A stretch of 64,000 nt of DNA from Escherichia coli 042 (GTDB lineage Bacteria; Pseudomonadota; Gammaproteobacteria; Enterobacterales; Enterobacteriaceae), in the NCBI RefSeq assembly GCF_000027125.1, contig NC_017626.1; one strand, written 5' to 3'. The notes below the pieces were generated by a model. That model did no database searches and had not been told where the DNA came from. It saw nothing but the letters and a program-made list of their open reading frames with translations. A program made the position numbers and the translations under genes. Positions within the stretch are counted from its first letter, which is position 1, and each line of letters begins with the position of its first letter. Shown here piece after piece: positions 1-64,000 of the stretch.

Positions 1-1
1 G

Positions 2-103
2 CAGCAATTGCAGCAGACTGTGATGACTCACGGCTGGATTTACACCGACGCCCAGCTGTTACGCGATGATATTCAAACACTTTTCACGGCAGAACGATAT
101 TGA
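2..103 (+). CDS. crfC: C-terminal fragment of the upstream gene (likely crfC/yjdA); reading frame ends TGA at 101-103
   Basis: Open frame from the window edge ending ...LLRDDIQTLFTAERY*. Its position upstream of yjcZ-proP matches the K-12 gene order. Confidence 0.4.
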   Translation, partial: QQLQQTVMTHGWIYTDAQLLRDDIQTLFTAERY

Positions 104-978
104 CCAAGACGTTACTTGACGGCCCCGGTCGCGTGCTGGAGTCGGTTTATTCCCGCTTTTTAGTGGATTTGGCGCAGGGCGATGATGCCCGCCTTCCACA
201 AGCCCATCAGCAGCAGTTTCGTGAACGACTGATGCAGGAACTTCTTGCGCGCGTGCAGCTTCAGGCATGGACGAACGGCGGCATGTTAAATGCGCCGCTT
301 AGCCTGCGTCTGACATTGGTGGAAAAACTGGCGTCGATGCTGGATCCCGGTCATCTGGCGCTGACGCAGATCGCGCAGCATCTGGCGCTGCTGCAAAAAA
401 TGGATCACCGCCAGCACTCTGCTTTCCCGGAGCTCCCCCAGCAAATTGCCGCCTTGTATGAGTGGTTTTCAGCCCGTTGTCGCTGGAAGGAAAAGGCGTT
501 AACGCAACGAGGCCTACTGGTGCAGGCAGGTGAACAGAGCGAGCAAATTTTTACCCGCTGGCGTGCTGGGGCGTATAACGCCTGGTCGTTGCCTGGGCGC
601 TGTTTTATCGTTCTGGAGGAGTTACGCTGGGGGGCATTTGGCGATGCCTGCCGTCTGGGAAACCCGCAAGCGGTGGCGTTGTTGCTGGGTGATTTGCGCG
701 AGAAAGCGACACAACATCTGGCAGAGAGTATCAATGCGGCACCGACCACGCGTCACTATTACCATCAGTGGTTTGCCTCTTCGACCGTTCCGACGGGCGG
801 GGAGCATGCTGATTTTTTAAGTTGGCTGGGAAAGTGGACCACGGCAGATAAACAACCCGTTTGCTGGTCAGTGACCCAACGTTGGCAAACTGTCGCGCTG
901 GGGATGCCACGACTCTGTTCAGCGCAGCGTTTGGTGGGGGCAATGGTCGAGGAAATCTTCTCTGTAAATTTGGCGTAA
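100..978 (+). CDS. yjcZ: YjcZ-family protein (292 aa); apparent TTG start overlapping the upstream stop
   Basis: 292-aa ORF immediately upstream of proP in the same orientation, as in K-12 (yjcZ is 292 aa). Confidence 0.7.
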   Translation: MTKTLLDGPGRVLESVYSRFLVDLAQGDDARLPQAHQQQFRERLMQELLARVQLQAWTNGGMLNAPLSLRLTLVEKLASMLDPGHLALTQIAQHLALLQKMDHRQHSAFPELPQQIAALYEWFSARCRWKEKALTQRGLLVQAGEQSEQIFTRWRAGAYNAWSLPGRCFIVLEELRWGAFGDACRLGNPQAVALLLGDLREKATQHLAESINAAPTTRHYYHQWFASSTVPTGGEHADFLSWLGKWTTADKQPVCWSVTQRWQTVALGMPRLCSAQRLVGAMVEEIFSVNLA

Positions 979-1241
979 ATAATCAGTTACATCAATGAGT
1001 CCTAAACGAAATCCATATGTGAAGTTGATCACAAATTTAAACACTGGTAGGGTAAAAAGGTCATTAACTGCCCAATTCAGGCGTCAACTGGTTTGATTGT
1101 ACATTCCTTAACCGGAGGGTGTAAGCAAACCCGCTACGCTTGTTACAGAGATTGCATCCTGCAATTCCCGCTCCCCTTTTGCGGCCGTCGCGCTGATTTT
1201 TCTGGCGTTTGCGGAAATGGGCCAACTCTGCGAGGAAAGCT

Positions 1242-2744
1242 ATGCTGAAAAGGAAAAAAGTAAAACCAATTACCCTTCGTGATGTCACCATTATTGATGA
1301 CGGTAAACTGCGTAAAGCCATTACCGCAGCATCACTGGGTAATGCAATGGAATGGTTTGATTTTGGTGTTTATGGTTTTGTTGCTTACGCATTAGGTAAA
1401 GTTTTTTTCCCGGGGGCTGACCCCAGCGTGCAGATGGTTGCTGCACTTGCCACTTTCTCCGTTCCCTTTCTGATTCGACCGCTTGGCGGACTCTTCTTTG
1501 GTATGTTGGGCGATAAATATGGTCGCCAGAAGATCCTCGCTATCACTATTGTGATTATGTCGATCAGTACGTTCTGTATTGGCTTAATACCGTCCTACGA
1601 CACGATTGGTATTTGGGCACCGATTCTGCTGTTGATCTGTAAGATGGCACAAGGTTTCTCGGTCGGCGGTGAATATACCGGGGCGTCGATATTTGTTGCG
1701 GAATACTCCCCTGACCGTAAACGTGGATTTATGGGCAGCTGGCTGGACTTCGGTTCTATTGCCGGGTTTGTGCTGGGTGCGGGCGTGGTGGTGTTAATTT
1801 CGACCATTGTCGGCGAAGCGAACTTCCTCGACTGGGGCTGGCGTATTCCGTTCTTTATTGCTCTGCCGTTAGGGATTATCGGGCTTTACCTGCGCCATGC
1901 GCTGGAAGAGACCCCGGCGTTCCAGCAGCATGTTGATAAACTGGAGCAGGGCGACCGCGAAGGTTTGCAGGATGGCCCGAAAGTCTCGTTTAAAGAGATT
2001 GCCACCAAACACTGGCGCAGCCTGTTGACATGTATTGGTCTGGTAATTGCCACCAACGTGACTTACTACATGTTGCTGACCTATATGCCGAGTTATTTGT
2101 CGCATAACCTGCATTACTCCGAAGACCACGGGGTGCTGATTATTATCGCCATTATGATCGGTATGCTGTTTGTCCAGCCGGTGATGGGCTTGCTGAGTGA
2201 CCGTTTTGGCCGTCGTCCGTTTGTGCTGCTTGGTAGTGTTGCACTGTTTGTGTTGGCGATCCCGGCGTTTATTCTGATTAACAGTAACGTCATCGGCCTG
2301 ATTTTTGCCGGGTTACTGATGCTGGCGGTGATCCTTAACTGCTTTACGGGCGTTATGGCTTCTACCTTGCCAGCGATGTTCCCGACGCATATCCGATACA
2401 GCGCGCTGGCGGCGGCATTTAATATTTCGGTGCTGGTTGCCGGTCTGACGCCAACACTGGCGGCCTGGCTGGTCGAAAGCTCGCAGAATCTGATGATGCC
2501 TGCCTATTACCTGATGGTAGTGGCGGTGGTTGGTTTAATCACCGGCGTAACCATGAAAGAGACGGCAAATCGTCCGTTGAAAGGTGCGACACCGGCGGCG
2601 TCAGATATACAGGAAGCGAAGGAAATTCTCGTCGAGCATTACGATAATATCGAGCAGAAAATCGATGATATTGACCACGAGATTGCCGATTTGCAGGCGA
2701 AACGTACTCGCCTGGTGCAGCAACATCCGCGAATTGATGAATAA
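1242..2744 (+). CDS. proP: Proline/glycine-betaine MFS osmosensory transporter ProP (500 aa, start MLKRKKVK)
   Basis: Start and C-terminal coiled-coil (DIDHEIADLQAKRTRLVQQHPRIDE) are recognised from the translation; length matches. The ORF-track start at 1209 is an upstream in-frame extension. Confidence 0.95.
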   Translation: MLKRKKVKPITLRDVTIIDDGKLRKAITAASLGNAMEWFDFGVYGFVAYALGKVFFPGADPSVQMVAALATFSVPFLIRPLGGLFFGMLGDKYGRQKILAITIVIMSISTFCIGLIPSYDTIGIWAPILLLICKMAQGFSVGGEYTGASIFVAEYSPDRKRGFMGSWLDFGSIAGFVLGAGVVVLISTIVGEANFLDWGWRIPFFIALPLGIIGLYLRHALEETPAFQQHVDKLEQGDREGLQDGPKVSFKEIATKHWRSLLTCIGLVIATNVTYYMLLTYMPSYLSHNLHYSEDHGVLIIIAIMIGMLFVQPVMGLLSDRFGRRPFVLLGSVALFVLAIPAFILINSNVIGLIFAGLLMLAVILNCFTGVMASTLPAMFPTHIRYSALAAAFNISVLVAGLTPTLAAWLVESSQNLMMPAYYLMVVAVVGLITGVTMKETANRPLKGATPAASDIQEAKEILVEHYDNIEQKIDDIDHEIADLQAKRTRLVQQHPRIDE

Positions 2745-2756
2745 GCTGAAACGGAT

Positions 2757-2785
2757 GGCCTGATGTGACGCTGTCTTATCAGGCC
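2757..2785. repeat. REP-like palindromic element (GGCCTGATGTGACGCTGTCTTATCAGGCC) downstream of proP
   Basis: Imperfect inverted repeat with the GCCTGATG...ATCAGGC REP signature. Confidence 0.4.
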
Positions 2786-2795
2786 AATTGAAGTC

Positions 2796-2812
2796 TTAAG
2801 GTTCACTTAATC
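2796..2812 (+). promoter_or_regulatory. PmrA (BasR) box CTTAAG-N5-CTTAAT upstream of pmrR
   Basis: Direct hexamer repeat CTTAAGgttcaCTTAAT 44 bp upstream of the pmrR ATG; matches the PmrA box consensus. Confidence 0.6.
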
Positions 2813-2855
2813 TCTGACGCGCATACTCTCCTCCAGGTTAACGGAGGAGAGTGCA

Positions 2856-2945
2856 ATGAAAAACCGTGTTTATGAAAGTTTAACTACCGTGTTCAGCGTG
2901 CTGGTGGTCAGCAGCTTTCTTTATATCTGGTTTGCCACGTACTGA
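2856..2945 (+). CDS. pmrR: PmrR 29-aa membrane peptide (MKNRVYESLTTVFSVLVVSSFLYIWFATY)
   Basis: Short ORF below the ORF-track cutoff, recognised by sequence. Its 3' end overlaps the 3' end of convergent basS by 25 nt. Confidence 0.85.
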   Translation: MKNRVYESLTTVFSVLVVSSFLYIWFATY

Positions 2946-4012
2946 TCTTTCTTCAGCCGTACCCAGGCCCGCGTGCCGGAAGTCTCTTGCCGGTTTTGCA
3001 GGAAAAACTGCCCGTGATGCAACTGTGTAATGCGGCTGACAATACTTAACCCCAGACCAATCCCGCCATAACGGCTGTCCATACGTACAAACGCTTTACT
3101 CAACTCCCCGCATTTACTCTCATCAATACCCGGTCCTTCATCTTCAACGGCCATGACCGCTCCGCCATCTTCTTGCAGCTTAATCATAATGTTGCTGCCT
3201 TGCGGGCTGTAACGATGGGCGTTTTCTACCAGGTTTCGCAATAACATCCGCAGCAGGGTTGCATCACCTTGAACGGTGATGTCGGCGGCGCTCTCTGGCA
3301 ATAGCAGGGTTTGCTGTCGCTGGTCGAGCATGGTACTGAGTTCGTCATACGAGGGGAGAATGACATCTTCCAGCAGTTTTACATGTTGATAATTACCGGA
3401 AGAAAATGACTGTCCGGCACGCGCCAGTTGCAGCAGCTGGGAGACACTCTCCATCATCTGATCAAGCCGTGCCACTAACGGTGCTACATCAATGTGATGC
3501 GTTTTCGCCAGCAGTTCCAGATGCAAACGCACCCCCGCCAGTGGCGTTCGCAGTTCGTGCGCGACGTCAGCGGTAAACAACCTTTCGTTATCCAGCGTGC
3601 TGGTCAGGCGACTGACCAGATCGTTCAACGCCGAAACCACCGCTTCGATTTCGAGGGTGGCGCTGTGAATGGCAATAGGCGTTAAGTTGTCGGCGGTGCG
3701 CGCTTCCAGCTCTTTTTGCAGCTCCGCCAGCGGCCGGGTGATGCGGCGTACCGCCTGATAGCAGATAAATAGCGTCAGGCTGACCATAAAGACGCCGGGG
3801 ACGATCAGGCTGGCGACCGCCTCGCGGATCTCACGCATGATGTGGCGATCGTTGTTGCGATTGTCGCGTAGCGCCTGCTCAAACAGCTGAATCTGCTCGG
3901 TACTTTCATGCCATAGCCAGAAGACGCTGATCAGCTCAAACACCAACAAAATGGCCCCAATGGTCAATATCAGCCGTTGGCGCAGCGATATTGGTCGGCG
4001 CAGAAAACGCAT
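2921..4012 (-). CDS. basS: Sensor histidine kinase BasS/PmrB (363 aa from MRFLRRPISL)
   Basis: Protein recognised; ATG at 4010-4012 gives 363 aa. The ORF-track start at 4021 is a TTG extension. Confidence 0.95.
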   Translation of the reverse strand: MRFLRRPISLRQRLILTIGAILLVFELISVFWLWHESTEQIQLFEQALRDNRNNDRHIMREIREAVASLIVPGVFMVSLTLFICYQAVRRITRPLAELQKELEARTADNLTPIAIHSATLEIEAVVSALNDLVSRLTSTLDNERLFTADVAHELRTPLAGVRLHLELLAKTHHIDVAPLVARLDQMMESVSQLLQLARAGQSFSSGNYQHVKLLEDVILPSYDELSTMLDQRQQTLLLPESAADITVQGDATLLRMLLRNLVENAHRYSPQGSNIMIKLQEDGGAVMAVEDEGPGIDESKCGELSKAFVRMDSRYGGIGLGLSIVSRITQLHHGQFFLQNRQETSGTRAWVRLKKDQYVANQI

Positions 4013-4021
4013 CAGATTCAA

Positions 4022-4690
4022 TTAGTTTTCCTCATTCGCGACCAGCATATAGCCAAATCCGCGCACGGTGCGGATACGGGCTTTGCCCACTTTGTCGCGC
4101 AGATTGTGGATATGCACTTCCAGGGTGTTGGTCGAGGGTTCATTGTCCCAGTTATAGATGTCGTTGTAGAGAATTTCCCGATGCACCGGGCTGCCTGCTT
4201 TAAGCATCAGGCGCGACAGCAGAGCATATTCTTTGGGCGTCAGAATCAGTTCTTCTCCGCTCATCCATACCTGGCGGCGACCCATATTCAGCGTCAGATT
4301 GCCAACAATCAGCTCACTTTCGCCCTGATTATTATGGCGTCGTAGCAGGGCGCGGATACGGGCGTGTAACTCTTCCAGCGCAAAAGGCTTCACCAGATAG
4401 TCATCGGCACCGACATCCAGCCCGGCGATTTTGTCGGTCAGCGTATCGCGAGCGGTGAGGATCAGTACCGGCAGGGTGTATTTTTTCTGCCGGATACGGG
4501 CGAGAAAATGCAGTCCATCTTCGTCGGGTAACCCTAAATCCAGTACCACCAGGCTGTAATGACCGGCCTCAAGGCTTTGTTCCGCCATCCGCGCGGTTGT
4601 CACGCCATCGCACGCGTAGCCTTCGGTTTGCGCCGCCAGAATCAATCCCTGCAATAACAGCGTATCGTCTTCAACAATCAGAATTTTCAT
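4022..4690 (-). CDS. basR: Response regulator BasR/PmrA (222 aa)
   Basis: [16 protein letters not shown]... OmpR-family regulator; length and neighbours match. Confidence 0.95.
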
Positions 4691-6330
4691 TCACTCACTC
4701 TCCTGCAAGTTTGCAGAATATCATCCGCAGCCTGGTAATACTTCGTCTCAACGCCAGTTAATCCCAATAGCGTGGAGAATAAATTATCTTGTGAATAGTG
4801 TTGCGTTTGCGCCTGTTTTTGCAGGCAGTTCTGGTCAACCTGATACCGTTTTTGATAATCCTCCGACAGCCACAGCAGCATCGGCACCTGTTTTTGGCTA
4901 TCCGGGGCGATGGCATAAGGCAGACCGTGCAGATAGATGCCATTTTCACCTAACGACTCACCGTGGTCAGAAAGATAAACCAGGCTGGTGGTGAATTTAT
5001 CCTGATGTTCTTTCAGCAGATTAATCGCTTTATCAACAATATAGTCGACGTAAACCAGCGTGTTGTCGTAAGTGTTCACCAGTTGCTCTTTGGTACAGGT
5101 CTGGATCTCGTTAGTGTCGCAGGTTGGGGTAAATTTCCTGAACTGCGGCGGATAGCGGTTGTAATAGGTCGGACCGTGGCTGCCGATGGTGTGTAAGACA
5201 ATCACGCCATCACCCTGCAGGTTATTGATGTACTCTTCCAGCCCGTGGAACAGCACTTCGTCATAGCATTCGCCGTTGATGCACTGACCAGGCAGATTCA
5301 GCGCGGTGACGTTCTGGTGAGGCACGCGGTCGCAGGCACCTTTACAGCCGCCATCGTTGTCATTCCACAGCACGTTGATGCCCGCTCGCTGAATGATATC
5401 CAGCACGCCTTCCTGGTGCTGTGCCAGCTCTTCTTTGTAGTGCTCACGCGGCATATCCGAGAACATGCACGGTACTGAAACTGCCGTTGCCGTGCCGCAA
5501 GATGCGGTATTAGGGAAATAGACCACGTTATCTTTTGCCAGCCGCGGGTTAGTTTCACGCGGATAGCCATTGAGGGAGAAGTTCTCCGCCCGCGAGGTTT
5601 CGCCGACAATCAGGATGGTCAAATTTTTACGTTTCTCTTTCTGCATTAATGGGTTGCGGTGCGCGTCTTCACCAATTCGCACCAGCGGCAGATTTGCCAG
5701 TCGCTGATGGGAGTACCATGACCAGCTGGCAACAATGCTGTTAGAGGGGCTTAAGGATTTCACCAGCTCTTTGTTGTTGCGGAACAATGAGGCGTAGTCT
5801 TTATAAAACAGTGCGGCGACCAGCAAAATCAGCAGTACAGACACCAGAATATTGGCTCCACGGAAAAGAACACTGCGCAGGCGCGAGGTGGCAGGTTTGA
5901 TTTTAATCCAGCAGGCAATCAGCGCAGCAAGCACGCCGCTGAATCCCAGCGTTAATAACATTTGCGGCGTCATCAACGCATAACTTTCTGCCGGAGTGGT
6001 ATCAATAATATTGGCAATCATCGAGCGGTCGATGACGATGCCGTAAGTCATTATGAAATATTGTGCAGCCGCGCCGACCAGAATAAACAGGCAGGCCAGC
6101 GGTCGATTAAGCCATAAGAAAGAGCTTAGTGTCAGGACAATATTAATCACGCTGAAGGCGACGACTGGCATCGACAAGAAAACCAGTACGTTATGCAGCG
6201 AGTCCAGCGGCAGCGCCTGCAACACCTGTTTAAAAAAGGCAATATTCAGGCAGATAGAGATATAAAAAGCGGCCAACAATAGCCAGGCGAGTAAATTCAA
6301 AGAGGGTCTTTTTAGTAGGCGCTTCAACAT
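4687..6330 (-). CDS. eptA: Lipid A phosphoethanolamine transferase EptA/PmrC (547 aa from [11 protein letters not shown])
   Basis: Protein recognised; the ATG at 6328-6330 gives 547 aa. ATGA overlap with the basR start as in K-12. Confidence 0.95.
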
Positions 6331-6376
6331 CACGGTGTTTCCATCGAACAAAGTGCGCATATGCTCGCAAAGCAAA

Positions 6377-6393
6377 ATTAAGCCAACCTTAAG
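6377..6393 (-). promoter_or_regulatory. PmrA box (CTTAAG-GTTGG-CTTAAT on the minus strand) in the eptA promoter
   Basis: Reverse complement of 6377-6393 reads CTTAAGgttggCTTAAT, about 35 bp upstream of the eptA ATG. Confidence 0.6.
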
Positions 6394-6409
6394 TTCTTAA
6401 GGTTGGCTT
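6380..6409 (-). terminator. Perfect 14-bp-arm palindrome (AAGCCAACCTTAAG tt CTTAAGGTTGGCTT); probable adiC terminator overlapping the eptA PmrA box
   Basis: Hairpin 25 bp downstream of the adiC stop, followed on the minus strand by AATTTTGCTTT. Confidence 0.5.
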
Positions 6410-6433
6410 TTATGTTTGCTGGATTAAGGGGAA

Positions 6434-7771
6434 TTAATCTTTGCTTATTGGTGCATCTAAGGGATACGGGTTTTTATGCAGCCGGTTGTAATTCAGCGCA
6501 TACATGGCGGTGATGACCATCAGGGTGACAAATGACCACATAACCTCTTTCGCCCCGGACCCCACCACGGCCCAGATGCAGTAGAGGAAGGCAATGGTAG
6601 TAACTGCCAGATATACCGGGCGTGCTTTACCAAAGTGGCCGTGGCCGAGCAGCAGTAACGCCGCACAGGTGTAAAGATATGGCACCAGTGTAAAGATGAC
6701 CGAGACGGAAGAAACCAGACCGAACTCTTTGGTCGCGTTTGGTGAAATGCTGCTGAGCTGGAAGATGGTCATCAAAATACCGACGATAATCAGCCCCGCC
6801 ACTGGCGTACCCGCTTTATTAACACGGGCAAAAATCGGTGGGAACAGTCCGTCATCGGCAGCGGCTTTCGCCGTTTGACCCGCCAGCAACGTCCAGCCGC
6901 CCAGTGAACCTAAGCAACCCGCAGCTGCGCAGAAGGAAACAATGGCCCCGGCGGTGTCACCCAACGCCATCCGTGCGGCATCACCGAATGGCGAGGCAGA
7001 AACGCGCAGTGCGGCATTAGGGATCATCCCCATAATCGCGGTGGTGGAGAGTACATAGCAAACGGCGGCAATCAATACCCCACCAATGGTGGCGATAGGG
7101 ACGTTGCGTTTCGGGTTTTTCACCACACCTGCGGCAACGGAGGCACTTTCCACACCGATGAACGACCACAGCGTAACGTTAAGGGTACTTTGAATTGCAC
7201 CGAAGGTGCCCAGGCCGCTGACGTTCCATGCCGCCATATAGGTTTCACCACGGAACCAGAACCAGCCAAATACGGCAATCCCGACGATGGGGATCAGCGC
7301 CAGCACGGTGGCAACGGCCTGCACGCGGGTGATCATTTTCGGACCGACAATATTCAGCAGGACGAAGATCCACAGCACCACGACGCAGGTGATGGTTAAT
7401 ACCAATGGATCTTTCAGAATCGGGAAGAAGTAACTTAAATAACCTACGCCAATGACCACCATGGCGATATTGCCGATCCAGCAGGCCAGCCAGTAGAGGA
7501 CGTTGGTTTGATAACCGAGAAACGGCCCAAAGCAGCGACGGGCGTAAGCGTAAGAACCACCAGGACTTGGGTCGAGGAACGACATTTTGGCGTATACCAT
7601 CGAGAGCCCCAGCGCACCGATAATCGTCACCAACCATCCATAAATGGCAATCCCGCCAGTGGAGGCCAGGTTTGCAGGTAACAGAAAAACACCTGACCCC
7701 ATAATATTCCCCGACACCATCAGGGTGACGGGGATTAAGCCCACTTTGTGAGCATCAGCATCCGAAGACAT
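6434..7771 (-). CDS. adiC: Arginine:agmatine antiporter AdiC (445 aa)
   Basis: APC-family transporter; sequence and length match. Confidence 0.95.
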
Positions 7772-7907
7772 AATTAAACTCCTGCGAAGGCGAGCTTCGT
7801 GACAATAAATTACGTCATATCATACGCCTGCATTCGATAGTTGAATTATTATCGACCGGGTTATCGCTGATGCCGTTATTAATATAGCTCTTCGTTAAGG
7901 TTAAAAA

Positions 7908-8669
7908 TCAGGCGACAGTGCGTTCTCTGTGCTGACTAACATAATGCAGAGGCGTCATACCGTAGAAGTCTTTAAAGACAGAAATAAAGTACGACGTACT
8001 GTTGTAGCCGCAGGATTGTGATACCTGAGAGATATTTTTACCGTCCATCATTAATTCATTGACGGCATAACGCATGCGGCAGGTGGTGATTATTTGGCTA
8101 TAACTGGTGTTTTCGCTTTTCAGCTTTTTCTTTAACAGACTCGGGCTAAGACATAAACAACCGGCTACCATACTAAGATTCCAGTCTTTGTGGATATCGC
8201 TTTCAATAATTTGATAAACGCTGTCACTTACACAATTACGTAACATATACATCATTAATGAAAGGAATTTTTTACTGTCGAGAAAACGGGATAGCACAGT
8301 GAATAATAATGCACGTGTTCGTTCCTTTTCTGACTCAGTTTCAGCGGGCATCATGCTATGTTGCGCGGCAACGCGAAAGACGTCTGGCGTCAGGCATGGC
8401 AGGGTGAGGATGGGCGTAGCGCTACGTTGCCATACTGGTATTTGCGAGAGATCTTTATTCAGAAACCGGAGGTAATCTTTGATGATGTCGTGACTAATAT
8501 GAGCAACCAAAGTGTTATTAAGAGAGGAGACGTCGATAATATTATTTTCACAATTTAATAACGCCATATGGTTAGCTTTAAGGCTAATAGGTTCTTTCCC
8601 ATTCACCCTTATCCAGACATCTTTTTCAGTCAATAAAACAATACAAGGTTGGTCGCTGCAAATCCTCAT
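7908..8669 (-). CDS. adiY: AraC-family regulator AdiY (253 aa)
   Basis: 253-aa AraC/XylS HTH protein between adiC and adiA. Confidence 0.9.
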   Translation of the reverse strand: MRICSDQPCIVLLTEKDVWIRVNGKEPISLKANHMALLNCENNIIDVSSLNNTLVAHISHDIIKDYLRFLNKDLSQIPVWQRSATPILTLPCLTPDVFRVAAQHSMMPAETESEKERTRALLFTVLSRFLDSKKFLSLMMYMLRNCVSDSVYQIIESDIHKDWNLSMVAGCLCLSPSLLKKKLKSENTSYSQIITTCRMRYAVNELMMDGKNISQVSQSCGYNSTSYFISVFKDFYGMTPLHYVSQHRERTVA

Positions 8670-8860
8670 ACATGTACTCCTGAGTGCGAATAAAAGACCA
8701 GTTCTCGCTAAAGCGAAGCGATACCGGGAAATGGTTATATAATTGTATGATGAATATAAACATGCATAAAAATAACGAGTTTTACTAATATTACAAATTT
8801 TTATAGTAATTTCTCATGTACATATTTTTTTACAGGCTAAAAAAAGGATAAATAACAGGC

Positions 8861-8887
8861 AAAAAAAAGCGCGGGGTGGGACCGCGC
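8861..8887 (-). terminator. Rho-independent terminator of adiA (GCGCGGTCCCACCCCGCGC + T8 on the minus strand)
   Basis: GC-rich hairpin 8869-8887 followed on the minus strand by a run of 8 T. Confidence 0.6.
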
Positions 8888-9004
8888 AAAAAGCATGACA
8901 TTTTTTGTTTGCAGCAATTTTTATGAAAACGTTGCCATACTTAAAAGGCCTCAAGCCAGGCGGCGTAATGTTATTTAACAATTACGCCTTCAGCGGAATA
9001 GTGG

Positions 9005-11272
9005 TTACGCTTTCACACACATAACGTGGTAAATACCGTCAATAATTTCTGTCCCTTCTGTTTCGTGTTCAAATCCAGGGAAATGATGGTCCCAGGATTG
9101 CAGCGAGCGTAAATAACTTACTTGCGGACTGTTTTTATCGCCGAAGTTTTCACCAGACAGCAGCATCGGGATTCCTGGCGGATACGGGATAACTGAGTTT
9201 GCCGCGATGCGTCCTGGCAGATTTTCAATGGATACCAGTTCGACATTGTTGTCGACAATCGCGTTGTACGCTTCACGCGGGGTGATTTCCGCCACCGGCA
9301 GGCCGGAATAGGCTTCGTTCAACCGTGCGCCAGGGTTGTTTTCTTTCAGCCAGGCAAACATGGTGTCACCCAGATCGTGAATCCCCATGTTCGCGTAAGT
9401 GTCAGGATATTGTTCAACAAGTTCCGGCATCACCTGCGCCAGCGGTGTGTTGGCGTCATAGTGGCGTTTGAAGGAGCAAAGGGTGTTAACCAGAGTCCCC
9501 CATTTCCCACGGGTTATGCCCATAGAGAACAGGAACATGATTTGGAAGTCAGTGGTGCGGGTAGGCACAATGCCGTGGCGACCAAGCCAGGCAGTGACCA
9601 GCGCCGCCGGAACACCGGTTTCTTCCAGTTCACCATCTTCACCCATTCCCGGAGCAAGGATGCTGACTTTAATCGGGTCGAGCATACTCCAGTTATCCGG
9701 AATATCTTTGAAGCCGTGCCAGCTTTCGCCCGGATGCATGACCCAGCAGTCCTGAACGGTGGTCAGCAGTTTGGTTGGTGCGTCAGCAAAGTCATAGGTT
9801 TTGCCGGTTTGTGGGTCGGTGACGACTTCTTTGTTCCACGGTTTGAAGAACCAGCTACCGTCAGCGGTGAACTCTTTATACAGCCGCGCCATCGCCTGAC
9901 GGAAATCAACCGCTTCGTCGATCACTTCCTGGGTCAGTGACAGGCCGCTGTTGCCGTCCATCATCGACACTGCCACGTCGTTGGATGCACAGATGGCATA
10001 CAGCGGGGAGGTGGTGGCATGCATCATGTAGGCCTGGTTGAAGCGGGAGAAGTTAATCGCCCCACGACCTTCACGTACATGAATATAAGAGGCCTGTGAC
10101 AGTGCATTCAGTAGTTTGTGGGTGGAGTGGGTGGCGAAAACGGTAGGACCGTTGTGATCGCCAGGTTCGCCGCGCATGGCATAGTGATCGGCATAGATCG
10201 GGTTGAAACGTGCATAGCCGTACCAGGCTTCGTCAAAGTGCAGACGATCGGAGGTTTTTTCCAGCAGATCCTGCGCTTCTTTAGCGTTATAACACACGCC
10301 GTCATAGGTACAGTTGGTCACTACGCAGTAAGACGGTTTTTGCCCGGCTTTGTCTTTAGTCAGCGGGCTTTCACTGATTTTCTTCTGCAAGGTTTCAGGT
10401 TGCATTTCCTGCGGATAGATTGGCCCGATAATGCCGTAGCGGTTGCGGCTTGGCACCATGTAGACCGGTTTCGCGCCCGTCAGCATCAAGCCTTGTTCGA
10501 TGGATTTATGGCAGTTACGGTCAACGACCACGACATCGTTATCGGTCATGCAAGCCTGCATGATGGTGCGGTTAGAGCCGGAAGTACCGACGACTACCGA
10601 CCAGGAGCGATCGGCACCAAATACGCGTGCGGCATATTTTTCGCTTTCGCCAAATGCGCCAGTATGGTCAAGCAAAGAACCGAGGGAAGTTCGTTCGATG
10701 CCCATGTCGGTGCGGAACAGATTTTCACCATAGAAGTCATGGTAGAAACGTCCGGCGGGTGTTTTGGTAAAACCAACGCCACCCTGGTGGCCTGGCGCTG
10801 CCCAGGAATATTCATGGATGTCGCTATATTTCATCAGCGCGCTGAACAGTGGCGGCAACAGTTGCTGGCGGTAGCGGGTCATCGCGGCAACGGCGCGTCC
10901 GGCGATAAAGTCGGCGGTATCTTCCAGAATCCAGGCGAATTCATCGACAAGCTCCAGCAGATCCCGGTCCATTGCGGCGAGGGCTTTTTCCCGATCGCCC
11001 AACAGGAAGACCGGCACGTTTTGTTGGCGCTCATGAAGCTTACCGATCAATTGTCTGACGTTTTGATGTTCGTCCGGATGTTCCATTTGATAGCTGAACA
11101 TCAGGCAGTCAATGGCTTCGTTTGAAGAGAGAATGGCAAAACCATCATCAAAGGAGGTGGATTTAATCACGGTAACATTTTGCTGGCTTAAAGCATCTGC
11201 CAGACGCTCAACGGCGTTACCGACCCAGGTGTCTTGATGGAGAAACTCGCTTTCAACAATTAATACTTTCAT
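9005..11272 (-). CDS. adiA: Biodegradative arginine decarboxylase AdiA (755 aa from MKVLIVES)
   Basis: PLP-dependent Orn/Lys/Arg decarboxylase. The ORF has two N-terminal Met (756 aa). Confidence 0.95.
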   Translation of the reverse strand: MKVLIVESEFLHQDTWVGNAVERLADALSQQNVTVIKSTSFDDGFAILSSNEAIDCLMFSYQMEHPDEHQNVRQLIGKLHERQQNVPVFLLGDREKALAAMDRDLLELVDEFAWILEDTADFIAGRAVAAMTRYRQQLLPPLFSALMKYSDIHEYSWAAPGHQGGVGFTKTPAGRFYHDFYGENLFRTDMGIERTSLGSLLDHTGAFGESEKYAARVFGADRSWSVVVGTSGSNRTIMQACMTDNDVVVVDRNCHKSIEQGLMLTGAKPVYMVPSRNRYGIIGPIYPQEMQPETLQKKISESPLTKDKAGQKPSYCVVTNCTYDGVCYNAKEAQDLLEKTSDRLHFDEAWYGYARFNPIYADHYAMRGEPGDHNGPTVFATHSTHKLLNALSQASYIHVREGRGAINFSRFNQAYMMHATTSPLYAICASNDVAVSMMDGNSGLSLTQEVIDEAVDFRQAMARLYKEFTADGSWFFKPWNKEVVTDPQTGKTYDFADAPTKLLTTVQDCWVMHPGESWHGFKDIPDNWSMLDPIKVSILAPGMGEDGELEETGVPAALVTAWLGRHGIVPTRTTDFQIMFLFSMGITRGKWGTLVNTLCSFKRHYDANTPLAQVMPELVEQYPDTYANMGIHDLGDTMFAWLKENNPGARLNEAYSGLPVAEITPREAYNAIVDNNVELVSIENLPGRIAANSVIPYPPGIPMLLSGENFGDKNSPQVSYLRSLQSWDHHFPGFEHETEGTEIIDGIYHVMCVKA

Positions 11273-11470
11273 CATTGCTTACCCGGTTATGAAGGAATCT
11301 TCGTTGCGGGCAAGTATCTTCCGGCCTTTTCGGGCTGTAAAGCGCGTGAAAAACAAACATTTTTGAAATATTTGTTTTTATAAACAATATGTTATGTGAT
11401 TATTTTAAATTATTTTCACTGCTTATTATCGACGGCTAAACTATTTTTTTGGCTGATACTGATATCGTCT

Positions 11471-12379
11471 TTAGCCGGGAAACGTCTGGCGGCGCTGTTG
11501 GCTAAGTTTGCGGTATTGTTGCGGCGACATGCCGACATATTTGCCGAACGTGCTGTAAAAACGACTACTTGAACGAAAGCCTGCCGTCAGGGCAATATCG
11601 AGAATACTTTTATCGGTATCGCTCAGTAACGCGCGAACGTGGTTGATGCGCATCGCGGTTATGTACTGTTTCATCGTCAATTGCATGACCCGCTGGAATA
11701 TCCCCATTGCATAGTTGGCGTTAAGTTTGACGTGCTCAGCCACATCGTTGATGGTCAGCGCCTGATCATAGTTTTCGGCAATAAAGCCCAGCATCTGGCT
11801 AACATAAAATTGCGCATGGCGCGAGACGCTGTTTTTGTGTGTGCGCGAGGTTTTATTGACCAGAATCGGTTCCCAGCCAGAGAGGCTAAATCGCTTGAGC
11901 ATCAGGCCAATTTCATCAATGGCGAGCTGGCGAATTTGCTCGTTCGGACTGTTCAATTCCTGCTGCCAGCGGCGCACTTCAAACGGGCTAAGTTGCTGTG
12001 TGGCCAGTGATTTGATCACCATGCCGTGAGTGACGTGGTTAATCAGGTCTTTATCCAGCGGCCAGGAGAGAAACAGATGCATCGGCAGATTAAAAATCGC
12101 CATGCTCTGACAGGTTCCTGTATCTGTTAGTTGGTGCGGTGTACAGGCCCAGAACAGCGTGATATGACCCTGATTGATATTCACTTTTTCATTGTTGATC
12201 AGGTATTCCACATCGCCATCGAAAGGCACATTCACTTCGACCTGGCCATGCCAGTGGCTGGTGGGCATGATATGCGGTGCGCGAAACTCAATCTCCATCC
12301 GCTGGTATTCCGAATACAGCGACAGCGGGCTGCGGGTCTGTTTTTCGTCGCTGCTGCACATAAACGTATCTGTATTCAT
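11471..12379 (-). CDS. melR: AraC-family melibiose operon activator MelR (302 aa)
   Basis: Length, divergent orientation to melA and sequence match. Confidence 0.95.
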   Translation of the reverse strand: MNTDTFMCSSDEKQTRSPLSLYSEYQRMEIEFRAPHIMPTSHWHGQVEVNVPFDGDVEYLINNEKVNINQGHITLFWACTPHQLTDTGTCQSMAIFNLPMHLFLSWPLDKDLINHVTHGMVIKSLATQQLSPFEVRRWQQELNSPNEQIRQLAIDEIGLMLKRFSLSGWEPILVNKTSRTHKNSVSRHAQFYVSQMLGFIAENYDQALTINDVAEHVKLNANYAMGIFQRVMQLTMKQYITAMRINHVRALLSDTDKSILDIALTAGFRSSSRFYSTFGKYVGMSPQQYRKLSQQRRQTFPG

Positions 12380-12529
12380 GGATGGCTCTCTTTCCTGGAA
12401 TATCAGAATTATGGCAGGAGTGAGGGAGGATGACTGCGAGTGGGAGCACGGTTTTCACCCTCTTCCCACAGCGGCGAGGGGAGCGTCCGAGCATCATGAG
12501 GCCGAAAACTCTGCTTTTCAGGTAACTTA

Positions 12530-12584
12530 TTCCCATAAACTCAGATTTATTGATGCTTCACGTAGGATCTGAGTTTATGGGAAT
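12530..12584. promoter_or_regulatory. melAB/melR control region: inverted pair of MelR-type 18-bp sites (tCCCATAAACTCAGAtt ... aTCTGAGTTTATGGGaa)
   Basis: 15-bp perfect inverted repeat carrying the CCCATAAACTCAGA MelR-site core, between melR and melA. Confidence 0.6.
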
Positions 12585-12661
12585 GCTCAACCTGGAAGCC
12601 GGAGGTTTTCTGCAGATTCGCCTGCCATGATGAAGTTATTCAAGCAAGCCAGGAGATCTGC

Positions 12662-14017
12662 ATGATGTCTGCACCCAAAATTACATTTATCGGCGCTGGT
12701 TCGACGATTTTCGTTAAAAATATTCTTGGTGATGTGTTCCATCGCGAGGCGCTGAAAACGGCGCATATTGCCCTGATGGACATTGATCCCACCCGCCTGG
12801 AAGAGTCGCATATTGTGGTGCGCAAGCTGATGGATTCAGCAGGGGCCAGCGGCAAAATCACCTGCCACACCCAACAGAAAGAAGCCTTACAGGATGCCGA
12901 TTTTGTCGTGGTGGCATTTCAGATTGGCGGTTATGAACCTTGCACGGTGACTGATTTCGAGGTCTGTAAGCGGCATGGTCTGGAACAAACCATTGCCGAT
13001 ACGTTGGGGCCGGGCGGTATTATGCGCGCGCTACGTACCATTCCGCATCTGTGGCAAATTTGCGAGGACATGACGGAAGTCTGCCCCGATGCCACCATGC
13101 TCAACTACGTTAACCCAATGGCGATGAATACCTGGGCGATGTATGCCCGCTATCCGCATATCAAACAGGTAGGGCTGTGCCATTCGGTGCAGGGAACGGC
13201 GGAAGAGCTGGCGCGTGACCTCAATATCGACCCGGCTACGCTGCGTTACCGTTGCGCAGGTATCAACCATATGGCGTTTTACCTGGAACTGGAGCGCAAA
13301 ACCGCCGACGGCAGTTACGTGAATCTCTACCCGGAACTGCTGGCGGCTTATGAAGCAGGGCAGGCACCGAAGCCGAATATTCATGGCAATACTCGCTGCC
13401 AGAATATTGTGCGCTATGAAATGTTCAAAAAGCTGGGCTACTTCGTCACGGAATCGTCAGAACATTTTGCTGAGTACACACCGTGGTTTATTAAGCCAGG
13501 TCGTGAGGATTTGATTGAGCGTTATAAAGTACCGCTGGATGAGTACCCGAAACGCTGCGTCGAGCAGCTGGCGAACTGGCATAAAGAGCTGGAGGAGTAT
13601 AAAAACGCCTCCCGGATTGATATTAAACCGTCACGGGAATATGCCAGCACAATCATGAACGCTATCTGGACTGGCGAGCCGAGTGTGATTTACGGCAACG
13701 TCCGTAACGATGTTTTGATTGATAACCTGCCACAAGGATGTTGCGTGGAAGTAGCCTGTCTGGTTGATGCTAATGGCATTCAGCCGACCAAAGTCGGTAC
13801 GCTACCTTCGCATCTGGCCGCTCTGATGCAAACCAACATCAACGTACAGACGCTGCTGACCGAAGCCATTCTTACGGAAAATCGCGACCGTGTTTACCAC
13901 GCCGCGATGATGGACCCGCATACTGCCGCCGTGCTGGGCATTGACGAAATATATGCTCTTGTTGACGACCTGATTGCTGCCCACGGCGACTGGCTGCCAG
14001 GCTGGTTGCACCGCTAA
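12662..14017 (+). CDS. melA: Alpha-galactosidase MelA (451 aa)
   Basis: NAD/Mn-dependent GH4 enzyme; N-terminus MMSAPKITFIGAGS and length match. Confidence 0.95.
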   Translation: MMSAPKITFIGAGSTIFVKNILGDVFHREALKTAHIALMDIDPTRLEESHIVVRKLMDSAGASGKITCHTQQKEALQDADFVVVAFQIGGYEPCTVTDFEVCKRHGLEQTIADTLGPGGIMRALRTIPHLWQICEDMTEVCPDATMLNYVNPMAMNTWAMYARYPHIKQVGLCHSVQGTAEELARDLNIDPATLRYRCAGINHMAFYLELERKTADGSYVNLYPELLAAYEAGQAPKPNIHGNTRCQNIVRYEMFKKLGYFVTESSEHFAEYTPWFIKPGREDLIERYKVPLDEYPKRCVEQLANWHKELEEYKNASRIDIKPSREYASTIMNAIWTGEPSVIYGNVRNDVLIDNLPQGCCVEVACLVDANGIQPTKVGTLPSHLAALMQTNINVQTLLTEAILTENRDRVYHAAMMDPHTAAVLGIDEIYALVDDLIAAHGDWLPGWLHR

Positions 14018-14664
14018 GGGGTTATCGCTTCCGGCGCTCTGGTTATCAAGCCAAAGCGCCGTAGCTGGCGGCAATGCAAGCGAGCGAGGAATATCACCGT
14101 CGTTAATGCGCCAAGCAGCGCGCAGAACATATCGGATTGCGTGTCCCACTGGTCGCCCTGGGTGCCGAGAAAATCATCCGCTCCCTGACCCATTGCCAGC
14201 GCCGCCCACCACTCGATTAATTCATACATCGCGCTTATCGCCAGCGCCACGCAACAGACCAGAAACGCCACCATTTTACGTCCGCGAACGTACATCCCGC
14301 GCACAAGGATCTCACGTGCCACCAGTGCAGGCACCAGCCCCTGGAAAAAATGCCCCAGCTTGTCATACGGATTACGGCTCAACCCCAGCCATTCCTGCAC
14401 CTCAAAACCAACGGGGACTTTCGCGTAGGTGTATTGTCCGCCGACCATCAGGATGATGGCGTGAAAGAAAATGAGCGTATAGAGCAGCGGCGTTAACGGA
14501 TAACGTCTGGCGGTGGCAAGCAGTAGCGGCACGACAATAATCACCGGTGTCACTTCCATCAGCCAGGTGAGTTTGTCATGGGCCGAAATGCCGGTATAAA
14601 TCAGGATTAACGTTAGCGCCAGTGCGCCGGTGTTAAGAATTAACGGCTTGAGTGTGCGGGTCAT
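14014..14664 (-). CDS. yjdF: Inner membrane protein YjdF (216-aa ORF)
   Basis: Multi-TM protein. Its stop overlaps the melA stop by 4 nt, so melB (expected between them) is absent. Confidence 0.85.
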   Translation of the reverse strand: MTRTLKPLILNTGALALTLILIYTGISAHDKLTWLMEVTPVIIVVPLLLATARRYPLTPLLYTLIFFHAIILMVGGQYTYAKVPVGFEVQEWLGLSRNPYDKLGHFFQGLVPALVAREILVRGMYVRGRKMVAFLVCCVALAISAMYELIEWWAALAMGQGADDFLGTQGDQWDTQSDMFCALLGALTTVIFLARLHCRQLRRFGLITRAPEAITP

Positions 14665-14786
14665 GGTGAGTTCGCAAGTCAGGGAAAATACTGACTATTC
14701 ACCAGCAAGCGTGAAATTACAATCGTAAAAGAGGTGGCCCAGGGGGATCACCTGGCAGCATGCTGCCAGGCGCTGGGCCGAAGAGG

Positions 14787-16433
14787 TTACTTAGTGCAGT
14801 TCGCGCACTGTTTGTTGACGATTTGCTGGAAGAAGTCGTTACCTTTGTCATCGACCAGGATAAACGCCGGGAAATCTTCTACTTCGATTTTCCAGATAGC
14901 TTCCATACCCAGCTCTGGATAAGCGACGCATTCCAGATGCTTGATGCTCTGCTGCGCCAGTACCGCCGCCGGACCGCCGATGCTACCGAGGTAGAAGCCG
15001 CCGTGTTTATGACACGCGTCGGTAACCTGCTGACTGCGGTTACCTTTCGCCAGCATGATCATGCTGCCGCCGTGGGATTGCAGCAGATCCACGTAGGAGT
15101 CCATACGACCTGCGGTAGTTGGGCCAAGTGAACCTGATGGATAACCGGCAGGGGTTTTCGCCGGACCCGCGTAGTAGATCGGGTGATCTTTGATGTACTG
15201 CGGAAGTTCTTTACCGGCGTCAATCAGCTCTTTCAGCTTGGCGTGTGCAATATCTCGACCCACAATAATGGTGCCGGTGAGCGACAAACGAGTGGAAACC
15301 GGATATTGCGAAAGCTGGGCGAGGATCTCTTTCATCGGGCGGTTAAGGTCGACCTTCACCGCTTCGCCTTCACCGGCCTGACGCAGTTCTTGTGGAATGT
15401 ACTGGCCTGGATTGTGTTCCAGTTTTTCGATCCAGATACCTTCGCGGTTGATTTTCGCTTTAATGTTACGGTCAGCGGAGCAGGAGACGCCCATGCCTAC
15501 CGGGCAGGATGCGCCGTGACGTGGCAGACGGATAACGCGAATGTCGTGCGCGAAGTATTTACCGCCAAACTGCGCGCCAAGACCGAGTTTCTGGGCCTCT
15601 TCCAGCAGTTCCTGTTCCAGCTGGACATCGCGGAACGCCTGACCATGTTCGTTCCCTTCCGTCGGCAGCTCATCATAATAGTGAGCGCTTGCTAACTTGA
15701 CGGTTTTCAGGTTGGTTTCCGCAGACGTACCGCCAATCACAAACGCGATATGGTACGGCGGGCAGGCTGCCGTACCGAGGGTACGCATTTTCTCAACGAG
15801 GAAGTTTTTCAGTTTGCCGGGAGTCAGCAGAGCTTTGGTTTCCTGGTAGAGATAGGTTTTGTTGGCAGAGCCGCCGCCTTTAGCGACACAGAGGAATTTG
15901 TACTCATCGCCATCTACCGCGTACAGGTCGATTTGCGCAGGCAGGTTAGTGCCGGTGTTGACCTCTTTGTACATGTCCAGCGCCGCATTCTGTGAATAGC
16001 GCAGGTTATCTTCGATATAGGTGTTATAGACGCCTTTCGACAGCGCTTCTTCATCACCGCCGCCGGTCCACACGCGCTGACCTTTTTTACCGACGATGAT
16101 CGCGGTGCCGGTGTCCTGGCAGGTCGGCAGCACGCCTTTGGCGGCGATTTCGGAGTTTCTTAAGAATTGCAGCGCCACGTACTTGTCGTTTTCGCTGGCT
16201 TCTGGATCTTGAAGAATAGCCGCGACCTGTTTCTGGTGTGCCGGGCGGAGCATGAAAGAAGCGTCGTGAAAGGCTTGCTGCGCCAGCAGAGTCAGGGCTT
16301 CTGGTTCCACTTTCAGGATGGTTTCACCGTCGAAGTCGGCAACGCTAACGTAATCGGAAGTGAGTAGATAGTATTCGGTATTGTCTTTCCCCATCGGGAA
16401 AGGTGCCTGGTAGATAAAGGGTTTGTTTGACAT
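14787..16433 (-). CDS. fumB: Class I fumarate hydratase FumB (548 aa)
   Basis: Fe-S fumarase; sequence and length recognised. Confidence 0.95.
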
Positions 16434-16510
16434 AGCTTCCAGCCTGTAACTCTGTATTTGTTATTCGAAAATGGCGTGCCGCGTAGTGACGGGCGGCACG
16501 CAAAGTGCAT

Positions 16511-17851
16511 TTATAAGAACCCGTACATCGCGGCGAAGATCCAGCCGAAGACGCACGATACGCTCACACCAATCAACCCCGGCAGAATAAAGCTGTGGTT
16601 AATGACGAAGCGACCGATGTGGGTGGTGCCGGAACGGTCAAACTGAATCGCTGCCAGATCGCTCGGATAAGTCGGCAGGATGTAATAACCGTAGCAAGCC
16701 GGTGCTGAAGCCACGATGTATGCCGGATCAACGCCGATCGCCAGCGCGACCGGAACAATCGCCGCCAGCGCCGCAGCCTGAGAGTTTACAAACTTGGAAA
16801 CCAGCAGCAGAACAATGGCATAGGCCCACGGATACTCTTTCACCATTTCGCCCAGTACGCCCTGAATTTCAGACATATGTGCACCGAACATGGTTTCTGC
16901 CATCCATGCGATACCGTACACCGCCACGATGGCGATCATACCGGAACGGAAGACTTCGTTTTTTGAGATAGACGCGGGATTGGTTTTGGTCAGGATAATA
17001 ATCAGCGCCCCGGTCAGCAGCATAAACATCTGAATAACCAGTACCATCGACAGCGGTTTGCCACCGAAGGATGGACGCAGGTCCGAATCAGCACCAAGAA
17101 GGGCGACTACAGCGATTGCCCCGAGGAAAATCCACATTGCCAGCCAGTTGCTTTTCGGCAGTTTTTTATCCAGCAGCGTCGCGGTATCACCGTAAACATA
17201 CTCACGGTTTTCCGGTACGGAGATGAATTTCTGGAACTCTTCGTCTTTATCCAGATCTTTACCGCGGAACCAGCTGAAGATACCGATCGCCAGGATACCG
17301 ATTAACGTCGATGGAATGGTGATTGCCAGCAGGTCGAGGAACTCAAGATGGCGACCATCAAAGGTGACATTACCCAGCATCGCAACCAGAGACACGACTG
17401 CAACCGACACCGGACTGGCGATAATCCCCATCTGTGCACCAATAGAACTTGCCGCCATCGGACGTTCCGGACGGATATTGTTCTTAATAGCAACGTCGTA
17501 GATGATCGGCAGAATGGTGTAAACCACATGACCCGTACCGCAAAGAATGGTCAGCGTACAGGTCACAAACGGCGCGACAATTGAGACATATTTCGGGTTA
17601 CGGCGCAGCAGCTTCTCGGCAATTTGCAGCATGACATCAAGACCGCCCGAAGCTTGCAAGGTCGCCGATGCCGCCACCACCGCAATGATAACCAGCATGA
17701 CATCAACCGGTGGTTTACCTGGCTGAAGGTGGAAGACGAAGACCAGAATGACCAGACCGATACCGCCTAATAAACCCAGCGCGATACCACCCTTTCTGGC
17801 ACCATAAAACAGACATATCAGTATTATGATAAGTTGGATAGTAAATAACAT
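16511..17851 (-). CDS. dcuB: Anaerobic C4-dicarboxylate antiporter DcuB (446 aa)
   Basis: Dcu-family transporter; length matches. Confidence 0.95.
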
Positions 17852-18421
17852 GTGTGAACCCTCGCGATAATCCTATTTAAATTTTTGCTGAATAGATCAC
17901 AGTCACGTTCTGTTTTGTATGAACTGTTTTCAGAGCCTGACTAAATATCCGTTTGGTCGTTACCGGCTTGAGCAAATACCTCACAGTGAATATTGGCTGA
18001 TTAAAGCAGCGGCAAATTTATGCACTGTGATAAGCGGCTTTTTCAGAGAGAAAGACTCTCTGGCGATGGGTTTATAGTTTGTACAACGCAGATGTTAATG
18101 TTTTGTTTGCTTCTATCTTATTGATATTTATCGGTCTGTTTTTTGTTCTCAGGGCAGATGTCATTAGGTTTATAGATTAATCTGATCTACCCATTTGTGG
18201 GTAAAAATACACATAATGCGGGTGACATAATAGTTAATTAACTTTTGTTAGCGTTTTGAAATTAAAAACACCGTTCATCTGAAGAGATATTAATTTTTAA
18301 CGATGATGGAGGGATAATTATATTTGATCTGGCACAAGTTTTACTGATGAAGAATGTAACTTGTGCCAGGAATATTTTGCATTACAGTAATAATTATTAC
18401 TTACAGATAACCAGCGATCCG
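17852..18421 (-). promoter_or_regulatory. AT-rich dcuB promoter/regulatory region (DcuR/FNR/CRP-controlled in K-12)
   Basis: 570 bp non-coding AT-rich DNA between dcuR and dcuB; individual sites not resolved. Confidence 0.4.
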
Positions 18422-19141
18422 TTATTGGCAATATTGTTTCAGCAGTGAGTAGTGTTCTGCCTGAATTCGGTAACGGTAAACCGGACGCCCCGTTACGCCA
18501 TAATGGATACTGGTGAACAAGATGTGGCAGTTGACCAGCCAGATGAGGTATTTACGGCAGGAAACACGTGAGATGTTAACCTCGTTGGCCAGCTCGTCGG
18601 TTGAAAACTCATAGTCCTGATGCGCGTCAATCCACTGGCACAGCGTGCGTAACGTCTGCGGCGTTAAGCCTTTTGGCAAGCGACGAGGATCCTGTTCGTT
18701 GGAGCTGCTGCCGTGGATTAGCTGATCAAGCTCGGCCTGGTCATAATACTGATGTTTTTCCAGCGCCATTTTCTTTTGCCGCCAGCCGGTGAGCGCCTCT
18801 TCAAAGCGGGAAGCCTGGAAGGGTTTGATCAGGTAATCCACGACACCGTAATGCAGCGAATCTTTAATGGTTGCCGCATCGGCTGCGGAGGAGATGACAA
18901 TCACATCACTTTTGCAACGCGCGTTATGCAGGACAGGCAGTAAATCGAGCCCGTTCTCTTTTTGCATATAGATATCGAGCAATATCAGGTCGATAGGCGT
19001 ATCGCTATCGAAGATAATCTCTTTGGCTTTCTCCAGCGTCGAGGCTGTTCCACAGCATTGAAAGCCCGGGATTTGTGCCACGTATCGGCGATTCAGCTCC
19101 GCGACCATTGCGTCGTCATCGATAATTAATACATTGATCAT
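18422..19141 (-). CDS. dcuR: Response regulator DcuR (239 aa)
   Basis: CitB-family regulator, translationally coupled to dcuS. Confidence 0.95.
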   Translation of the reverse strand: MINVLIIDDDAMVAELNRRYVAQIPGFQCCGTASTLEKAKEIIFDSDTPIDLILLDIYMQKENGLDLLPVLHNARCKSDVIVISSAADAATIKDSLHYGVVDYLIKPFQASRFEEALTGWRQKKMALEKHQYYDQAELDQLIHGSSSNEQDPRRLPKGLTPQTLRTLCQWIDAHQDYEFSTDELANEVNISRVSCRKYLIWLVNCHILFTSIHYGVTGRPVYRYRIQAEHYSLLKQYCQ

Positions 19142-20769
19142 CTGTTCGACCTCTCCCCGTCCCAGGGTATCTGGACAAAAAATTGTGTGAAAATCCCGGG
19201 TTCCGATTCCACGGCGATGCTGCCGCCGAGATTTTCTACCTGTTGTTTGACAAGTGCTAAACCGACGCCTCGCTCGCTTCCTTTTGTCGAGACACCTTTG
19301 TCAAAAATGTGATCGATTTTGTCGGGTGCGATCCCCGGTCCATCATCGTTAACTTCACAGTGCAGCCAGCCGTGACGGTAGTGCAATGTTACGCTAATTT
19401 CGCCACCGGGTTCCGGCCCTAATGCTTCCAGCGCGTTTTCTATCAGATTTCCCAACGTGGTAATCAGCGTCGCGACCTGGTCTTCACTGCCGCTGTCTGG
19501 CAGCTGGCTTTCACTGTTTAAAATCAGCGTATGGCCTAAATCGGTCGCGCGGTTAATCTTGCTGATTAAAAAACCAGCGATAACCGGAGATTTGATCTTA
19601 CCCAGCAGAGAGCCAATCTCTTCCTGATAGTTATTGGCTGTTTTGAGAATGTAATCTTCCAACTGCTTATAACTCTTCAGATGCAATAATCCGAGAATCA
19701 CATGCAATTTATTCATAAATTCGTGGGACCGTTCACGAAGTGCGTCAGCATAGTTGACCAGACCGTCGAGTCGTTGCATCAGTTTACGTACTTCAGTTTT
19801 GTCCCTGAAGGTTGAAATGGCACCGATGATAACGCCATTACTGCGCACCGGAACGGTGTTGATCAGTAATAGCCGGTCTTTAATCGTAATCTCTTCGTCG
19901 CGGCGCGGGGTACCGTCGCGTAACACTTCCGAGACATCTACCACCTGTGACCACGAGTGGCTTAGCGTCGACAGTTTCTCATCGTCCTGCGACTTACGGT
20001 AATTCAGCAATTCTTGTGCGGCATCGTTGATCAGCGTGACCTCGCCGCGATCGTCCACGGCAACGACGCCTTCTTTGATAGACTGCAACATGGCCTGGCG
20101 TTGCTCAAACAGCGTGGAGATTTCGTAGGGTTCCAGGCCGAAAAGGATTTTTTTCAGTACTTTAACCAGAATGCAGGTGCCAATCAGTCCGACCAGCATG
20201 CCAAATAATACTGACCAGATAATGCTCCAGCGACTGTCATTGATCTGTTGGGTCACGCGGCTTAACTCAAGGCCGATCGCCACCACGCCAATTTGTTTAT
20301 GATTTTCATCGTAGATGGGGGTAAATACGCGTAAAGCCTGCGCCAGAAAACCGCGATTGATAGCGACATTTTCTTCGCCATTCAGCGCTTTAAGGATGTC
20401 ATCACCTTTAAATGGCTGACCAATACGCTGGGCTTCAGGATGCGAGTAGCGAAGACTTTGCATATCGGTAACGACAATAAACAGCAGATCGTTGCGTTTG
20501 CGTACGGCTTCCGCGATGGCCTGGATGCCGCTCTCCTGCGGTTTTTTCTGCAAGCCCTGACGGATTTCCGGCGAGTCGGCGAGAGTACGCGCCACTGCCA
20601 GTGCCTTGTTGGCTAGCCCGTCTCGCGTCATATCACTGATTTGCGAGAAGTAAATCAGATGCACCACCAATAGCACCGAGAACAGTACCGCGCTGACCAT
20701 TAAGATCACAGTGGTACTCAATTTCATCGGACGTTTGCGTAACATGCGGTAGGGCAATGAATGTCTCAT
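19138..20769 (-). CDS. dcuS: C4-dicarboxylate sensor kinase DcuS (543 aa)
   Basis: Two TM segments, PAS and HisKA domains; length matches. Confidence 0.95.
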   Translation of the reverse strand: MRHSLPYRMLRKRPMKLSTTVILMVSAVLFSVLLVVHLIYFSQISDMTRDGLANKALAVARTLADSPEIRQGLQKKPQESGIQAIAEAVRKRNDLLFIVVTDMQSLRYSHPEAQRIGQPFKGDDILKALNGEENVAINRGFLAQALRVFTPIYDENHKQIGVVAIGLELSRVTQQINDSRWSIIWSVLFGMLVGLIGTCILVKVLKKILFGLEPYEISTLFEQRQAMLQSIKEGVVAVDDRGEVTLINDAAQELLNYRKSQDDEKLSTLSHSWSQVVDVSEVLRDGTPRRDEEITIKDRLLLINTVPVRSNGVIIGAISTFRDKTEVRKLMQRLDGLVNYADALRERSHEFMNKLHVILGLLHLKSYKQLEDYILKTANNYQEEIGSLLGKIKSPVIAGFLISKINRATDLGHTLILNSESQLPDSGSEDQVATLITTLGNLIENALEALGPEPGGEISVTLHYRHGWLHCEVNDDGPGIAPDKIDHIFDKGVSTKGSERGVGLALVKQQVENLGGSIAVESEPGIFTQFFVQIPWDGERSNR

Positions 20770-31792: not shown

Positions 31793-32635
31793 TCAGGCTG
31801 AGAGCACAGAAGGAAAGTACCTGGCTATTATATCGTTAATTCTGTCAATCAGTTCCAGCCTTTTGAAAGTGATGTGTGCAGATCCCTTCTTAAAGTATTT
31901 AATGATGAACATCTCGTCTTCATAGCGCTCTTTACCCTGAACGGACTGGATGTGACCATCCAGACGAATAGTGATGTTTTCCCGGTTGTCGGGGATCGGT
32001 TTGCCGCTGAACAGATGTAGCATTCTTTCCAGGTCGACGAGTCGGTCAGTCTGTTGCCCGGTGATAAGATGAAACCCCCACCGGTCCCACCTCACTAGGT
32101 TGTTGACGATAATTTTACTGCCAAATTTGCAGGGGCAATTGGTTTTGTAATTCCAGTTCAGTCCCCTGAAGACGTTGATCACCCCTCGCTCAAACACCTC
32201 ATCCTTATTCTGGTGTAGTTGTTCAAATGTGCTCAGAATGTTCGCTTCACTGATTTCCGGAAAATTATCGTGCTCCAGTGACCGGTACCATGTATCACGG
32301 GCCTGTGCATCCATTAAGGAAAGCATCCCTGAACGTTGCATCAGGTCACGCCAGATTTCGCGATCGAGATTGCGTGTGATGGCTTTCATTGCGGTTTCCG
32401 GTTTCTCCATCAGCCAGCAGCCGCAGCGAAAATCCTGTTTCATGGCCCAGTCCGGGGCGGCTTTACCGCCAATACTTTCTGTCATTGCTGATATTTCAGC
32501 CAGTTGCCGGATAAGTGTGTCGATTTGCAGCAGTGTACTCTTTCGTACAGCCAGAATGTGGCGGATACTGGTTGAGCAGATAACGTCCGTATGCCCGGTG
32601 ACCACTTCCGGACGGGAGATTGTGATGTCTGACAT
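31793..32635 (-). CDS. Hypothetical protein (280 aa), first gene inside the island; possibly DUF4942-like
   Basis: Long ORF downstream of the yeeW-like gene; family assignment from memory only. Confidence 0.45.
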   Translation of the reverse strand: MSDITISRPEVVTGHTDVICSTSIRHILAVRKSTLLQIDTLIRQLAEISAMTESIGGKAAPDWAMKQDFRCGCWLMEKPETAMKAITRNLDREIWRDLMQRSGMLSLMDAQARDTWYRSLEHDNFPEISEANILSTFEQLHQNKDEVFERGVINVFRGLNWNYKTNCPCKFGSKIIVNNLVRWDRWGFHLITGQQTDRLVDLERMLHLFSGKPIPDNRENITIRLDGHIQSVQGKERYEDEMFIIKYFKKGSAHITFKRLELIDRINDIIARYFPSVLSA

Positions 32636-32719
32636 TATCGGTTTCCCTTTTGGTTTATAAACGAAAACGCCAGCCCTGTTCAGGCTGACGTCAGTGGAAT
32701 GAAGTATGGTGAGTGATAT

Positions 32720-33142
32720 TTACCGGTTCTGGTGCAGAAGCTGCAGATGACGAAGAGTACGGACATCCTCCCGGGCCTGTTCGATACAGGGCAACAGTGC
32801 TACCGAATCCGTTTTATCCTCATCGTTGTCAAAGATAATTCCCGATTCGCAGTCGATATTGTCCTGCAGCCACGCAATGAGGATATCCAGCGCTGTTTCA
32901 GTGGTTAATGGCATCACGCTCTGTATCACTGTATTGTCTTCCGGCAACTGATGAGGGCTGGCAGAAGTCGCCGGTGTTTCGGTAGCGTCACGTTCATTCA
33001 CCACGCGGAGTGAATAACCGTTTTCAGCGACTTTGTTAATCAGTTCAGCGAGCTCAATACCATCGACGTCAACGACAATGCGCCCCATGTTCAGCGCCTG
33101 CGCATTAATGCTGTCGGCTTCCAGCGTCAGGGCCAGTTTCAT
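32720..33142 (-). CDS. YeeW-family protein (140 aa, full length compared with the K-12 fragment)
   Basis: Position immediately downstream of cbtA as in CP4-44; acidic protein. Confidence 0.55.
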   Translation of the reverse strand: MKLALTLEADSINAQALNMGRIVVDVDGIELAELINKVAENGYSLRVVNERDATETPATSASPHQLPEDNTVIQSVMPLTTETALDILIAWLQDNIDCESGIIFDNDEDKTDSVALLPCIEQAREDVRTLRHLQLLHQNR

Positions 33143-33516
33143 TGTTTCGCCCCCGGATGTTTACCCAGGGTAATGTTATTTACCGTTCTGTAGTTGTCGC
33201 GTGTCATCAGGCCGGTTGCCCGGCGTGCCCGGAGAATATCAATGCTGTTGATTAACTGCGACGGGGCTCCTGCGCTGAATCCCGGCTGGTCGGTACGTAC
33301 CAGCGCGTATTTTTCAACGAGAAAGTTCACCGCGTCACACAGTGAAATCCCTGCCTCAATATGCTGCTCAATCACACGTTCATCAGCGAACGGTGTGTCA
33401 TTCAGCGTGAGGCCATAGTGCTGGTCCAGCAGTCGGGTGAGCAGTGTCTGCCAGATGGTGATGGGAGACGGGCAGCCCGATGCCTCCCGTACGTGAGTGT
33501 CGGGTAATGTATTCAT
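33139..33516 (-). CDS. cbtA: CbtA/YeeV-family type IV toxin (cytoskeleton-binding), 124 aa from MNTLPDTHVREASGCPSPITIWQ
   Basis: Sequence recognised; ATG at 33514-33516. The ORF-track start at 33621 is an extension overlapping cbeA. Confidence 0.85.
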   Translation of the reverse strand: MNTLPDTHVREASGCPSPITIWQTLLTRLLDQHYGLTLNDTPFADERVIEQHIEAGISLCDAVNFLVEKYALVRTDQPGFSAGAPSQLINSIDILRARRATGLMTRDNYRTVNNITLGKHPGAKQ

Positions 33517-33562
33517 CTTAAGTTCTCTGTAACAGGTGGTTATAAAGGGGAGATATCCGGTG

Positions 33563-33940
33563 TTATACGGTGGTTGCGGGCGCTGCCGGTGTCGGATAAA
33601 CAGCCAGATAAACGTAACCACAGGAGCCGAGGGTGTCGGCTTCGCAGGTCAGCCCTTTCGCATACAGTGTCACGGTATGCTGATGGCGGGGATTCAGTTC
33701 ACCACTGGTGAGCATGAGCTCCAGTTGTTTCATCAGCAGCGGAAAGGCCTGGTCCAGGTGGTATGCATCTGCATCGCTGAACCGGCCTCTGATACCGGCG
33801 CGGTCGGCAAGGTAATGCAACCGGTTACCCTTCTGCACCAGACGTGCCCCGAAACAGGGCGTCACGGTGCAGGGCAGTCCCCACCAGAGGCGGTCGTGAT
33901 TGTCGTCGGGAGGCGTTGTCCCGGGGAGTGTGTCTGACAC
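33563..33940 (-). CDS. cbeA: CbeA/YeeU-family type IV antitoxin (125 aa)
   Basis: Sequence recognised, immediately upstream of cbtA. Confidence 0.85.
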   Translation of the reverse strand: MSDTLPGTTPPDDNHDRLWWGLPCTVTPCFGARLVQKGNRLHYLADRAGIRGRFSDADAYHLDQAFPLLMKQLELMLTSGELNPRHQHTVTLYAKGLTCEADTLGSCGYVYLAVYPTPAAPATTV

Positions 33941-34019
33941 GATAAAGTCCTCACAGAAAATCGGTTAAGAATGGTCCGGTAGTGGCGATAATTCTGCTCA
34001 TCAGAATTCCCTTCCAGAC

Positions 34020-34241
34020 TCAGTTCAGGGTGACGCTCATCAGCCGGACATACGGACCAAAACTGTCCTTACGGCGTTCTGCAAACACAGCCAGTACACC
34101 GGGAATATCCTGCACTTCACGGCCGGTATATGTATCCGTGCTACCGTGCCAGCGGTATTTACCGGTACAGAACGGAAAAAGACGGGATGCAGGATGCTGA
34201 CGGTGAATACGCATGGCTTCACCACGGGTGATGATTTTCAT
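34020..34241 (-). CDS. YeeT/DUF987-family protein (73 aa)
   Basis: MKIITRGEAMRIH...; CP4-44 yeeT homolog. Confidence 0.85.
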   Translation of the reverse strand: MKIITRGEAMRIHRQHPASRLFPFCTGKYRWHGSTDTYTGREVQDIPGVLAVFAERRKDSFGPYVRLMSVTLN

Positions 34242-34327
34242 GAGAATAGTCCTCCTGAATGTGAAAGTAAGAAACAGCTGAGAAAGAGAAACTGAAGTGA
34301 TATGAAGGTGATTGTGACGGTGACGGG

Positions 34328-34819
34328 TTAAAGCAGACCGTGTTCCGCAAAGGAGAAAACCTGGCTGCCACCGACTATCAGATGGTCCGGTACCCGGATA
34401 TCAACCAGGGCCAGTGCCTGTACCAGACGCTCAGTGATAAGGCGGTCTGCCTTGCTGGGGGGGACTTCACCGGACGGGTGATTGTGCGCCAGCACCACGG
34501 CAGCGGCATTGTGGTACAGGGCGCGTTTAATCACTTCCCGGGGATGGACTTCCGTACGGTTGATGGTGCCGGTGAAGAGGGTTTCACCGGCAATCAGCTG
34601 ATTCTGGTTGTTCAGATACAGCACCCGGAACTCTTCACGCTCCAGTCCCGCCATGTTCAGAATCAGCCATTCCCGTGCCGCATGCGTGGAGGTGAAGGCC
34701 ACGCCGGGTTCATGAAGATGGCGGTCCAGGGTTTTCAGGGCCCGCTGAATGAGGCTGCGCTCGCCGGGTGTCATCTCTCCGGGCAGAAAGGAAAGTTGTT
34801 GCATTGTGCTTCTCTCCAT
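34328..34819 (-). CDS. RadC-like JAB-domain protein (YeeS/YfjY/YkfG family); likely true start at MQQLSFLPGEM (34804)
   Basis: HNHPSG JAMM-like motif; sequence recognised. Confidence 0.85.
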   Translation of the reverse strand: MERSTMQQLSFLPGEMTPGERSLIQRALKTLDRHLHEPGVAFTSTHAAREWLILNMAGLEREEFRVLYLNNQNQLIAGETLFTGTINRTEVHPREVIKRALYHNAAAVVLAHNHPSGEVPPSKADRLITERLVQALALVDIRVPDHLIVGGSQVFSFAEHGLL

Positions 34820-35293
34820 TCAATCGATGATGCGCATAATGGCGCTGCATTCCGGATGCTGCAGGGCGTAATCCCGCAGCCGGTAATAATGGACCGTCAT
34901 GGCATAACACTCCGTACGACAGGCATGATGACTGTACGTCATCAGACAGGCGGCAATGCCGGCGGCTTCCGGGCTCATTTCAGCGCGGTTACCGTTCATG
35001 GCATTGAACAGTACCCAGTTTTCGCCATCATCGTCATCCGGTTCGGGTGCCATAAATGCCCCGCCGTTGTTCAGGGTGTACAGATTCCAGATACCACCGC
35101 AGTAGTTTTCGCAAAGACGGTCCATCCAGCCGAAGACACGGGGCTCCAGGGTCACCCACTGTGGAATGAGGCCAAAGTGCTGCGGCCAGAAACTGATACG
35201 TTGTTCATCAGGGACGAGGCTGGCAACCAGTTGTTGCAGGTCAGTCTCCGGTGCTGAGACCGAAGAGGTGGTGTTCTGAGACAATGTTTTCAT
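34820..35293 (-). CDS. Antirestriction protein, ArdB/KlcA family (YfjX/YafX-like), 157 aa
   Basis: Acidic protein directly upstream of the radC-like gene, as in the CP4 prophages. Confidence 0.7.
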   Translation of the reverse strand: MKTLSQNTTSSVSAPETDLQQLVASLVPDEQRISFWPQHFGLIPQWVTLEPRVFGWMDRLCENYCGGIWNLYTLNNGGAFMAPEPDDDDGENWVLFNAMNGNRAEMSPEAAGIAACLMTYSHHACRTECYAMTVHYYRLRDYALQHPECSAIMRIID

Positions 35294-35594
35294 ATGTGAA
35301 ATCCTTGTAGTGTGAATAAATGCGAGGAAGTAAAGGTCGGGTGGCTGATAACATCACGTTCATCACTGACCGTGAGACCCGGTAATATCAGGGATGAATG
35401 ATATTCGGCTGAAATTCCGGACAGCCGTACGCGTAACCGTTCCGGTCACAGACGGATGGCCTGATGCCATTGCCTGTACTCAGTCTGCACAGACTGATTT
35501 CTCCGGGACGGTAAAGCAGACGGGTATACCAGGCGCACAGGTCATCATCAGAAATGGAACGACATCCCGGCAGCGCCTTCAGGGACAGGCTGCA

Positions 35595-36413
35595 TCAGCG
35601 CAGGCTCTCCAGCAGCGTTTCCGCCATCACCCACAATGCGCGGTTGAGCTTAATATCGGTGTCGATGCTGTGAATGGCACGGGTGTGGATACGTTTTCCT
35701 CTGGCACTGCGACCGGAAATCCCGCCTTTCAGCATATTCTCCTGGATGGTCTGATAAGTACTCCACAGGTCCTTACCGTAATCCTCCCTGCGTCGCGGTG
35801 TCAGAATGTCAGCGGTGGTGACGGGCTGATGTTCGTCACCATAACGGTAAGTCAGTGCCGCCTGTGCCAGCGCCTGGCGTGCCGGTGGCGGCAGAATCAG
35901 CGACTGCATGGCATCACGCTTTTCCTCAATCCGGTCAAAAACCCCCACCACCTCGTAAGCCCCTTCAATGACTCTGTCCACCACATTTCCCCGGTGCGGA
36001 ACACGCACTTCCCCCAGAGACTGACCACAGACGCATCCGTTCTGGCAGACGAACCTGAAGTAACCCGGCAGCATCTGGTAGCTGGAGGTACCGTCATGAG
36101 AGTTGAGCAGAATAATTTCAGGGAAATGTTCTCCGTTTATCTCTCCGGCCCGCCGCAGACGCAGCATGTGTTTTGTGTATCCCCGGCGGCCCGGGTCGCG
36201 CACACGGGTCTGGCAGGCGAAGAATGGCTGAAAGCCTTCCCGCTGCAGGCTTTCCAGTACGGTGATGGTGGGGATGTACGTATAGTTCTGGCTTCGGGAC
36301 GTGTGTTTATCTTCCCCGAAAATCCCCGGCACATAGTGCATCAGTTCTTCGTGTGTCAGCGGACGGTCACGGCGTATCTGGTTCGCATAACCAAAACGAC
36401 TGGCTAGTCGCAT
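35595..36413 (-). CDS. DUF932-family protein (YfjQ/YafZ-like), 272 aa
   Basis: Sequence resembles the CP4-57 YfjQ family (MRLASRFG...). Confidence 0.6.
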   Translation of the reverse strand: MRLASRFGYANQIRRDRPLTHEELMHYVPGIFGEDKHTSRSQNYTYIPTITVLESLQREGFQPFFACQTRVRDPGRRGYTKHMLRLRRAGEINGEHFPEIILLNSHDGTSSYQMLPGYFRFVCQNGCVCGQSLGEVRVPHRGNVVDRVIEGAYEVVGVFDRIEEKRDAMQSLILPPPARQALAQAALTYRYGDEHQPVTTADILTPRRREDYGKDLWSTYQTIQENMLKGGISGRSARGKRIHTRAIHSIDTDIKLNRALWVMAETLLESLR

Positions 36414-36512
36414 AATTTGCTCCTTATCGGTGGTTAAGATTTACTGGTGTAATAAATGAAAAAGCCACGTCTCCCGGAGAAGACGCGGCCTGATGGGTGA
36501 AATGAATGACGT

Positions 36513-36746
36513 TTATTGTCTGAGAAGACCGTCACTGGCGAGCCGCGTATTAAGCACCTTTCCGGCATCGGGTTCAGAATTCCGGCAGCGCCAGCGTCGC
36601 TGACCTTCCGCGTTGCGGATAACCCGACGGAAATGCATTCCCGGGTCATCCTGGATAAACACATTGCGGTAAGCTGTTATGACAGCAACCGCCTGCCCGT
36701 ATGAGAAAGATCCTTCAGCCAGGACATACTCTGTGTAACCCGGCAT
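36513..36746 (-). CDS. DUF905-family small protein (YkfF/YfjV-like), about 77 aa
   Basis: Resembles the CP4-6 YkfF family. A 76-aa ORF in another frame (36434..36664) was rejected. Confidence 0.6.
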
Positions 36747-36824
36747 ATCTGTTTTCTCCTGATAAATAAAAAGCCTCTGCCACGCGTTGTGACAGAGGCT
36801 GAAGCATGAAACTGACTTCAGGGA

Positions 36825-37280
36825 TCAGTTAACGTTTTTTCCGGAAACGGTAATTAGCAGTGGATGGTAGTCCTGGGGATCGAAAACCGATAACGGCAGA
36901 CTGACACGATGGCCGTTACTTTCTTCAGTTGCTTTAATGATTTCGGTTGTGGCGACATTTTCCACGCACTCCGTTTCCAGAAATGCGTCTGTGGTTCGCG
37001 TGGCATTACTGTCACCAAAAGCTTCCGTTTCCATTTTTCTGGTCACCAGCGTCTGACCATATTTGTCTTTGAGTTGCAGAGTGATGGTGAGGGGGCCAAA
37101 CCCTTCATCGTTTCCGCCATTATCCAGCCGGAACTGGTAAGCACAAATATTTCCCGGGAGCCATATCGTATCTGTATTGCGTATACTGATGTAACGTTGA
37201 TCCTGTGCCCGGAGTGGGGCAGACCACGTTAACCCCAGAATGAAGGCGGTAATCATGCAGGTTTTGAACAGGTGAATCAT
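36825..37280 (-). CDS. Hypothetical secreted protein with N-terminal signal peptide (151 aa)
   Basis: Hydrophobic N-terminus ending ...APLRAQ (likely SPase I site); no family recognised. Confidence 0.5.
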   Translation of the reverse strand: MIHLFKTCMITAFILGLTWSAPLRAQDQRYISIRNTDTIWLPGNICAYQFRLDNGGNDEGFGPLTITLQLKDKYGQTLVTRKMETEAFGDSNATRTTDAFLETECVENVATTEIIKATEESNGHRVSLPLSVFDPQDYHPLLITVSGKNVN

Positions 37281-37355
37281 GGTATTTACCTCTCTGAATC
37301 ATGACGATGACACTGACAAGTCAGGTGATAAAACGTAAAAGGTGCAGAATACTCG

Positions 37356-39878
37356 TTATGCCGGTAACTCCGGGGGTAATGCTTCTTCCAGCCGGTTAAC
37401 CATATTGCCGAGATGGGATGCATCATATTCCATGACGGGGCGTTGCCTGATGATACTGACCACCAGTGGTTTGATTAACATATTGGTCGCGGCCCGTTGT
37501 TGTATACCGGCGGCGAAAATGATCTCCAGAGCATTCTGATCGATAACACGGGCCAGATTCGCGTTCAGATTTTCTGTTTCATGTCCGGTCAGCAGGAAAC
37601 TGCCGGCAAGCCATGTCACCTGTTCCTGAATCATTGCCAGAATTTTGACGCGATCTTCTTCAACCAGCGCTCCGGCAATTTTTCCTGATACAGCGGAGGC
37701 AATCATTCCCCCCAGAACACCGCCAACCACACGCCCTGTCAGTGCACCAAATGGTCCCAGTGGACTGAACAGTATCCCGCCCGCCACTGACCCGACAGCT
37801 CCACCTGCCACACCGGAAGATGCCACGGCAAGATTCCTGATGAACTGCGTACCGGAGATCCGTCCCCGCAACATTTTGATCATGTCAGGGCCGGTTGTGA
37901 CAGCTACCAGTGCCAGAGATGTCACCAGCGTACCCTTCATCACTTTGTTCAGGGCACTGATATTTCCTGTACCGGTCCCCTTCTGAAGAGCCAGTCGGAC
38001 AGTCGGACTGGCCGTCGAAAAATCAATGTGCTTCAGCATACCCTGAACAACACTGAGCCGGTGAAGTTGCTGGGTTGTGACGTAGACAGCCAGTGTGCGG
38101 GTGAAGGTTTTTCCTGCCTGGACAGCAGCTGTCTGCAGGGCAGCATCGCGATCGCCGGTGCTGAGCCAGAAGACCGATGCCGTCAGGGCAAAACTGATCC
38201 CTCCGGCCGCCAGACTGACAACCGAACCCTCGGCAATATCATAAGTGACCGATTCGATGGTCCCGAACCGGGTGATATTACGGGCCTGGGTATAAGTCAG
38301 ATGTCCCCGACGAATCAGCCGGGACGCTTCTGCGGGATCGGTTACACCAGGTACTTTACCTTCGCGGATCTTATTCCTCATGGTTTCAACAGCGCCGGCA
38401 TACTGATCACGGGGGACTTCCAGTTGCATGGGGCCATGATTTCCCATGTAACGATACTGTCCGTTTTGTCCGTCGAATGCCGCACCGACGCTACGGGCTG
38501 CAGTTGAACAATATTTCGTCTGGATCTCTGTTCCGCTGACCAGTCTGTCTGCTCCATTTCTGGCATTATTATCACCGAGGATCCGTGCGTTTTTCAGACG
38601 GACTCTGTCGACAATATGGTTTCCCCGTTCAGCGGCAAACCCATGTCCCTGCCCTCCGGAAGCAAACATTTTCTCATTTGTACTCCAGGTTTCCGGCAGT
38701 TTCATGAGAATCAGACCATTCGCCGTTGCATCGGAAATAAAACTGTTGTAGGGGCGTTCATAAATTTCCTGACACAGTGTTTCTGTTTCGCGACAAAGAG
38801 AGGAGCAGTACCATTCCGGATCCGGCTTATGATTTTCCGGGGCATGATGTACTTCTGTCAGCCCGCAGGAGGCACAGATACGAAGCTCATCCACGTGATG
38901 GAATGATACAAAACGGCGACCTTCTGAAAAGGGATACCAGTCACCGCCGTCCAGGCAACGATCGAGAAAATCGTCATTCGCTTCCGGTGATAAATTCAGG
39001 CGGTTCCGGAAGAGGGTTTTCAGTTCATCAGGGGTAAATGACAGGCTCTCTCTCAGCTTTTCGTTGAAACCCGCCATGTTTCTTTCATACCAGGCATTGT
39101 CCAGTAGCCAGTTTCCGTCTGCCAGTTCAAATTCCCTCAGTTCTCCCCGGGAAATCCGTTGTGAAATGAGTGTCAGCCAGATGCGCTCCGTCAGCGTTTC
39201 AGGAAGGCTGTAATCGTTTTGCAAACTGCTCAGCCATGATTTACTGTTGAGCACCGGTTGTTCTTCCAGTGTCTGGCTGATGGCACTGGTCAGTCTTTTC
39301 AGCGCCTGGATCTGGCTGGCCGCCCATAGCAGCGTCACTAATGCAGCCAGCCAGTACAACAACCCGCCCCACCACATCAGTGAGGGTGAAATATCGAACT
39401 GCAATGCGATCAATGGTGCGTATGCAGAACACGCCATAAGGAAAAAGGCAGTATAAAAACAGCAGTAATACCCGTTAATTTCCTTGCTGATATCTTCAGG
39501 TGTGAGCCCGTTCTGCTGAATGGTTCTTATCTGCACGGGAAGAGCCAGCAGACCAGCGGCGAGAGCGGTGGTCAGAATAAATTTTACAGAGTCAAAAGTA
39601 TGAGCCTCCAGTGCGATATGTTTACCATCAAGTCCCCACATGAAGCTGATGATCATTCCGGCAATCGTCAGAAATACGCCTGCCAGCCAGCGAATATGGA
39701 ATAACCGGGTTATGCGTTCAGTGATATAGCCAGCCAGTAAAGCCGGACCGAACAGACACAGCAATATGAACCCTGCCAGCGCAGACGCTGTGCTGGTTAA
39801 TGCTCTGAACAAAAGGCGAAGAATGGCAAATCCTGCGATCAGCAGAATCAGCGCGCCGACTATCTGTAACATAGTCAC
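37356..39878 (-). CDS. YeeR-like inner membrane protein (840 aa): N-terminal polytopic domain, central CxxC...CxxxC zinc-ribbon-like motif, C-terminal glycine-zipper-rich segment
   Basis: Positioned immediately downstream of agn43 as yeeR is in CP4-44, but much longer than K-12 YeeR. Confidence 0.6.
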   Translation of the reverse strand: MTMLQIVGALILLIAGFAILRLLFRALTSTASALAGFILLCLFGPALLAGYITERITRLFHIRWLAGVFLTIAGMIISFMWGLDGKHIALEAHTFDSVKFILTTALAAGLLALPVQIRTIQQNGLTPEDISKEINGYYCCFYTAFFLMACSAYAPLIALQFDISPSLMWWGGLLYWLAALVTLLWAASQIQALKRLTSAISQTLEEQPVLNSKSWLSSLQNDYSLPETLTERIWLTLISQRISRGELREFELADGNWLLDNAWYERNMAGFNEKLRESLSFTPDELKTLFRNRLNLSPEANDDFLDRCLDGGDWYPFSEGRRFVSFHHVDELRICASCGLTEVHHAPENHKPDPEWYCSSLCRETETLCQEIYERPYNSFISDATANGLILMKLPETWSTNEKMFASGGQGHGFAAERGNHIVDRVRLKNARILGDNNARNGADRLVSGTEIQTKYCSTAARSVGAAFDGQNGQYRYMGNHGPMQLEVPRDQYAGAVETMRNKIREGKVPGVTDPAEASRLIRRGHLTYTQARNITRFGTIESVTYDIAEGSVVSLAAGGISFALTASVFWLSTGDRDAALQTAAVQAGKTFTRTLAVYVTTQQLHRLSVVQGMLKHIDFSTASPTVRLALQKGTGTGNISALNKVMKGTLVTSLALVAVTTGPDMIKMLRGRISGTQFIRNLAVASSGVAGGAVGSVAGGILFSPLGPFGALTGRVVGGVLGGMIASAVSGKIAGALVEEDRVKILAMIQEQVTWLAGSFLLTGHETENLNANLARVIDQNALEIIFAAGIQQRAATNMLIKPLVVSIIRQRPVMEYDASHLGNMVNRLEEALPPELPA

Positions 39879-39992
39879 TCCGTGATGAATATCATGTTAT
39901 TGTGAATGCCAGTGAATGTGGCACTGAAATGTTTTCCCCCGTCCGGGTCCCGGTCATGATGACCGGAACCACAGAGAGGCAATGCAGAATTA

Positions 39993-42900
39993 TCAGAAGG
40001 TCACATTCAGCGTGGCCTGACTGTTATAACCTTCAGCGCTGCTGCCGCTGACGCTGTGGGCATAACCGGCCTGAACGCCCAGGGTGATATTTTCCCGGAC
40101 ACGGGCTTCCAGTCCGGCCTGCAGATCCAGTGAAGTGCCATTCTGTGAGGGAGAGAACGTCATCCCGCTGCCTGCGGTGGAGGTCCCCACACGCATATCA
40201 CCCCGGGAGCTGAAGGTGCGGATAACGGAAGGCTGTACCCACCAGTTCACCGGCAGTTCACGCACACTGTGTTTTGCACTGTCACGCAGGGGGGCACGGG
40301 ATGAGGTGCCTTCACCAAAGGTCATATCGTTGTGGCTGCCCAGACGGAAACCGGCACGCACATGTTGTGCACTGCCATGCCCGAACTTCACATAACCGGC
40401 GTTGTCCTTACCGTCATCCAGCGAAAGCCCCTGCCAGGTGTACTGCAGCCGTGGCTCCAGCATCAGGTTGTCAGTAATACTGAAGGGCAGACCGGTTTCC
40501 AGTGAGCCCAGCCAGCCCCAGCCCCGTGCGCGGAAGTCGTTATTGCCCGATGACGCTTTCATACTGTGGCGGGTTCCCTGTGCCACAATGTCAGCCCACA
40601 GGCCGGAGGAGGTGTGTGTCAGGTTCATATATCCGCCCAGGCTGCCGGCATCATCCCGGACCGTGCCGGCGCGGGAGCCGTCATCATCCTTAACATCAAC
40701 GGAAGAATGGCCTGCAGCACCATACACTCCTGTCGTCAGTGACATACCGGCGACCTCTGTTCTGAGCAGGTCACCCTCCAGACGGACGAAGCCATAGCTG
40801 CCGCTGCTTTCCGGCGTGGCCCCACGGGCAATACCGCCGTTGTTATCGTGACCGAGATGGCCGCCCTGAATGCTGAGACGGACGCTGTTATTTTCACCGT
40901 TTACACCGGTCTGATGGCTGCGTGAGCCTGCCAGAATCCGGTCATAGTCCATTGCCTGTGTCAGCATGGAGGCGTACAGGGGGACTTCAGCACGATAACG
41001 TTCTTCACTGCGCAGATACCAGCTCTCATCACTGTCCCGGTTGAGGGTGTAGTTAAAGGCCCCGGCCTGCAGCATATTCCCCTGGACAAAAGCCCCTTCC
41101 TCCGTGGTGGCACCGTTAATGGCCTCAACCACCTGAATACCCTTACCGGTGGTCGCCAGCCCCGTACCACTGTTGCCGGCGTTCACCAGATTCAGGATGG
41201 TTTTTCCGGTTGCCCTGCCACCGTCAATGACCAGTCTGTCAGCATTGTTCTGCGCCATATCCGGGCGTACACGCAGGCTGATGGTGCCATTCTGCCCGTT
41301 CAGGTTTTTCACCTGCAGGGTTGCCGGTACGAACTTCCCTGTGCGGGTGGAGGTGAAATGAATCTGTCCGGCATGGCTGAGGTCATCCACCACCGACTGC
41401 ACCGTGGCGTTATCAGGGATATTCCAGGTGGCACCGGATGTCAGGGTGACATTCGTGGGGTCAATGGCACCGTTCAGCACTGTGCTGCCGGTCAGCTTCA
41501 GGGCCGTGCCGCGCTGAGCGATGACATCCGTGGTGACGGTACTGTCGTTCAGCGTCAGCGTGCCTTCATTCAGGTTGACGGTTTTCTGGGTGAGTGTGGT
41601 GTTGCTGACAGTGAGTGTGCCACTTCCTGATTTTTCCACCCTGCCGTTACCGGTAAGAGCGCCTCCCTGCAGGAGTGCATCACCTTCACGGATGGTCAGG
41701 GTATCGTTATTCACCGTTTTCCCGGAAAGGGTAAGCGTGGCACCGTTATTCAGCGTGGTGGTGCCCGCCAGCGAGCCCCCTCTGGCAGTGAACAGTCCGC
41801 CATTTACCGTGGTATCCGTGGCCGTATCACCGGCGTTCAGCGTGAATGAACTGCCTTTTTCCAGCATCAGGGCATCCGCCTGACCGCCCCCGATACGGAA
41901 TGCCGTTCCGTCGCTCCGGGTACCACTGACAGCGGCCCCGGAATCGGCCAGCAGTACACCGCCATTCCCCATGGATACGGTGGTGGCGGCACCACCGTTG
42001 CGGACATCCAGCGTTCCGCCATCATCCACACGGGTATTAGTGGCTGTGTGTCCGCTCAGCACATCCAGACGTCCGCCATTTTCCAGTACGACATTATCAG
42101 CCTTACCCGCCAGAACGGAGAATGCTCCCAGGCGGTTTGTGCCGGTGACGGTTGCAGCTGTGCTGGTAACCAGTGCACCTCCCGTGTTCTGGGTGACATC
42201 AGACGCTTTACCGCCGGCATTCACCTGCAGCTTTCCTTTCTGGTTGATGGTGGTATGCGCGGTAGTTCCTCCTTCCTTAATCACCTGCCAGCCCCCCTCG
42301 TTAATTACCGTGTTCAGCGCAAGTCCGTATTTGTGCACATACTGGTTTCCTCCCTCCAGCCGGGTGTTATGTGCCTCGCCGTGTACCGTCTGGTCACCGC
42401 CGGCGTAAATGAGGGTGTCCCGTGCCATCCCCGAAGACCAGATAACCTGCCGGCCATTTTTGTTGATGGTGGTGGATTCAGCCGTCCCTCCGACCATCTG
42501 ACCGCTGGACACATTTTCAGACTCCGGACCACCTTCTGCACCGGTGTTGACGATGGTTCCGGTTGCCTGCCCGCCATGTTTAATGGTCTGGTAGCCAGAC
42601 TGGTTAATCACCGTTCCGGATGCACTGCCGCCTGCATGTATCCATTGTTCACCACCGTTAAGGACAGTACCGTAAGCCTGCCCGCGCAGATTCTGTCCTC
42701 CACCGGCACTGATAACCGTATCCGTGGCACTGCCACCTGCCATGACATCCTGCAGACCGTTTGCGGTGACCGTGGTGTTTCTGGCAGTGCCACCCCGGGC
42801 TATCTGCTGACCGCCGGTGTTGTCATCAGAGTCCGGCCCCAGCTCAAGCCCGGTACTGACAGTCACGCCATCAGCTGTTCCGGATACAAACTGGTTGTCA

Positions 42901-43112
42901 TGGTTTACCAGTGTTCCGCCATTCACTGTTTCACCCGGGTGCACAACGATGTCAGCAGCCAGCACCGGGAGTGACGTGACTGCGGCAAGAGACAGTGCAA
43001 CCGCCACACCGCCACGTTTACCCCGTGCGCGGGCCAGTTCGGAGGCAACCACGAAAGCGCCCGTAATGTGATTCCATACCAGCCTGTAGCAGGTATTCAG
43101 ATGTCGTTTCAT
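39993..43112 (-). CDS. flu: Antigen 43 (Ag43/Flu) self-associating autotransporter adhesin (1039 aa from MKRHLNTCYRLVWNH)
   Basis: Signal peptide, repetitive beta-helix passenger and C-terminal beta-barrel; ATG at 43110-43112. Confidence 0.92.
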   Translation of the reverse strand: MKRHLNTCYRLVWNHITGAFVVASELARARGKRGGVAVALSLAAVTSLPVLAADIVVHPGETVNGGTLVNHDNQFVSGTADGVTVSTGLELGPDSDDNTGGQQIARGGTARNTTVTANGLQDVMAGGSATDTVISAGGGQNLRGQAYGTVLNGGEQWIHAGGSASGTVINQSGYQTIKHGGQATGTIVNTGAEGGPESENVSSGQMVGGTAESTTINKNGRQVIWSSGMARDTLIYAGGDQTVHGEAHNTRLEGGNQYVHKYGLALNTVINEGGWQVIKEGGTTAHTTINQKGKLQVNAGGKASDVTQNTGGALVTSTAATVTGTNRLGAFSVLAGKADNVVLENGGRLDVLSGHTATNTRVDDGGTLDVRNGGAATTVSMGNGGVLLADSGAAVSGTRSDGTAFRIGGGQADALMLEKGSSFTLNAGDTATDTTVNGGLFTARGGSLAGTTTLNNGATLTLSGKTVNNDTLTIREGDALLQGGALTGNGRVEKSGSGTLTVSNTTLTQKTVNLNEGTLTLNDSTVTTDVIAQRGTALKLTGSTVLNGAIDPTNVTLTSGATWNIPDNATVQSVVDDLSHAGQIHFTSTRTGKFVPATLQVKNLNGQNGTISLRVRPDMAQNNADRLVIDGGRATGKTILNLVNAGNSGTGLATTGKGIQVVEAINGATTEEGAFVQGNMLQAGAFNYTLNRDSDESWYLRSEERYRAEVPLYASMLTQAMDYDRILAGSRSHQTGVNGENNSVRLSIQGGHLGHDNNGGIARGATPESSGSYGFVRLEGDLLRTEVAGMSLTTGVYGAAGHSSVDVKDDDGSRAGTVRDDAGSLGGYMNLTHTSSGLWADIVAQGTRHSMKASSGNNDFRARGWGWLGSLETGLPFSITDNLMLEPRLQYTWQGLSLDDGKDNAGYVKFGHGSAQHVRAGFRLGSHNDMTFGEGTSSRAPLRDSAKHSVRELPVNWWVQPSVIRTFSSRGDMRVGTSTAGSGMTFSPSQNGTSLDLQAGLEARVRENITLGVQAGYAHSVSGSSAEGYNSQATLNVTF

Positions 43113-43304
43113 CAGCATTTCCTTAATCAGAGTGAGGGTGAATAAAAAAGCCGGTATCCACAGATGTGGATACCGGCAGGTAAAGGGTTACAGTGCCGGA
43201 GGTCCGGCTGACGGAAGTTTCTGACGTGTGGCTCTGTTGTTCCCTGAATCTCATGTCTGTGTGTATCTGCGCACGTTGCTAACAGGAGTTATTATTAGCA
43301 TGAC

Positions 43305-43340
43305 GATCGATATAAACGATCGATAAAATAGGTATCGATC
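43305..43340. promoter_or_regulatory. agn43 phase-variation switch: three GATC Dam sites (43305, 43318, 43337) in the OxyR-binding region
   Basis: ACGATCGATATAAACGATCGATAAAATAGGTATCGATCG about 200 bp upstream of the agn43 ATG. Confidence 0.7.
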
Positions 43341-43445
43341 GTTTTATTCTATTATCAGGCTATTGCACGGACAAGAGAGACAGTAACGAAAACAGCGCTT
43401 TTGTGAGCAGACTCAGAGGCAGGGAGGACATCATCCACAACAGGT

Positions 43446-44357
43446 TCAGAAGAAGATCCAGTTCCATACCGCGCGGGCAACAGAGACCACGGTGTCACGA
43501 ACAGCGCGCAGGGCCGTACGGACAACAGAGGCAACACAGACGCTCTCCGCTGTGTCAAATATCCGGTCCACCGCACCGGTAAACTGTTCACGGGCCTGAG
43601 AGCGGACAGACTCCGTGCGCAGCTCGTCCTGCAGTCGGGTCATCAGGGGGCTGGCGGCATGGTCGGGAAGCGCTGTCATGAGCGCACTGACCAGCGTATC
43701 CAGTTCCCAGCCGGTGCGGGCCGATACGGCAACAACCGGATGTACGGGCCGGAACAGACGGAATACCGCCTCCGTTTTCTCACGAATGTTCTGTTCCTGT
43801 GCGGGAGAAGGCTGAATACCTGCCATATCCCATTCATGGCAGGGTTCCGTTTTGTCAGCCTGCGTCACCACAAACAGCACCTGCTGATGTCCGCACTGCA
43901 GGATGTGTCGCCAGAAATACTCATCCACAGACAGGGCCCGGTCATCGGCTTTAATCAGCCACAGCACCAGGTCCAGTTCAGGCAGAATGTCACGGTACAG
44001 GGCTTCATACTCTGCATCCCTGTCCCGGCTCTCGCCCACCCCGGGCAGGTCAGTGATAACCATGCTGTGACCGTGACCACTCAGACGGAAGCGCTGCACT
44101 TCCCGGGTGCCGGCGTGAACATCACTGACCGGTGTGACCTCCCCCTGAAACAGTGCATTACAGAGTGAAGATTTACCGGCCCCGCTTTTACCCATAATGC
44201 CAATCACGGGTTCGTGACTGGTGAGTTTGCGCAGATGTTCCAGGATGTGACGGGAAAGTGAGTAAGGCAGGGAGGAGAGCGGTTTTTCAATTGCCTCAAT
44301 GGCATCAGACGGATTCATACATGTATTCCCGGTGAAAAAAGACAAAACCCCGCGCAC
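43446..44357 (-). CDS. YeeP/YfjP/YkfA-family GTPase (50S ribosome-binding GTPase domain); probable start at MNPSDAIEAIEK (44318)
   Basis: P-loop GIMGKSGAGKSS and an intact reading frame (yeeP is a pseudogene in K-12); upstream of agn43 as in CP4-44. Confidence 0.85.
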   Translation of the reverse strand: MRGVLSFFTGNTCMNPSDAIEAIEKPLSSLPYSLSRHILEHLRKLTSHEPVIGIMGKSGAGKSSLCNALFQGEVTPVSDVHAGTREVQRFRLSGHGHSMVITDLPGVGESRDRDAEYEALYRDILPELDLVLWLIKADDRALSVDEYFWRHILQCGHQQVLFVVTQADKTEPCHEWDMAGIQPSPAQEQNIREKTEAVFRLFRPVHPVVAVSARTGWELDTLVSALMTALPDHAASPLMTRLQDELRTESVRSQAREQFTGAVDRIFDTAESVCVASVVRTALRAVRDTVVSVARAVWNWIFF

Positions 44358-44427
44358 CGGAAAGGTGGCGGGGGATTCACGGAGATAATATCTGTCTGAG
44401 ATTATTTAGAATGTAACAGGTAATGAA

Positions 44428-45447
44428 TTACTTCCTTCGCTTGTGTTCAAGATATTTCTCTGTAATCAGCATTTCAAAAAACTCTCCTGTTCTCAGACCG
44501 TAAACAGTTCTGAGCTCATCAAGCATTTCTTTCACATTGCTTCTTATATGTATATTAATGGCCTTTTTACCATCACTCCGATATTTGTCCTTTTGTTTTT
44601 TCTGATGCCAGGCATGATTTATTCGTGTTCTGAACAGTTCAATGGTATCAGGCGCTTCTTTCCATAAAGCAAAGGCGACAAGAGAGGCAAGATAATATTC
44701 TTTCGTTGAAGATGGTATGAACCACCGGGTCACTGGGTTATGTACTGGATGTTTTTCATCCTGTTTTTGTTTCAGTCTTGTCCAGAACCACTGACACATT
44801 TCATCATCGTCAGGAAGGAACCACTTAAACTTTTGACAAGCGCTTTTCTTTTTAAGCCACGCCTGCCTGAGTTCCTCGAGGTATATGCTTTTTGCATTTT
44901 TATTAATTAAAGAATGGCAGGAGTCAAAATATGAAATGATTACTTTTATTCGTTCGTTATGGGATGATGGATTATCCGGAAGGTTACTTTTTTTGTAAGT
45001 ATTTAACGTTTCATCGGTAACTGTTCGTATTTTCCTGACTTCAATTCCGTTTTTTATTCCTGATGAATTATGGTTTATTTTCGGGAATTTTGTATGGTCT
45101 TCCTTCGACAGATAAATAGTAGTCCAGGTAAAGAAAGTCGCAAGTTCGTCAGTTTTCAACCAGAGAAAACTCTCTTCAGGCAGTATTGCCTGCCCTGCAA
45201 TAATTTCAAGTTCATTAATTTCTTTGCTGAGAGCTTCTTCTGCAGTCGAACCAAAAACACCAAAAGAATTGTTTGAAGCTTTATAATACTTTTCTTTTAA
45301 AAACGAATTAACATTTCTGATACAGTTTTGTGGGTTGTCAGGCGCAAACTGAGGGAATTCATTGGGGTATTTGTGATTCAGATATTCGGCATAAAACCGA
45401 CATTTACGGGGATCTTTGCATTTGATAAGCATCTGTTCGTTATTCAT
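44428..45447 (-). CDS. Hypothetical protein, 339 aa, Lys/Trp/Phe-rich, AT-rich gene
   Basis: Long ORF in a strongly AT-rich segment; no family recognised. Confidence 0.5.
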   Translation of the reverse strand: MNNEQMLIKCKDPRKCRFYAEYLNHKYPNEFPQFAPDNPQNCIRNVNSFLKEKYYKASNNSFGVFGSTAEEALSKEINELEIIAGQAILPEESFLWLKTDELATFFTWTTIYLSKEDHTKFPKINHNSSGIKNGIEVRKIRTVTDETLNTYKKSNLPDNPSSHNERIKVIISYFDSCHSLINKNAKSIYLEELRQAWLKKKSACQKFKWFLPDDDEMCQWFWTRLKQKQDEKHPVHNPVTRWFIPSSTKEYYLASLVAFALWKEAPDTIELFRTRINHAWHQKKQKDKYRSDGKKAINIHIRSNVKEMLDELRTVYGLRTGEFFEMLITEKYLEHKRRK

Positions 45448-46941
45448 TATCTCACTCCATGTCGCCTCTCTTATAACAAAATCGTCTCAATTTTATTTTG
45501 TCACTAAGTGATTATCAAATGTTTTTGTTGTGATTTGTTTATGTTTTTAAATGTCTATGTCATGTTATCAGTGTTTTTATATAAAGATACATTGATGTTT
45601 TTATGATGGTGAAAAATCATATTTTCTTTTATATTCATTTGGTTATGATTGTTTGTTCTGCATTTGGGGGATGACAGAAAAGAATGGGCTGTGTTGATCA
45701 CATGCGCCGTATGCGCTGTCCAGGTTACAGCGCACCTCAATATTCAGTGTTTTCCTGTTGACTGGCATTGTTAATCTTATGTTTTTGGTTTTGTTTTATT
45801 GTGTGGTTGTGAATGTTGTGTTTGGTTTGATGGTTGAGAAAGAAAAAAGAAGACTATGATGCACTAATCAGGAAATATTTTCGACGCCGGTTGAGTTAAA
45901 AGAACAGATAGAGTGGACAGGTGTTGTGTTAATAGTTTACGGCTGACAGCATTCTTATTTTAATAACAGGTGTTATTATTTATGGATTTATACAGACGAT
46001 ACTCCCGCTAAATAGTCAGGTGATGATGGTCGTTGAGTGGTTTTATAAGCTACGTATAGCTCTGTAAGACTTATTAATTCAACGATGACTACCGTTTATT
46101 GATATACATGTATTCGGGAAATGTCATAAAAAATGTCACGTTGTTTGCAGAATCTTTTGTTTTTTAGTTTTTGATACGCAATGACTAAGCAGGAGGACTC
46201 ACTTTGTTTGTATGCTGACCGTGATCGTCAGTGGAGATGAACAATTGACTCTTACACTGAAAAATATACTCTCTTGTTTTTTATCGTTTATCTGCATGAA
46301 ATAAATAATCTTCAGCATTTTTCATGTGAATTTCATCATCTTACCCTGAATGTTCATTTTATCAGTATGATATTCCTTTGTTTACTGATAAAATTAACCG
46401 ATAAATGTTCTTGTTAAGATTGCCAGAATGACAGTTTTTGCTGATTCCGTGCAATGGAAGAGATATTATATCATCTATTTAAGCAATAAGTTTAATACAA
46501 ATTTCAGAAGATGTGTTGGTGAGTTGATGACTAATTTTCAGAGGGGGATGGAAAAGTGTATGGAATCCCACAAAGAAAAAATCGTTATTGTTCAGTTGAC
46601 GTTTATTTCTGGGTGATGACTCCAGTCAGCAGAATATGTTTTTTTCGATGAATGACCCAATAACTTTTTCGTGAATTTCCACGGAGCATGAAAAGCAAAT
46701 CGTTTTCCGGTCCAGCCGTTTGATGTGGGAACGGGGGCAGATGGTGGTGCTCAATGCGCCGGGTAAATATCAATACGATTTGAGGAACCATTTGCTGGTT
46801 AATCTCTTTCCGATAGCATTGGATGCAGCAATCACTACATCCAACGTGAATAACCATGAATTGCACAGAAACAATATACCTGCGACCCTCTCCGGAAATT
46901 CCGGTATCACTGACTACGTACCGCCCGGGAGTGATTATGAA

Positions 46942-47541
46942 TCAACAGGCGTATAACAGGTACTCGTCAATCATCAGTTCAAGCTCGCGCTTTTCCCGTT
47001 TGCGCGCCACAGCCCAGCTTTCAAGTTCTGCGTGTGATTTATGCTTTAACTCTTCAGTCCAGGGCTGCATGGAGTGGGCGCACATCAGATCATACCAGCA
47101 CAGCCATATCAGGGTGTGGTAGAGATCGCGATCGTCAAAACGCCGGAGCAGACTGTTCAGCCTGTTTGCCAGTCGGCTTTCTCCCAGACGATGTAGTTCA
47201 CTGAGTAAAACACCACCCAGGTTAAAATGTGTAAGTAACATGATTTCATGAGTCTGAATGCTGGTCATTAACCCTTCCTGAATGGCAGGAATGAACGGTG
47301 GCGTTGCCGGGTTGACTACCTGATAGAGTCCCTGTGGTGCCACCGAGATGATGGTGCCTTTTTCCGGCAGAAAAAAGTGGGCCAGGGTCAGGCGATGATA
47401 ACCATGAAGATGCGGAGAGCCCATTCCGTGAGCGACAATAAACCGGGTTACACTTGCCATCCATTTCTGATGCTGGGTGAGCAGCAGATCACACCGGTTT
47501 TCAAGTTTTTGCATAATATTCTCTCCTTTAGCACGCAGCAA
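46942..47541 (-). CDS. Hypothetical protein (199 aa) downstream of alpA
   Basis: ORF in an operon-like position after alpA; no family recognised. Confidence 0.45.
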   Translation of the reverse strand: MLRAKGENIMQKLENRCDLLLTQHQKWMASVTRFIVAHGMGSPHLHGYHRLTLAHFFLPEKGTIISVAPQGLYQVVNPATPPFIPAIQEGLMTSIQTHEIMLLTHFNLGGVLLSELHRLGESRLANRLNSLLRRFDDRDLYHTLIWLCWYDLMCAHSMQPWTEELKHKSHAELESWAVARKREKRELELMIDEYLLYAC

Positions 47542-47599
47542 AATGCCTCCGGAGGCCGGATAGTGTATTCGCTGCGGTTGAACGGGTAATGGTCAGGAA

Positions 47600-47806
47600 T
47601 TACGGACGGGATTGTGCAATACGCGCCTGCAACCAGGCTTCCACTTCACTTTTCAGCCATCGGGAGCTGCGGCCGAGTTTGATGGGGGCCGGAAAGGCAC
47701 CATCCTTGATGAGCTTGTAAAACCACTTATCGGTTAAGCCGGTCAGTTGAGTGATAAACGCCATGTCGACCATCTGGTCATCCATCAGCGAAACTGGGGT
47801 ATTCAT
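47600..47806 (-). CDS. alpA: AlpA-family phage transcriptional regulator (68 aa from MNTPVSLMDDQM)
   Basis: Matches the CP4-57 AlpA MerR-like HTH protein; ATG at 47804-47806. The ORF-track start is an extension. Confidence 0.8.
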   Translation of the reverse strand: MNTPVSLMDDQMVDMAFITQLTGLTDKWFYKLIKDGAFPAPIKLGRSSRWLKSEVEAWLQARIAQSRP

Positions 47807-48504
47807 GAAAATGTTCCTCCGGATGTTGTTAATCTCAACCGGCGTTGGTGATGAAAAACGCACCACCTTCACTGGCATAACAACCGGGGAGAAACGTAAA
47901 AAATGAGCAGGGGAATATTCCTGTCGGGAGATAAACAGGGAGCATGATGCTGGGATACCCGGTGGCTACCGCGAAACGATGTTTCTCGCGCGTACGCACG
48001 ACAGAGAAGGGATGATTTTCGGGAGGATGAGGGGAAGAACCGTCGTTCTTATAATTGCAGAGTTATTTACGGGGCGGTTACGGTGGGGCAGCTCGTGCCT
48101 TGTGGGCAGGGACAGGTATCACCGATGGGATAAGACTGTCTGATTGGTATTATAAATATATAAGAGAGATCAAACACATGAGTTCATATCTGTGAAATAA
48201 ACACTGTGAGTGTGATCAGTGGGTATGAGAACGCAGTAGCAACAGATTACGTTGTACTCACAGGGCTATCCCTGATAGCTGGCGTATAACCTGCGTATAT
48301 AAAACGTACCTGCAACACACGTGAACAGAGTGCATTAAGCATCCGTCTGAGCGGTAAACGTATCCGACCTGGTGAGTGACAGTCTGAGAGACCGGTTAAG
48401 TGGTGGTGCGGGAGTAATGAGTTTGGGGTGGGTACCAGAATGCCAGTCAGGTGCGGTATGCTGGCAGTATCACGTTAATTGCAGCATAAAGTGATGAGAG
48501 GCTA

Positions 48505-48717
48505 ATGGAAGTTAAAACCAAAGAAGACTGGCTGTATCAGTTCCGTCGTTGTTCATCCCGGGAGACGCTGGAAAAAGTGATTTCCCACACACGTTATAAA
48601 CTTACCCTTGCGGAGCTGGAAGCCTTCAACTCTGCGGTTGATCACCGACTGGCAGAACTAACCATGAACAAACTTTACGATCGCGTTCCGGCTTCTGTCT
48701 GGAAATATGTTACCTGA
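48505..48717 (+). CDS. Hha/YmoA-family haemolysin-expression-modulating protein paralog (70 aa)
   Basis: ...[50 protein letters not shown] aligns closely with chromosomal Hha (..[50 protein letters not shown]). Confidence 0.8.
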   Translation: [70 protein letters not shown]

Positions 48718-49333
48718 ACGTTCGGTAATCACAGCGGTATTGTGCCGGGCGTTATATGCCTGTGATTCTTTTGCTCTTCTCTGGTTGCTGCAAAGCTGAA
48801 TATGTTCCTGTTGTTGGAGGCCGAGGTAATACCGGGAACGTTAAGCGGTATAGCGACAACAAAGAATTCGAAATCAAAAGGGAATGGTGTACGGAGGTGC
48901 GGGCGGTAATGGGCCGATTTTCGGGCATTACCGACCTCTGCTGAGGTTTTCTCGTATTAGCCGGGGATCCGGTGCGTTGAATATTGACGGCATAAACCGA
49001 CAGGCAGAGTCAGCACCAGCAGTGACGTCAGTAGACAGCGCCGACGATCGGTATTCCGGTAATGGGCAACATCCGTATTATGAGTAATTGCCTTACCACA
49101 ATCCCTGCACACCGTTTTGTGTATCACCATAGCTCCCTCCTCACAGTCTTATCTGTAACCGGTTTTTGGCATTAAAAAAACAACGCTGAAAATTCAGCCG
49201 TCAGTCCGGAGACGACAATCGGGTTATCACAGAGTGCCTGAGATATTGCCCGGTTGGAGGTCACTTCAGGGACTCTGCGCATTTTTTACGGCGTGGTTAT
49301 TCCGTATGAACGAAACCATACGGAGATTTAACC

Positions 49334-49903
49334 ATGACATACGAGTACAACCCCTTCTGGCAACAACGTATCCGTGAGACGGTGCTGCGCGCACTGGATG
49401 TTCATCCCCGTCTGACGGCATTGCGGATTGACCTGCGTCTCCCGGATGTACCGGCAGCAACTGACGCAGCAGTGATATCCCGCTTCATCAATGCCCTGAA
49501 AGCCCGAATCGATGCTTATCAGAAGCGTAAGCGCCGTGAAGGCAAACGCGTGCATCCCACAACCCTGCATTACGTCTGGGCCCGGGAGTTTGGGGAGTGC
49601 AAAGGTAAAAAACACTATCACCTGATGCTGCTGGTCAACCGGGATACCTGGTGTCGTGCCGGCGATTACCGCGCTCCGGGATCACTGGCCGGGATGATTA
49701 AACAGGCGTGGTGCAGTGCCCTGGGAGTGGATACCGGAGATCATACCACGCTGGCGCATTTTCCGGTCAGGCCGGCGGTGTGGCTGGAACGCGATGATGA
49801 CACCGGCTTTCAGCAGGTGCTGGAGCGTGCTGACTATCTGGCGAAGGAGAGTACCAAAGCTTACGGCACCGGTGAGCGCAACTTTGGCTGCAGTCGTGGC
49901 TGA
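49334..49903 (+). CDS. YagK/YfjJ-family protein (inovirus Gp2-like), 189 aa
   Basis: Family assignment from recalled similarity to the CP4-6 YagK and CP4-57 YfjJ proteins. Confidence 0.6.
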   Translation: MTYEYNPFWQQRIRETVLRALDVHPRLTALRIDLRLPDVPAATDAAVISRFINALKARIDAYQKRKRREGKRVHPTTLHYVWAREFGECKGKKHYHLMLLVNRDTWCRAGDYRAPGSLAGMIKQAWCSALGVDTGDHTTLAHFPVRPAVWLERDDDTGFQQVLERADYLAKESTKAYGTGERNFGCSRG

Positions 49904-50064
49904 GCCCGACAGACGACTTATCTGACCTTAGTGTGATGACGTGTTCACAGCGACCACACTGATTTTCCCTTCTGAGACTGAACTGAAAACCGCCATTCAC
50001 ACCCTGACCACGCTGCCCGTACCGGGACGGCTGTTGCCTGCGTGTCGTCTGGCGGCTGAGGAAT

Positions 50065-50454
50065 ATGACGATGTACGCAAAATCCTTTCTCGCACTTGAT
50101 GGCAACGGACGTCTGACCGGTGCCCGTACCGCACAGACAGCGCCATACGATCGTTACACCTGCCACCTCTGTGGCAGTGCTCTCAGATACCACCCGCAAT
50201 ACGACACTGAACGTCCCTGGTTTGAACACACTGACGACGGGCTGACTGAGCATGGTCATGAGTGCCCTTATGTCAGACCGGAGCGCAGAGAAATACTGTT
50301 GATTAAACGCTTACGGCAATTCGTACCGGACGCCTTACCCGTAGTGCGTAAAGCCAGCTGGCACTGCAGACAATGTCACCACGATTATTATGGGGAGCAG
50401 TACTGCACACACTGTCATACAGGGCGCTTCAGTGAGGAGGTGGTTGCAGAATGA
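50065..50454 (+). CDS. Cys/His-rich zinc-ribbon protein (129 aa), module A of a tandem pair
   Basis: CHLCGS...WFEH...WHCRQCHHDYYGEQYCTHCH motifs. Confidence 0.5.
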   Translation: MTMYAKSFLALDGNGRLTGARTAQTAPYDRYTCHLCGSALRYHPQYDTERPWFEHTDDGLTEHGHECPYVRPERREILLIKRLRQFVPDALPVVRKASWHCRQCHHDYYGEQYCTHCHTGRFSEEVVAE

Positions 50455-50863
50455 ACGGTATAAAAACGGGGCTGGGATCACGCCGGGTGAGCACATTATC
50501 AGTGCCGATTCTGCGCTCAGCAGAAATATCCGGCATTGTTTCTGTCTTTCCTGTCGTGGCCGGTTGATTTTGCAGACAGATGCTCAGGGGGCGTGGTTTG
50601 AGCACGATTTACATGCCCTGAGCGCGCAACAGAAGGCGGCCTGCGTGGTGCTGAATCCGGAAAAATCCCATCCTTACATTGATGATATGGCGATGTTTTT
50701 ATCGCCATTACCTGTCGTGCTGGAGTGGCATTGTGTGATGTGCGGGCAGCATTTTTCCGGGAAAAAGTTCTGTGAAGCCTGTGGCACGGGGATTTATTGC
50801 AGAGCGGCATGTACGAAGTATGTTTACAGATACCAGCCAGATTTGCTCCGGGACCAGGAGTGA
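50390..50863 (+). CDS. Cys/His-rich zinc-ribbon protein, paralogous module B; start uncertain (the first ATG lies 65 nt inside module A in another frame)
   Basis: CFCLSC...WFEH...WHCVMCGQHFSGKKFCEACG parallels module A. Confidence 0.45.
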   Translation: MGSSTAHTVIQGASVRRWLQNERYKNGAGITPGEHIISADSALSRNIRHCFCLSCRGRLILQTDAQGAWFEHDLHALSAQQKAACVVLNPEKSHPYIDDMAMFLSPLPVVLEWHCVMCGQHFSGKKFCEACGTGIYCRAACTKYVYRYQPDLLRDQE

Positions 50864-51135
50864 GGGAGATGCGACATAATTACTTGATCATGCCAGTCAT
50901 GCCCCTGCCGGATCCGGATGTGGTCCGGCGCTTTGTTCCGCGGACGGTGGCTCACTGGCTGTGTCTGCTGATGATCCTCTTTATGCGACATTCAGACAGG
51001 GGAGACATCGATAAACATCATCATCTGCGGGCAAATAGTTACACAGAATGATCATTGCTACCGGTTATGGCAAAACTTGGTGATGACCAGGTGAACCATC
51101 GGTGCTTCCGTTGATTCTTATGGACTGATAAAGTT

Positions 51136-51795
51136 TTGTCAGCTGAATCTTTATACGGAATGCTCTTCAGTATGCGTACACAAATTGACTATCTGGCGGA
51201 TAAATACTGTTTTACAGAACGGAACGAATCGCCCCGTCTTCGCCAGCAGTGGCAGGATGTTCTGGAGGAGTGCCGGCAGACAGAGGCCGGGCCAGAAGAA
51301 CGGCTGCGTATTGCACTGCTGAATGTGGATTACGTCACCAGTTTTGAACTGCCTTTTCGCTTGTTGCTTACCCGTACACCACAACTGATTGCTGCGCTGC
51401 GTGAAGAATGGGGAATCAGCCAGAAAAATGTGGTGTTTAACGATAAACGGTTTGGCTGCGTGTACAGCCTGAAGGCCAGCCTTTCTGGTGTGCCGGATAC
51501 ATTCCGGTATCATCTGTCTCATCGTATTCGTCGCGTGGTTGGGAATGAAAACACATCATTGCCATATCAGCAGGTTGCCCGGGAAGTGAAAGCGCCCCGT
51601 GAACGGCTGAAGTATGCACTGGAGGCGGGTTTACTGGTGACTGCACTGGACGGCCTGTTCTGGTTTGGCAGTCAGCGTATTGCGGCTGATGTTCTGAGGC
51701 TGAGAAAGGCCGGAATGCCGGTGGTGACCACGACCGTGGAGGTGCACGATAACCTGACAGGAACAACCCGCAAAGTACCGGCATACCATCTCTGA
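51136..51795 (+). CDS. Hypothetical protein (219 aa)
   Basis: Long ORF with typical coding composition; no family recognised. Confidence 0.45.
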   Translation: MSAESLYGMLFSMRTQIDYLADKYCFTERNESPRLRQQWQDVLEECRQTEAGPEERLRIALLNVDYVTSFELPFRLLLTRTPQLIAALREEWGISQKNVVFNDKRFGCVYSLKASLSGVPDTFRYHLSHRIRRVVGNENTSLPYQQVAREVKAPRERLKYALEAGLLVTALDGLFWFGSQRIAADVLRLRKAGMPVVTTTVEVHDNLTGTTRKVPAYHL

Positions 51796-51815
51796 TACAA
51801 CCATCAGGGGGAATA

Positions 51816-52124
51816 TTGCTCTGGCAGCAGCAGTACGACATTCTTTATACTTTATCCCCGTGCCTGAAAACATGTGCTAAGGAAACGGGAATGGCAAGGT
51901 CCGATTACGATATTATCAATCTGTCTCTGGAACATGAACTGAATGAGTGGCTGGCAGAGAGAGGTTATGCCGGACTGGTGGATAACCGGAACCGCCTGGC
52001 AGAGGTGGTTACCCGGAAATTGCAGGACAGCTTTTATATCAACGTTTCCTGGGATGCGCTGAACACAGCATACAGTGAACACCCGGAGTGGTTTTCAGGG
52101 CTTGTCTCCGGGGATGAGAATTAA
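51816..52124 (+). CDS. Hypothetical protein (102 aa; alternative start at MARSDYD, 51891)
   Basis: ORF following the 219-aa gene on the same strand. Confidence 0.35.
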   Translation: MLWQQQYDILYTLSPCLKTCAKETGMARSDYDIINLSLEHELNEWLAERGYAGLVDNRNRLAEVVTRKLQDSFYINVSWDALNTAYSEHPEWFSGLVSGDEN

Positions 52125-52176
52125 TAAGTGGATTATGCTGCCATCAGGCAATGTGATTGCCGGCAGGGATTTCGTT

Positions 52177-52368
52177 TTATTCTGTTTCTTCCCGGGGTTC
52201 GGGTTTGAATTTTCCCAGGAAGTTGTACATCGGTCGCATGCAGGGATGCGGATAGCCGTCCCGCATAAACACCACCCGGGTTTCCTCAACACTGGTCACG
52301 GTGACAAGCGCACCATGATCGTCTCTGTATCGCTGATTGATTTTCGGTAATGGAATATCTTCTGACAT
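52177..52368 (-). CDS. Hypothetical small protein (63 aa)
   Basis: ORF with a plausible RBS; no family recognised. Confidence 0.3.
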   Translation of the reverse strand: MSEDIPLPKINQRYRDDHGALVTVTSVEETRVVFMRDGYPHPCMRPMYNFLGKFKPEPREETE

Positions 52369-52744
52369 AGATTTCAGAACGGTAACAGTTAACTAAATTT
52401 TCATGTGGTAGCACTGAATCAGGAGTCTCTGCCTCCTGATGTGTTTTGTTAATCTTCTGTTTTTACTAGAAATCCCCTCACTCCTTCTTTCATTGCATTT
52501 TGTTGGGCCCTTCCTCCATATCTTTCCCGCTTTCCAGAAATCACGTCAATGCTGCTGAAACTTTACTCATTGTGATTTTCAATGACTGAAATCAAGAAAA
52601 TACAGTGTTTATGTTAACTGGCTGTATCAAAAGTGTTTTGTGGAATAATTTTCTGTATTTTTACATTAACAATGGTTATAAGCTTTGAATATTCATTATT
52701 TTGCGACATTCCATAGAATAAAGTCCTGATTATTTGCATTATAT

Positions 52745-52797
52745 CGATCGATGTATCTGTTATATTGAGATTTTTCAGATCTTCGTCCTATAATGAT
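52745..52797 (+). promoter_or_regulatory. Putative T6SS (sci-1-like) promoter: -10 TATAAT (52788-52793), Fur-box-like ATAATGATCAAAATTA, three GATC sites (52745, 52777, 52794)
   Basis: AT-rich 470-bp region upstream of tssB; GATC overlaps the -10/Fur-like element. Confidence 0.5.
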
Positions 52798-52874
52798 CAA
52801 AATTAAATCAGTGCACAAGGGGAGGCATCTGCGGTGATGGAACCCCTGAGATGCAGGTTTCACAGGAGAGAGCC

Positions 52875-53372
52875 ATGAGCAGTTCGTTTCAGAATGAAAT
52901 CCCGAAAGCAAGGGTAAATCTGAAATTAGACCTACATACGGGTGGTGGGCAGAAGAAAGTGGAGCTTCCGCTCAAACTTCTGGTTGCCGGTGATTTCAGT
53001 AACGGACAGGAAGAGCGTCCACTGTCAGAGCGTGTAAAAACGGATATTAATAAAAACAATTTTAATGATGTTCTGGCAGATATCTCCCCGTCTGTACATC
53101 TGAATGTGGAGAACACGCTTGCCGGTGATGGCTCTGAAGAGAGCATCAGCCTGACTTTCCGCAATATGAACGATTTCACGCCAGAGCAGGTCGCCCGACA
53201 GATTCCCCGTCTTAAAGCCATGCTGGCCATGCGTAGCCTTCTGCGGGACCTGAAAGCCAATCTGCTGGATAACGTGACTTTCCGTAAAGAGCTGGAAAAA
53301 ATTCTGCGTGACCCGGCACTGAGTCAGACGCTGCGTGATGAACTGCGTGCACTGGTGCCGGAAAAGGCGTGA
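52875..53372 (+). CDS. tssB: T6SS contractile sheath small subunit TssB/VipA (165 aa from MSSSFQNEIPKARVNLKLDL)
   Basis: Conserved TssB sequence; RBS AGGAGAGAG 5 nt upstream. Confidence 0.92.
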   Translation: MSSSFQNEIPKARVNLKLDLHTGGGQKKVELPLKLLVAGDFSNGQEERPLSERVKTDINKNNFNDVLADISPSVHLNVENTLAGDGSEESISLTFRNMNDFTPEQVARQIPRLKAMLAMRSLLRDLKANLLDNVTFRKELEKILRDPALSQTLRDELRALVPEKA

Positions 53373-53393
53373 TTTAACGGATTACGAGAGAAA

Positions 53394-54938
53394 ATGCTGA
53401 TGTCTGTACAGAAAGAAAAGAACGTTGCAGAGAGCGTGGTATCTGAAGCGCATGCCGGCGACAGCGTATATGCTTCCCTGTTTGAAAAAATTAACCTGAG
53501 TCCGGTATCTGCCCTGAGTGCACTGGATATCTGGCAGGATCCACAGGCCATGTCAGAAGCATCTGCAGATGAACGTCTGACGGCAGGGATGCAGGTGTTT
53601 ATGGAGTGTCTGGCAAAAGCCGGCACGCAGGTGGAAAAACTCGATAAAGCGCTGATTGACCATCATATTGCAGAGCTTGATTATCAGATCAGCCGTCAAC
53701 TGGATGCTGTGCTTCATCATCCGGAATTTCAGAAAGTGGAGTCGCTGTGGCGGGGCGTGAAGTCCCTGGTGGATAAAACGGACTTCCGCCGTAATGTGAA
53801 AATTGAGCTGCTGGATCTGTCCAAAGACGATCTGCGTCAGGATTTTGAGGATGCGCCGGAAATTATTCAGAGCGGCCTTTATCTGCAGACCTATGTGGCT
53901 GAGTATGACACGCCGGGTGGTGAGCCCATTGCCGCCCTGGTTTCAGCCTGGGAGTTTGATGCATCTGCACAGGACGTGGCGTTGCTGAAAAATATTTCCC
54001 GGGTGGCGGCATCTGCACATATGCCGTTTATTGGTTCAGTTGGCCCGGCGTTCTTCCAGAAAGAAACCATGGAAGAGGTGGCTGCCATCAAGGATATTGG
54101 CAACCACTTTGAGCGTGCCGAGTACATCAAGTGGAATGCTTTCCGTGAGACGGACGATGCCCGCTATATTGGCCTGGTGATGCCCCGTGTACTGGGACGC
54201 CTGCCGTATGGCCCGGATACCGTACCTGTCCGCAGCTTTAACTATGTTGAAGAGGTGAAAGGACCGGACCACCATAAATATCTCTGGACGAACGCGTCTT
54301 TTGCCTTTGCAGCCAACATGGTGCGCAGTTTTGTCACCAACGGCTGGTGTGTTCAGATCCGTGGGCCTCAGGCCGGTGGTGCGGTGCAGGATTTGCCAAT
54401 CCATTTGTATGATCTGGGAACCGGTAATCAGGTCAAAATTCCGTCAGAGGTGATGATCCCGGAAACGCGGGAGTTTGAATTCGCGAATCTGGGCTTTATT
54501 CCGCTCTCTTACTACAAGAACCGGGATTATGCCTGCTTCTTCTCTGCTAACTCCGCCCAGAAACCGGCGCTGTACGATACGCCGGATGCAACGGCGAACA
54601 GTCGTATTAATGCCCGTCTTCCCTATATCTTCCTGCTGTCCCGTATTGCGCATTACCTGAAGATCATTCAGCGGGAAAATATCGGTACCACCAAAGATCG
54701 CCGTCTGCTTGAGCTGGAGCTGAATAACTGGATCCGGGGACTGGTGACGGAGATGACCGATCCGGGTGATGAACTGCAGGCCTCGCATCCGCTGCGTGAC
54801 GGAAAAGTGGTGGTGGAAGATATCGAAGACAATCCGGGATTCTTCCGCGTGAAACTCTACGCCGTACCGCATTTCCAGGTAGAAGGTATGGACGTCAGCC
54901 TGTCACTGGTTTCGCAGATGCCGAAGGCAAAAGCGTAA
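53394..54938 (+). CDS. tssC: T6SS contractile sheath large subunit TssC/VipB (514 aa)
   Basis: Length and conserved TssC sequence. Confidence 0.95.
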   Translation: MLMSVQKEKNVAESVVSEAHAGDSVYASLFEKINLSPVSALSALDIWQDPQAMSEASADERLTAGMQVFMECLAKAGTQVEKLDKALIDHHIAELDYQISRQLDAVLHHPEFQKVESLWRGVKSLVDKTDFRRNVKIELLDLSKDDLRQDFEDAPEIIQSGLYLQTYVAEYDTPGGEPIAALVSAWEFDASAQDVALLKNISRVAASAHMPFIGSVGPAFFQKETMEEVAAIKDIGNHFERAEYIKWNAFRETDDARYIGLVMPRVLGRLPYGPDTVPVRSFNYVEEVKGPDHHKYLWTNASFAFAANMVRSFVTNGWCVQIRGPQAGGAVQDLPIHLYDLGTGNQVKIPSEVMIPETREFEFANLGFIPLSYYKNRDYACFFSANSAQKPALYDTPDATANSRINARLPYIFLLSRIAHYLKIIQRENIGTTKDRRLLELELNNWIRGLVTEMTDPGDELQASHPLRDGKVVVEDIEDNPGFFRVKLYAVPHFQVEGMDVSLSLVSQMPKAKA

Positions 54939-54953
54939 GGCAGGTGTCGGGAA

Positions 54954-56291
54954 ATGAAGATTTATCGCCCATTATGGGAAGACGGGGCTTTTCTGATGCC
55001 CCAGCAGTTTCAGCAGCAGGCTGCCTGGGATGTTCATCTGGCAGACAGCGTTGCCAGAATGGGGCTGGCGCATCCATGGGGCGTGGTGGCTGCAGAGTTT
55101 GATGACTCTCTGTTACCGCTTTCACGGTTGAATGCCACCCGTCTGATTGTTCGTTTCCCGGACGGAACGCTTATTGATACGGAACGCGCGGATAATCTGC
55201 CTCCGGTCTGTGATTTATCGACGGTTTCTGATCGTTCCCTGGTGGATATTGTGCTGGCACTACCGTTACTGAATGCTAACGGTGGCAACCTTGATAATGG
55301 CAGTGAGAGCGAGCGTCCGCGTCGCTGGAAATCAGAAAGGGTGAATGTGCAGGAGCTGGCCGGGCATGAGCAAAGCGAAGTGGCGGTATTGCGGCATAAC
55401 CTGACTCTGCGCATGGCTCATCAGGAAAATGCTGCCTGGCTGACCTGTCCCGTTACCCGTCTTGTTCGTGATGCACAGGGACAGTGGTGCAGGGACCCGC
55501 GTTTTATTCCCCCTCTGCTGACGCTGTCTGCCAGTCCTTCGCTGATGACTGAACTTGCGGAGTTGCTTCATCACCTGCAGGCGCGTCGCCAGCGACTGAT
55601 GTCCATGCGTCGGGAGAACAATGCCCGTCTTGCGGATTTTGCTGTGGCGGACGTGTCGTTGTTCTGGTTGCTGAATGCCCTGAACAGTGCGGAGCCTGTT
55701 CTGAAAGAGTTGCTTGACATGCCTTACCGCCACCCGGAACTGTTGTACAGGGAGCTTGCCCGGCTGGCAGGCTCCCTGCTCACATTCTCGCTTGAGCATA
55801 ATGTGGATGCGGTTCCGGCATACCATCATGAAACACCTGAAAATGTTTTCCCACCATTGCTTTCTTTGCTGAACCGGCTGCTGGAGGCAAGCCTGCCTTC
55901 CCGTGTGGTTTTCATTGAACTGAAACAAAAGGGTGTGATGTGGGAGGGGGCATTACATGATGCGCGTCTGCGCGAAGGGGCTGATTTCTGGCTTTCAGTG
56001 CGCTCTTCCATGCCCGGGCATGAACTGCAGACGAAGTTTCCGCAGCTATGCAAAGCCGGGAGCCCCGATGATGTGTCTGAGGTGGTGAATGTGGCGCTGA
56101 GCGGGGTCATTATCCGTCCGGTTACGCATGTACCGGCGGCCATTCCGCTCCGGCTGGAAAACCAGTATTTCGCGCTGGATTTAAGTACGGATGCGGCCCG
56201 GGCGATGCTGGACGCGGGGCGTTGTACTTTCTACACCCCGGCATCGCTGGGAGATGTGAAACTGGAACTTTTTGCGGTGCTGCGGACATGA
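54954..56291 (+). CDS. tssK: T6SS baseplate protein TssK (445 aa)
   Basis: ImpJ/VasE-family sequence; ATGA overlap with tssL. Confidence 0.9.
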   Translation: MKIYRPLWEDGAFLMPQQFQQQAAWDVHLADSVARMGLAHPWGVVAAEFDDSLLPLSRLNATRLIVRFPDGTLIDTERADNLPPVCDLSTVSDRSLVDIVLALPLLNANGGNLDNGSESERPRRWKSERVNVQELAGHEQSEVAVLRHNLTLRMAHQENAAWLTCPVTRLVRDAQGQWCRDPRFIPPLLTLSASPSLMTELAELLHHLQARRQRLMSMRRENNARLADFAVADVSLFWLLNALNSAEPVLKELLDMPYRHPELLYRELARLAGSLLTFSLEHNVDAVPAYHHETPENVFPPLLSLLNRLLEASLPSRVVFIELKQKGVMWEGALHDARLREGADFWLSVRSSMPGHELQTKFPQLCKAGSPDDVSEVVNVALSGVIIRPVTHVPAAIPLRLENQYFALDLSTDAARAMLDAGRCTFYTPASLGDVKLELFAVLRT

Positions 56292-56941
56292 ATAAACCTG
56301 TTATCTCCCGGGCTGAACAGATTTTTTATCCCGGCTGGCTGATGGTCAGCCAGCTGCGCAGCGGGCAACCGGTTGAGGATGGTAAGGCCCTGTATCGCCG
56401 TGCCTGTCAGCTGGTGAAACAGGCGCGTGAAGAGCTGGCCGAAGCAGGATTCAGTCAGAAAAGCAGTGACATCATGTTGTATGCCTTCTGCGCCCTGCTG
56501 GACGAGAGTGTACTGAACCGCGAAAAAACAGACGATGGCTGGCGCACCTGGCAGCAGGACCCGCTGCAGGCTCATTTTTTTGGTACGCTCAATGCCGGTG
56601 AAGAGCTCTGGGAGCGTATTCGTGAACAACTGAAATTACCAGCGCCGGATGTGGCGGTACTGACATGCCTCTGCCGTACGCTTCAGCTCGGTTTTACCGG
56701 TCAGTACCGGTCGCAGGATGATGAGCGTCGCGAAGATGTAATACGCGCACTGACAGCGCGTGTTCCTGCATTTACTTTCGCACAGGATGCGCCGGTGGTG
56801 GTGCGTGCACCGGGTTACCGTGCTGGCAGAACGATGTACTGGTTGTCATGGGGGGCGGGTATTGTGACGCTGGCTGGTCTCTGGTGTGTGCTTTCTTCTG
56901 TGCTTGCAGACCAGGTGGCACGGCTTACCGGGCAGGGATAA
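56288..56941 (+). CDS. tssL: T6SS membrane-complex protein TssL (DotU family, 217 aa from MNKPVISRAEQIF)
   Basis: DotU-like cytoplasmic domain plus a C-terminal TM helix. The ORF-track start at 56222 lies inside tssK. Confidence 0.85.
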   Translation: MNKPVISRAEQIFYPGWLMVSQLRSGQPVEDGKALYRRACQLVKQAREELAEAGFSQKSSDIMLYAFCALLDESVLNREKTDDGWRTWQQDPLQAHFFGTLNAGEELWERIREQLKLPAPDVAVLTCLCRTLQLGFTGQYRSQDDERREDVIRALTARVPAFTFAQDAPVVVRAPGYRAGRTMYWLSWGAGIVTLAGLWCVLSSVLADQVARLTGQG

Positions 56942-56943
56942 CC

Positions 56944-58674
56944 ATGCACGTACGTTCCCGTCTCTGGCTGACAATACTGAGTCTGTTCCTGACACTGTGG
57001 CTGATTTCGGGATTCCTGCCGCTGTCTGCAGTAAACCAGATAATACTGACCCTGGTTTCAGTTGTGGCGGCGGGGCTTGTGCTGTGGTACCAGTGGCGTT
57101 GTCTGTCTTCCCGTCGTGATATCCCGGAGAAGGCCGGCGATGACGGTCTGCCGCCTGAGTATTTTCAGGGACATGTGCTGCTTGTTGCCGGAAACTCAGA
57201 TGCGTGGTTCGAACCCGGTCAGGCATACCGGGAAACAGCATCGGGATGGTATCTTCGTGTGGATACGCCGGAGCAGATGAGAATACTGGCAGAACGGTTG
57301 TCGTACAGCCGTCCGGCCCTGTGTGGCCAGGTCGTGGTCATGCTGGGACTTTTACCGGAGCAGCATACCTCAGATGAAGCTTTCCTGTCGTGGTTGCGGA
57401 ACTGGCAGCGTGCAGTCATGCAGTGCCGGCAGTGGCTGAATACCACGCCACCGGTGCTGGTTACATTGATGGTTTCAGAGCCGTCACCACAAAACACATC
57501 CTTAAATAAGCACTCTACACACTGGTTTACACTGACACCGGACCTGCCGGGAATGCATATACGCCTGACGGAAGCCGGAGCAATTCCGGCAGAGGAATGG
57601 CTGCAGGCGTGTGATGCAGCGTCCAGGCTCCGGTGCGTCAGTGAACTGTTATGGCTGAATGCCATGTTGTCCTGGTACAACCGGGTTACTGATGCCCTGA
57701 CAGCTATTTGCCGGCAGGAGCACTTTTATTTCCGGCCGGTTGCCGTTGGATTCTGTCTGACGTCGGTTGCGGCCCGCCCCGGTAATCTCTGGCAACAACA
57801 ACTGACGTCCCTCACTGCATTGCCACCGCCTGCCGGCGTGTCATCACAGGTATTGCCGTTGCCGGATATTCTGCTGTCCGGTATTCCCCGTCATCGTGGA
57901 CTCAGTCACTGGCACAGACTTTGTCGCCAGACGGGGGCGATTGTCGGTGTTTTTCTTCTGCTGGCTATGCTGGCGTCTTTTATGAATAACCAGCGGCTGG
58001 TTCGCAGCGTGGGGGAACACCTGACGGCCTGGCACCGGATGCGCGGATATTCATCTGAATCGAAAACAACAGCACTGCAACGTCTTCAGGCTGACAGCCA
58101 GTTACTGAACGACTGGCAGCAACGTGGTGTGCCACAGCGTTACGGACTGGGATTGTATCAGGGAATGTGGCTGATACCGCCGGTTGAGCGTGCGACTGGT
58201 GAGTGGGTTGCACCACGGCCTCCCCGTCCGGTGATACAGAAAGTTACTCAGACGCCGAAAACGGTTCGCCTTAACAGCCTGGCACTGTTTGATGCCGGTA
58301 AATGGACGCTGAAGCCGGGCGCCACAAAATGGCTGGTGAATGCCCTGGTGGATATTAAGGCAAAAGCAGGCTGGCTGATTGTGGTCAGTGGTCACACGGA
58401 TAATACCGGTGACCCGCTGCGCAACCAGGCCTTGTCCCTGAAGCGTGCAGAGGCCGTTCGCGACTGGATGCGGGATACCGGCGATATTCCCCAAAGCTGT
58501 TTTGCCGTACAGGGATACGGTGAAAGCCGCCCTGTGGCCCCGAATGACACGGCGGAAGGCCGTGCGCGTAACCGCCGTGTTGAAATCAGTCTGGTACCGC
58601 AGGCCGATGCCTGTCGTCTGCCGGACGTTTCCCCTGCGCCGGAAGAGGGCGCATCAGAAAACATAACGGAGTAA
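56944..58674 (+). CDS. tagL: TagL-like T6SS accessory protein with C-terminal OmpA/MotB peptidoglycan-binding domain (576 aa from MHVRSRLWLTIL)
   Basis: N-terminal TM helices; C-terminal ...VSGHTDNTGDPLRNQALSLKRAEAVRDWM...NRRVEISL OmpA-like motif. Position after tssL as in sci-1. Confidence 0.8.
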   Translation: MHVRSRLWLTILSLFLTLWLISGFLPLSAVNQIILTLVSVVAAGLVLWYQWRCLSSRRDIPEKAGDDGLPPEYFQGHVLLVAGNSDAWFEPGQAYRETASGWYLRVDTPEQMRILAERLSYSRPALCGQVVVMLGLLPEQHTSDEAFLSWLRNWQRAVMQCRQWLNTTPPVLVTLMVSEPSPQNTSLNKHSTHWFTLTPDLPGMHIRLTEAGAIPAEEWLQACDAASRLRCVSELLWLNAMLSWYNRVTDALTAICRQEHFYFRPVAVGFCLTSVAARPGNLWQQQLTSLTALPPPAGVSSQVLPLPDILLSGIPRHRGLSHWHRLCRQTGAIVGVFLLLAMLASFMNNQRLVRSVGEHLTAWHRMRGYSSESKTTALQRLQADSQLLNDWQQRGVPQRYGLGLYQGMWLIPPVERATGEWVAPRPPRPVIQKVTQTPKTVRLNSLALFDAGKWTLKPGATKWLVNALVDIKAKAGWLIVVSGHTDNTGDPLRNQALSLKRAEAVRDWMRDTGDIPQSCFAVQGYGESRPVAPNDTAEGRARNRRVEISLVPQADACRLPDVSPAPEEGASENITE

Positions 58675-58679
58675 TTTTT

Positions 58680-59171
58680 ATGGCAATTCCAGTTTATCTG
58701 TGGCTGAAAGATGATGGCGGTGCAGATATCAAAGGGTCCGTGGATGTTCAGGACCGTGAGGGCAGCATTGAGGTGGTGGCTCAGGAGCACTGCCTCTACA
58801 TCCCGACGGATAACAATACCGGTAAGCTGACCGGTACCCGTATTCACACGCCGTTTCTGTTTACCAAGGAAATTGATTCTTCCAGCCCGTACCTTTACAA
58901 GGCCGTGACCACCGGGCAGACCCTGAAGTCTGCTGAGTTTAAGTGGTACAAAATCAATGATGCCGGTCAGGAGGTGGAGTATTTCAATACGAAGCTTGAG
59001 AACGTGAAGGTGGTGAAGGTTAACCCGGTCATGCACGACATCAAGAATCCCGCTTACGAGAAGCATAACCACCTTGAGCAGGTGGAACTGCGCTACGAGA
59101 AAATCACCTGGACTTACAAGGACGGCAACATCATTCATTCCGACGCATGGAGTGAGCGTACCACCGCGTAA
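58680..59171 (+). CDS. hcp: Hcp (TssD) T6SS tube protein (163 aa)
   Basis: MAIPVYLWLKDDGGADIKGSVDV... canonical Hcp N-terminus. Confidence 0.95.
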   Translation: MAIPVYLWLKDDGGADIKGSVDVQDREGSIEVVAQEHCLYIPTDNNTGKLTGTRIHTPFLFTKEIDSSSPYLYKAVTTGQTLKSAEFKWYKINDAGQEVEYFNTKLENVKVVKVNPVMHDIKNPAYEKHNHLEQVELRYEKITWTYKDGNIIHSDAWSERTTA

Positions 59172-59330
59172 TTCTGCCGGACGGACAGGGCATCCTGTCC
59201 GTCATTTTTATTTTTTCTTCAGCATCTGTTGGCGGGTGCTGAAGAAAGAATTCTCAATCCTGAACACAGACCTGATGCGCCTGGGTTACGGCGAAGGGCG
59301 GTAGCGTGCCTGACGGTCTCCTGACAGTGA

Positions 59331-64000: not shown

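Follow-up and report, generated by a model that had tools for sequence, protein, structure and literature searches.

Known mel loci and the layout of the window

The mel locus of Escherichia coli K-12 (L001) consists of melA, a 102-nt spacer, melB (1422 nt), a 138-nt spacer and a yjdF gene coding for 209 amino acids, and the gene order melA-melB-(small PQ-loop gene)-yjdF is found in Kluyvera and several Citrobacter species. Strains without melB have been described previously: Table 5 of Touchon et al. (2009, PMC2617782) places melB, coding for the melibiose permease, among the functions absent from group B2 strains, and Table 1 of Fang et al. (2018, PMC5996543) places melibiose among the model-predicted growth substrates separating B2 from the other phylogroups. 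The deletion analysed here affects the same gene at the same locus, and the B2 reference strains CFT073, Nissle 1917, ATCC 25922 and SE15 carry its scar; the difference is that these tables give gene content or model-predicted growth, and the junction is not described there. With the loss of melB in B2 already known, what is new here is the junction at nucleotide level, its occurrence in several Escherichia species, a nested deletion in E. albertii, evidence of cassette-like exchange and a counter-example to the predicted phenotype.

The window, that is, the whole stretch of 64,000 nucleotides that was analysed, is colinear with the K-12 locus over melR, the regulatory region, melA, yjdF, fumB and dcuB, with 97-99.6% identity. 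Its open reading frames place adiA at 9005-11275 (minus strand) and an intact melR, coding for the AraC-family activator of the mel promoter, at 11471-12379 on the same strand (302 amino acids; Pfam HTH_AraC and HTH_18); the nucleotide sequence of melR is 99.6% identical to K-12 over the stretch present in L001. The divergent melR-melA regulatory region (12380-12661) has 282 nt as in K-12, 272 of them identical, with zero indels. The intact melA gene (12662-14017, plus strand, TAA at 14015-14017) codes for 451 amino acids with 99% identity to K-12 MelA over residues 1-451 and carries full-length Pfam Glyco_hydro_4 and Glyco_hydro_4C domains (E=8e-82 and 4e-58); both domains, together with the identity to the K-12 enzyme, predict a GH4 alpha-galactosidase. 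The genes yjdF (14014-14664), fumB (14787-16433) and dcuB (16511-17851) follow, all on the minus strand. The 651-nt yjdF frame codes for a 216-amino-acid form of this DUF2238 membrane protein (PF09997 at residues 42-182, E=1.1e-58), and the same 651-nt coding sequence is annotated by RefSeq in E. coli NT1F34.

The upstream part of the MelR-dependent operon, namely melR, the divergent regulatory region and melA, is present, and the melAB operon is reduced to melA with no downstream melB for cotranscription. Searches with K-12 MelB (tblastn) and with the 1662-nt K-12 interval (blastn) gave no melB match in the whole 64-kb window.

The melA-yjdF junction and its 23-nt scar

The convergent melA and yjdF genes meet tail to tail and their coding sequences overlap by 4 nt (CTAA, 14014-14017), the yjdF stop TAG being the complement of 14014-14016 and the last sense codon of YjdF, Pro216, the complement of 14017-14019. 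The first-pass annotation had described melB as missing and the two stop codons as overlapping, and the coordinates it gave were exact. Unlike K-12, the window has no REP/hairpin spacer between the convergent genes, and a terminator scan revealed no terminator-like sites within 14000-14050. The same 4-nt overlap is common to all melB-less Escherichia loci examined.

Alignment with K-12 mapped both endpoints. The two sequences part at the end of the melA stop codon and align again from GGTTATCAAGCC (window 14041) onwards, which places the right deletion endpoint in the last codon of yjdF. A segment of 1668 nt in K-12 (L001 2336-4003), made up of both spacers, melB, and codon 209 and the stop of yjdF, is replaced by the 23-nt deletion scar or filler GGGGTTATCGCTTCCGGCGCTCT (14018-14040). 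The C-terminus of YjdF reads ...GLITG* in K-12 and ...GLITRAPEAITP* in the window; the eight codons of the derived tail RAPEAITP (residues 209-216; 14017-14040, minus strand) replace Gly209 of K-12 and lie outside the DUF2238 domain. Tails of other species differ from it (RAPEATTP, KAPDAITS and RAPEALNL). In the window the melA stop is directly followed by the 23-nt scar (14015-14040) and the 216-aa YjdF has a RAPEA-type tail, the features by which the allele is recognised.

YjdF of the melB-positive C. amalonaticus ends in ...QLIAG*, encoded by GGA TAA as in K-12, and in other melB-positive relatives YjdF has 205-210 amino acids. Since the Gly-stop ending is common to K-12 and C. amalonaticus, the 209-aa YjdF is taken as ancestral and the 216-aa form as derived; from the same comparison of sequences the presence of melB is, like the 209-aa-type YjdF, the ancestral state. 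The first-pass annotation had read the 216 amino acids, against 209 in K-12, as the product of a deletion endpoint within the 3' end of yjdF that created a new C-terminus. The open reading frame, the K-12 locus and the ancestral ending in C. amalonaticus all agree with that reading, the C-terminus of K-12 YjdF being different and the melB-containing order ancestral.

The origin of the filler was sought in the deleted DNA. The filler's best match in the entire deleted K-12 interval, 9/9 with the 3' arm of the post-melA hairpin, was not significant (p about 0.2). The fillers of the Escherichia loci align with the loop and 3' arm of the conserved post-melA hairpin, e.g. GGCGTAA..CCGGCGCT, with shuffle p values of 0.004-0.05 for a search limited post hoc to the melA-melB spacers of K-12 and Kluyvera. 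It is likely, on the strength of these alignments, that the 23-nt filler is a remnant of the hairpin after melA. The scars compared were those of NT1F34, Nissle, E. ruysiae, E. whittamii, Escherichia sp. E1V33, SCPM-O-B-8794 and E. albertii. The initial claim that no trace was left of melB or of the spacers is accordingly upheld for melB within the 64-kb window, but probably not for the spacers, because the filler resembles the post-melA hairpin.

A 13-nt match, TCTGGTTATCAAG, between the right edge of the scar and the 3' end of the Citrobacter PQ-loop gene was spotted by eye; its right-hand part is conserved yjdF coding sequence, and the match was treated as a coincidence.

Distribution, age and exchange of the deletion

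The contiguous melA-yjdF junction was found in 1263 of 5426 complete E. coli genomes (about 23%; 1260 with a 141-nt junction probe) and K-12 melB DNA in 4136, the two sets adding up to about the total. As melB DNA occurs in only 4136 of the 5426 genomes, melB has not been relocated in the scar-bearing ones. Across the junction, ten genomes are identical to the window for 81 nt and many more are 1 base off; the B2 strain SE15 differs by 1 nt in 81. The independent assemblies of Nissle 1917, CFT073 and ATCC 25922 are mutually 100% identical over melA-yjdF-fumB and have no melB. An assembly or collapse artefact in the window was considered and is discarded outright, since the junction occurs in over a thousand finished genomes, these three assemblies included.

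For the core of the window (1-25000), no complete E. coli genome exceeds 99.0% identity. A private recent deletion in the strain or its clone would be in keeping with so poorly sampled a strain, but we give this explanation next to no credence, because an identical scar is carried by about 1260 complete E. coli genomes, ten of them 100% identical over the 81 nt of the junction, and by five other Escherichia lineages whose flanks show species-level divergence. The view of the deletion as a peculiarity of one strain, implied in the first-pass annotation, is overturned by the survey of this junction in related genomes, and the feature of the window is a real, ordinary, common and already published presence/absence polymorphism.

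A genomic island occupying the right part of the window (39001-64000) carries Ag43 and a type VI secretion system. Its 25 kb recur at 100% identity in E. coli BR1220, HH35 and PO06021 and at 99.9% in 55989, yet only 20 of the 5426 genomes cover 80% or more of it. With a core at most 99.0% identical and an island 100% identical to other genomes, the core lineage looks poorly sampled and the island widely shared. A tRNA scan detected no tRNA genes in the window.

A scan of species-representative genomes, among which E. fergusonii and E. marmotae were not recovered, showed that the deletion endpoints are shared, and the filler is homologous, in E. ruysiae, E. whittamii, Escherichia sp. E1V33 and the divergent 'E. 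coli' SCPM-O-B-8794. Identity to the window is only 90-97% for melA, yjdF and fumB of these four lineages and 88-91% for yjdF and fumB of E. albertii. The filler itself shows 3-9 substitutions in 23 nt across the other Escherichia species. Species-level divergence of both the flanks, whose genes have 88-94% identity to the window in the other species, and the scar indicates that the allele is ancient and not a recent import in those lineages, and the identical endpoints with the same filler in all melB-less Escherichia examined point to a single origin.

E. albertii shares the scar and the 216-aa YjdF with the window but differs by a further deletion of about 2.5 kb that took melR together with melA from codon 1 to about codon 440. 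In window coordinates it is equivalent to 11482-13983, and it leaves the last 34 nt of melA beside the scar, followed by the adiA-proximal end of melR; in E. albertii NBRC 107761 it lies at 6640-6890 of locus L010. E. albertii is mostly melibiose-negative (PMC9145129), a phenotype that the deletion of melR and melA fits.

Recurrent independent deletions at a hotspot, e.g. mediated by the hairpin or by REP elements, have a parallel in Citrobacter. The melB-less Citrobacter (C. youngae group, C. murliniae) have likewise kept melA beside yjdF and lost melB, but their endpoints are different: they have kept a 64-nt spacer with the yjdF-proximal hairpin between the stops of melA and yjdF, and have a YjdF of 210 amino acids ending in ...AN*; the small PQ-loop gene is gone too. 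Judged by these junctions, the Citrobacter losses are events independent of the Escherichia scar, in which the permease and not the enzyme was lost in a second genus. Insertion sequences also interrupt melB or melA in some E. coli genomes, such as an IS5-like ISEc35 within melB (NZ_CP103745.1) and an IS30-like ISApl1 within melA (NZ_CP025048.1). Within Escherichia, however, the endpoints are shared and the fillers homologous at all melB-less loci examined, which independent events would not reproduce, and we therefore hold recurrence at a hotspot to be very improbable as the explanation of the scar.

The melB-less Citrobacter loci are those of sp. Cu233 (L012), C. youngae (L013), sp. wls619 (L015) and C. 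murliniae (L020), with the junction at about 6620-6700. In melB-positive Citrobacter and Kluyvera an ORF of about 84 amino acids lies between melB and yjdF (C. amalonaticus L021, about 6640-6900; also L019, L016 and L025). It matches the Pfam PQ-loop (E=9e-11) and MtN3_slv/SWEET (E=1e-9) families and is, by these domain matches, a candidate SemiSWEET-like sugar carrier adjoining the mel operon; it was absent from all Escherichia loci examined. S. enterica subsp. arizonae (L017) and Citrobacter L011, L014 and L069 have yjdF-fumB-dcuB, but the 6 kb downstream of yjdF gave no match to melA or melB; these loci represent larger or different rearrangements.

Comparison of K-12 with Escherichia sp. 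MOD1-EC7003 (L008) gave 45 differences in 1356 nt of melA, 7 in 1524 nt of the melA-melB spacer plus melB, 25 in 630 nt of yjdF and 56 in 1647 nt of fumB. The melB tract (equivalent to L001 2317-3920) is 99.5% identical to K-12 and melA, yjdF and fumB are 96-97% identical; with flanks differing by about 3.5%, about 53 differences would be expected where 7 were found (Poisson P=3e-15). The low-divergence tract is almost exactly the segment missing from the window, so that melB, too, would move between lineages as a cassette. In terms of nucleotide differences, the pattern indicates a recent recombinational exchange of exactly the indel segment.

At the locus the window is 97.4% (yjdF) and 98.1% (fumB) identical to K-12, compared with 94.9% and 97.3% to Nissle; it differs from the ST73 B2 allele in this respect, and the ST73/Nissle allele is just one divergent variant of the scar locus. 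Scar-bearing E. coli thus differ in their flanks: in the first 200 nt of yjdF the Nissle allele reaches 92-93% identity with both K-12 and the window, and the window 99% with K-12. Movement of both states by homologous recombination would place the scar in locally typical flanks, as in the window. The idea that the window is a unique mosaic of a B2-type scar and a K-12-type right flank was dropped, as the same junction with 0-1 mismatch is common and includes SE15. No B2 typing markers lie within the window.

The annotation of Nissle 1917 (L003 3615-4257, with the same sequence in CFT073 and ATCC 25922) marks yjdF as a pseudogene with a frameshift, and the locus is 8 nt shorter. The 3' 200 nt of the Nissle yjdF are only 92-93% identical to K-12 and the window, near interspecies divergence.

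A different order of events has to be weighed, in which the absence of melB was ancestral in Escherichia, the deletion having preceded the E. albertii split, and melB was later re-introduced as a cassette into non-B2 E. coli. The scar is indeed present and deeply diverged in the most divergent lineages examined (E. albertii, E. ruysiae and E. whittamii), and melB of E. coli is shallow, 4127 of the 4136 copies being at least 99% identical to K-12. In about 1200 melB-positive genomes melA is less than 99% but melB at least 99% identical to K-12, and MOD1-EC7003, with its melB at 99.5% and flanks at 96-97%, shows the same contrast. On the other hand, the K-12 melB region is colinear with Citrobacter and Kluyvera and keeps the ancestral yjdF ending and the melA-proximal hairpin, and within E. 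coli the contrast between melB and melA diversity is small. With only about 76% identity between the melB genes of K-12 and Citrobacter, the donor would itself have had to be a lineage of Escherichia in which melB was never lost. We regard re-introduction as unlikely, though a serious contender. Long retention of an ancestral polymorphism was also considered; it is not cleanly separable from one origin followed by recombination.

Taken as a whole, the data are best explained, in our view with high confidence, by a single ancient deletion scar that is now polymorphic and of which both states have been spread by recombination. One ancient deletion would have taken melB, the gene of the Na+/melibiose symporter, with the spacers on either side of it and the last codon and stop of yjdF, leaving about 23 nt, probably the loop and 3' arm of the post-melA hairpin. 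The deletion would have arisen once in the genus Escherichia and persisted as a presence/absence polymorphism in E. coli, where the roughly 23% of genomes comprise the B2-associated loss and further lineages, and in other species, and YjdF, by reading through the scar, would have gained its 8-residue tail.

Retention of melA and meaning of the polymorphism

Apart from E. albertii with its nested deletion, all melB-less lineages examined have a full-length melA. In pairs of melB-less lineages, e.g. E. whittamii versus E. ruysiae, dN/dS of melA is 0.01-0.03 at dS 0.2-0.48, which indicates that the alpha-galactosidase is still under strong purifying selection. The first-pass annotation had predicted a Mel-negative or reduced phenotype from the missing permease. 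As a rule the Mel-negative prediction fails: ATCC 25922 has the identical melB-less locus and was scored MEL+ on API 20E (PMC11546641, Table S2), this one strain being the source of the genotype-linked phenotype data. Melibiose is also a transport substrate of LacY, and screens for mel-specific fermentation make use of lacY-negative hosts (PMC4308713); isolates of E. ruysiae have been reported to vary for melibiose (PMC12735186). We infer that melB-less strains are not obligately Mel-negative and that LacY would be the route of melibiose in scar-bearing strains; the window itself holds no lac genes. A reduced or condition-dependent melibiose phenotype is possible in melB-less strains. In this scheme melA would have been kept useful by melibiose or other alpha-galactosides entering via LacY or another carrier. 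One may also speculate that loss of any spacer or terminator between the convergent genes could let melibiose-induced melA transcripts run antisense into yjdF.

For annotation and metabolic models these results advise caution, since equating 'no melB' with 'no growth on melibiose', as in the predictions tabulated in PMC5996543, conflicts with the melibiose-positive ATCC 25922. The scar reveals no new system or mechanism; it is a clean and easily typed marker of an old indel polymorphism across Escherichia species and a small worked example of recombination decoupling an indel from its flanks. A broader proposition, to which we assign a little under an even chance, is that of an old cross-species melB polymorphism in which the 1.67-kb segment has been repeatedly removed or restored as a cassette by homologous recombination, its conversion tracts stopping where the heterology begins, and purifying selection has kept melA in melB-less lineages thanks to another carrier for alpha-galactosides. 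If it is true, selection would be acting on the transporter rather than on the pathway.

Follow-up and report, generated by a model that had tools for sequence, protein, structure and literature searches.

A CP4-type island of Escherichia coli 042 probably carries an autoregulating ribbon-helix-helix protein with a long AT-rich upstream region

This analysis indicated that positions 44428-46941 of the window, i.e. of the whole 64,000-nucleotide stretch of Escherichia coli 042 DNA that was analysed, probably represent a regulatory module of a CP4-type integrative island, in which a 339-aa protein would act as an autoregulating transcription factor. We assign a probability of about 65% to this reading. 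The regulator consists of a helical N-terminal part of approximately 290 residues and a C-terminal ribbon-helix-helix (RHH) domain. The latter, presumably dimeric, would bind the palindrome ATCACTnAGTGAT inside its own core promoter or immediately upstream of it, so that the regulator would control its own synthesis. It would probably also control the co-directional genes that follow, the first of which encodes a YeeP/YfjP-type GTPase and may be co-transcribed with it. Given that most RHH proteins are repressors, repression would be a likelier sign of regulation than activation. The first ~80 bp upstream of the gene would contain the promoter and the operator. The next ~500 bp would descend from an ancestral cis-acting unit of ~570 nt, which appears to have degenerated in E. 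coli and to stay joined to the regulator gene in most of the lineages examined. The distal ~600 bp would be weakly constrained or unconstrained AT-rich filler, an insertion-prone zone with an IS1 scar at its end. The features are located as follows.

44428-45447, minus strand: regulator gene, 339 aa (open reading frame and RefSeq CDS WP_001403577.1)
44443-44577, minus strand: segment encoding the C-terminal RHH domain, approximately residues 291-335
45490-45518, minus strand: best sigma70-like promoter match, TTGATA, 17-nt spacer, TAAAAT (10 of 12 consensus positions)
45500-45512, no strand: putative operator, 13-bp palindrome ATCACTnAGTGAT, with one mismatch in one arm of the window copy
45530-46015, minus strand: proximal non-coding region, approximately -83 to -568 from the ATG, probable counterpart of the ancestral ~570-nt upstream unit
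45897-45925, minus strand: putative degenerate counterpart of block B, CCTGTCCACTCTATCTGTTC, ~474 nt upstream of the ATG
45928-45998, minus strand: hypervariable, indel-prone patch at the expected position of block A, with just 18% invariant columns
46016-46611, no strand: distal AT-rich filler, featureless except for one 16-bp inverted repeat (46352-46398)
approximately 46612-46770 (159 bp), minus strand: IS1-family remnant, 3' end of the transposase gene (RefSeq pseudogene at 46626-46770)
46771-46941 (171 bp), no strand: native DNA separating the IS1 scar from the stop codon of the 199-aa gene, GC 0.444

A preliminary description of this DNA had reported a 339-aa open reading frame of conspicuously low GC content, followed by AT-rich DNA with only short open reading frames. 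The gene is indeed annotated in RefSeq, and its GC content is 0.370, compared with 0.332 for 45448-46611 and 0.505 for the whole window. The gene had also been regarded as an orphan, which proved incorrect, as it belongs to an unnamed family of 872 clusters at 50% identity. All named members that were checked come from Enterobacterales, and the comparison with related islands that had been proposed showed the protein to be conserved at full length across genera, with many invariant tryptophan, phenylalanine, tyrosine and histidine residues. Among 5426 complete E. coli genomes, the open reading frame was found in 244 and the gene-free region upstream of it, hereafter the gap, in 242 (~4.5%), and the two co-occur. 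Family members are labelled "transcriptional regulator" by RefSeq in some genomes, and the family goes without a name beyond this generic term in any source; the literature on YfjJ/YagK, on YeeP/YkfA/YfjP and on the island gene set yielded nothing about the regulator.

With regard to the fold, the AF2 monomer model of the regulator (pLDDT 80, pTM 0.72) exhibits an all-helical N-terminal domain without structural neighbour. This large novel domain may be a sensor or an oligomerisation domain. The C-terminus carries the strand-helix-helix motif of about 45 residues by which the RHH superfamily is recognised in sequence or structure, with a short helix in the monomer model in place of the expected beta-strand. 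In Pfam, the regulator resembles one family only, the replication-regulator RHH family PF10723 (RepB-RCR_reg). The match is partial, covering model positions 39-76 of 81. With 14.2 bits (E = 0.043), the window protein falls short of the 21-bit gathering threshold, and the best family member reaches E = 1.2e-4. The earlier statement that the protein has no recognisable family therefore holds at the Pfam and NCBIfam thresholds, but it overlooks this weak C-terminal match and the RefSeq label. DNA binding by the regulator is predicted.

The promoter match at 45490-45518 is the best sigma70-like match in 44300-47000 and lies ~35 nt before the ATG, in a region in which a consensus scan found no excess of such sites (8 versus 9.2 in shuffles). 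A second -10-like hexamer, TATAAG, located ~23-28 nt before the ATG, is aligned with TATAAT in Yersinia. Among E. coli variants, the promoter/operator segment (45448-45529) exhibits a mean pairwise divergence of 0.040, versus 0.096 for the distal gap. All six clade-1 lineages (E. coli, Edwardsiella, Rahnella, Yersinia and the loci L052 and L053) have the palindrome 62-78 nt before the start codon, whereas the rest of their upstream DNA is unalignable. The palindrome occurs once in the 64-kb window, versus 0.11 copies expected by chance, and once per locus in all 12 clade-1 loci that contain an exact copy. In E. coli, it sits within the spacer of the best promoter match. This combination of conservation, uniqueness in the window and position inside the promoter spacer points to autoregulation of the regulator through the predicted operator. 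Clade 2 exhibits another palindrome, CTACTGTGTAG, which occurs twice at the equivalent position, as would be expected if operator and protein co-vary.

The preliminary description had also suggested that such AT-rich cargo slots often carry defence or regulatory genes. The regulatory part of this proposal agrees with the RHH domain and the conserved operator. The defence part was ruled out for the 339-aa protein, since neither it nor its 199-aa neighbour (46942-47541, minus strand) matched PADLOC-DB v2 at E <= 1 and a PHROGs search returned nothing meaningful. The adjacent GTPase showed weak PADLOC matches to the LeoBC and LeoA models. That the position is a cargo slot is borne out by CP4-57 of K-12, in which the interval from yfjJ to yfjP carries the AbpAB and RnlAB defence genes.

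The regulator gene was found to be part of a recurrent unit in which alpA and a yfjJ-like gene are combined with a long AT-rich stretch free of genes, the regulator and the GTPase. This unit, complete or incomplete, is present in Edwardsiella, Rahnella, Yersinia, Pectobacterium, Pluralibacter and Klebsiella plasmids. Metagenomic contigs also contain the gene-free stretch and the regulator, usually with the GTPase gene next to it, and the upstream module is present in Hafnia and other genera as well. The GTPase gene is absent downstream in two loci (L019 and L022), and some loci are incomplete. In 11 of the 12 lineages examined, 1.1-1.7 kb without a called gene precede the regulator, the remaining lineage having 565 bp. 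The earlier view that the stretch lies at a seam of the mosaic, between a CP4-44-like module and the alpA module, is supported by the IS1 scar and by strain EC08, in which the open reading frame is 99.8% identical and the gap 87.8%, indicating a recombination breakpoint; given the recurrence of the arrangement as one unit across genera, however, a seam between two modules is not the whole account.

In the window, the 1494 bp upstream of the regulator gene contain no open reading frame of 100 aa or more, as had been noted. This is the second-longest such stretch of the window; the longest (47542-49333) contains the small alpA and hha genes. No other ~1.2 kb of the window is as AT-rich: in a ranking of 1257 sliding windows, all those at the top overlap the flagged stretch. 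Its AT-rich part had been put at about 1.5 kb, which is correct for ~1.16 kb only: the GC content is 0.359 for 45448-46941 as a whole, and the last ~330 bp, with 44-47% GC, consist of the IS1 remnant and native DNA. The idea that the gap hides an intact or decayed protein gene was rejected. Gaps of different genera share no peptides, the substitutions show no codon periodicity, no open reading frame is conserved, and the antisense open frames lie in differing frames and are unrelated. The short open reading frames of the E. coli gap are broken or lack codon bias in 12 variants, and a Pfam scan of six-frame segments matched IS1 only. Searches for relatives of the gap in plasmids found none, and a higher-sensitivity search returned none outside the 245 E. 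coli genomes already found.

Sequence constraint in the upstream DNA is most apparent in clade 2, where ~570 nt form an ancestral unit marked by two invariant blocks, A and B. These blocks are invariant in nucleotide sequence in at least nine genera and lie ~470-590 nt from the start codon, at a spacing of 93 nt (91 nt in L021) and with variable sequence in between. Conservation starts sharply at block A (about -570), and from there to the ATG the DNA is moderately conserved and has hardly any indels. The gene follows the A...B module at a distance of 456-483 nt in each of the 24 loci whose downstream sequence is long enough. Most clade-2 loci have block B, TCACTCTGGAATTATC, at -470 to -496; the corresponding positions are -491 in Yersinia and, by the longest-ORF start, -393 in Siccibacter.

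In E. coli, 45897-45925 is putatively homologous to block B; this counterpart is nearly invariant in nine variants and similar to CCTGTCCTGGTCTGTTC of Rahnella. No match to block A was found in E. coli within six mismatches, and the patch at its expected position exhibits deletions of 26 nt (L012, L014) and 49 nt (L013, L015). Locus L052, with a total of 565 bp of upstream DNA, has neither block, and the blocks are thus dispensable at least there.

It is improbable, in our estimation, that the long upstream region is transcribed, either as a regulatory leader in the mRNA of the regulator or as an independent sense or antisense non-coding RNA. The sharp 5' boundary and the near absence of indels in the clade-2 unit would agree with a transcript, as would the partial complementarity of blocks B and A on the antisense strand. 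The composition is also suggestive, since the sense strand is A-rich and G-poor (C>G) in nine of the ten gaps for which it was computed, Edwardsiella being the exception, irrespective of orientation on the chromosome and likewise on a plasmid. In the window, this skew is seen in the proximal region, which includes a CA-rich tract with microsatellite-type indels at ~45776-45860. However, the best promoter match, which bears the operator, lies only ~35 nt before the ATG, the sense strand of block A has no consensus promoter, and no terminator was found. The E. coli gap furthermore evolves faster than the third codon positions of the open reading frame (divergence 0.096 versus 0.059). A structured RNA was rejected, as neither RNAalifold nor the folding z-scores gave covariation support: on the sense strand (8 and 15 modules), only a 5-bp invariant helix was predicted, the antisense strand (8 modules) gave a weak fold with unconvincing covariation, and z-scores in the window averaged -0.35, with minima near -2.7 among ~70 windows. 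The small RNA that had been suggested for the non-coding part did not materialise either, because Rfam 15 returned no match in 44428-46941 at E <= 1, the lone match in 43000-48600 at this threshold being IS102/IsrC at 43137-43342, outside the flagged stretch.

It is very unlikely that the A/B unit is instead a DNA site, e.g. a nick site or a replication or transfer origin, used by YagK/YfjJ, with the RHH protein as a copy-number or transfer regulator. CopG/RepB-type proteins fulfil these functions in rolling-circle plasmids, and the single Pfam family that the regulator resembles is of this kind. The YagK/YfjJ gene ("inovirus Gp2-like") lies across the gap in most relatives, and its products keep invariant H-x-H and Y-x-x-K motifs, as in HUH nucleases, together with a weak match to PF23343 (REP_ORF2-G2P). 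The invariant blocks at nearly fixed spacing would suit such a site, and they are degenerate in E. coli, where IS1 parts the gap from the yfjJ-like gene. The clade-2 block also opens with TTCTTTAATA, which is likewise found at the M13 nick site. Nevertheless, an origin of the Ff-phage type was rejected, since the M13 origin core matched eight gaps no better than chance: dinucleotide shuffles equalled its score in 29-99% of cases in most gaps and in 4.5% in Yersinia. Furthermore, no iterons or long hairpins were found, the repeats being restricted to short two-copy repeats and the 16-bp inverted repeat, and the A/B module had no match in viral contigs. Where cargo has been inserted, the module remains next to the regulator gene rather than yfjJ, and L052 has yfjJ without the module.

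The non-coding stretch could also consist of decayed cargo genes and insertion sequences, without any function beyond the promoter. This explanation suits the distal ~600 bp, for which it is already part of the regulatory-module reading, and fits the proximal part poorly. At 46016-46611, there is no cross-genus similarity and no Pfam match in any frame, and few variants keep the short open reading frames intact. In relatives, the equivalent zone takes up cargo genes and IS elements, always distal to the gene-free upstream stretch. At the distal end of the window copy, the Pfam model DDE_Tnp_IS1 matched 46629-46769 (E = 1.5e-12) over its C-terminal 35 residues, and an IS1 terminal inverted repeat is recognisable by eye near 46612, where a regular expression for the canonical IS1 end gave no match. 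Transposase sequence and terminal repeat identify IS1, as a remnant and not as an intact element. The remnant has been eroded to differing degrees among strains: it is 617-624 bp long in other strains, and the window lacks ~606 nt relative to L012 and L015, in which the sequence corresponding to 46771-46941 is found on the far side of the element. The decayed gene that had been proposed is thus limited to this 159-bp piece of IS1, no other being recognisable. Since the E. coli gap diverges more than third codon positions do, its length may lack any function; the gap also contains strain-specific deletions, and L052 manages with 565 bp. As an account of the whole stretch, decay nevertheless carries little probability. 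Apart from IS1, no frame shows similarity to a protein family and no peptide is shared across genera. Despite the deletion bias usual in bacteria, more than 1 kb has been kept in 11 of 12 lineages, and 242 E. coli genomes, with identities as low as 85%, keep the entire gap. Moreover, the proximal ~570 nt contain invariant blocks in other genera.

The preferred reading, an autoregulated module of a CP4-type island, adds to the description of elements that are among the commonest accessory elements of E. coli and its relatives and that carry adhesins (Ag43), toxin-antitoxin pairs, antirestriction and defence genes. What is new is a large island-borne regulator family with a structurally novel domain, together with its predicted operator and the long upstream DNA that accompanies the gene. 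As for the AT-rich stretch, it recurs within the island family and has an IS1 scar at one edge; it is neither a defence gene nor a small RNA locus nor a recognisable pseudogene. For the window itself, the gain is modest, namely a better annotation of one gene, its promoter/operator and an IS1 remnant. A broader proposal, to which we give a low probability, is that the regulator gene and the ~570-nt unit form an undescribed cis/trans control module of CP4-type islands, in which A/B could be the recognition or nick site of YagK/YfjJ or the core of a long leader. If so, the A/B element would tie excision, replication or transfer of the island to the expression of the co-directional array, comprising GTPase, antirestriction, RadC and toxin-antitoxin genes, and the E. 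coli copy in the window would be a decaying version of the module.

Several known systems resemble the module in part. With its 33% GC in a 50% GC genome, its long intergenic region and an Hha paralogue ~2 kb away (48505-48717), the stretch resembles island regions silenced by H-NS, and its AT-rich DNA may be silenced likewise. It differs from such regions in that the published high-affinity H-NS motif is not enriched in it (4 matches versus 2.8 expected) and in that the sequence-specific invariant blocks of relatives are not explained by generic silencing. Repressors of the RHH type (CopG/Arc/MetJ), including plasmid copy-number regulators (PF10723) and RHH antitoxins, are among the closest known systems. 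The CP4-57, CP4-6 and CP4-44 islands of K-12 share with the window a backbone comprising alpA, a yfjJ/yagK-like gene, a YeeP/YfjP/YkfA-type GTPase, DUF932 and the antirestriction, RadC and CbtA/CbeA genes. The window resembles CP4-44 in carrying Ag43 and the IS102/IsrC RNA. In contrast, the interval between yfjJ and the GTPase gene in CP4-57 carries abpBA, yfjM and rnlAB in place of the regulator and its leader.

This analysis indicated that the AT-rich stretch at 44428-46941 most likely holds an autoregulated island regulator of the RHH type together with its promoter and operator, a degenerate ancestral cis-acting unit of about 570 nt, distal AT-rich filler and an IS1 scar. The 339-aa ORF and the ORF-poor stretch reported in the preliminary description were both confirmed as real. 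The GC content is 0.370 in the ORF and 0.332 in the gap upstream of its start (45448-46611), compared with 0.505 in the whole window; no other 1.2 kb of the window is as AT-rich, and among its stretches without ORFs of at least 100 aa only one is longer. The final ~330 bp differ, being an IS1-family piece followed by native DNA. Other strains retain 617-624 bp of the IS1 element, of which ~606 nt are missing from the window copy. The window sequence matches the chromosome of E. coli 55989 at 100% identity (NC_011748.1, near 3.435 Mb), from which the RefSeq annotation was taken. The features of the locus are as follows, with a type VI secretion cluster annotated in RefSeq beyond the last of them.

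agn43, (-), first in minus-strand order and followed by the GTPase gene (RefSeq)
43137-43342, (-), IS102/IsrC sRNA, between agn43 and the GTPase gene (full-length Rfam match, 255 bits, E = 1e-49)
43446-44318 in RefSeq, 43446-44357 also given, (-), YeeP-like GTPase
44428-45447, (-), regulator (ORF and RefSeq, 'hypothetical protein')
about 46612-46770, (-), 3' end of an IS1-family element (Pfam DDE_Tnp_IS1, E = 1.5e-12)
46626-46770, (-), IS1 transposase pseudogene (RefSeq)
46771-46941, native DNA downstream of the 199-aa gene
46942-47541, (-), 199-aa ORF; 46942-47514 as a 190-aa RefSeq hypothetical protein
47600-47806, (-), AlpA-like HTH protein (RefSeq)
48505-48717, (+), hha paralogue (RefSeq)
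49334-49903, (+), 'inovirus Gp2 family' (YagK/YfjJ) gene (RefSeq)

With regard to the regulator, its sole match in Pfam and NCBIfam is C-terminal and sub-threshold, to the replication-regulator RHH family PF10723 (14.2 bits; cutoff 21), and the PADLOC models gave no match to it. A word-indexed search retrieved 8 clusters, and 39 once a Klebsiella plasmid homologue was added. An exhaustive profile search retrieved 872 clusters (50% identity level) at E <= 1e-3, 445 at E <= 1e-10 and 132 at E <= 1e-30, almost all members being full-length (290-340 aa). The named members looked up, from E. coli, E. albertii, Serratia and Moellerella, are each labelled 'hypothetical protein'; in some genomes the RefSeq label is 'transcriptional regulator'. 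AlphaFold2 (35 sequences) predicted an all-helical protein (pLDDT 80, pTM 0.72).

A long upstream region characterises the regulator family. Between 1089 and 1690 bp without a called gene precede it in Edwardsiella, Rahnella, Yersinia, a Klebsiella IncFIB/IncHI1B plasmid, Pluralibacter, Pectobacterium and metagenomic contigs; a single lineage, L052, has just 565 bp. In these relatives the regulator is mostly followed by a YeeP-like GTPase gene, its usual downstream neighbour across genera, alpA and a yfjJ-like gene usually lie past the gap, and any inserted AAA ATPase gene, IS21 or DDE transposase is always distal to the gene-free stretch. All gaps with computed composition are AT-rich, with an A-rich sense strand and C exceeding G in 9 of 10. 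Of 5426 complete E. coli genomes, 244 have the ORF and 242 the gap, which is unannotated every time and full-length down to ~85% identity. Comparison of strain EC08 with 44428-46611 of the window gave 99.8% identity for the regulator ORF and 87.8% for the adjacent gap, indicating recombination with a breakpoint close to the promoter. A CA-rich tract at ~45776-45815 (AAAACAAAACC...) is microsatellite-like, and strain EC1515 carries an extra 11-nt unit.

The upstream DNA of E. coli, Edwardsiella, Rahnella, Yersinia and two metagenomic lineages (clade 1) could not be aligned, save for a 13-bp palindrome, ATCACTnAGTGAT, located 62-78 nt before the start codon. In the window it occurs as a single copy with one mismatch (45500-45512; 0.11 expected by chance), and exact copies are present in 12 clade-1 loci, one per locus. 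The best sigma70-like match in E. coli is TTGATA-17-TAAAAT (45518-45490), and the palindrome starts directly after its -35 hexamer. As such sites are no commoner in the region than in shuffles, this match is a tentative promoter. A second -10-like hexamer, TATAAG, lies nearer the ATG, and its counterpart in the Yersinia alignment is TATAAT. Clade 2, which comprises relatives at ~30% protein identity, including the Klebsiella plasmid locus, exhibits another repeated palindrome, CTACTGTGTAG, at the equivalent place.

Conservation in clade 2 has a sharp onset ~570 nt upstream. It is marked by the invariant block A (31 nt, CTTCTTTAATATATTAATACCAATCCAACAC), which is followed in nearly every case exactly 93 nt downstream by the 16-nt block B, TCACTCTGGAATTATC. 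Both blocks are invariant in at least nine genera, about 470-590 nt before the regulator start codon. Examples of the module are found at 5397-5560 of locus L019 and 3374-3537 of locus L030, and in 25 other loci. A pattern scan yielded 18 further metagenomic loci and no match in viral contigs, and the start codon follows the module by 456-483 nt in 24/24 loci with enough sequence. Recognisable versions of A and/or B occur in the clade-1 lineages L053, Edwardsiella, Rahnella and Yersinia, and the module is therefore older than the clade split. In E. coli, only a degenerate B-like block is left, at about 45902-45921 and thus 474 nt from the ATG, and a hypervariable patch, partly deleted in several strains, occupies the place of block A. 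Neither block is explained by coding signal, covariation or promoter consensus.

Three other explanations were weighed, each without positive evidence here. The foremost, a long leader or non-coding RNA, is rather improbable. Over 43000-48600, Rfam matched no RNA family besides IS102/IsrC; RNAalifold found no covarying structure in the gap, and its folding z-scores are unremarkable. The only notable local structure of the distal gap is a 16-bp inverted repeat at 46352-46398 (GTTCATTTTATCAGTA / TACTGATAAAATTAAC; 94% complementary, 15-nt loop; z ~ -2.6 on both strands), which is not followed by a T-run. Coding content is likewise not apparent: the gaps of different genera have no peptides in common, and three-base periodicity of substitutions is absent. 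The open frame through block A lacks start codons and is interrupted by a stop codon in Pectobacterium, and its translations between the blocks are unrelated; antisense open frames lie in differing frames and are mutually unrelated. Among 12 E. coli variants, no short gap ORF is both coding-like and intact; mean pairwise divergence rises from 0.024 at codon positions 1+2, through 0.040 in the promoter segment and 0.059 at codon position 3, to 0.096 in the distal gap.

A nick site or origin for the YagK/YfjJ protein is unlikely. From their sequences, these proteins look like HUH-type nucleases: H-x-H (HYH plus hydrophobic residues) and Y-x-x-K-x-x-x-K are invariant in eight diverse members, and there is a weak Pfam match to PF23343 (REP_ORF2-G2P). 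Further members lie at 4261-4911, 3267-3836 and 6548-7174 of loci L003, L019 and L054, respectively; our literature search found no functional study of them. Block A resembles the M13 nick site, yet not above chance. Pure decay is equally unlikely.

Turning to the neighbours of the regulator, the gene for the 199-aa protein lies between alpA and the IS1 scar and is kept beside the AlpA-like gene in all E. coli variants examined; the protein itself matched nothing in Pfam, NCBIfam, PADLOC or PHROGs. The island-internal Hha paralogue lies ~2 kb from the AT-rich stretch, and its gene carries a frameshift in one or more strains; Hha is the haemolysin expression modulator, a partner of H-NS. The YeeP-like GTPase gave weak, partial-length PADLOC matches to the dynamin-like LeoBC (E = 1.7e-8) and to LeoA.

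Defence-like cargo adjoins the alpA/yfjJ module in island relatives (L003, 1-2908; L005, 1-1743; L021, 1563-3389). The Edwardsiella relative carries genes for an OLD-family TOPRIM/AAA ATPase and a UvrD-like helicase (Gabija-like), the Rahnella relative only an OLD-family ATPase gene at the locus edge, and L021 a lone AAA_15/AAA_21 ATPase gene. The arrangement of agn43, IS102/IsrC and the GTPase gene is the same in K-12 CP4-44. The proposed cargo slot does not hold defence cargo here, where it consists of the regulator and its upstream DNA, but the idea fits the island family, since in K-12 CP4-57 the interval from yfjJ to the GTPase gene yfjP is occupied by abpB, abpA, yfjM, rnlA and rnlB.

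Follow-up and report, generated by a model that had tools for sequence, protein, structure and literature searches.

A probable hha2 allele, coding for an Hha/YmoA-family protein, in the backbone of a CP4-type island of Escherichia coli

In EAEC 042, where the closest described system has been studied, two extra hha paralogues are present, named hha2 (EC042_4516) and hha3 (EC042_4796) (Prieto et al. 2016, Sci Rep, PMC4864382). According to the work of the Juarez group, hha2 is expressed in 042 at a level slightly below that of hha, and all three paralogues modulate the ag43 gene EC042_2242; in this strain they had no significant effect on EC042_4511, the ag43 copy that adjoins hha2, EC042_2242 being the only copy with a significant response. 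In the hha hha2 double mutant, the genes of the duplicated flu-yeeR-irmA region 2 are de-repressed 2.2- to 6.2-fold, as in the hns mutant; the same double mutation raises IrmA_4509, the product of a gene located in the same island as hha2, and here the deletion of hns is without response, a difference which hints at an H-NS-independent route. Since most of the functional data have been obtained with double or triple mutants, it is hard to tell what Hha2 contributes by itself; taken as they stand, the published 042 data support a co-repressor role of the protein. In the literature searched, no demonstration of a direct binding of Hha2 to H-NS was found, nor any data on the regulation of a type VI secretion system (T6SS) by Hha2; the T6SS and the tags EC042_4511 to 4525 are absent from the text of the 042 RNA-seq supplement.

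For Hha itself, several residues needed for activity have been identified. D48 is strictly required and E25 is important for the binding of H-NS (de Alba 2011 as cited in PMC4519777), and in the double mutant R14A/R17A the binding of H-NS is kept, yet silencing and DNA collapse are abolished (PMC4231757).

The locus considered here belongs to a stretch of 64,000 nucleotides of E. coli DNA, hereafter the window, within which a single hha-like copy is found. The coding sequence and the element preceding it are the following:

48505 to 48717, plus strand: hha2 coding sequence, ATG start, 70 aa, 8.4 kDa (8397 Da), pI 8.8
48496 to 48501, plus strand: Shine-Dalgarno-like GAGAGG, 3 nt 5' of the hha2 ATG, seen in the sequence

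The GAGAGG motif is kept in most of the related copies, and the opposite strand carries no overlapping ORF of 40 aa or more across the gene. The original prediction, made from the letters of the DNA, had been that the 70-aa ORF codes for an island-borne paralogue of the Hha/YmoA family, and family profiles, alignment and fold comparison all agree with it. The product matches the Pfam family HHA (PF05321) with E=2e-27 and 95.6 bits (gathering cut-off 25) and the NCBIfam Hha subfamily NF008191 with 106 bits (cut-off 90), and it scores 49 bits with the YdgT/Cnu equivalog NF007703, below the cut-off of 101. When solved structures were searched by sequence (phmmer), Hha (1jw2/2mw2 and 4icg) was matched with E about 4e-22, YmoA with 5e-21 and YdgT/Cnu (2jqt) with 2.5e-10 and two indels. 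The AF2 model of the product (pLDDT 78.6) has helices at residues 6-14, 19-30, 35-54 and 63-66, and is superimposed by Foldseek on the Hha chain of the Hha/H-NS(1-46) crystal (4icg_C) with TM 0.90/0.94 and an rmsd of 1.0 A; 1jw2 and 2k5s are also among the Foldseek matches. Identity amounts to 56% with Hha of K-12, 57% with YmoA and about 51% with YdgT; at 56%, the description of the protein as a clearly diverged copy of Hha is right, as is that of its core motif as nearly identical to the one of Hha, 15 of the 16 residues quoted being the same. Named homologues are enterobacterial only (Escherichia, Salmonella, Klebsiella, Citrobacter, Yersinia, Serratia, Hafnia, Kluyvera and Enterobacter). 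The ORF at 48505-48717 is, in conclusion, a real and clear member of the Hha/YmoA family.

The protein was also checked for loss of the residues that interact with H-NS, and no loss was found at the two acidic positions, E25 and D48 of Hha being retained as E23 and D46; in an alignment of 40 sequences E23 is invariant and D46 is conserved in at least 90%, and the product has the family residue at 14 of 14 invariant and 15 of 15 near-invariant columns. C16, R14 and R15, which correspond to Hha C18, R16 and R17, are all kept. The basic surface is changed at one position, where Arg14 of Hha is replaced by Gln (Q12); Gln is the usual residue at this position in the IncI and in many other plasmid or mobile Hha proteins. 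Lysines and arginines number 12 in Hha2 vs 13 in Hha, the calculated pI is 8.82 vs 8.79, and the net charge is unchanged.

Which of the extra paralogues the ORF corresponds to can be judged from the published primers and from the gene order. The hha2-specific primers match the window with 0 mismatches at 48601-48620 (plus strand) and 48686-48707 (minus strand), enclosing a 107-bp amplicon (48601-48707); of the primers for hha3 (4796), the forward one has no site with up to 3 mismatches and the reverse one has 2 mismatches. The hha2 forward primer covers the codon for Leu35 (ACC CTT GCG), the residue by which this allele differs from the more common alleles with Pro35. The genes run in the order irmA, yeeR-like, agn43, GTPase, hypothetical, IS1 remnant, hypothetical, alpA-like, hha2, which fits the published tags of irmA (EC042_4509), ag43 (EC042_4511) and hha2 (EC042_4516), and hha2 lies in a flu-yeeR-irmA island region, at a distance of five genes from a copy of ag43. 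RefSeq annotates the ORF as hha (WP_000453331.1), and the 1.4 kb surrounding it are 100% identical in several E. coli chromosomes and 99.9% identical in 55989 and in the O104:H4 outbreak lineage. It can thus be stated with good confidence that the ORF is an intact, expressed-type hha2 allele, first described as EC042_4516 in EAEC 042, for which an Hha-like mechanism is the most likely; primers and synteny taken together suggest that the match to EC042_4516 would extend to the level of single residues.

The window as a whole is collinear with 55989 and NCTC9082. From left to right it carries spt, the glc operon, sslE and the gsp genes for type II secretion as far as yghD; the island abuts yghD/gsp, as it does in 55989 and in O104:H4, and contains, in order, DUF4942, cbtA/cbeA, radC, an antirestriction gene, DUF932, DUF905, irmA, a yeeR-like gene, agn43 and a GTPase gene, followed by the gene for a 339-aa protein, an IS1 remnant, the gene for a 190-aa hypothetical protein and the alpA-like HTH gene. 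Divergently from the latter run hha2, two very small hypothetical genes, a gene of the YagK/YfjJ family, a pair of DUF7828/zinc-ribbon genes, a few more hypothetical genes and DUF4222, after which come tssB and the other genes of a T6SS cluster. The 64-kb window contains no tRNA gene. Among the parts of the island are:

36825 to 43112, minus strand: irmA, yeeR-like membrane protein and agn43 cluster (RefSeq annotation of a collinear record; link with hha2, PMC6480617, PMC9431211)
47600 to 47806, minus strand: alpA-like HTH gene (Pfam Phage_AlpA, E=4e-9), left neighbour of hha2, divergent
49334 to 49903, plus strand: YagK/YfjJ-family gene ("inovirus Gp2 family"; Pfam YagK_YfjJ_C, E=6e-48), right neighbour of hha2

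In the related chromosomal loci examined, the YagK/YfjJ and zinc-ribbon genes are constant on the right of hha2, and the alpA-like gene is constant on the left wherever the left flank survives, having been lost by deletion or IS insertion in two loci (L010 and L014). The recurrence of the same flanks therefore identifies hha2 as a backbone gene of an island family and not as strain-specific cargo: hha2 is part of the conserved backbone (alpA-like, hha2, yfjJ-like, zinc-ribbon) of a CP4-type island. One component of this backbone is probably damaged in the window, namely the second DUF7828/zinc-ribbon gene; at 50065-50863 the two zinc-ribbon ORFs overlap by 65 nt, as compared with 4 nt in sister loci, and in 55989 the second ORF is a frameshifted pseudogene by annotation, and for these reasons damage to the gene is likely.

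As for the possible targets of silencing on the island, the supposition that its agn43 and T6SS promoters are AT-rich is borne out in one half only. The region before tssB (52369-52850) has 35.5% GC, so that the description of the T6SS promoter as AT-rich holds; upstream of agn43 the bias is only mild, 45.9% vs 50.5% for the whole window. The T6SS cluster resembles by gene order the sci1 T6SS of EAEC 042, a cluster which in 042 is under the control of Fur and Dam (PMC3145626). The most AT-rich DNA near hha2 is a 2.4-kb segment at 44428-46800 (36% GC), separating the GTPase gene from the IS1 remnant and encoding the 339-aa protein (WP_001403577.1), for which no Pfam family was found; this segment is a more likely target of H-NS than the agn43 promoter (46% GC). 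The statement that no hns-like partner gene is visible was found to be correct, none being annotated in the collinear RefSeq records and a tblastn search of the window with one H-NS query sequence returning only noise.

The non-coding DNA preceding hha2, estimated originally at about 600 bp, measures 698 bp to the annotated start of the alpA-like gene (47806) and 626 bp to the start of its longest ORF; over its whole 698 bp the gap has 48.4% GC and cannot be called AT-rich. Its part adjacent to hha2 and a candidate element downstream of the gene deserve a separate description:

48085 to 48504, plus strand: conserved non-coding block, 420 bp directly 5' of hha2, presumed promoter and 5' leader
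48746 to 48772, plus strand: terminator-like hairpin followed by a T-run, 29 nt past the hha2 stop, from a consensus scan only

The block at 48085-48504 is 85-92% identical among five island copies, as opposed to only 44-74% on the alpA-like side; it is read here as the putative promoter and leader of hha2. It encloses an AT-rich core of 45 nt (48127-48171, GGGATAAGACTGTCTGATTGGTATTATAAATATATAAGAGAG...) that is invariant in the five copies, with 31% GC over 48127-48175. A perfect TATAAT is present on the minus strand of this core; on the plus strand upstream of hha2, a consensus scan gave no sigma-70-like site. An Rfam search of the gap at E<=1 returned no match and the fold z-score is +0.46, and a structured RNA upstream of hha2 was therefore rejected; the 54-, 46- and 40-aa ORFs in the gap were likewise not taken as genes, because they are broken by indels in the sister copies. 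An upstream region common to hha2 and to the hha genes of IncI-type plasmids was also considered and rejected, the DNA similarity being confined to the coding sequence. In strain Ec55 (L011) the upstream block carries, at the equivalent of 48383, an insertion of 189 nt flanked by a repeated CTGAGAG, which may be a small mobile insertion. Downstream, the predicted terminator weakly suggests that hha2 is monocistronic, the weakness being due both to its origin in a consensus scan only and to the poor conservation of this stretch between copies.

The distribution of hha2 is wide and its state of preservation uneven. The exact Hha2 protein is found on at least 1000 contigs, and DNA related to hha2 is present in 3662 of the 5426 complete E. 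coli genomes, 2208 of these 3662 covering at least 80% of the gene; nearly all of the matches in complete genomes are chromosomal. An hha gene is carried by at least 5000 plasmids, and among these only 5 plasmid records have alleles at least 90% identical to hha2, in agreement with the published remark of the Juarez group that hha2 and hha3 are not plasmid-borne. The reading frame was checked for disruption in related strains, and hha2 is intact in every genome that has this island copy. In the sister modules of other strains one allele is intact and one has a 1-nt frameshift; a 14-nt deletion near codon 8 is recurrent (window equivalent 48524-48537; L011 and L012, 5001-5199), and the other copies include an IS2-truncated form of 58 aa and an unannotated remnant. 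In many strains the 14-nt deletion frameshifts the hha2-like N-terminus, and some of the deleted alleles seem to regain the frame from an upstream start, as in the 74-aa proteins P0031 and P0036, beginning MQHKVTRDEWKLKPEQFRRC...; outside the frameshifted N-terminus the gene keeps a pN/pS of 0.05-0.24. The number of frameshifted, truncated or remnant copies in other islands implies that hha2 is dispensable. Between alleles differing at 6-32% of synonymous sites, pN/pS is 0.05-0.24 (about 0.1), and these values indicate a strong purifying selection on the Hha2 protein.

If Hha2 works as Hha does, the four-helix protein would bind the N-terminal dimerisation domain of H-NS through an acidic face, by means of the residues corresponding to E25 and D48 of Hha, and would also bind StpA or other H-NS paralogues encoded elsewhere; its basic face, presented on H-NS, would promote DNA bridging, and the cell pool of Hha-type co-repressor would thereby be enlarged, with a stronger silencing of horizontally acquired DNA, the flu-yeeR-irmA modules included. 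That such a protein could tune the H-NS silencing of the cargo of its own island, as suggested in the original prediction, had been proposed and in part shown in EAEC 042 (PMC4864382, PMC6480617, PMC9431211). A physical binding of Hha2 to H-NS is presumed, and the protein may also act on the neighbouring T6SS.

Other readings of the same locus have to be weighed against the Hha-like one. The decay of the sister copies, by 1-nt frameshift, 14-nt deletion, IS2 truncation or reduction to a remnant, and the coverage of at least 80% of the gene in only 2208 of 3662 matching genomes, are what would be seen if hha2 were a dispensable backbone gene devoid of a specific regulatory role, kept by chance and heading to decay; such neutrality is unlikely, since it is at odds with the low pN/pS (0.05-0.24) and the conservation of the 420-bp upstream block, with the expression of hha2 and the deletion phenotypes reported in 042, and with the extreme commonness of the exact protein. 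Decidedly unlikely is a protein that occupies the Hha site on H-NS and bridges DNA less because of the replacement of R14 by Gln, acting as a tuner, as a partial anti-silencer or independently of H-NS. R14 corresponds to Q12 in Hha2, and R14A/R17A Hha binds H-NS yet cannot silence (PMC4231757); moreover, irmA_4509 is de-repressed in the hha hha2 mutant and not in hns, and H-NS-independent effects of Hha are known in Salmonella (PMC4519777). The equivalents of R16 and R17 are nevertheless kept in Hha2, whose net charge and pI match those of Hha; at this position the mobile Hha clades have Gln as their consensus residue, and genes become de-repressed when hha and hha2 are lost, as they should if the product is a co-repressor.

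A further extension of the idea would make Hha2 a dedicated regulator of the CP4-type island backbone, with its own 420-bp control region and a Gln-for-Arg14 face giving altered bridging or H-NS-independent activity, by which the expression levels of the alpA-like and yfjJ-like genes, of irmA-yeeR-agn43 and possibly of the Fur/Dam-controlled T6SS would be selectively determined; this proposal is speculative and unlikely. Chromosomal hha lies downstream of tomB, the two genes forming the TomB-Hha pair, in which TomB oxidises Cys18 of Hha. As this cysteine is conserved in Hha2 as C16, the protein might in principle be the toxin of a TomB-Hha-like type VII toxin-antitoxin pair that stabilises the island. 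Such a role is most improbable: no TomB-like coding potential was detected in the window, where tblastn with one TomB query sequence gave a best E of 0.48 at a site away from hha2; there is no conserved ORF in the 698 bp upstream of the gene, and the island already has cbtA/cbeA. The Hha-like co-repressor remains the preferred reading.

Extra Hha copies mark pathogenic lineages of E. coli (EAEC, STEC and ST131), in which they are thought to help in holding virulence modules that have been newly acquired and duplicated, antigen 43 and IrmA among them, under the control of H-NS. The name hha2, its association with pathogenic lineages, its linkage with agn43/yeeR/irmA and its proposed role are already published (PMC4864382, PMC6480617, PMC5861252, PMC9431211), and the window therefore adds no new biology to this story; the additions are modest, and consist in the recognition that hha2 belongs to the backbone of an island module that recurs, with the Hha proteins of IncI-type plasmids as its closest relatives, in the strong purifying selection yet frequent loss of the gene, and in its conserved upstream region.

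Compared with the known members of the family, the locus shows no demonstrable difference from hha2 of EAEC 042 (PMC4864382; Bernabeu et al. 2019, PMC6480617), with which it shares the primer sites, the order of the genes from irmA to hha2, the protein family and the island setting beside agn43 with a T6SS cluster downstream. With chromosomal Hha of E. coli and Salmonella (1jw2, 2mw2, 4icg) Hha2 has in common the length class, the four-helix fold, the identical core motif and the residues E25, D48, C18, R16 and R17 in Hha numbering; it differs in its 56% identity and in the change of R14 to Gln, and the gene differs from chromosomal hha in being without an upstream tomB, island-borne, variably present and often decayed. 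YdgT/Cnu (2jqt) belongs to the same family and presumably shares the partner H-NS/StpA, but is much more distant (49 bits against a cut-off of 101, phmmer E=2.5e-10, two indels). The nearest clade outside the island alleles is that of the Hha proteins of IncI-type plasmids, which are 74-77% identical, form the sister group in the NJ tree and share with Hha2 both the Gln at the position of Hha R14 and the FNSA motif. In plasmids of Salmonella and E. coli (L004-L008, hha at 6001-6210), the IncI-type gene comes directly after traW-traX-(traY)-excA, and some of these loci continue with a gene for a second exclusion protein or with a module of the hok or mqsA type; it is in this plasmid location, and in a different upstream region, that the IncI-type genes differ from hha2.

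Follow-up and report, generated by a model that had tools for sequence, protein, structure and literature searches.

A one-base deletion as the most probable origin of an out-of-frame pair of zinc-ribbon genes in Escherichia coli 042

Gene pairs overlapping by ATGA, in which the start codon of the downstream gene overlaps the stop codon of the upstream one, are common in bacterial operons encoding subunits of one complex. The pair described here, designated A and B, shares with them the 4-nt overlap and a Shine-Dalgarno sequence located inside the upstream gene, but differs in that the downstream partner B is frameshifted in the DNA analysed, coupling itself being deduced from the layout. Programmed frameshift genes such as dnaX, prfB and those of the IS3-family transposases likewise have in common with this locus the overlapping frames and a nearby Shine-Dalgarno-like sequence. 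At the protein level, an Enterobacterales island family characterised by the domains DUF7828 and Zn_ribbon_11 has the same domains, length class and Cys/His pattern as A and B and occupies the same position after a YagK/YfjJ gene; RefSeq holds proteins identical to A and to repaired B, A showing no difference from this family and B differing from it by a 1-nt deletion. RPB9-like double zinc-ribbon proteins resemble A and B in having two Cys-rich metal sites and a linker of similar length. As to the elements on which such genes reside, AlpA and a Gp2-like protein have been placed among the likely core element functions of Pseudomonas islands (10.1101/2024.08.29.610337).

The locus belongs to a 64-kb stretch of DNA of E. 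coli 042, hereafter the window, in which the original prediction had described two ORFs of 129 and 157 aa as tandem paralogous Cys/His-rich modules joined out of frame. Three readings had been offered, namely two coupled genes with a non-ATG start, one protein of two modules that a frameshift has inactivated, and a programmed frameshift. The evidence presented below argues strongly that the out-of-frame join arose when the downstream member of two separate and normally coupled genes lost a single base. That B is frameshifted is already recorded in public annotation (RefSeq/PGAP) and is not new.

Gene A, its paralog and their family

The positions on which the original prediction relied (ATG 50065, TGA 50452-50454, ATG 50390, TTG 50444-50446 and GAGGAGG 50434-50440) proved exact when checked against the sequence, as did the +1 frame of the B body relative to A. 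The longest ORF of gene A runs from ATG 50065 to this TGA and comprises 129 aa; judging from the sequence, the likelier start is ATG 50071, which gives 127 aa, since the family shows an invariant N-terminal MYAKSF, a GAGGA lies at 50058-50062, 8 nt upstream of ATG 50071, and the same start is chosen by PGAP. The second ORF extends from ATG 50390 to 50863 (157 aa). The features of the locus and of its surroundings are collected in Table 1.

Table 1. Features of the zinc-ribbon gene pair and of its surroundings, with positions in the window
Feature	Position	Strand	Basis or remark
1041-aa ORF, upstream backbone	39993-43118	-	
YeeP-like GTPase, upstream backbone	43446-44357	-	
'Helix-turn-helix transcriptional regulator', AlpA-like by position	about 47600-47806	-	PGAP
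Hha-like gene, upstream island backbone	48505-48717		
YagK/YfjJ, 'inovirus Gp2 family protein', 189 aa, upstream of A	49334-49903	+	Pfam, PGAP
Hypothetical protein, 52 aa, GTG start, overlaps A start	49941-50099		PGAP; no Pfam match
Gene A, intact, 127 aa	50071-50454	+	Pfam, PGAP CDS WP_000271022.1, invariant family columns, AlphaFold2
Shine-Dalgarno GAGGAGG for B, inside A 3' end	50434-50440	+	10 nt upstream of ATG 50451
Gene B, frameshifted pseudogene, 413 nt	50451-50863	+	PGAP 'frameshifted' in 100%-identical FORC_069
ATGA overlap	50451-50454	+	B ATG 50451-50453 overlaps A stop TGA 50452-50454
1-nt deletion site, B codons 8-10	50474-50476	+	GGG versus GGGG in intact alleles
B body, +1 frame relative to A, DUF7828 + Zn_ribbon_11	50477-50863	+	ORFs, Pfam
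Premature TGA for ribosomes from ATG 50451	50565-50567	+	Translation
Hypothetical protein, 60 aa, flanking the pair	50869-51051		PGAP
ECs1377-family protein, weak winged-helix match	51136-51795		NCBIfam, 327.7 bits
DUF4222 gene	52177-52368	-	
tssB, in type VI secretion cluster (52851 onward)	52851-53372		
tssC	53394-54938		

That the two ORFs are paralogs, as had been deduced from motif similarity, is supported by alignment statistics, BLASTP giving E=2e-10 with 31% identity over 83 aa between A and the window's own B body and E=4e-12 between A and the intact B of E. coli O55:H7 CB9615. With respect to the curated Pfam gathering cut-offs of 25.7 bits for DUF7828 (PF25165) and 24 bits for Zn_ribbon_11 (PF11682, formerly DUF3279), A scores 105.6 and 34.8 bits, respectively, whereas the corresponding values are 73.6-74.0 bits for the B body and 59.9-60.2 bits for B. 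The family, which had been reported as not recognised, is thus a catalogued one, and PGAP names both A and B 'putative zinc ribbon protein'; no mention of DUF7828, DUF3279, Zn_ribbon_11 or 'putative zinc ribbon protein' was found in the literature searched.

The predicted zinc ligands of A are C31, C34, H53 and C65, with the WFEH motif, and C99, C102, C112 and C115. In the family alignments C31, C34, F51, H53, C65, W97 and C99 are invariant columns, while C102, C112 and C115 are conserved in at least 90%; the counterparts of the ligand columns in repaired B are C32, C35, H52, C65, C95, C98, C108 and C111. Both proteins conform to the pattern C-x2-C...(W)FEH...C followed by W-x-C-x2-C...C-x2-C-x-(T)G. 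The description of the genes as tandem Cys/His-rich zinc-ribbon modules is therefore borne out by the Pfam matches and by the invariant Cys/His columns, and a typical member of the family is, as far as the sequence allows one to predict, a protein of about 130 aa with one CCHC and one CCCC zinc site.

Structure prediction of a single module, which had been suggested as a check, yielded a confident AlphaFold2 model of A (pLDDT 90.6, pTM 0.81; 40 sequences, model without metal) consisting of an N-terminal domain rich in beta-strands, a single helix (residues 72-81) and, at the C-terminus, a beta-hairpin predicted to be a zinc ribbon. A structural search returned no significant solved relative of this confidently predicted fold, local zinc-ribbon matches being obtained with RPB12, the MCM zinc finger and rubrerythrin, and in a sequence-profile search of the PDB the best match was RPB9 with E=0.064, which is below significance. 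A CoiA-N-like zinc finger, of which the C-x2-C...FEH...C element is reminiscent, was also considered and was not retained, Pfam showing no match of this kind even with the E threshold relaxed to 1. Against NCBIfam and PHROGs the two proteins matched nothing meaningful, and the PADLOC-DB defence models gave no match for A, B, the YagK/YfjJ gene or the ECs1377-family gene. The pI of the two proteins is near neutral (6.8 and 7.0), unlike that of the many DNA binders that are basic, and this counts against the functional proposal made below.

An exhaustive HMMER search, covering 1.84 billion cluster representatives, yielded no more than 169 relatives. Some members of the family are mosaics, combining an A-type DUF7828 with a B-type zinc ribbon (P0023), a B-type N-terminus with a C-terminus of a third type (P0169, P0176, P0187) or the reverse of the latter (P0195), and P0109 is grouped with them; to judge from their sequences, these mosaics suggest recombination between tandem or island-borne paralogs.

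The native start of gene B and the missing G

Two features were absent from the original prediction: the third-frame ATG at 50451-50453 and the lack of one G in the run at 50474-50476. The equivalent of ATG 50451 is the start of B in every intact homolog examined, and PGAP places the B start at the ATGA overlap in CB9615, STEC005 and FORC_069. The sequence of the last strain is 100% identical to that of the window over 49900-51000, and its PGAP annotation contains an A gene equivalent to 50071-50454 and a second gene, equivalent to 50451-50863, marked as 'frameshifted'. In CB9615 and STEC005, on the other hand, B is intact and its first 4 nt overlap the end of A. The alignment with CB9615 shows a single indel within the gene, the loss of one G by which GGGGCTGGGGATC becomes GGGGCTGGGATC in the window, while STEC005, whose island is syntenic, differs over ~1 kb by one substitution in A and by the same one-base indel. 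When one G is restored, B encodes a 137-aa protein identical to the translated B gene of STEC005 (PGAP WP_032255455.1).

As a consequence of the loss of one G, translation from the native ATG 50451 stops after 38 codons, the product consisting of MNGIKTGLG followed by 29 out-of-frame residues, so that only 9 of its 38 amino acids are native. The B body is thereby left in a shifted frame, from which its apparent out-of-frame join to A results, and since this frame is open upstream to both ATG 50390 and TTG 50444, gene callers report ORFs of 157 or 139 aa.

The deletion site lies within a short G run, and an assembly or sequencing error in this homopolymer could in principle have produced the missing G. 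Such an origin is, however, practically out of the question, the identical allele (exact 80-mer with GGG) being present in 42 independently assembled complete E. coli genomes, among which are 55989, many O104:H4 strains, FORC and NCCP strains and others; furthermore, ORFs existing only in the deletion allele are found on 68 contigs (157 aa; CAU99400.1 of strain 55989) and on at least 1,000 contigs (139 aa, TTG-started; O3M_04300 of O104:H4). The matching 81-mer with GGGG is present in 12 genomes and the intact 137-aa B protein on 427 contigs. Among the remaining ~1,800 genomes, the number of records in the 95-99% identity band increases from 713 to 1,010 when the GGGG query is used instead of the GGG query, and this shift toward higher identity indicates that most other alleles carry GGGG. 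The deletion is real, inherited and lineage-fixed in the island of the 55989/O104:H4 type, and B is very probably a recent frameshift pseudogene in the 55989/O104:H4 lineage.

A record labelled Escherichia ruysiae (locus L012, NZ_CABVLQ010000001.1) contains an A with 100% identity to that of the window, together with the same G-deleted B; this would mean either that the island, lesion included, was transferred from one lineage to another or that the species label of the record is doubtful.

A further question is whether B might still be made from TTG 50444 or from ATG 50390 inside A, in which case the deletion would merely swap its first 9 residues. Indeed, the B-body frame is open from 50390, TTG 50444 follows the Shine-Dalgarno by 3-6 nt (the first GAGG of GAGGAGG being 6 nt upstream), and both the 139-aa and the 157-aa versions are annotated by gene callers, the former, with its at least 1,000 contigs, in older O104:H4 annotations. 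Moreover, the B body is otherwise undamaged, although the sequence cannot show relaxed selection, since B has no mutations besides the deletion with respect to STEC005. However, TTG is a weak start and has to compete with the ATG 7 nt downstream, for which the same Shine-Dalgarno is at a better distance, and no intact homolog examined uses either alternative; with the N-terminal segment a conserved Lys is lost and also the beta-strand predicted as the first one in this family, and PGAP treats B as a pseudogene. Synthesis of a functional B by this route thus appears quite unlikely, and at most B would be expressed weakly from TTG 50444 with a foreign N-terminus.

The two-gene layout across Enterobacterales

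To the loci described above were added 25 further ones, one genome per species, fetched by using an alignment of A-type proteins only, and the six-frame ORFs of every fetched locus were scored with the family profile. An intact pair is present in 14 of the fetched loci, distributed over about 10 genera of Enterobacterales (Escherichia, Shigella, Salmonella, Mixta, Hafnia, Superficieibacter, Tenebrionibacter, Siccibacter, Apirhabdus, Enterobacter and Serratia). In all 14 pairs the second gene lies in the -1 frame, overlaps the first by 4, 10 or 13 nt and begins with an ATG that is aligned to profile position 1 and preceded, 5-8 nt upstream, by GGAGG or GAGG. The only loci deviating from this arrangement are the window, FORC_069 and L012, which have the same allele and in which the profile match begins at position 9.

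The comparison of island copies, by which it had been proposed to establish whether the two modules are fused elsewhere, thus reveals them as separate, overlapping and unfused genes in every intact pair, and the homologs consistently conform to the simple tandem gene pair that the original prediction had named as grounds for its own refutation. Of its suggestion of two coupled genes, the two-gene layout survives as the ground state of the family, while the proposed TTG 50444 start has to be replaced by ATG 50451. The involvement of a frameshift, and probably of translational coupling, had been foreseen correctly. The window itself retains the marks of a coupled pair, namely the ATGA at 50451-50454, the GAGGAGG at 50434-50440 and an overlap that is conserved in homologs. 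A second-gene ATG and Shine-Dalgarno placed inside the first gene constitute a layout that is typical of translational coupling and of partner proteins made in equal amounts.

B is closer to the second-position Salmonella paralog (36% identity, E=4e-21) than to A, which implies that the duplication is old and that both copies have been retained. Lesions of different kinds are found among the species representatives. The second gene of S. diarizonae is interrupted by a nonsense codon, and A is frameshifted in E. coli ECMA0423, Pectobacterium and Enterobacillus, so that decay of these genes is common.

The notion of a single two-module protein split by a frameshift at the junction might draw on the existence of rare ORFs of 225-240 aa that contain parts of two modules (P0371, P0372, P0373 and P0321). 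These ORFs, however, are few, the profile search giving 11 member sequences for P0371 (227 aa), 4 for P0372 (240 aa) and 1 for P0373 (225 aa) as opposed to thousands for the separate genes, and every one of them is devoid of part of one module, for which reason these partial fusions look like deletion products. No full two-module fusion (about 265 aa) occurs among the best 150 of the 169 cluster representatives, the homologs of A and B being single modules, almost all of 125-141 aa. In addition, the second module's own Met and the Shine-Dalgarno upstream of it are conserved across about 10 genera, and the frameshift of the window is located 23 nt inside B, at codon 9, and not at the A/B boundary. 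An ancestral fusion is therefore hardly credible, and this part of the original prediction has to be abandoned.

An equally poor case can be made for recoding, that is for a programmed -1 ribosomal frameshift or transcriptional slippage restoring B from ATG 50451. It is true that a -1 shift anywhere in 50451-50476 would produce a near-native B, that this segment contains A5 (50462-50466) as well as runs of G and that a stable hairpin (50470-50565; -42.2 kcal/mol, z -3.2) is found just downstream. Yet 50451-50567 contains no in-frame X_XXY_YYZ heptamer, the nearest sequence being the non-canonical A_AAA_ACG, and the homopolymers are short (A5, G4, G3); runs of this length are insufficient for efficient transcriptional slippage. 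As to the hairpin, its start is only 1 nt past the candidate site. The intact STEC005 allele has it to an equal degree (z -2.8), while it is found neither in the intact alleles of CB9615 and Shigella (z -0.6 and -0.4) nor in the second-position gene at six other loci (z -1.0 to +1.2). Being shared with intact STEC005 and not with the other alleles, it is allele-specific, predates the deletion and does not represent a conserved stimulator; its occurrence inside the 5' part of B may be due to chance, and no Rfam family is matched. Finally, the second gene is in frame from its own ATG in 14 of 14 intact pairs. Unlike dnaX, prfB and the IS3-family transposase genes, B lacks a slippery motif and has an intact sister allele; its shifted arrangement is not shared by the homologs, which have a single frame, and the structure is allele-specific, so that the programmed frameshift that had been envisaged is very improbable.

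Island context and possible role

The YagK/YfjJ gene, by which the pair is always preceded, matches Pfam YagK_YfjJ_C with 163.5 bits and, more weakly, REP_ORF2-G2P with 27.1 bits. The island backbone, which recurs in Klebsiella, Mixta and Apirhabdus, comprises a GTPase gene and a hypothetical one, both read from the other strand, and continues from AlpA onward, AlpA being followed by a 197-aa gene, YagK/YfjJ, zinc-ribbon gene A, usually a second paralog and variable cargo. In the literature on YfjJ, YagK and 'inovirus Gp2', the neighbouring gene appears simply as an entry among the island core genes. The 1041-aa ORF upstream is one which we take to be probably an Ag43-type autotransporter. No tRNA genes are present anywhere in the 64-kb window.

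Downstream of the pair, tssC of the type VI secretion cluster is apparently full length in the window and truncated in FORC_069. Between YagK/YfjJ and A, the loci of Apirhabdus, Tenebrionibacter, Siccibacter and Enterobacter contain a further small ORF, the third, which is absent from the window (L025:4412-4864, L021:4581-4862, L023:4631-4864 and L026:4595-4864); its product of about 150 aa is very basic (pI about 10.7) and ends with a Zn_ribbon_11-like motif, WKCPRCRRQYCGARPCPVCF.

Regarding the function of the pair, it may be envisaged that A and B, made in fixed proportion through coupling, would form a zinc-dependent complex acting as the partner of the Gp2/Rep-like YagK/YfjJ protein in the AlpA-controlled island backbone. 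The gene order makes it conceivable, at the level of a tentative suggestion at most, that A and B are zinc-dependent partners of YagK/YfjJ in island maintenance or mobilisation. The more specific proposal, in which gene order and coupling are taken together, that the coupled A/B constitutes a heteromeric two-zinc-site factor which, together with YagK/YfjJ, would serve the replication of AlpA islands, the control of their excision or their phage-dependent mobilisation, must be regarded as doubtful. Were this heteromeric reading true, the loss of B in the 55989/O104:H4 lineage would have either crippled the island function or rewired it via a TTG-initiated variant.

What had looked like a puzzle of recoding or fusion thus turns out to be an ordinary pseudogene with a one-base frameshift, belonging to a family that Pfam has catalogued, and the practical lesson is to look for a third-frame ATG overlapping the upstream stop codon (ATGA) before turning to non-ATG starts or recoding. 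The family is a small one, limited to Enterobacterales, in which the coupled paralogs are conserved as a pair next to a Gp2-like gene, and the islands that host it are very common in E. coli, Shigella and Salmonella, which makes it a reasonable target for studies of island replication and movement.

Follow-up and report, generated by a model that had tools for sequence, protein, structure and literature searches.

The intergenic region upstream of tssB in Escherichia coli 042: exact sequence matches to the Fur/Dam-controlled sci1 promoter, and relatives of its promoter cassette before a second cargo

Introduction

In Escherichia coli 042 the sci1 type VI secretion cluster opens with tssB, a gene preceded by an intergenic region in which three GATC sites are grouped around a -10 hexamer that overlaps a Fur-box-like sequence. 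The question raised by this locus is whether the arrangement is a genuine iron- and methylation-dependent switch or an accident of base composition. Here we report an analysis of the window, a stretch of 64,000 nucleotides of strain 042 (GCF_000027125.1, NC_017626.1), in which all positions are counted from the first letter of the stretch. [quoted passage not shown] This promoter is already fully known in experimental detail (2011, extended in 2020 and 2026) and the finding as given is not new. The only part of the analysis that may be new concerns a second cargo of the promoter cassette; it is absent from the Psci1 literature consulted, for which no targeted literature search was made.

Genomic setting

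Core chromosome, from adiA to cadCBA, makes up the left part of the window. Positions 38369-64000 are colinear with E. coli 55989 at 99.86%. The 55989 annotation of this part lists, before tssB, agn43, a GTPase gene, hha, an ECs1377-family gene and a DUF4222 gene, and the last two belong to a conserved island backbone upstream of the promoter. No tRNA gene was found in the 64-kb window, and a core flank without a tRNA gene is consistent with the distal end of a pheU-inserted island; a pheU island is what we take to be the location of the sci clusters of strain 042.

Downstream of the promoter, tssB, tssC and tssK were detected by NCBIfam together with an OmpA-domain protein. Family matches combined with transfer of the 55989 annotation give the order tssB, tssC, tssK, tssL, OmpA-family, hcp, tssH (clpV), vgrG and Tle1-EAEC. 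The promoter accordingly stands directly upstream of tssB of sci1, the cluster that encodes Tle1-EAEC and Tli1.

Two further observations concern the contents of the window. EC042_4531 (61985-62560, plus strand) encodes 191 aa with an HExxH-like motif, FIHEMAHVW, and had no Pfam match, and it is followed by a gene for a DUF7480 lipoprotein (62554-63096), annotated in 55989 as a putative T6SS immunity protein; judged from these features, the two may form a metallopeptidase-type effector/immunity pair. In the core-chromosome part, the sRNA STnc630 was detected by Rfam at gathering score (2787-2952, plus strand).

Identification of the promoter

All six published oligonucleotide annealing sequences (Prom sci1-5 and -3, Promsci1-pT7-5 and -3, and the two Fur-box inserts; PMC3145626) are exact matches to the window and fall within 52298-52892 (Table 1). 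The sci1 promoter was cloned in that work from -578 to +18 relative to sciH (EC042_4524), as a 596-bp fragment given as nucleotides 4852298-4852892 of strain 042 (PMC3145626); these coordinates equal window positions 52298-52892 plus 4,800,000, which almost certainly places the window at 4,800,001-4,864,000 of the 042 chromosome. The published positions of the sites GATC-dis and GATC-III, -II and -I, and those of the PvuI/BspDI, BglII/Hpy188I and BclI sites, agree with the window to about 3 bp, as do the fragment sizes (Figure S1 of PMC3145626). The GATC triplet spans exactly 53 nt (52746-52798), as in PMC3145626, and GATC-III, GATC-II and GATC-I each lie inside the published palindrome (PvuI/BspDI, BglII/Hpy188I and BclI, respectively).

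Oligonucleotides, restriction map, coordinates, the elements F1, F2 and G1-G3, the -10 hexamer and the downstream genes including Tle1-EAEC all agree with the accounts of Psci1 (PMC3145626; PMC13262931), and nothing in the sequence contradicts this explanation. There is no detectable difference between Psci1 and the window, strain 042 being the authors' coordinate reference for experiments that were done in strain 17-2; the 2011 methylation assays were carried out on a low-copy plasmid (PMC3145626). The identification is solid because it consists in exact identity with an experimentally dissected promoter and not in motif counts.

Table 1. Positions of promoter elements, published oligonucleotides, neighbouring genes and related sites, in window coordinates unless a locus is named
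Feature	Position	Strand	Basis or remark
agn43	39993-43112	minus	annotated in 55989
agn43 regulatory region, GATC at 43305, 43318 and 43337	43305-43340	minus	in agn43 leader
ECs1377-family gene	51136-51795		NCBIfam NF052300
DUF4222 gene	52177-52368	minus	Pfam PF13973 on O157 homologue; 55989 annotation transferred at 99.86% identity
Promsci1-pT7-5, annealing part	52298-52320		exact match to window
Prom sci1-5	52309-52333		exact match to window
GATC-dis, distal GATC of the published 596-bp fragment	52317-52320		inside DUF4222 coding sequence; Figure S1 of PMC3145626
Distal Fur-box insert AGTCCTGATTATTTGCATTATATCG, 25 nt	52722-52746		exact match to window
Distal Fur box fur2/F2, CCTGATTATTTGCATTATA	52725-52743	plus	within published insert match
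GATC-III (G3), inside ATCGATCGAT (PvuI/BspDI)	52746-52749		upstream of -35
-35 hexamer TTGAGA	52765-52770	plus	consensus scan
GATC-II (G2), inside AGATCT (BglII), overlapping Hpy188I TCAGA	52778-52781		in -35/-10 spacer
Proximal Fur-box insert TCCTATAATGATCAAAATTAAATCAG	52786-52811		exact match to window
-10 hexamer TATAAT	52789-52794	plus	motif search, consensus scan
Proximal Fur box fur1/F1, TATAATGATCAAAATTAAA	52789-52807	plus	overlaps -10
GATC-I (G1), inside BclI site TGATCA (52794-52799)	52795-52798		within F1
Predicted tssB 5' leader, about 74 nt, Shine-Dalgarno AGGAGA at 52864-52869	52801-52874	plus	start placed from -10
Prom sci1-3	52866-52892	minus	exact match to window
tssB (sciH, EC042_4524), first sci1 gene	52875-53372	plus	TIGR03358, E 1.4e-49; RefSeq annotation of 55989
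RfaH ops1 element	59297-59308	plus	single exact match in window vs 0.09 expected
Candidate P4532 site ATTATTGCTGATCATTTTA, GATC at 62420	62411-62429	plus	12/19 to Fur consensus; inside EC042_4531 coding sequence
ops in alternative leader	L005 3003, L006 2998, L007 3003, L031 9169, L032 9174, L029 3691		

Promoter architecture

The intergenic gap between the divergent DUF4222 gene and the ATG of tssB measures 506 bp, and its GC content is low: 36.8% in 52400-52874 and 27% in 52560-52810, compared with 50.5% in the whole window. TTGAGA and TATAAT, separated by an 18-nt spacer, make up an 11/12 match to the sigma-70 consensus in our scan; both hexamers were termed putative in the original description, where the -35 came from a BProm prediction (PMC3145626). 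The proximal box F1 agrees with the Fur consensus GATAATGATAATCATTATC at 13/19 positions, the same count as was given for fur1, and the distal box F2 at 12/19 on the reverse strand in the scan made here, compared with 11/19 in PMC3145626. We found no mapped +1 for Psci1 in the published accounts of this promoter; we infer the exact transcription start (about 52801), the -35 assignment and the mode of action of G2 and G3.

An earlier note on this DNA, made from the sequence alone, had described an AT-rich region before tssB with a GATC overlapping a Fur-box-like -10, and had likened it to the Fur/Dam logic described for the sci1 promoter. The base composition and the position of GATC-I within F1 bear this out, and by the exact oligonucleotide matches the site is that very promoter. 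The Fur-box-like string quoted there, ATAATGATCAAAATTA, is located at 52790-52805. All the elements named are present, each of them one base further on than was stated (52788-52793 for TATAAT; 52745, 52777 and 52794 for the three GATC sites), and the distal Fur box F2 had been missed. The checks proposed at that time are largely published, namely FURTA and EMSA, lacZ reporters placed in fur and dam backgrounds, and the methylation state at each of the three GATC positions.

Elsewhere in the intergenic region, a terminator-like hairpin (ATCAGGAGTCTCTGCCTCCTGAT followed by a T-rich tail) is present at 52418-52450 on the plus strand as a consensus match only. The block is 86-93% conserved across diverged homologues, and such a hairpin could shield Psci1 against transcripts running on from the plus-strand backbone genes that lie upstream. 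The tssB leader gave no support for a structured RNA (fold z = -0.86; no Rfam match in 52000-53000).

Published experiments and proposed mechanism

Fur binding, competition with polymerase, protection from methylation, the effect of methylation on Fur and mutant phenotypes have all been published for this sequence. Derepression of a sci1-lacZ fusion was seen with transposon insertions in fur and with the iron chelator dipyridyl, Fur binds both boxes in a metal-dependent manner and the proximal one with higher affinity (FURTA, EMSA), and pre-bound Fur reduces the binding of RNA polymerase (PMC3145626). GATC-I is shielded from Dam by Fur in vitro and in vivo whereas GATC-II and GATC-III are not, GATC-III is methylated in vivo, GATC-I does acquire methylation when fur is mutated or dipyridyl is added, and the methylated proximal box binds Fur less (PMC3145626). 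In inducing medium about 60% of cells are ON and 40% OFF, in a reversible and heritable equilibrium (Taillefer et al. 2026, PMC13262931). Chromosomal point mutations in F1, F2, G1, G2 and G3 shift this ratio: the population is homogeneously ON when F2 is mutated and homogeneously OFF in G3 and triple-G mutants, and F2 is, along with G3, a key determinant (PMC13262931). Deleting 34 bp that include the -10 abolishes T6SS activity, and expression falls by half when A is changed to T at -13 (52862) (2025 preprint).

According to the mechanism proposed, Fe-Fur would occupy F1, over the -10, and F2, upstream of the -35, when iron is plentiful. Bound Fur would exclude RNA polymerase and shield GATC-I (52795) from Dam, giving an OFF state in which GATC-I is unmethylated. 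When iron is scarce Fur would leave, RNA polymerase would transcribe tssB and the downstream genes, and Dam would methylate GATC-I; methylated GATC-I would lower the affinity of Fur for F1, and the ON state would therefore be stabilised. Return to OFF would take iron together with passage of a replication fork, which would leave GATC-I hemimethylated. Fur and Dam would compete in this way, F2 and G3 having the greatest influence of all the elements, and the outcome would be a heritable and reversible mixture of ON and OFF cells.

Conservation and natural promoter variants

Among the records searched, the closest (55989, O104:H4 and others) are 99.6-99.8% identical to the window over the 507-bp intergenic region. 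In an alignment of homologues the most conserved 20-nt block of the cassette is 52789-52808, which holds the -10, F1 and G1 and reaches 97% against a mean of 80%. The -10 TATAAT is invariant in 10 of 10 aligned homologues and G3 is present in 9 of 10; nearly every sequence retains both G3 and G2, and the conservation of F2 and of the -35 is at or below the cassette average.

Several natural variants were seen. Position 52760, 5 nt upstream of the -35, is T in the window and C in 55989 and seven other homologues, E. albertii being gapped there; no other base in the 507-bp intergenic region differs from 55989. Strains 447, TUM12357 and C5 (L002-L004) carry an extra GATC (AAAGATCTG) that overlaps the 5' edge of F2, and strain C5 has in addition lost G1 (TGAGCA) with tssB still downstream. 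In E. albertii (L018) the -10/F1/G1 block and the tssB leader are kept and G3 is absent. Such variants are ready-made tests of the 2026 model, according to which promoter architecture tunes the ON/OFF ratio.

A contig scan for CTATAATGATCAAAATTAA returned 20 loci, five of which are true homologues (E. ruysiae, E. albertii, and Salmonella enterica twice in overlapping stretches). The remaining loci were rejected as scattered AT-rich chance matches in unrelated phyla.

Alternative explanations and a shared cassette

AT-rich horizontally acquired regions are typically silenced by H-NS, and a Fur-like box and a GATC cluster could have arisen in such DNA by chance, with control exerted mainly by other means such as H-NS or RfaH. 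Motifs of this kind are not rare in the window, where 17 19-mers have at least 13/19 Fur matches, six clusters of three GATC sites fall within 53 nt (about 1.8 expected, P about 0.016), and 34 of the 193 GATC sites lie within a 19-mer of at least 11/19 Fur matches; several further 12/19 Fur-like 19-mers occur inside the AT-rich intergenic region itself. As independent evidence the motif counts are modest and weak. Other regulators are also on record, since ops1 is functional and RfaH/ops control of the same operon has been reported (preprint 10.1101/2025.02.08.637259), and other T6SS clusters of E. coli are said to be under H-NS control (2025 preprint). RfaH exerts its effect further downstream, however, at ops1, and a reporter placed upstream of that element does not respond to rfaH (preprint 10.1101/2025.02.08.637259). 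FURTA, EMSA, fur-mutant, dipyridyl and point-mutant data were obtained on exactly this sequence (PMC3145626; PMC13262931), and the -10/F1/G1 block and the three GATC sites are far better conserved than the surrounding cassette. A chance origin is consequently very improbable, and the region is read here as Psci1.

A different proposal, which complements the identification as Psci1 and does not compete with it, is that the cassette is a generic island-backbone promoter whose switch evolved for, or is tied mostly to, an RfaH-dependent ShlB-type two-partner-secretion or haemolysin-like operon, and that sci1 acquired it by recombination a short way downstream of the transcription start. A 507-bp intergenic query matched 1,378 of 5,426 complete E. 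coli genomes, only about 200 of them at 80% identity or more; in 1,177 records identity was about 77% and the match ended at query position 442 or 443, that is, at 52810-52811 of the window. In alignments, homology between T6SS-type and non-T6SS-type loci covers 52371-52811 at about 77% identity and stops about 17 nt after the -10, or about 10 nt after the predicted start. The 440-bp cassette so delimited holds F2, G3, the -35, G2, the -10 and F1/G1, and it always adjoins the backbone genes (ECs1377-family, hypothetical, DUF4222). Its junction with tssB was found by a junction-specific query in 163 of the 5,426 genomes (about 3%), as compared with 1,289 (about 24%), including O157 SpLE1-like islands, for an alternative leader. 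A consensus ops, GGCGGTAGCGTG (GGCGGTAGCATG in Salmonella), stands in the alternative leader 83-88 nt after the core-motif start in all six loci checked, and because of this ops the sequence implies that the cassette would drive a transcribed, RfaH-dependent operon there. The first gene behind the leader encodes a ShlB-type POTRA (TpsB) protein, of 348 aa and truncated in E. coli; Salmonella enterica strain s1 has a full-length 579-aa ShlB/FhaC transporter followed by an HlyC-type acyltransferase. On the other side, most of the POTRA genes in E. coli are truncated relics, for which reason the promoter may be conserved there through recency and not selection, the -35 of the non-T6SS-type cassette is TTGCTG instead of TTGAGA, and the comparison draws on about a dozen sequences inspected base by base. 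We consider this proposal evenly balanced between true and false.

The cassette loci were L005-L009, L031 and L032 in E. coli and L020 and L029 in Salmonella enterica s1. In O157 SpLE1-like islands the POTRA gene is followed by genes for an SF1-helicase-like protein, IbrA, IbrB and PerC. The 893-aa SF1-helicase-like neighbour resembles MkoA and MkoC, and PADLOC assigned the POTRA proteins to no defence-system family. In 55989 a 128-bp fragment of the POTRA gene, together with IbrA, IbrB and PerC, is found beyond the distal end of the T6SS cluster; for this reason the T6SS and TpsB arrangements are taken to share both flanks and to differ after the promoter.

Chimeric remnants were also observed. 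Beyond T6SS-1 in 55989 (L010, 11576-12943) an ImpA_N fragment, the 128-bp POTRA fragment and a VasL-domain ORF lie together, and in UPEC strains (L009, 20678-21498) the 5' part of the POTRA gene is fused to the 3' part of VasL. These remnants suggest that the TpsB locus has recombined repeatedly with the end of a T6SS cluster.

The end of homology near the predicted start suggests a possible capture of the promoter by recombination at the transcription start. That the Fur/Dam switch is a portable regulatory cassette of a tRNA-associated island family, and not an invention of the T6SS, is an idea that we put forward tentatively, judging it slightly more doubtful than probable.

Other Dam-dependent switches in the window

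The earlier note had counted two Dam-dependent switches about 9 kb apart, agn43 and the promoter of sci1. The distance stands, the agn43 GATC triplet being 9.4 kb from the sci1 GATC sites, and the count was too low: at least three published Dam-dependent switches (agn43, Psci1 and P4532) lie in the stretch. Four further GATC triplets were seen besides those of agn43 and Psci1, at 3803-3847, 10156-10196, 26410-26452 and 47088-47130.

The Rfam family IS102, the RNA of the agn43 leader, was detected at gathering score at 43137-43342 (minus strand) and covers the three agn43 GATC sites. OxyR/Dam phase variation of agn43 is well studied at the K-12 locus, and from homology to that locus we infer that the region here is probably the same kind of switch. 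Like Psci1, agn43 (flu) has three clustered GATC sites over a repressor site, mutual exclusion of repressor and Dam, and heritable states. It differs from Psci1 in that the repressor is OxyR and not Fur, the leader, downstream of the promoter, holds the sites, and switching is stochastic, without gating by an environmental signal such as iron. In pap (Lrp/Dam) and in Salmonella opvAB, gtr and std (OxyR or HdfR with Dam), competition between a regulator and Dam at promoter GATC sites likewise gives rise to ON and OFF lineages; their regulators and geometry differ from those of Psci1, in that they rely on pairs of a distal and a proximal site with alternative occupancy, and none of them is known to use Fur or iron.

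P4532 is an internal promoter of sci1, described in the passage of PMC13262931 that cites Brunet, Bernard and Cascales (J Bacteriol 2020) as having, like Psci1 in the same window, a Fur box that overlaps a Dam site and the -10. Its probable site, as placed from the sequence, is 62411-62429, 134 nt upstream of the start of EC042_4532 (62554), and this is the only GATC-bearing Fur-like 19-mer in the 420 nt upstream of 62554. The candidate differs from Psci1 in lying within the coding sequence of EC042_4531, in having one relevant GATC, and in its weaker consensus, with a 12/19 Fur match and no sigma-70 match in the consensus scan of 62411-62429.

Conclusions

The region upstream of tssB in strain 042 serves as a positive control, in which a reading made from sequence only recognised a real and experimentally validated epigenetic switch; the exact sequence is a textbook case of the interplay of Fur and Dam. 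For every E. coli genome that has the cassette before tssB, about eight have it before an ops-containing ShlB-type operon. If it works alike there, it would place a second and far commoner cargo under iron-gated, methylation-heritable ON/OFF control, and if promoter capture is true, the sci1 T6SS would have gained its epigenetic control in that way. A functional cassette at these loci would point to undermethylated GATC sites and iron-dependent heterogeneity at the locus in O157 and many other lineages, and would show that an epigenetic switch, as a promoter module, can pass from one cargo to another.
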